Assembly (NCBI GenBank): GCA_965219535.1
Contig: CBDCNV010000001.1
Span: 1,560,001-1,592,000 of the forward strand
Reading direction: 5' to 3'
Source: Opitutales bacterium
Lineage (GTDB): Bacteria; Verrucomicrobiota; Verrucomicrobiia; Opitutales; PNEW01
Length of the DNA stretch: 32,000 nt
The position numbers were made by a program, and so were the translations under genes. The notes beneath the pieces were generated by a model, which was not told the origin of the DNA, ran no database searches, and saw only the letters and a program-made list of their open reading frames with translations. Below are positions 1 through 32,000 of this stretch, in pieces. Each line of letters begins with the position of its first letter. Positions within the stretch are counted from its first letter, which is position 1.

Positions 1-2
1 GA

Positions 3-866
3 TCCATTCATGCAGGGGCAGTCAAAGCCGAGAGAGAATTTAATGATGCAGGCGTCCCGGTTGAAATAATTTGGAAAGGACCGTTGCAGGAAGATAATCG
101 GACCGCGCAAATTTATGTCGTTGAGAATTTTATAGGACAACAGGTAAATGGTATCGTCCTGGCACCCCTTGATGATACAGCGATTGTGGCACCGGTAGAT
201 AAAGCCTACCGGGCAGGGATTCCGGTTGTGGTCATAGATTCCGGTCTCAATTACGATAAAAATGTAAGTTTTGTCGCCACGGATAATTTCAACGGGGGAC
301 AGATTGCCGGTGAATACCTGGCAGAACTGCTTAAAGGTAAAGGCAAGGTAATTATGCTTCGCGTGCTCGTCGGTTCCGCCAGCGGAACGGCGCGGGAAGA
401 AGGTTTTCTAGAGGTGATGAAAAAAAACCCTGGGATCGAGTTACTATCGACGAATAAATACGCGGGCGCCACACGCGATACCGCGCAAAGCGCTTCACAG
501 AATTTACTCAACCGATTTGGTGACGTCGTGGATGGTATATATACACCCAATGAATCTTCAACCAATGGGATGCTGCTCGCGCTGCGTTCCATCGGCCGAG
601 CGGGCGGTCAGGTTAAATTTGTGGGCTTCGATGGGGGAGAGCAGAACGTTCAGGGTCTGGAAAAAGGAGATATTCAAGGTCTTGTCATTCAGGATCCTTT
701 TAAGATGGGCTACCTCGGTGTTAAAACCATGATCGAGCACCTGCAAGGTACGATTGTTGAAAAACGGATTGATACGGGAGCGACTCTCGTGACACTGAAT
801 AATATCCAAAATGAAAAAATTCAAAATCAGTTATTTCCACCCTTAGACGAATATTTAGAATATTAA
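3..866 (+). CDS. Periplasmic sugar-binding protein (LacI/RbsB-type, ABC transporter substrate-binding component), 5'-truncated by window edge
   Basis: The frame is open from nt 3; the track start at 84 is an internal TTG. Motifs 'GIVLAPLDDTAIVAPVDKAYRAGIPVVVIDSGL', 'FVATDNFNGGQIAGEYL' and 'VKFVGFDGGEQNVQGLEKGDIQGLVIQDPFKMGY' are typical of type I periplasmic sugar binders. Confidence 0.85.
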   Translation, partial: SIHAGAVKAEREFNDAGVPVEIIWKGPLQEDNRTAQIYVVENFIGQQVNGIVLAPLDDTAIVAPVDKAYRAGIPVVVIDSGLNYDKNVSFVATDNFNGGQIAGEYLAELLKGKGKVIMLRVLVGSASGTAREEGFLEVMKKNPGIELLSTNKYAGATRDTAQSASQNLLNRFGDVVDGIYTPNESSTNGMLLALRSIGRAGGQVKFVGFDGGEQNVQGLEKGDIQGLVIQDPFKMGYLGVKTMIEHLQGTIVEKRIDTGATLVTLNNIQNEKIQNQLFPPLDEYLEY

Positions 867-908
867 TGTTTCAGAAAAAGCAAAACCAGTAACAACAAGA
901 ATAAAAAA

Positions 909-2087
909 ATGAAAGAACGATTTACCGAGTTGGCTGAATTCTATCGGGATAAACTTCTCAACGACACGATTCCTTTTTGGGAAAAAAATTCTATCGACCG
1001 TGAATGCGGGGGCTTTTTTACCTGCCTTGAACGTGACGGGACTGTCTATGATACCGATAAATTTATGTGGCTGCAGCCGCGCCAGGCATGGACATTTGCG
1101 ATGCTTTACAACCGTTATGAAAAACGCGATGAGTGGTTGGAGATAGCCAGGCACGGAATTGATTTTGTCACTAAGTATGGAAGGGATGAAGCCGGCGATT
1201 GGTTTTTCAGACTTACGCGCGAGGGAAAGCCGGTCCTGCACCCCTATAATCCCAATTCTACGGCTCTATTTTCCACCATAGCCTATGCCGAGTATGCGGC
1301 GATAACCCAGGATGAAGAGGATATTGCCCGTGCGCGGGAAACTTATGATTACCTTATTTCTGATCGTCCCAAACCCTATGCCCGTTTTGCTAAAGCTTAC
1401 CCGGGAACGCGCTCCTTGATCGGGTTGGGCGAACCCATGTTTAGAGCCCACGTTTCCTATGAAATTAAGTGGTTGATGGATGCGGATGAACTCAATCAAA
1501 CAATCGATGAATGTCTCAATGCCGTGTTTGATAAATTTCCAGATCCGAATCTTGGAATTTTTCGTGAGAATGTTGCACCTGACGGATCATTCGTGGATTC
1601 ATTAGAAGGTCGTCACATTAATCCAGGTCACGGAATTGAATGTGTTTGGTTTCTCATGGAGGTGGCTGAATTTCGAAACAACACGGAAGCGATTAATAAA
1701 TGTGTCGATGTACTCCTGAGTACACTGGATTTTGCCTGGGATAAAGAATATGGCGGTATCTATAATTTTATGGATGTCGAAGGTCACCCCCATCACGACC
1801 TTGGGTGGAACCAAAAATTATGGTGGCCGCATGACGAAATACTTATCGCGCTATCGATGGCTTATCGTCTTACCGGTAATCAGACTTGTTGGGACTGGTA
1901 TGAAAAAGCACATGAATATTGCTGGAATCATTTCAGTGATCCGGAATATGGCGAATGGTATGGTTATTTGGATCGCCGAAGTGAAGTCTATATGCCGCTT
2001 AAAGGCGGTAAATGGAAAGGCTGTTATCACCATCCGCGAATGTTGTATAAGTGCATGCGCGAATTTGAGAAACTCGGTTCAAGCTAA
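909..2087 (+). CDS. AGE-family epimerase/isomerase (N-acylglucosamine 2-epimerase / cellobiose 2-epimerase / YihS-like)
   Basis: ATG at 909 lies 42 nt after the upstream stop. Motifs 'IPFWEKNSIDRECGGFFTCLERDG', 'WWPHDEILIALSMAY' and 'KGGKWKGCYHHPR' are characteristic of the AGE (alpha/alpha)6-barrel family. Confidence 0.9.
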   Translation: MKERFTELAEFYRDKLLNDTIPFWEKNSIDRECGGFFTCLERDGTVYDTDKFMWLQPRQAWTFAMLYNRYEKRDEWLEIARHGIDFVTKYGRDEAGDWFFRLTREGKPVLHPYNPNSTALFSTIAYAEYAAITQDEEDIARARETYDYLISDRPKPYARFAKAYPGTRSLIGLGEPMFRAHVSYEIKWLMDADELNQTIDECLNAVFDKFPDPNLGIFRENVAPDGSFVDSLEGRHINPGHGIECVWFLMEVAEFRNNTEAINKCVDVLLSTLDFAWDKEYGGIYNFMDVEGHPHHDLGWNQKLWWPHDEILIALSMAYRLTGNQTCWDWYEKAHEYCWNHFSDPEYGEWYGYLDRRSEVYMPLKGGKWKGCYHHPRMLYKCMREFEKLGSS

Positions 2088-2119
2088 GTGCGTTTTTACC
2101 CCTCGGGTATTCGCGCTAA

Positions 2120-2992
2120 TTAAAACTGCTCAATTTTCTTTTTCAATCCGTCAATATTGGATGCGGATGTGATTATATTGGGAAAATGATCAAGCAAATT
2201 TTCATAATTGGGTATCGAACCCCAGGCAGTGACGGTAAATACTTCAATTGCACCTTTTGCTTTAATGCCAAATTTCGTCTTGAATTCTTCTGAGCGTTGA
2301 CGCGAAAGATCCGTCCATTCTGCCAAGTTATAGGGATTTTCGAGTGGTTGTCCAGATACCCAGGGGAGCCATTCGCTGATCTGTGATTGATGACAAAAAC
2401 TCATTTCGCAGATTTGTTCGAAAGCCTCTTCTACGTCGACGACGAGATCAAAGGTGTTCGCACCTCCCATATAGGGATCAAAGACGTTAAGGATGACCGG
2501 CACATTGCATGGTAGAGATGAAGTTTCATCCGCCGGATATTCAGGAGTAAAGGCGTGGGGGACATTAATGAGGTAGGCAACCTTGCGTACTGCTTCGGCG
2601 ACTCCGGTATGGTCATTATGAACACCGGCAAGGGGGTCGGTGGCGACGGGTGGAGAAAAAAGATAATCCGGTTCAAAATCGCGAATTATTTTCCAAAACC
2701 CGGACAATAATTCCGGAGTTAAAATGAAAGAGCCATCTCGGATTACTTCACCATTTGGGCCACGCAATTGTTCATATTCATAACCGCCAATTTTAGCTGA
2801 CGCGCGCTGCTCTTCGATGCGGATCTTACCCGTGTCCTCACGGGTTCTAAAATGATGTCCCGACCGACCGTCCGTGCAAATGACAACTTTTGCGCTGAGC
2901 CCGTCACCCAGTTTGCGCTTCCACATTTCGAATGTACCCGCCGCGGTAAATTCATAGTCATCTTGATGGGCATGTAAAATTTGGATTTTCAT
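2120..2992 (-). CDS. PIG-L/LmbE-family deacetylase
   Basis: The N-terminal 'ILHAHQDDYEFTAAGT' matches the A-H-x-D-D zinc-site motif, and 'VHNDHTGVAEAV' matches the HxDH motif. ATG start confirmed at 2992. Confidence 0.85.
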   Translation of the reverse strand: MKIQILHAHQDDYEFTAAGTFEMWKRKLGDGLSAKVVICTDGRSGHHFRTREDTGKIRIEEQRASAKIGGYEYEQLRGPNGEVIRDGSFILTPELLSGFWKIIRDFEPDYLFSPPVATDPLAGVHNDHTGVAEAVRKVAYLINVPHAFTPEYPADETSSLPCNVPVILNVFDPYMGGANTFDLVVDVEEAFEQICEMSFCHQSQISEWLPWVSGQPLENPYNLAEWTDLSRQRSEEFKTKFGIKAKGAIEVFTVTAWGSIPNYENLLDHFPNIITSASNIDGLKKKIEQF

Positions 2993-3004
2993 TAAATTTG
3001 TGTC

Positions 3005-4021
3005 TTAGTACCCCGCCTCTTTGTCGACTAAACCATTGAGCGAATCACCTGCTTGAAAGGCTTTCAAGTTGTTAAAAAATAAATCGAGGCATTGCAGTTC
3101 CTGTTCGAGGGAATTCCCCCGGCACGGGGTTACGACCACGTTGTATCTTTTCCAGAACGCTGAATCTACCGATGGCATAGCCACTTCAGGAGTTGGGGGA
3201 ACAGGTTGAAAACAGACTCCAGCTATCTTTTCTTCCTCGATAGCCCGCTCAATCGCGTGATAATTGTAAACATTGGGTCTACCGGTGCAGTCAATCAAGT
3301 AAGCGGTATTTTTCATGTGTTTGAGCATGGAATCATCAACCATTCCCTGAGTCTTTTCTGTTAACGGTACCGCGATGACAACAAAATCAGAATTGGTTAA
3401 CAGATGATCAATGTTCTCAAGGAGATACATTTTATCCACCCCCTTATGTTTTTCAATCGTTCTGCGTGCTGTTCCCAAAACTTTCATACCCATTGAACTC
3501 GCTAGCTTAGCTAGAGCGCGACCAATATTACCCATGCCAATAATTCCCACTGTCTTCCCTTTTAAATCATTCGGGATAAGCAAGGCGTCGCGACCATCAT
3601 TTCCTTTTCGGGGGATAGGTTCCGCTCCCATTCCTTGAGCGAGAGGTTCACTCCCGATAATATAATGCATGCGATGAGAAAACATGAGCATGGCGCTTAT
3701 CGCATGTTCTGCGCCGGCAAGACCGTAACAGGGTTTGCTGCAGGTAAAGGGAATAGGGCTCGCGACCATTTTTGGAAATAAGTAGCTTCCAGCGCCACCG
3801 ACGAGTGCATGTATCCACTTCAGTTTAGTTCCCGCGCTTAATATCTCTTCGTCAAATTCCCCGATAAACGCGACATCAGCATCGACAACTTCATTTAAAA
3901 TCTCACTTCGGTTTCCACTTACGATAAATTCGATTCCATTAAATTCTCTTTCCACCGACTGCTTGAATATTTTATCCCTGCACCAGTCCCTCGTAACAAT
4001 TACTTTTTTAACTTCATTCAT
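3005..4021 (-). CDS. D-isomer-specific 2-hydroxyacid dehydrogenase family protein
   Basis: Rossmann motif 'GKTVGIIGMGNIGRALAKLASSMGMKVLG'. I prefer the ATG at 4021 (MNEVKKVIV...) over the track start 4048, which would overlap the upstream gene's 3' end. Confidence 0.85.
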   Translation of the reverse strand: MNEVKKVIVTRDWCRDKIFKQSVEREFNGIEFIVSGNRSEILNEVVDADVAFIGEFDEEILSAGTKLKWIHALVGGAGSYLFPKMVASPIPFTCSKPCYGLAGAEHAISAMLMFSHRMHYIIGSEPLAQGMGAEPIPRKGNDGRDALLIPNDLKGKTVGIIGMGNIGRALAKLASSMGMKVLGTARRTIEKHKGVDKMYLLENIDHLLTNSDFVVIAVPLTEKTQGMVDDSMLKHMKNTAYLIDCTGRPNVYNYHAIERAIEEEKIAGVCFQPVPPTPEVAMPSVDSAFWKRYNVVVTPCRGNSLEQELQCLDLFFNNLKAFQAGDSLNGLVDKEAGY

Positions 4022-4038
4022 ATTAATGACACGTTTTA

Positions 4039-5220
4039 TTAGCTGCAAAGTGCTTCTAATTCGGCAATCCCGTCAGGTATGAAATTACCCAGTCCCAGGC
4101 CGGGTTTATCCGATAATCTCAAGTAACCATCGTCATAGATTAAGGGGTAATCAATAATTTTATTGTGCATGATTTGCAGCATTGGCAATCGCGCACCTTC
4201 ATCGACAAAACTGGAAAAGGCAGGGTACTCAATCATTGTCCCGTTACTTAAAGTAGAAAGAATTTGCAAATGGCCGGCAACCGCGATGGAAGACCAGGGA
4301 CAGTGGGGAATACAGAGAATTCCAGCGTCTTCAGCTCGTCGGGCTACTTCAACAAAAGTGCTTATCCCGATCTGCTGGACATCGGGTTGAATAATGTCAC
4401 AGGCTCTATTGTCGATAAAAGTTAAAAAGTCACGTCGTGTTGTGAGGCTTTCACCTGTCGCAATTTTAATAGCGGTCTCTTCTGTGAGCGTTTTAAACCC
4501 ATTTACGTCGTATGGATTTAATGCTTCTTCTAGAAAGTAGATATCAAACTGTTCCAAAGTCTTAGCTATTTTAATAGCGTCTTTCAGGGTATAATCCTCT
4601 TCCAGGTAACCCATCCATGCGGAGTCGAGCATCAAGTGTATGTCGGGCCCGATCGCCTCGCGAATGGCGGCCAAAGTCTCCAGGTCTTCAGCCCGGTAAA
4701 AATTACCCCATCCAAATTTTATAGCTTTAAAACCTTGTTCTACATACTGCTTACTTTCCCGCACTAATTCATCACTAGGTTTATGTTTATAGGTTCCTTC
4801 ACTGAATTCTTTATCCAAGTAAGCACCAGCGCTGGCGTATACCATGACCATGGATTGTATCGCGTCGCCAAGCAGTTTATAAAGGGGAACCTGTCGCGCT
4901 TTTCCTGCAATGTCCCACAGAGCAATATCAATCGCGCTCATTGCATTGACCGCCAATCCACCTTCTCCACCGCGCCCGAAATTTCGCGCTTGCCAGGTTT
5001 CAAATAATGTTTTCCACAAGCGGTTAATGTCGGTAGGGTCTTCGCCAATAAGATAGGAGCGCATGCTATGTATTCCCTTTTCAATGAGAGGGGCGATGAC
5101 ATAGGGAGGTGCGGCGGTCGCACCGATGCCGGTAATCCCTTCATCGGTCTCTATCTCGACGAGGGTGGGATGAGGCGTACTCATCCTTTTAGCTAAAACG
5201 CTGACCGCGGTAATTTTCAC
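4039..5220 (-). CDS. Enolase-superfamily (mandelate racemase/muconate lactonizing enzyme family) protein, probable sugar-acid dehydratase
   Basis: A GTG start gives 'MKITAVSV...'. The capping-domain motif 'TLVEIETDEGITGIG' is present. Metal-ligand contexts are 'HLMLDSAW', 'YFLEEAL' and 'IATGES', plus 'CDIIQPDV'. Confidence 0.9.
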   Translation of the reverse strand: MKITAVSVLAKRMSTPHPTLVEIETDEGITGIGATAAPPYVIAPLIEKGIHSMRSYLIGEDPTDINRLWKTLFETWQARNFGRGGEGGLAVNAMSAIDIALWDIAGKARQVPLYKLLGDAIQSMVMVYASAGAYLDKEFSEGTYKHKPSDELVRESKQYVEQGFKAIKFGWGNFYRAEDLETLAAIREAIGPDIHLMLDSAWMGYLEEDYTLKDAIKIAKTLEQFDIYFLEEALNPYDVNGFKTLTEETAIKIATGESLTTRRDFLTFIDNRACDIIQPDVQQIGISTFVEVARRAEDAGILCIPHCPWSSIAVAGHLQILSTLSNGTMIEYPAFSSFVDEGARLPMLQIMHNKIIDYPLIYDDGYLRLSDKPGLGLGNFIPDGIAELEALCS

Positions 5221-5233
5221 CCTCAGTGTATGC

Positions 5234-6409
5234 TCATTGCGGAATGTGAGCTTCCAGTAATTGTTGGAAATCTTCTTCTGTGCAAGGCCGCGGATTGGTT
5301 TTATGGCAGTGATCAGCTATGCACATCGGAAGCATTGGCGAGATCTGATCGCGCTTAGCTCCGTATACGGATAGGTCTTCGGGTATCTTTAGCTTTTGAT
5401 TAAGTTCGCGTATGAATGCTATAACAGCTTGTCCGCTCGCTTCATCGCTTTGTGAAAGGGGTTTCACTCCGAGAGCATCGGCCAAGGTGAGGAAGCGGTC
5501 GAGTGAATGATTGAAGTTAAATTCGAGCGCCGCGGGCAATAATATAGCGTTGATTGTTCCATGATGTCCGCCAATGACCGAACCAATGGGGTGGGAGAGT
5601 GAATGGACGACACCAAGGCCTTTACTGAAACCTATCCCACCAATCATCGCCGCGATCATCATCTCTCCACGTGCTTCGAGATCGCTGCCGTCTTCATAAG
5701 CCAGGACTATTGCCTCTCTACCTCGTCGAATGCCTTCTAAGACCATACCATCCACGAGTGGGTTATATTTTGGTGACAGGTACTCTTCAATACAATGGGT
5801 CAAGGCATCCATCCCTGTACCTGCGGTGAGGAATGGAGGGAGATTAACCGTCAACTCGGGATCGCACAGGGAAAATGTGGGAAAAAGATTCTCTCCCGCA
5901 ATGGCGACTTTCGCACCCGAGGGACGAACAATGATCAGTGCTCCACGACCCACTTCACTGCCGGTACCGGCGGTAGTGGGAACAGCAGCCATCGGTGGCA
6001 TTGGATTGACGAGTTTATCCCAACCACCTGCACCAATAGCATATTCAGCAAGCGGCAGGGGATGAGTTGACTTCACTCGAATTCCTTTTGCAGCGTCGAG
6101 GGAACTCCCGCCTCCAAATCCTATAATCCCGTCACATTTTTCTTTTTCATAAATTTCTAACCCTTCGAGAACATTCTCTTCGGTAGGATTTTCATCACTG
6201 CCATCAAAGATTGGTCCATCCATTCCCTCTTTTTTCAATTCCTGATGAACGGTGGAGGCCAGGCCGTTTTTGATTAGCCCGGCATCAGTGACGAAGAGAG
6301 GTCTACTTACATTGAGTTTACTTAACTGGCTTTCAAGTTCATGCATGGCCCCTCTTCCAAATAGTACTTTATTCGGAAAGACGAAGAGATCGGGCATTAT
6401 TTTTGACAT
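5234..6409 (-). CDS. Iron-containing (group III) alcohol dehydrogenase, lactaldehyde reductase-like
   Basis: Motifs 'GFGGGSSLDAAKG', 'MDALTHCIEEY' and 'VVHSLSHPIGSVIGGHHG'. The ATG at 6409 overlaps the upstream gene's stop by 13 nt, suggesting translational coupling. Confidence 0.9.
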   Translation of the reverse strand: MSKIMPDLFVFPNKVLFGRGAMHELESQLSKLNVSRPLFVTDAGLIKNGLASTVHQELKKEGMDGPIFDGSDENPTEENVLEGLEIYEKEKCDGIIGFGGGSSLDAAKGIRVKSTHPLPLAEYAIGAGGWDKLVNPMPPMAAVPTTAGTGSEVGRGALIIVRPSGAKVAIAGENLFPTFSLCDPELTVNLPPFLTAGTGMDALTHCIEEYLSPKYNPLVDGMVLEGIRRGREAIVLAYEDGSDLEARGEMMIAAMIGGIGFSKGLGVVHSLSHPIGSVIGGHHGTINAILLPAALEFNFNHSLDRFLTLADALGVKPLSQSDEASGQAVIAFIRELNQKLKIPEDLSVYGAKRDQISPMLPMCIADHCHKTNPRPCTEEDFQQLLEAHIPQ

Positions 6410-7374
6410 TGGTTTCTGGGATTTTCTGGTTCATTTAAAGCGTTCGGGGGGGATTCACCCCGGAGTACTGCGAGAACATTTTCACAACATATATGATGAG
6501 CTTTCAAGCGTGTTTCTCTTGCCCCGCCACCGAGATGAGGTGTGAGTATTACATTTTCCATTTTTATCAGGTCGGGGTGAACGTGGGGTTCGTCTTCAAA
6601 TACATCAATCGCTGCACCCGCTAAGTGTCCATTTTGTAAAGCTTTTACCAATGCGCTTTCATCGATGACCGGACCTCGCGAGGTATTAATGAGGTAGGAA
6701 CCTTTTTTCATTAGAGCGAGGCGTTCTTTATTAATCAGTTTTATTGTATCTTGTGTAAGGGGTGTATGGAGGGAGACAAAGTCAGACTCGGCGAGAAGGT
6801 CAGGCAGTGAGCGGTAATCAGAATCGTTTGTATTATGTAAACGATTATGGATGACACGCATATTAAATGCGCGTGCCTGTTGGGCGACGACTTTCCCGAT
6901 TCTACCGTAGCCGATGATTCCCAATGTCTTTCCGGAAAGAAGAATGCCATTATGATTTCCGGGAACCGCCATTTTCCAGTCCCCCCTGCGAACGTAACGA
7001 TCAAATTCAGGCAGGCGCCGGGCCAGGCAGAGGAGCAATCCAAAAGTGCATTCTGCGGTTGCGAGGGCAAATGGCTCGGCGGCATTCGTAGCCCATACCC
7101 CGTTTTTTGCCATTAAATCCGTATTGAGATTGTCGAATCCAGCGGCTGGATTCGCGACAATCTTTAGATTGAGCGCTTTGTCCAGGATCTCTTGATCGAC
7201 CTGTAATTCAATTTGATTAATGATGGCATCTAAATGGGGAAGCAAACCTATCACTTCAGCTCTTGGCATCAAACTGGTTTCAGTCCCTCCCATGATTAAC
7301 TCGACTGTATCAATAACCGGCTCCAGATAATCCCGAGGAACATCTTTAGTAACTAATACCTTCGGTTTACTCAT
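6397..7374 (-). CDS. D-2-hydroxyacid dehydrogenase (glyoxylate/hydroxypyruvate reductase-like)
   Basis: Motifs 'GKTLGIIGYGRIGKVVAQQARAFNMRV', 'LINTSRGPVIDESAL' and 'AAIDVFEDEP...ILTPHLGG'. The start is the ATG at 7374; the track start 7377 is a TTG one codon upstream. Confidence 0.9.
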   Translation of the reverse strand: MSKPKVLVTKDVPRDYLEPVIDTVELIMGGTETSLMPRAEVIGLLPHLDAIINQIELQVDQEILDKALNLKIVANPAAGFDNLNTDLMAKNGVWATNAAEPFALATAECTFGLLLCLARRLPEFDRYVRRGDWKMAVPGNHNGILLSGKTLGIIGYGRIGKVVAQQARAFNMRVIHNRLHNTNDSDYRSLPDLLAESDFVSLHTPLTQDTIKLINKERLALMKKGSYLINTSRGPVIDESALVKALQNGHLAGAAIDVFEDEPHVHPDLIKMENVILTPHLGGGARETRLKAHHICCENVLAVLRGESPPNALNEPENPRNQCQK

Positions 7375-7393
7375 CAATTGGCACTATCGAATA

Positions 7394-7421
7394 TCGATTG
7401 CGGATTGTCGATTGTCGAATG
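7394..7421. repeat. Short tandem array of degenerate heptamers (CGATTG-CGGATTG-TCGATTG-TCGAATG)
   Basis: Read directly from the sequence. This is the same heptamer family seen at 16311-16340, 19891-19916, 28155-28190 and 30541-30614. Its reverse complement (CAATCCG) occurs at 19319-19356, 20147-20168, 28333-28360 and 30706-30742. Confidence 0.7.
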
Positions 7422-7512
7422 GCCACTACCGAGCGTAGCGACATCTTCCAAAGGCACAAGATTCACAAAAAGAAATTTTAACAGAAAAGGATGAAGATTA
7501 AATAGTCTATAG

Positions 7513-7587
7513 GGTGGAACGCGCTGTCCCTAGCGCGTTTAGTTTTATTAGTAATTGAAGAAGCGTGCTGAGACTGCTCGCTCCACC
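7513..7587. repeat. Imperfect inverted repeat (two 25-nt arms, 25-nt spacer) in a repeat-rich intergenic region
   Basis: Arm 7513-7537 is 'GGTGGAACGCGCTGTCCCTAGCGCG'. The reverse complement of arm 7563-7587 is 'GGTGGAGCGAGCAGTCTCAGCACGC', about 19/25 identical with one indel. A related 'AGTGGAACGCACTGCG' occurs at 20008-20023. Confidence 0.5.
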
Positions 7588-7783
7588 TAGGGTTGCAATA
7601 TTTATGACTTATTAATTTCTAAAATTAACTGAGACGAAGACGTAGAGGCAGTTCCGTCTTCTTCCCTTCAGTAACCGCATAGGAACTGAGATCACGGAGA
7701 ATTAGTTTATGAACAATACCAAAACCAAAATTCTAAACATAAACTCTGCGTTCGCCGCGTCTCTGAGGTGAATCTTCCGCGGA

Positions 7784-8626
7784 TTAAACGCGATTCCAAC
7801 GACTGGGATTGATTCCGCCTGCTTCACTCGGCATGTCAGGGTGGATGTTGCCCGCATCGGGTTTCCAGATTCGCGTATTCAAGTCTCCCATGTATGCCTG
7901 TACTTCCAGAGGGAGCGTTGCGACTTTTTCCCGGTCTCTAGACTTAATCTCATTTATCGGACCAGCCCACGAGGGACGGTAACTAATTATTAGCACTTCT
8001 CGCGGTCTATCCCCGACGTTAGGAAAATTACCGTGAAAACAATACATATTAAAAATAATCGCAGAACCAGCCTTACAAGTAATCATGACTTGCTCAGGAT
8101 GATCCTTGTAACGAAGGTAGGGATTCGCCTGATTATGAAAGCTGAGGTGTGTGCGAGGGATAATACGGAAAGGAGAAATCTCCGGGGTAAGATCGTCCAG
8201 ATAGTAGAGAACACGAACCATTTTGGGACAGCTGAGCGCGTCACTGAATTCATTCGACCCATAATTCATTGCATCACAATGAAAATTAATTCCCGGGTGT
8301 CCCGGCTCGGACCGTGAATAGGTGTATTGCATCATGATGATCTCATCGCCGCAAAGCGCCTTCAAGAAGTCAGTGGTTGGCGGATGAACAATGAGATCGG
8401 TAAATACACCACCCTTATATTCCAAGCCTTTTTTATCTAAAACGCGCTGTTTCTCACTGTAATCGACTTGCCTCGTCTGAAGCTTAGCAGTTTCAGTTTT
8501 CAGTTTTTTGACAAGATCAGGACTGAGGATATCCGGCATAACAACATAACCTTCGACTTCGAGGTGCTCGATCCTTTCCCCTAAAGTTAAATTCTCCCAA
8601 TCGGTATCGGGAATAGTATAGTTCAT
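7784..8626 (-). CDS. Phytanoyl-CoA dioxygenase (PhyH)-family Fe(II)/2-oxoglutarate oxygenase
   Basis: HxD motif in 'GINFHCDAMNYG' and a distal His in 'MYCFHGNFPNVGDRPREV'. I prefer the ATG at 8626 (MNYTIPDTDW...). The track start 8716 is a TTG that adds 30 non-conserved-looking residues. Confidence 0.8.
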   Translation of the reverse strand: MNYTIPDTDWENLTLGERIEHLEVEGYVVMPDILSPDLVKKLKTETAKLQTRQVDYSEKQRVLDKKGLEYKGGVFTDLIVHPPTTDFLKALCGDEIIMMQYTYSRSEPGHPGINFHCDAMNYGSNEFSDALSCPKMVRVLYYLDDLTPEISPFRIIPRTHLSFHNQANPYLRYKDHPEQVMITCKAGSAIIFNMYCFHGNFPNVGDRPREVLIISYRPSWAGPINEIKSRDREKVATLPLEVQAYMGDLNTRIWKPDAGNIHPDMPSEAGGINPSRWNRV

Positions 8627-8779
8627 AAAAAGGGTTAATACAAAATTGTCGATTGTGATGTCAAGCTGCGGCGCCTGGGTCTTAATACGATTACGACACC
8701 TGTAAGACGATAGCAAATCTCGACCAACCTGATCTTTAATTATACTTACTGGAGAACTTTAAACGCGGAAACTAAACAC

Positions 8780-9574
8780 TCACATGGGAACGTTTATCCT
8801 GACCGGTTGCGCAAGTCTGAATTCGAGCAAAGTATTCGGTGGTAATTGAACAGGTTTACCCGGAGTAATAAGCGCGACACCAGTTCCAATAGCGGCTCCT
8901 TTTAACGCACCGCCACCTCTATCATTCTTATCGATAAGTGCACCGAGGAGGGCACCGGCGCCTATTGCGTGCAGGGTTCCTTTCGTAGCGTCTTTACCGC
9001 GTTCAATATGATCAGTTGTAAAGATAGGATATAGTTTTTCATTAATTTCCATCTCAGACAGTCCAATATCTACTGAAGAAGTACCTGCGATCCTTCCCGC
9101 TTGTTTGGACCGTTGTAATATGCCGTATACAAGTGAACCTTCATTTGCAACGAGGGTATCACCGACATATAGATCTGCCGCTAAGCGGGCTCTGAATTTT
9201 TGTCCGGCTTTGTCTGTCCTTGTGTCTATGCTGTCAACGAGTGTTACCATAATGCTTGTCCCTGCGGGTATGGTTACACTTTTAATTTTTGTTACGCTTG
9301 GTGCATAGGACGCACTTGAATCATAAGAGGGACGAGAATAACTGGTGCTACTTTCAGATCCCGCGCTCGCCGAACCAGAAAATGTTAATGCCAGAGCTTC
9401 ATTTTTTGATATGACTTCCACCTTATCACCGACTTGAAACCGTATGGTTTGTTGTGTTCCTCCCAGGTATTTGCCGTTGAGCACTTTACCGTTTTTCAAT
9501 TCAAGAACATCCGCTTGGGCTGAAAGCACTGCGATGAAACATGCGGTTAAAATTTTGATTAATATTTTTTTCAT
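8780..9574 (-). CDS. Secreted protein of unknown function with C-terminal glycine-zipper segment
   Basis: Signal peptide 'MKKILIKILTACFIAVLSAQA', followed by a Ser-rich linker 'SGSASAGSESSTSYSRPSYDSSASY'. Then comes the block 'IPAGTSIMVTLVDSIDTRTDKAGQKFRARLAADLYVGDTLVANEGSLVYG' and the Gly-zipper 'GAGALLGALIDKNDRGGGALKGAAIGTGVALI'. Confidence 0.75.
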   Translation of the reverse strand: MKKILIKILTACFIAVLSAQADVLELKNGKVLNGKYLGGTQQTIRFQVGDKVEVISKNEALALTFSGSASAGSESSTSYSRPSYDSSASYAPSVTKIKSVTIPAGTSIMVTLVDSIDTRTDKAGQKFRARLAADLYVGDTLVANEGSLVYGILQRSKQAGRIAGTSSVDIGLSEMEINEKLYPIFTTDHIERGKDATKGTLHAIGAGALLGALIDKNDRGGGALKGAAIGTGVALITPGKPVQLPPNTLLEFRLAQPVRINVPM

Positions 9575-9678
9575 AATGTTGTGCGTGGAAAGCCGGTTTT
9601 CGTACGTAGGTAAAATAGTTTAAATTGAGTTGAATTTCAAGTAGATCGGAACAATTACAATTTCTTGATAGATTTTTA

Positions 9679-11229
9679 CTAAAATGTAACTTCTTCAGTG
9701 TTAATTGTTATTGTAGTCCCGTCAGTGTTGATGAATGTTGCGTTCGCGCTCTGCGTCGGCTGGGGCGTAAAATCAGATTTGAAATTATTTTGTGAGATCA
9801 AAGTTTCAAATCCAGGTGTCGTCGATCCGCTTGGGGCGATGACAATCGAGGTACCATTTGTTTGCAGGAGATCGCCGCCGGTTATTCTTAATCCGGGATT
9901 TCCCGCCGCCACAGTGAACGAGCCCGTTCCAAAGAGCAGGTGGGGGACCGCATCTCCGCTTGCATCAATGTCACCCACAGTCAATCTTACCGCGATCGGT
10001 ACACCTTCAGCTACTATTCCAGTTCTTCCCGTAGTCCCGGAAAAAAACGTATTCGATAACTGCATCCCACCCATTCCAGAAGAATTAACAACTTCGACTA
10101 AGCTTACATCAGCCTGAGCGTCATAGACCTGCCCCTCGGGGAACAAGGCCTGGTTAACCGCGTTAATTGATCCTACGGTGAAGATACTGAAGAAAGTATT
10201 GGCGTCTGCTCCATCGATGAGCACGCTGGGTTTACCCGTCACGTATTCTACTGCTTGGTTGTAGCGCGGTGGTACCGCAGGTGGGAGAAAAGTTGCCGGA
10301 TCAAGATTGACCGTAAAGGTCCCATTACCCGAGAACTCTACCTGCACAATATCCTCGTTTTCGTCCATAAATGATACCCGGGTAATCTGATTTTCCTTGG
10401 CGCGTAGTTTTACGCTCTGGCCGGTGAGCAGAACCTGATCAAAGACGTTACCGCTGGGATGTTGTATATCTTCACCGACGACATCACCCAACCCTTCAAG
10501 AACGAGATCGGATACAGCGGGAGGTTCAGCGCCGGCGGAAAAATCAATGGTCAATTTTGGGCGACTTCCCGTGCTGCTATTTTCCCTACTGCCAAAAATA
10601 GTCGCTGCCCCGAATGCTGATTCATCGACGAGAATAATCCATCCAAAGTTTTGTTCAGGATTATCCACCCAATTTTGAACGTCCGCTATTAAGTTTGGCG
10701 AACTCCAGGTTATAGGACCCGATGATGACAGCGGTTGTGTTGCCGAGGGTGTGTTTACAAAATTACCCCCTTCAATCTGCCAATTTTCTGTATTGAAAAA
10801 CGAGAAATTCCAAGTGACGTCTCCTGTGGAAGGAGATCCACCAAGACCTGTTCCCAACGAGGCGCCTTCACCCCAATCCTGAATTAAGCGATGCAGGAAA
10901 ACATCGACAGAACTGCCAACAGTTGCGGGGCCACGTCTGCTCACATTCAAAGTTATTGAAACGTTTTCAATAGAAGCACCACTGGGAATGTTACCCGTTA
11001 GATCAAATTGCATTAAAGCCCGGCGTGTTCCCGCACCCTGTCTCCCCTGCGTTCTCCCCGAAAAGAGATCACCGTCACCGTTGCTGTTATTATTTTCAGA
11101 ATATATAGAATTATCCTTTGTCGCGTCCAAAGTTATTGTATCGGCCAAAGACGGAAGGAGTAAACCGAATGTTGGGAACAAGAACAATAATAGAACACGG
11201 CTGACGAGAGAATTATTTTGAGTATACAT
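9679..11229 (-). CDS. Secreted protein: DNRLRE-like beta-sandwich N-terminal half plus unassigned ~277-aa C-terminal module (paralog 1)
   Basis: Signal peptide 'VLLLFLFPTFGLLLPSLA'. Motifs 'KDNSIYSEN', 'RRALMQFDLTGNIPSGASIENVS' and 'PEQNFGWIILVDES'. The C-terminal 276 aa are shared with the ORFs at 11411-12991 and 23135-25699. Confidence 0.85.
   Translation of the reverse strand: MYTQNNSLVSRVLLLFLFPTFGLLLPSLADTITLDATKDNSIYSENNNSNGDGDLFSGRTQGRQGAGTRRALMQFDLTGNIPSGASIENVSITLNVSRRGPATVGSSVDVFLHRLIQDWGEGASLGTGLGGSPSTGDVTWNFSFFNTENWQIEGGNFVNTPSATQPLSSSGPITWSSPNLIADVQNWVDNPEQNFGWIILVDESAFGAATIFGSRENSSTGSRPKLTIDFSAGAEPPAVSDLVLEGLGDVVGEDIQHPSGNVFDQVLLTGQSVKLRAKENQITRVSFMDENEDIVQVEFSGNGTFTVNLDPATFLPPAVPPRYNQAVEYVTGKPSVLIDGADANTFFSIFTVGSINAVNQALFPEGQVYDAQADVSLVEVVNSSGMGGMQLSNTFFSGTTGRTGIVAEGVPIAVRLTVGDIDASGDAVPHLLFGTGSFTVAAGNPGLRITGGDLLQTNGTSIVIAPSGSTTPGFETLISQNNFKSDFTPQPTQSANATFINTDGTTITINTEEVTF
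9682..10509 (-). other. Shared C-terminal module, copy 1 (residues ~241-516)
   Basis: Aligns end to end with the C-termini encoded at 11414-12244 and 23138-23968. Example blocks are 'ITRVSFMDENEDIVQVEFSGNG', 'GDIDASGDAVPHLLFG' and 'GLRITGGDLLQTNGTSIV'. Confidence 0.8.
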
Positions 11230-11410
11230 TTCAGATTAATTTCATCGAAGTAGGGATAACGGGATATTGCGTATTAAATACAAGGGGACGACTGAATGAC
11301 ATAATTATATTATGACGTTAGGATACTGAAGATAATTTACAATTTATAAAAATAACTTATTCGAAGATACCTTGTAATGAAAGAGATTTATTATCACCTG
11401 GAGTTTAATT

Positions 11411-12991
11411 CTAAAATGTAATTTCCACAGTTGCTATTGATAATGGCGTTCCATCAGAGTTGATGAAAGTTGCATTTATGCTCTGCGTGGGCTGTGGTGT
11501 ATTATCAGACTTAAAATTGTTTTGTGAGAACAGGGTTTCGAAGCCCGGGGTCGTCGATCCACTCGGGGCGACAACAATCGAAGCGCCATTCGTTTGCAGT
11601 AAATCGCCACCTGTAATTCTCAATCCGGTCATACCCACAGCGGGCAATGTAAACGAACCCGTTCCAAAGAGCAGGTGCGGAACCGCGTCTCCGCTCGCAT
11701 CAATGTCACCCACTGTTAAGCGCACACCGATTGTGATACCTTCGGCGTTTACCCCTGTCTTCCCCGTGCTTGCAGAGAACACGGTGTTCGATAGTTGCAT
11801 ACCTCCTATACCCATAGAATTGATGACTTCGACCAGGGTTACATCTGCTTGCGCATCATAGACGACTCCATCCGGGAACAAAGCCTGATTTACAGCATTG
11901 ATACGGCCTACAGTAAAGATACTGAAAAAAGTGTTCGCATCCGCATCTTCTATAACCACGCTGGGTCGGCCTGTTACATACTCTACCTGTTGATTGTATT
12001 TCGTCGGAAATGCCGGAGGTTGAAAGGAAGCTGCATCAAAGTTAAGGGTAAAGGCGCCATTACCAGAAAATTCCACCTGGACGATATCTTCGTTCTCGTC
12101 GAGAAAGGAAACTCGCGTGATCTGGTTTTCTCTCGCTCGCAGTTTTATGTTCTGCCCGGTGAGAAGAACCTGATTAAAAATGTTACCACTGGGGTGCACA
12201 ATTGCTTCACCCACTACGGTTCCCGAACCTTCAAGGATAAGATCCTGCTCAAGCGGAGGTTCACCGTCAGTTGAATATTCAACCGTGAGTTTCGGTCGAT
12301 TATCGACCTGGCTGCTCTCTCGACTTAAAAATCTGATCGCCCCGCCGAATACTGATTCATCGACAATAAAAATCCATCCAAAGTTTTGTTCGGGGTCATC
12401 TACCCACCCTTGAACATCCGAGACCAGGGTGGGGGAATTCCAAGTCAAAAACGCGGGCGCGACTTCCGTTACGATCTGAGTCGCTGAAGGAATATTTTCA
12501 TAATTACCTCCAGGGACGAACCAATTTTCCGAATCAAAAAAGCTGAAGTGCCAAGTGGCGTCACCGGGTTGGGGCAATTCTCCCATTCCTAATTCAACTT
12601 CAGAATTACCGGTTTCTCCCCAGTCCTGAAGTAATCGGTGTAAAAAAGTATCTACTTCCGTCCCTTCAGATATCGGACCGCGCCGATCATAAAAAACAGA
12701 AAGGGATACATTTTCAATAACGGCTCCACTGGGAACACTCCCGGTGAGATCGAATTGAATCAACGCGCGCCGACTACCGAATATCGTTCCATCAATAGTT
12801 CTTCCCTGGGTGTTCCCTGAAAATAGAAATCCCCGACCATTACTGTTATTGTTCTCTGAGAAGATGGTATTATCTTTAGCGGTTTCGAGGATAACGGTAT
12901 CGCCTCTTAAGGGCGTTGATAATCCCAATATTAAAAATGAAGATAAAATATAAAGTAGGGCGCGCTGAAAGGTGAATTTATGAAAATACAT
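11411..12991 (-). CDS. Secreted protein: DNRLRE-like N-terminal half plus unassigned ~277-aa C-terminal module (paralog 2)
   Basis: ATG at 12991; the track start 12994 is a GTG one codon upstream. Signal peptide 'ALLYILSSFLILGLSTPLRG'. The protein is collinear with the 9679-11229 product over its full length. Confidence 0.85.
   Translation of the reverse strand: MYFHKFTFQRALLYILSSFLILGLSTPLRGDTVILETAKDNTIFSENNNSNGRGFLFSGNTQGRTIDGTIFGSRRALIQFDLTGSVPSGAVIENVSLSVFYDRRGPISEGTEVDTFLHRLLQDWGETGNSEVELGMGELPQPGDATWHFSFFDSENWFVPGGNYENIPSATQIVTEVAPAFLTWNSPTLVSDVQGWVDDPEQNFGWIFIVDESVFGGAIRFLSRESSQVDNRPKLTVEYSTDGEPPLEQDLILEGSGTVVGEAIVHPSGNIFNQVLLTGQNIKLRARENQITRVSFLDENEDIVQVEFSGNGAFTLNFDAASFQPPAFPTKYNQQVEYVTGRPSVVIEDADANTFFSIFTVGRINAVNQALFPDGVVYDAQADVTLVEVINSMGIGGMQLSNTVFSASTGKTGVNAEGITIGVRLTVGDIDASGDAVPHLLFGTGSFTLPAVGMTGLRITGGDLLQTNGASIVVAPSGSTTPGFETLFSQNNFKSDNTPQPTQSINATFINSDGTPLSIATVEITF
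11414..12244 (-). other. Shared C-terminal module, copy 2 (residues ~251-527)
   Basis: Blocks 'ITRVSFLDENEDIVQVEFSGNG', 'GDIDASGDAVPHLLFG' and 'GLRITGGDLLQTNGASIV'. By eye it is about three-quarters identical to copy 1. Confidence 0.8.
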
Positions 12992-13151
12992 CACTTAAAC
13001 ATACTTTATACTGAAAGAATGATCACGCACTCAATAGGATTGTATAAAATTGGAGTAATCCAATTGATATAATGTTCCCTCATTAAAAGCATTATACTTA
13101 ATTTAAATTAAGGATATAATATCATCAATCATCCATTAAAGGTGGATGTTC

Positions 13152-14699
13152 TCAGCACAGATCTTTAATTATTTCGTGAGCTGCGTTGTGGCCGGGAATA
13201 CCACTTACTTCGCCACCCGGATGTTGACCCGCTCCACACAGATAGAGGCCTTTAATCGGGGATCGGTAGCGGGACAGCTCGGGTAGGGGACGATTCCAGA
13301 ATAACTGTTCTCCATTATGTTGAATATGCCAGATACAACCATCAGTCAGGTTGTTCTCGCGTTCCAGATCAAGGGGTGTTCGCAAAATGTAGTTTTGAAT
13401 CGAGCGGCGAAAATTAGGAGCGTGTTCAGTAATCTGATTGATTAGATTTTCCGCAACATCTTCTCGCACCTCATCCCACGACTTATCCTTTAATTTTGCA
13501 GGCGCGGGAAATATCCAGATGGATGCGGTTTGATATCCCGGTTGAGTTAAGCTCGGGTCATTAAAGGAGGGGAGATTGACGCTTATGACTGGACTGCGAG
13601 GCGGTAGACCGCTTTCCAGGTCATCATAAGCTGCATTAACGCATGCGCGTGATACATTAAGACGTACCGCGCCCTGGTGAGGTCTCTCCTCTTCCCCATC
13701 CCAACACTTCCATTGCGGCAATTCATCAATTACTGCGAGCAGTTTCATACAGCTCACATGGGTTATTAGCTTATTAATTCGACTGCCTAAATTTTGATCG
13801 AAATTCTCGGGTGAGATGAGGCGCAAAAATGTTCTCTTTGGATCAAGATTCGAAATAACAATGGCACTTTCAATTTCAGTTCCATCAGTCAGTTTCACAC
13901 CGACCACCTCTTGCTTATTTATCAATATCTCGTCCACTTCGGTGTCTTCTTGAATCTCAACGCCCGCTTCTTTTGCCTGTTTTGCAAGAATATGGCTGAG
14001 CGCACCCATTCCTCCACGAACGAAGCCCTGGGGTGGGCTGTCGCCGGATTCCTTGTCGGGATCATCAATCGAATTATAGGCGATATGCAGAGCTAAGGGA
14101 TTGCGGCTGACATCAGCACCTTCGGAAGCATAAGCGTCCTGTTGATATTGAGAGGGAAGAAATTCATTCTGTAATTCCCAGATTTTGCTCGTCATGGCCC
14201 TCATTAAAATGGCCTCTTCTTCACTGCCATTTAAATTCAATTTAAATTCTTCCAGGGTTGGGGGTGGGTGTAAACGATATGGTGAAAAAAGCTGTCTCAG
14301 TTTGGTTTTAAACATTTCATAGGATTTTGCTCCATTCCTTTCATCAATCGTGAGACGTTTCGCTGACAGGCGATTGTTAGGCGTGTCGAGATTATTAAGG
14401 CCGAAATAGCTGTTATCATTTTGAGGATAGAGTGTCGGCGCTACTTCTGCCCATCCCAGGCCTTCTTCCTTTAGATGAAAATCCGCAAAGATTTTTGGAT
14501 GCACACCATGCATCAAGTGAGCGCAGGTGGAAAAATTATGACCCGGCCATAATTCCTGGGTAATTGCCGCGCCACCAATAAAAGATCGCCGTTCAAGCAT
14601 ATGCACCTTGAACCCCGCCCTCGCCAAATACGTTGCTGCTACCAGCCCATTATGCCCAGCTCCGATAATAAGGACATAATTGTTTTTTACCTTACTCAA
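13152..14699 (-). CDS. FAD/NAD(P)-dependent oxidoreductase, phytoene desaturase (CrtI)-like family
   Basis: Dinucleotide-binding motif 'YVLIIGAGHNGLVAATYLARAGFKVHMLERRSFIGGAA' and C-terminal 'GLYLCGAGQHPGGEVSGIPGHNAA'. The start is an apparent TTG at 14699; no upstream ATG precedes the GxGxxG motif. Confidence 0.85.
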   Translation of the reverse strand: MSKVKNNYVLIIGAGHNGLVAATYLARAGFKVHMLERRSFIGGAAITQELWPGHNFSTCAHLMHGVHPKIFADFHLKEEGLGWAEVAPTLYPQNDNSYFGLNNLDTPNNRLSAKRLTIDERNGAKSYEMFKTKLRQLFSPYRLHPPPTLEEFKLNLNGSEEEAILMRAMTSKIWELQNEFLPSQYQQDAYASEGADVSRNPLALHIAYNSIDDPDKESGDSPPQGFVRGGMGALSHILAKQAKEAGVEIQEDTEVDEILINKQEVVGVKLTDGTEIESAIVISNLDPKRTFLRLISPENFDQNLGSRINKLITHVSCMKLLAVIDELPQWKCWDGEEERPHQGAVRLNVSRACVNAAYDDLESGLPPRSPVISVNLPSFNDPSLTQPGYQTASIWIFPAPAKLKDKSWDEVREDVAENLINQITEHAPNFRRSIQNYILRTPLDLERENNLTDGCIWHIQHNGEQLFWNRPLPELSRYRSPIKGLYLCGAGQHPGGEVSGIPGHNAAHEIIKDLC

Positions 14700-14805
14700 C
14701 TCACTTTAAAATTAAGGGTGAAAAAGAGGATGGTTGAAAGAATGGAGTTCGATCGATAACCGAAGGGGTAGCCCAATCATCCACTCTTACATTCATCCAT
14801 TTTTC

Positions 14806-15735
14806 CTACCGGAAGAGGCCGAGAAATCGATCTTCATAGAGGCTGTATAGATTCCAGTGGTCCAGCTCTTTTTTTAACTGGGCCGCTTTCTCCTTTGAAC
14901 GCTTCATCTTTACTTCTTGAAAGAGACTTTCAATTTTTTTCATTACGTATTGGGGGACCTTATCTTCCTCAATTTCTTCTTTTTCATCTTCCTCAAACAT
15001 TTCACTGTTCATGAATGTTTTCTGAATCCGATCTTCGATGTCGGTCATGGTTTGGCTCATTTGTGTGACCGCTTCATCGAGGTTTGCCATATCGATTTTT
15101 ATTTCGAGCAGATTTTCAAATACGCGCAGGATTTCGCGCGATGCTTTAGGGTTGGGAATATTAACCGCGTACTGTGGCATCGTCGCGAGGAAACAGGCAG
15201 CCTCAATATCTCTCAACCCGGCGAATCCGAGAAGGAGTCCATTGAGTCCGGAGATTTGTCCCTGATCGAGGATTTCAACTCCGTAGGGAACAAAGAGATT
15301 TTTTAAAGAATCTTTATTCGCTACCCCGAAAACTTTAACCGGTTCTTTCTGACTGATCGGCATGACAAAAGCTGCACCCGTATAAATGGACCGTACATTC
15401 AAGTCTTCAGCGAGGTCGAGGATCTGTTTCATCAGTGTAATACCTCCCGCTCCACTGATTTGCGCTTCACTTTCAAAGATAATCAAGTTGAGTTCCCGAA
15501 TGTAATAAAAGGCATTGGAAGGGATATCGGGCAGTTTGGCTAAACCGTCCTCGACGACGACCGAATCCGGAGTGAAATATTCACTCATATCGACATCGGC
15601 AAAGTGCGTGGCATTTAATTTTCTGCGTAGATAACTGATCGCACCGGCACCAACGCTCCCCATCCCCGGCCACCCGGCAATTAATACTGGGGAATGGATT
15701 TCATCCCGGATGTCCTTAAAGACATTCATATTCAT
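14806..15735 (-). CDS. PAC2 (proteasome assembly chaperone 2-like) family protein
   Basis: The N-terminal 'PVLIAGWPGMGSVGAGAISYL' is typical of bacterial PAC2-family proteins. The tail 'EMFEEDEKEEIEEDK...KEKAAQLKKEL' is acidic and coiled-coil-like. Confidence 0.7.
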   Translation of the reverse strand: MNMNVFKDIRDEIHSPVLIAGWPGMGSVGAGAISYLRRKLNATHFADVDMSEYFTPDSVVVEDGLAKLPDIPSNAFYYIRELNLIIFESEAQISGAGGITLMKQILDLAEDLNVRSIYTGAAFVMPISQKEPVKVFGVANKDSLKNLFVPYGVEILDQGQISGLNGLLLGFAGLRDIEAACFLATMPQYAVNIPNPKASREILRVFENLLEIKIDMANLDEAVTQMSQTMTDIEDRIQKTFMNSEMFEEDEKEEIEEDKVPQYVMKKIESLFQEVKMKRSKEKAAQLKKELDHWNLYSLYEDRFLGLFR

Positions 15736-15860
15736 CGGTAATCATCCTTCCTTTTATACAATAAGTTATGCACAGAAATGAGGGGTGAAGCTGTATCCTG
15801 AATAATGAAACAGGGGACATAATTTAGCATAAAGAAATTCATACTGACATCCGTAAGCGA

Positions 15861-16262
15861 TCAGTCTTTCCAATTGGTAAATTTTTTTTTGCGTAATTTC
15901 AATAAAGTCGATTCTCCTCCCTTAGTGTCGACAAGTTTTTGTGTCGTGCGTTCCAATCGACCGGCCAGGGTCTTGATGATTCTCATTCCGACGTCCGGGT
16001 TCGCTCGAATCATCTCTTTCATGTCATCGTTTTGAATACACAAAATCTTACTGGCTTTTTTAGCTTTAACCGAGCAGGATCGCGGTTTACCGAGAAAGTC
16101 AGCCATTTCGCCAAAGAAGGTACCAGGGTGAATGATTACGCTGAGCAGGACATCATCCTTCATAATTTCAAGCGCGCCAGATTGCAGAATGTATAATCCG
16201 TGTCCTATTTCTCCTTGTTTGAGGATGATCTGGCCCCTGGCTACATCAATTTCTTTTTGCAT
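15861..16262 (-). CDS. Stand-alone cyclic-nucleotide-binding domain protein
   Basis: 'GEIGHGLYILQSGALEI' plus the phosphate-binding cassette 'FFGEMADFLGKPRSCSVKA'. At 133 aa it has no attached effector or DNA-binding domain. Confidence 0.85.
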   Translation of the reverse strand: MQKEIDVARGQIILKQGEIGHGLYILQSGALEIMKDDVLLSVIIHPGTFFGEMADFLGKPRSCSVKAKKASKILCIQNDDMKEMIRANPDVGMRIIKTLAGRLERTTQKLVDTKGGESTLLKLRKKKFTNWKD

Positions 16263-16310
16263 AATGTTTTATCGTTTACGTTTATAAAGCTGGGAGATAT
16301 TGCAATCTTA

Positions 16311-16340
16311 GAATACGATTGTCGAATGTTGAATTGATGG
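16311..16340. repeat. Heptamer-family tract (ACGATTG-TCGAATG-TTGAATT-GATGG)
   Basis: Read directly from the sequence. It lies in the 118-bp gap between the M16 peptidase stop and the cNMP-binding gene start. Confidence 0.5.
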
Positions 16341-16380
16341 AGGGGGAACGATCCAGAATGGTCAGGCAGTATTTTAGAGT

Positions 16381-25760: not shown

Positions 25761-26969
25761 TTAATAACCGCCTCTTTCCGCGGATGAAATAGTGTCATGT
25801 AAGCGTGTAATCAGGATTTCAAGTTGCGGTATCAAATGTCGGTAGCGGCTATCGGTCAGCCAGTCTTCAGCTTGACCCAGGCTGGCTCGATCAATCTGAG
25901 CCATTTCACTTAATGTATAGGTGTGATTCTCAGTCAGCAAGTTGTTGGACATTATCAAATTGAAGTTGGGAAACAATTTGGCGAAGGTCTCAGCTTCTTC
26001 AGGTGAGAGGTTGGGTTGCGCTAAATAGCTTTCTACTAATTTCCCCTGGCTTGAATTTGAGACGTTCGCGCGGGAAAAAAAACCCGCGCGTGTATGAGGG
26101 CGATCAGCTAAGAGATCGGGGTTCTCTAAAAAAAAGTTCAATGCCGGTGCGGGGTTGTCGAGAATCAATTTATCCATCGCCATAATCGCGGCGTGTGAAA
26201 GTATGTCCGAATTCTCTCGATCCAACATGGCCGTAAATTCAGAAATGAGCGATGACGATTGAGTGTAAACAGCGACGTCAAAACTATGAAGGAATCCCGC
26301 ACTTGGATTTTCCAGCCAGGGTTCATGGGTTAATGCTGCAAATATTTTTTCCTTTAGCAGAGGGACACCACGGGATTCAGGATTATTCCACGCGACATTG
26401 CGTAGCGATATGGCCCACTCGTCAGCAGATTTTTTTGTCGCAAAAACCTGATCCGCGTAGTCCGCCGCCATCGGGGGATTAATAATTCCCAGTACATCGA
26501 TTAGAGTGACGCGAAAAGTAGGGGATGCAGAGAGAAAACCTCTTTTATCAACGTAAAAACCGTAGCCCGTTTCCACATCCAGGCCCAACTCGAGGAATTG
26601 AAGAATGGCTTTGGCATTTTCGTTCGACGGATCAGAAATTAATTTTTTTCGTAAACTAATGATTAGGTTATTTCTCGTTTTCGGATTTGGATTCGCGATA
26701 ATATTTTCATATGTCTCATTGATCAGGTTAAATCGTAGTTGCAGCGTATTGTTAATTTCACCTTCAGTAATATCGGGAACTCCTTCAAGTTTCGTAACCG
26801 TATCTACCTTGTCCGGATGAATATTACTTTCTTGCACAGCTTGTATTTCAGAAACACTACGCGTTTGTCGACGATCATTACCGCGGTGACTGAATACAAA
26901 CCAGACCCCAGTTATGATGATTAAAGTGAGGCCAGAAATTGCGGCTATGGTTATGCGCTTATGAAGCAT
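25761..26969 (-). CDS. Membrane-anchored protein of unknown function (single N-terminal TM, helical-looking ectodomain)
   Basis: TM segment 'ITIAAISGLTLIIITGVWFVF'; I see no recognisable catalytic motif. The start is either the ATG at 26969 (MLHKR...) or the TTG at 26999. It lies 61 nt upstream of, and co-directional with, the protease gene. Confidence 0.7.
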   Translation of the reverse strand: MLHKRITIAAISGLTLIIITGVWFVFSHRGNDRRQTRSVSEIQAVQESNIHPDKVDTVTKLEGVPDITEGEINNTLQLRFNLINETYENIIANPNPKTRNNLIISLRKKLISDPSNENAKAILQFLELGLDVETGYGFYVDKRGFLSASPTFRVTLIDVLGIINPPMAADYADQVFATKKSADEWAISLRNVAWNNPESRGVPLLKEKIFAALTHEPWLENPSAGFLHSFDVAVYTQSSSLISEFTAMLDRENSDILSHAAIMAMDKLILDNPAPALNFFLENPDLLADRPHTRAGFFSRANVSNSSQGKLVESYLAQPNLSPEEAETFAKLFPNFNLIMSNNLLTENHTYTLSEMAQIDRASLGQAEDWLTDSRYRHLIPQLEILITRLHDTISSAERGGY

Positions 26970-27676
26970 TTCTTTGCCGGATGATTCTGTATTATTCAAC
27001 TGTATTCAATTATAGTACGATTACAATTGTGAAGATACGCTAATCTACTGTGGCAGGTGTTGGGCAAATTTCCGACGGTGTGTTTTGGAATATTCGCTAT
27101 CTGGATTATTAGGCGAAGACATGTCCCTTATAAGATTTAAAACCCATGAAATACCTAACTGTTAAAAACTTGTAACTGATTGGTTAATAAAATGTTAAAT
27201 TGTAAAAATAGGGGCTTTAAAAGTTGCTAATAGGGTACAATCATAGTATAACTGATTTTAATACTTTATAATAAAAGCTTATGCTTGGCCTGGGGATTAC
27301 GCGTTTATCAATCAGTGACATGAAAGGAGCAAGCGATGGAAAACGAAATACAAGCTCAGTTGTTTAGCCTTTTGGGTATCGAAGCGAATAATTCTCACAT
27401 CTTAAAATGGGGGGTTCTGATTTGATGCGCTTACAAATGCAATATTACAACTCGTTTTTTTAAGACAAATCGAGAGGTGAAAGTTGGATAAATTATCCTG
27501 TGGATAACGCGGATAGAGCGCCGCGAAAAAGTGATTTTATCGAATGGGATTAGAGGCGAAATAGTATATTCACAATGAGACAATTACAAAAACTTGACAA
27601 AGATTAATCTGGGTTCTGAATAGCGAATAATTATCAAAAAGCTTACCTGAAATTCGTGTATAATTATTAGTTGAAA

Positions 27677-28141
27677 ATGAAAAAATCGCAAAATATGAGG
27701 TCGCATGGGTTTACCCTTGTAGAAATGATGATTGTTGTCGTCATTGTTGGCCTATTGGCTTCATTTGCGATACCCGCATTTAGACAGGCCAATACCAAGT
27801 CAATAAATTCACGTCTTATGAACGATTACCGAATCCATGCCGAAGCATTCAAGCGCTTCGCATTAGAAACAGGTGCATATCCCCCCGATGGAGGACTTGG
27901 TTCTATGCCTTTGGGTATGAATGAATATTTGCCCGCAACATGGTTAGACTCACCAGTGGGGGGTCAATGGATTTGGGACAATAACGACTGGGGCGTAACC
28001 GCGGCCATTAGTATTCGCAACGGCAATGTCACCAGCCAGCAGATGACACAATTGGATAGTCAACTAGATGATGGTGATCTTGCCACAGGAATGTTCCGAA
28101 AAATAAACGCGGATCGGTTTTCTCTCGTCATCGAAGAGTAG
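27677..28141 (+). CDS. Prepilin-type N-terminal cleavage/methylation domain protein (type II secretion pseudopilin / type IV pilin-like)
   Basis: 'MKKSQNMRSHG|FTLVEMMIVVVIVGLLASFAIPAF' is a canonical G/FTLxE prepilin motif with a hydrophobic helix. ATG at 27677; the track start 27671 is a TTG. Confidence 0.85.
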   Translation: MKKSQNMRSHGFTLVEMMIVVVIVGLLASFAIPAFRQANTKSINSRLMNDYRIHAEAFKRFALETGAYPPDGGLGSMPLGMNEYLPATWLDSPVGGQWIWDNNDWGVTAAISIRNGNVTSQQMTQLDSQLDDGDLATGMFRKINADRFSLVIEE

Positions 28142-28154
28142 AAATTCATATCAA

Positions 28155-28360
28155 TTTCGGATTGACAATTAGCGATCGAAGGATGATTCCCTTTGTCATC
28201 GCGAGGTTGCTAGTCTACCGTGGCGATCCAGGCTAATATCGGTTGCATTATGACAGTCCACTGGATTGCCGCAGTCGGCTACGCCTCCTTCGCAATGACA
28301 AAAGGAGGAAAATATATTATAACCGTTAGGCACAATCCCAAATCTGCAATCCGCAATCAC
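28155..28360. repeat. Composite palindromic intergenic element, copy A (best defined)
   Basis: The left arm holds GGATTG-type heptamers (28155-28190). The outer hairpin stem pairs 28192-28206 with 28288-28302 (13 Watson-Crick pairs, 1 G-T pair and 1 mismatch). The inner stem pairs 28222-28231 with 28261-28270 (9 Watson-Crick pairs and 1 G-T pair). The right arm holds CAATCC-type heptamers (28333-28360). Confidence 0.7.
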
Positions 28361-28361
28361 A

Positions 28362-29588
28362 ATGATCGGCAATAGTAACCCTATCACCTGGCGCAGGCCG
28401 ATTGTCATTATTATTGCAGGTTGTCTGATCGCGGTGATCGGTTTTGGCGCGCGGTCGGTCTTGGGCCTTTTTCTCGAACCGATGACGGTGGCGCGGGGAT
28501 GGGATCGGGAGACTTTCGCCCTCGCATTGGCTATTCAAAATCTCATGTGGGGTTTATGCATGCCGTTGGCGGGAGCAATCGCGGATCGCCATGGGCCGGT
28601 GCGCGTAATTGCCGCTGGGGCCCTGATCTATGCAGCGGGTATATGGGGCATGGCTCAGTCAACCGCTCCGTTGGCGCTTCACATTTTTGGCGGTTTGCTG
28701 ACCGGACTCGGGGTCGCATTTACCGGTTTTTCGCTTGCCCTCGCCGCGATGGCTCGGGTGGTTGGTCCTGAAAAGCGTTCACTGGTTTTCGGATTAGGTA
28801 CCGCTGCAGGTTCCATGGGGCAGGTTTTGTTTTCACCAATCAGTCAGGGCTTCATTACGGCTTACGGTTGGCATTTTTCTCTTATGCTTTTGGCTGCATC
28901 TTCCCTGCTTCTCATTCCGCTGGCTCTTTTTCTACCGGGAGGTGCCGCTGGAACCAAGATAGAGACAGATGAACAGAGCCTCATTGAAGCGCTGCGTGAG
29001 GCGTCGGGCCATCGCGGTTATGTGCTCTTGACGATGGGGTTTTTTGTCTGCGGTTTTCACGTCGCGTTTATTACCGTTCACTTTCCCGCTTTCATTAAGG
29101 ATATCGGACTGGATCCAAGCGTGGGGGGCTATGCTATAGCATTAATTGGTCTTTTTAATATTGTCGGATCCTTTCTCTCCGGGGTGGCGGGACAGCGCTG
29201 GAGTAAGAAATACGGCCTGAGTGTTATCTATTTTCTTCGTGCGGTTGTGATAACCGCATTTATTTTCGCGCCGGCCAGTGAATTCGCGGTTTACCTCTTT
29301 GCCGCAATAATGGGGATTCTCTGGCTGTCAACAGTACCGCTGACAACTGGAATAGTCGCGCAGATATTCGGCATCCGCTATCTGGCAACCCTTTTTGGTA
29401 TCGTTTTCCTCAGTCACCAGGTGGGCAGTTTCTTAGGCGTATGGCTGGGTGGACGCATCTTTGATACCACCGGGTCTTACGAACCTATGTGGTGGGCAGG
29501 AGTTGTGCTCGGTCTGGCCGCTTCTGTCGTTCATCTTCCCATTGACGAAAGAGCAGTGTCGCGCTCGGGCGTTACTGAGAGTCACTGA
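28362..29588 (+). CDS. MFS transporter
   Basis: 408 aa with about 12 hydrophobic segments. The loop 2-3 motif-like 'LAGAIADRHGPVRV' matches G-x-x-x-D-R-x-G. ATG at 28362. Confidence 0.85.
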   Translation: MIGNSNPITWRRPIVIIIAGCLIAVIGFGARSVLGLFLEPMTVARGWDRETFALALAIQNLMWGLCMPLAGAIADRHGPVRVIAAGALIYAAGIWGMAQSTAPLALHIFGGLLTGLGVAFTGFSLALAAMARVVGPEKRSLVFGLGTAAGSMGQVLFSPISQGFITAYGWHFSLMLLAASSLLLIPLALFLPGGAAGTKIETDEQSLIEALREASGHRGYVLLTMGFFVCGFHVAFITVHFPAFIKDIGLDPSVGGYAIALIGLFNIVGSFLSGVAGQRWSKKYGLSVIYFLRAVVITAFIFAPASEFAVYLFAAIMGILWLSTVPLTTGIVAQIFGIRYLATLFGIVFLSHQVGSFLGVWLGGRIFDTTGSYEPMWWAGVVLGLAASVVHLPIDERAVSRSGVTESH

Positions 29589-30465
29589 TTCCCGCCAGTC
29601 GTTTTAATACCTCCTCATATGCATCCTTCGGCAATGGGCCTTCAAGCGCGGCGGCGATGTTCGATTGCTGGTGGTCCAGCTTCGCCGAGCCCATTATTTT
29701 TGTGTGACAGTCGGGGTGCGCGAGGGTGAACCGTAAGACAAACTGGAAGGGGCTCATATCTCCCAATAATTCGTCGAGCTTGGCGCGTTTCCATGTGTCC
29801 CACCAGGTTTCGGTCCTTGCAGATTGCGCCTGGGGTACACCTCCACGGATAATGATCCCCGCTCCAGTCTTTGCCGCCTCACTGATCATATCCTCGTGTT
29901 CACGTTCAATAAGCGTATAAGAAATTTGAAACGTATCAAAGACGCCCATCTCGACAAAGGGTATGAGGTGCGGCGTGGTGGAGGAGACACCGATGAACCG
30001 CGACTTGCCCGAGTCCTTTATCTCCTGGAGAACTTCGACCAAATTATTTTGTTCAACCTCTTCGACCGTAGGATTGTGCATTTGTATGAGATCGACATAA
30101 TCCGTTTTTAAACGTCGAAGGCTTTCATTAATGTTGTGGCGAAACTGCTCCGCCGTCCACTGATGTCCGGGTTCGAGGGGTGATCCCACGGCATCATTAT
30201 GACACCCACATTTTGTCGCGAGGTAATACTCATCGCGTCGATGGCTGATAAATTTTCCGATGAGATCTTCACTCACCCCGTAGTCGGGAGCGGTGTCGAC
30301 GAAATTGATTCCGCTATCGAGGACAGAATTAAGGATTTGCTCGGCGTCTTTTTCATCGATCTCCGAGCCTCCAAATACCTCCCCGCGGATGGCCGCTCCT
30401 CCAAAGCCTAGCTGAGTGATTTCCATCCCTGTTCGCCCGAGGGTGTTTGTTGGTAGATTAGTCAT
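29572..30465 (-). CDS. Aldo/keto reductase
   Basis: Motifs 'LGRTGMEITQLGFGGAAI', 'INFVDTAPDYG', 'YYLATKCG' and 'DYVDLIQMHNP'. Its 3' end overlaps the convergent MFS gene by 17 nt. Confidence 0.9.
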   Translation of the reverse strand: MTNLPTNTLGRTGMEITQLGFGGAAIRGEVFGGSEIDEKDAEQILNSVLDSGINFVDTAPDYGVSEDLIGKFISHRRDEYYLATKCGCHNDAVGSPLEPGHQWTAEQFRHNINESLRRLKTDYVDLIQMHNPTVEEVEQNNLVEVLQEIKDSGKSRFIGVSSTTPHLIPFVEMGVFDTFQISYTLIEREHEDMISEAAKTGAGIIIRGGVPQAQSARTETWWDTWKRAKLDELLGDMSPFQFVLRFTLAHPDCHTKIMGSAKLDHQQSNIAAALEGPLPKDAYEEVLKRLAGISDSQ

Positions 30466-30503
30466 AGTGAAAAATTGAAATACGTATTTTGCTAATATGC
30501 AAT

Positions 30504-30742
30504 GGCGGATTTGAGGGATGTCGGCCTTCGCACTCGGTACGGATATCGGATTGCGGATTGATTGCCGATTGTCGATTAATGAGGATTGACGTTTATCGAT
30601 TGTCGATTGATTCCTTTTGTCATCGCAGTGGCGGGACTATGACCGACAAGCGCTATGACAAACCAAAGATAATAAAATTGAGGATAATTTTTGAAACCCG
30701 CTAAGCCCAATCCGCAGTCCGCAATCCGCAATCCGAAATCGG
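30504..30742. repeat. Composite palindromic intergenic element, copy B
   Basis: The left box is at 30513-30543 and the long GGATTG/TCGATTG heptamer array at 30541-30614. The 19-mer 'TGATTCCTTTTGTCATCGC' (30608-30626) matches 28184-28202 at 18/19 positions. The hairpin pairs 30616-30626 with 30652-30662 (10/11). The right arm CAATCCGC array spans 30706-30742. Confidence 0.65.
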
Positions 30743-30780
30743 AGGCGGGGTCGGCGTCGATCTCACCTCATGCCCCGGTT

Positions 30781-32000
30781 ATGGCGGGAAGCTGGGGAAC
30801 ATGGACGATTACTTACAAAGTGCCTCCCGGAGGGATCGACGACGGGGGATCAATCCGCGTTGCGATTCGATTTGCCAGCGATTGGGCGATTCCTCAGATG
30901 AATGATCCGAGTGGAGATCATTATTTAACTGTCTCGTGTTCCCGTAGTGAAACGCAGTTGGTATCCAGCTGGAGAGCGCGGGCCCACATCCGGCCATACC
31001 AGCCCCATCTTTTTATTGAAGTCCTCGATGCACCTCTCGAATCAGGTGATGAAATAACAATTGTCTACGGCGACTGTTCCCATGGGGGTCGCGGGACGCG
31101 CGCTCAGACCTTCGTTCAGGATAAATTCGATTTTCAAATTGTCGTGGATAGCTTGGGGACAGGGGTATATGATAGTCTTACTGAAAATCCCCACTTAAAA
31201 ATTGTTTCCAACGAACCGCATCACTTAGTGGCGTTGGCTACAGGTGATGGTTCTACAATCCATCCGGCAAGACTCCTGGTGCGCGGTGAGGATATTTGGG
31301 GTAATGCGATTAAGGAATCTATTGCTGGGACTGTCTCGTTAAAAACCAGCGGCCCTGAAAATAACTTGCCTGAAAAGATTGAGCTCAATGAGGGATCTCA
31401 TCTTTTTCCAAATGTAAGTTGTCAGAGTGATGGAGTATTGCGAATTTCCGTGGAGCATCCGCTCTTAGGAAGCGCTGAAGTTGGATCATTGGTCATTAAC
31501 CGCGCTTGTAAACTGCACAGATTCTGGGGTGACCTCCATGGTCAGAGTGGGGAAACAGTGGGGACGAATACCGCAGAACAGTATTTTCACTACGCCAGGG
31601 ACATGGCTCTCTGTGATTTTGCGGGTCACCAGGGAAATGATTTTCAAATTACTGATGCATTATGGGAAGAGATCAACCGGTTAGCGCGGGACCTGACTCG
31701 TGAGGGAGCATTTATAGTTTTTCCCGGCTATGAGTGGTCGGGACTGACACCCGTCGGCGGAGACCGTAATGTTCTGTTCCTCGACGAGGGTCAGACAATA
31801 CGCCGATCGTCGACGGTTCTGGTAAAAGGGCAGAGTGAGCAGTTGGTTGGTACTCCTCTTCGGGAATTATACGAGGAAATTAAAAAATCCGATAAGGAAT
31901 GTATACTTATTCCTCACATAGGAGGGAGACGTGCTAACCTGGAATATTTTGACCCTGAGTTGGAACCCGTAGTGGAGGTGCATTCCTGCTGGGGCACATT
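30781..32000 (+). CDS. Hypothetical protein, 3'-truncated by window edge; possible PHP/DUF3604-like metal-dependent hydrolase fold with degenerate motif
   Basis: This ORF is absent from the supplied track because it has no stop in the window. My own translation from the ATG at 30781 is open for 406 codons: 'MAGSWGTWTITYKVPPGGIDDGGSIRVAIRF...FWGDLHGQSGETVGTNTAEQYFHYARDMALCDFAGHQGNDF...FIVFPGYEWSG...GGDRNVLFLD...'. The functional call is weak. Confidence 0.75.
   Translation, partial: MAGSWGTWTITYKVPPGGIDDGGSIRVAIRFASDWAIPQMNDPSGDHYLTVSCSRSETQLVSSWRARAHIRPYQPHLFIEVLDAPLESGDEITIVYGDCSHGGRGTRAQTFVQDKFDFQIVVDSLGTGVYDSLTENPHLKIVSNEPHHLVALATGDGSTIHPARLLVRGEDIWGNAIKESIAGTVSLKTSGPENNLPEKIELNEGSHLFPNVSCQSDGVLRISVEHPLLGSAEVGSLVINRACKLHRFWGDLHGQSGETVGTNTAEQYFHYARDMALCDFAGHQGNDFQITDALWEEINRLARDLTREGAFIVFPGYEWSGLTPVGGDRNVLFLDEGQTIRRSSTVLVKGQSEQLVGTPLRELYEEIKKSDKECILIPHIGGRRANLEYFDPELEPVVEVHSCWGT

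Follow-up and report, generated by a model that had tools for sequence, protein, structure and literature searches.

A shared module in three exported proteins

Three genes on the minus strand of the window, by which we mean the whole 32,000-nucleotide stretch analysed here, code for proteins of 516, 527 and 854 aa (ORFs at 9679-11229, 11411-12994 and 23135-25699) that all end in the same module of about 276 aa. The module copies align end to end with two small gaps and share more than 140 invariant columns. Copy 1, at the C-terminal end of the 516-aa protein (9682-10509, 276 aa), is 79% identical to copy 2 in the 527-aa protein (11414-12244, 277 aa) and 56% identical to copy 3 in the 854-aa protein (23138-23968, 277 aa). 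A tblastn search of the window with copy 1 returned these stretches (10509-9682; 12244-11414, E 9e-143; 23971-23150, E 8e-99) and no fourth copy. This three-way match is far beyond chance. The initial annotation, made from the translations, had stated that the last ~277 residues of the three ORFs align end to end and had listed a set of conserved motif blocks; the alignment and tblastn agree with the former, and every motif is present in the alignment. The ORFs exist, on the minus strand, at the coordinates it gave, except that the second starts at a GTG at 12994, one codon upstream of the ATG at 12991 from which it had been counted. Antisense ORFs of 120-139 aa lie within the module DNA of all three genes (9698-10117, 11460-11861 and 23804-24166, all on the plus strand) and are most simply regarded as shadow ORFs of a conserved coding region, not as genes.

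Upstream of the module, protein 1 (10510-11229, minus strand) consists of a signal peptide, a CBM96-like DNRLRE domain and a Pro-rich linker. The DNRLRE model NF033679 matches its residues 39-228 with 60 bits, and the Pfam CBM96 match (PF24517, 28.2 bits) covers residues 133-228, within the DNRLRE part and outside the module. Protein 2 (12245-12994, minus strand) has a signal peptide and the same domain (NF033679, 56.5 bits), both scores being above the curated cut-off of 34; the DNRLRE parts of the two proteins are 55% identical, against 79% for their modules. In protein 3 (23969-25699, minus strand) the signal peptide is followed by a weak trypsin-like region, a weak PPC domain and a CARDB domain. 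The CARDB match scored above its threshold (28.5 bits against 22.7), while PPC (19.8 bits) and Trypsin_2 (16.8 bits) remained below the Pfam gathering scores, but all three domains recur in relatives, which supports the two sub-threshold matches. The N-terminal domains proposed earlier are thus recovered for DNRLRE in two proteins and CARDB in the third, with the protease and PPC assignments backed by relatives, and the signal peptides claimed for all three proteins correspond to signal-peptide-like N-termini, read by eye from the translations. Two of the three proteins terminate in ...VTF.

The window is 96.6-97.6% identical at the DNA level to L001, a 5.05-Mb contig from a publicly available metagenome assembly, and module copy 1 shows 97% protein identity to a locus in 'MAG: Opitutales bacterium' OY829953.1, which assigns the window to an Opitutales bacterium (Verrucomicrobiota). 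The counterpart of 9679-11229 lies at L001:9441-10989, where the 516-aa gene was called as pieces of 179, 217 and 99 aa, presumably because of long-read indel errors, and fragments of this sort account for many of the database 'relatives' whose start falls inside a domain.

Genes around the modules of the window are ordinary metabolic genes, and the window has no tRNA and no Rfam match. Directly downstream of the first module gene lies a 264-aa ORF (8780-9574, minus strand) with a signal-peptide-like start, a glycine-zipper-like stretch and a weak N-terminal match of the Lepto_7_Nterm type (30 bits, below the cut-off), and L002 and L003 have a 264-aa ORF at the corresponding place. The 854-aa protease-module gene is preceded, immediately upstream, by a 412-aa ORF (25761-26999, minus strand) that matches no family and seems to have a membrane helix at its N-terminus.

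Family size, architectures and constraint

An exhaustive HMMER scan of 1.84 billion representatives clustered at 50% identity found 744 module clusters at E<=1e-3 and 532 at E<=1e-30. In a set with a single genome for each GTDB species, tblastn confirmed 320 stretches, and the best 80 of these 320 all come from two Opitutales MAGs. Counted as distinct ORFs in the fetched loci, and hence as lower bounds, complete modules number at least 55 in OY829953.1 (4.49 Mb) and at least 48 in CBDANS01. Even members at 30-45% identity retain the whole domain, including a terminal segment of ~45 aa. Head-to-tail arrays of three to five module paralogs are common (L023, L026, L069, L067 and others), sometimes beside IS3-type transposase fragments, which suggests that the family expanded by tandem duplication. 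A mobile-element or phage origin was discarded, since neither plasmids (PLSDB), phages (INPHARED) nor viruses (IMG/VR) gave a module match.

The boundaries of the module are well defined: it starts right after a signal peptide or a Pro-rich linker and usually ends 0-3 residues from the stop codon. Signal-peptide-like N-termini were found in 60 of 65 full-length Opitutales paralogs and in 90 of 109 representatives. Four metagenomic proteins of 750-1230 aa (P0190, P0227, P0229, P0252) begin with a basic segment and the motif '...LE(A/S)LE(Q/R)RQLLA', and their module starts at about residue 30; the '...LEQRQLLA'-type N-terminus of some distant members looks like an export-type signature of the sort seen in Planctomycetes.

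The initial annotation had described a constant C-terminal module, and this holds for the majority of proteins, being true of 106 of the 107 complete copies in the two Opitutales genomes and of 174 among 258 relatives. Another 28 of these relatives have 16-49 residues beyond the module, but in the remaining 56 (~22%) at least 50 residues follow it. In some of the 258 the module stands straight behind the signal peptide with 110-980 residues after it, seven carry two or three matched stretches, and some consist of a signal peptide and the module with nothing else; there are also proteins with a copy at both ends. The stand-alone form makes up one cluster at >=90% identity that spans several Opitutales genomes, including the near-identical contig of L001. 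A recurrent small architecture combines signal peptide, module and a ~135-aa tail ending in 'GTFEQL' (P0085, residues ~298-430; also P0057, P0061, P0082, P0094, P0110, P0113, P0069 and P0079); this tail is predicted as an antiparallel barrel of 8-9 strands with one helix (pLDDT ~90) and is weakly calycin-, avidin- or nitrobindin-like in Foldseek.

The partner domains confirm the earlier view of a portable, discrete unit that is joined to unrelated passengers in proteins with Sec signals. Among 72 representatives the partners are Ig_3 (22/72), I-set, He_PIG, Peptidase_S8 (with I9), Trypsin_2, PPC, CARDB, FG-GAP, NHL, beta-lactamase, fn3, CAP and SBBP, and the Opitutales genomes add CAP with CarboxypepD_reg, FG-GAP, and RCC1 and PQQ propellers. 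The module fills the usual slot of anchoring or accessory domains in the subtilase- and trypsin-type proteins. The commonest form in the two Opitutales genomes is a protein of ~740 aa with a signal peptide, an unannotated N-domain of ~350 aa, an Ig_7 domain and the module.

Comparison of 56 paralogs of this 740-aa type showed that column identity rises from 0.35-0.65 in the N-domain to ~0.75 in the Ig domain and to ~0.9 in the module. For pairs within a genome, Nei-Gojobori estimates gave pN 0.051 and pS 0.54 (dS ~1) for the module, a dN/dS of ~0.05, whereas the N-domain had a pN of 0.33 with pS saturated. Mean module identity was 87.9% within genomes and 87.6% between genomes. Recent gene conversion was considered as the source of this uniformity and rejected, because the high pS and the equal identity within and between genomes reflect strong purifying selection on every copy. 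R44, D49, D53 and Q216 are invariant or near-invariant polar residues across the family, and D24, Y83, Q85, Y89, Y129, D134, N153 and N218 are nearly invariant. So many conserved polar residues suggest a putative binding or metal site, and the D49-x-N-x-D53 hairpin loop may possibly bind Ca2+.

Across the 72 loci the module genes have no constant neighbour, and a recurrent transporter-like neighbour was not found. Genes that do recur near modules are PhyH-like dioxygenases, SSS transporters, solute-binding proteins, large FG-GAP/VCBS proteins and IS fragments, in varying order and orientation, and the loci resemble catabolic islands that would serve the breakdown of sulfated or acidic sugars. 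The PhyH-like Fe(II)/2OG dioxygenases form two clusters with 38 ORFs in 33 of the 72 loci (L002-L072, L073); such a gene also lies at 7784-8716 (minus strand) of the window, and a 17-kb locus around the stand-alone member holds four PhyH genes among 17. A specific link between PhyH and module was set aside as probably background, since position and orientation vary and PhyH genes are abundant in these genomes in any case; their frequency probably reflects a very expanded family in these Opitutales genomes, not a specific partner.

Named families, known systems and the predicted fold

Searches against named families bear out the initial annotation, which could place the module in none of them. 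Neither Pfam (2025 copy) nor NCBIfam (2026 copy) matched the module region of the three window proteins, and 19 diverse module sequences run one by one against both gave best E values of only 0.009-0.03, scattered over unrelated families. An HMM search of PDB sequences with a 3-sequence profile was negative, and with a module-only profile of 19 sequences the best match was a sushi domain (E 0.03), which we consider spurious; PDB matches of a profile from full-length relatives involved only the Ig columns upstream of the module. The AlphaFold2 model of the module, obtained with an alignment of 54 sequences, is confident (pLDDT 94.2, pTM 0.92) and all-beta, with ~20 strands and zero helices. Foldseek found no neighbour for it in PDB (best E 2.5, TM<0.13) or BFVD (best E 0.11, TM 0.23). 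As a positive control, Foldseek readily placed the small C-terminal barrel of a relative, in a second model, among calycin-, avidin- or nitrobindin-like folds (with probabilities of up to 1.0 and a TM to target of 0.45-0.55), and the module still returned nothing.

Residues 44-70 and 175-200 look alike by eye, but an internal duplication or beta-solenoid repeat was rejected: hhalign, run on a 122-sequence MSA both to compare the two halves and to align the profile with itself while allowing alternative alignments, gave nothing better than E 0.25. A resemblance to PL7 alginate lyases, based on a 'YNQ' motif, found no support in Pfam or Foldseek and was dropped. Module proteins are named 'hypothetical protein' in the databases and, among distant members in a cluster look-up, also 'delta-60 repeat protein', and the module was not described in the literature searched. 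Within the reach of these tools, then, the family is missing from Pfam, NCBIfam, PDB sequences and the searched literature, and Foldseek finds no neighbour for its model.

The contrast drawn in the initial annotation with T9SS CTDs, SLH repeats, autotransporter barrels and PEP-CTERM also stands, as the module lacks the features that define each of them. T9SS is characteristic of Bacteroidota. Its CTD resembles the module in being a constant, beta-rich C-terminal domain behind variable Sec-exported passengers, with large cargo families per genome. However, the CTD is an obligately C-terminal, Ig-like sandwich of ~70-100 aa, whereas the module has ~275 aa (about three times as many), is also found N-terminal, in tandem and alone, and occurs in Opitutales. 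The CTD models (Por_Secre_tail, TIGR04183/PF18962) matched neither the three window proteins (E<=1) nor the 19 modules (Pfam E<=10, NCBIfam E<=1).

An autotransporter (type V) beta-domain has a similar size (~270 aa), is all-beta and usually C-terminal, and the ...VTF ends of two window proteins might recall an outer-membrane protein. This reading was rejected: PF03797 gave no Pfam match, Foldseek found no neighbour in PDB with the 12-stranded barrel of this class, polar residues make up most of the conserved positions, the module also occurs in tandem, at the N-terminus and alone, and a terminal Phe, as the conserved aromatic residue of a BAM beta-signal would require, is rare. Of the 71 Opitutales paralogs, 66 end in E and three in F (the DNRLRE trio only), while distant members end in P in 42 of 101 cases and in F in four. 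With regard to PEP-CTERM, C-termini such as ...EEVTF, ...EIEGP, ...TIE and ...VNP have no hydrophobic helix and no NCBIfam or Pfam match. More generally, the tails of module proteins show no hydrophobic helix with a basic end, PEP motif or LPXTG, in line with the earlier statement that a terminal membrane helix with a basic tail is missing.

SLH and dockerin domains come closer in behaviour. Like the module, they are terminal (N or C) on many unrelated secreted passengers, have dozens of bearers per genome, are more conserved than their passengers, and stay on the protein instead of being a short cleaved tag. SLH consists of 3 x ~55 aa and is mainly helical, and a dockerin has ~70 aa with two EF-hand-like loops. 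In contrast, the module is a single, non-repetitive all-beta domain of ~275 aa from a PVC diderm; Pfam gave no match to SLH (PF00395) or dockerin (PF00404), hhalign found no internal repeat, and the size and all-beta secondary structure are incompatible with a dockerin. Occurrence at either terminus, in tandem and alone is known from binding modules such as SLH and CBMs, and the expansion in copy number is similar to that of dockerin, T9SS-CTD and PEP-CTERM cargo sets.

Possible roles of the module

The module is a discrete and confidently predicted domain that is promiscuously fused, present in many copies, under strong purifying selection and without any feature of a known sorting signal. 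We favour, with a probability of about 0.4, the interpretation that it is an autonomous, non-catalytic, all-beta extracytoplasmic domain for tethering or binding, and not a cleaved sorting tag. Each protein would be exported by Sec through its N-terminal signal peptide and the variable passenger (protease, DNRLRE/CBM96-like, Ig, beta-propeller, CAP or others) would carry out a protein-specific job, while the invariant module would bind a single conserved target, which would most probably belong to the cell envelope of the producer itself or be a scaffold common to these proteins. A shared target of this kind would concentrate dozens of different proteins and activities at one place, a tether logic that resembles that of SLH domains or dockerins more than that of a cleaved sorting tag. 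The binding activity, the identity of the target and the surface localisation are what we infer here, and the far stronger constraint on the module than on its passengers is in keeping with a single conserved partner with which all copies would interact.

Attachment or secretion targeting had been suggested from the start, and the secretion part of that suggestion is the one that our results weaken. A C-terminal secretion or sorting domain for a dedicated, as yet undescribed outer-membrane translocation or attachment pathway of PVC bacteria, analogous to the T9SS CTD, would agree with the C-terminal position in most proteins (174/258 relatives, 106/107 Opitutales copies), with the Sec signal-like N-termini (60/65 paralogs, 90/109 representatives) and with the large, cargo-like set of paralogs. 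But a position-dependent secretion tag is unlikely for a module that is also N-terminal, in tandem and alone, and these forms favour an autonomous binding, tethering or assembly domain, in agreement with the shared ligand-binding module that the initial annotation had named as its alternative. Together with the 56 of 258 relatives that continue for at least 50 residues, a length about three times that of known CTDs, a C-terminal residue or motif that is not conserved across the family and the lack of a recurrent transporter-like neighbour in the loci, they make such a sorting domain very unlikely. We regard an enzymatic module, for which the N-terminal Ig, CBM96, CARDB and propeller domains would be accessory, as improbable to the same degree. 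The very low dN/dS, the many invariant polar residues, the conserved stand-alone form and the number of classic accessory domains among the partners would suit an enzyme, but other partners are complete enzymes themselves (S8 with an I9 prodomain, trypsin-like proteases, beta-lactamase), there is no obvious need for 55 copies of a catalytic domain per genome, and no enzyme family or fold was matched.

Two other readings keep the module as a binding domain and change what it binds. It could be a putative lectin- or adhesin-type domain, from an undescribed CBM-like family, that directs its passengers to a substrate outside the cell, such as a glycan of algae or of a host or the surface of a particle; the envelope of the producer would then not be the target. 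CBMs such as CBM96/DNRLRE or CBM32 are likewise beta-domains, promiscuously fused, sometimes in tandem and found in polysaccharide-utilisation-type loci, and the module shares with them its all-beta fold, its fusion to DNRLRE/CBM96-type domains, the tandem and stand-alone forms typical of lectins and CBMs, conserved aromatic and polar residues, and loci rich in sulfatases, SSF transporters, solute-binding proteins and sugar-acid enzymes. Nevertheless, we hold this to be unlikely, given that most partners are something other than CAZymes (proteases, Ig, propellers, CAP, beta-lactamase), that ~55 near-identical copies would have to share one substrate, and that none of the curated CBM families in Pfam matches the module region and no CBM similarity appears in PDB or Foldseek. 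A homo- or hetero-oligomerisation unit, through which the bearers and the stand-alone protein would form a surface lattice, fibre or complex, seems less likely again; the stand-alone form, which several Opitutales genomes share as a single 90%-identity cluster, the extreme uniformity among paralogs and the copies at both ends of some proteins point towards it, but the module resembles pilins or S-layer proteins neither in structure nor in sequence.

A more far-reaching reading is that the module is the recognition or attachment domain of an undescribed, PVC-specific system for surface display or outer-membrane targeting, which would place more than 50 exoproteins per cell on a common receptor. 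We consider this conceivable though doubtful, and equally so that it would be a counterpart of the T9SS CTD or of the dockerin-cohesin pair with a fold that has no solved relative.

To our knowledge, how exported enzymes and binding proteins are retained and organised in Verrucomicrobiota and their relatives is poorly understood beyond PEP-CTERM. In concept the module falls into the familiar class of accessory or tether modules in secreted multidomain proteins; the sequence family itself is without annotation in Pfam or NCBIfam. Judged from the at least 55 copies in 4.49 Mb, over 1% of the genes of some Opitutales genomes carry the module, and a formal family definition would provide annotation for hundreds of "hypothetical" proteins. 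Should it turn out to tether or target proteins, it would open a way into the surface proteome of marine PVC bacteria that degrade polysaccharides, and possibly provide a new display scaffold; if its fold is confirmed as new, it would be a target for structural genomics.

The ~350-aa N-domain of the ~740-aa proteins, present in dozens of paralogs per genome, gave no Pfam, NCBIfam or PDB match either and is thus a second unannotated domain or a pair of domains. It begins '...ALPQDLEVFTDFEDISGEG' (L005-L072, e.g. L010:4603-5736, plus strand).
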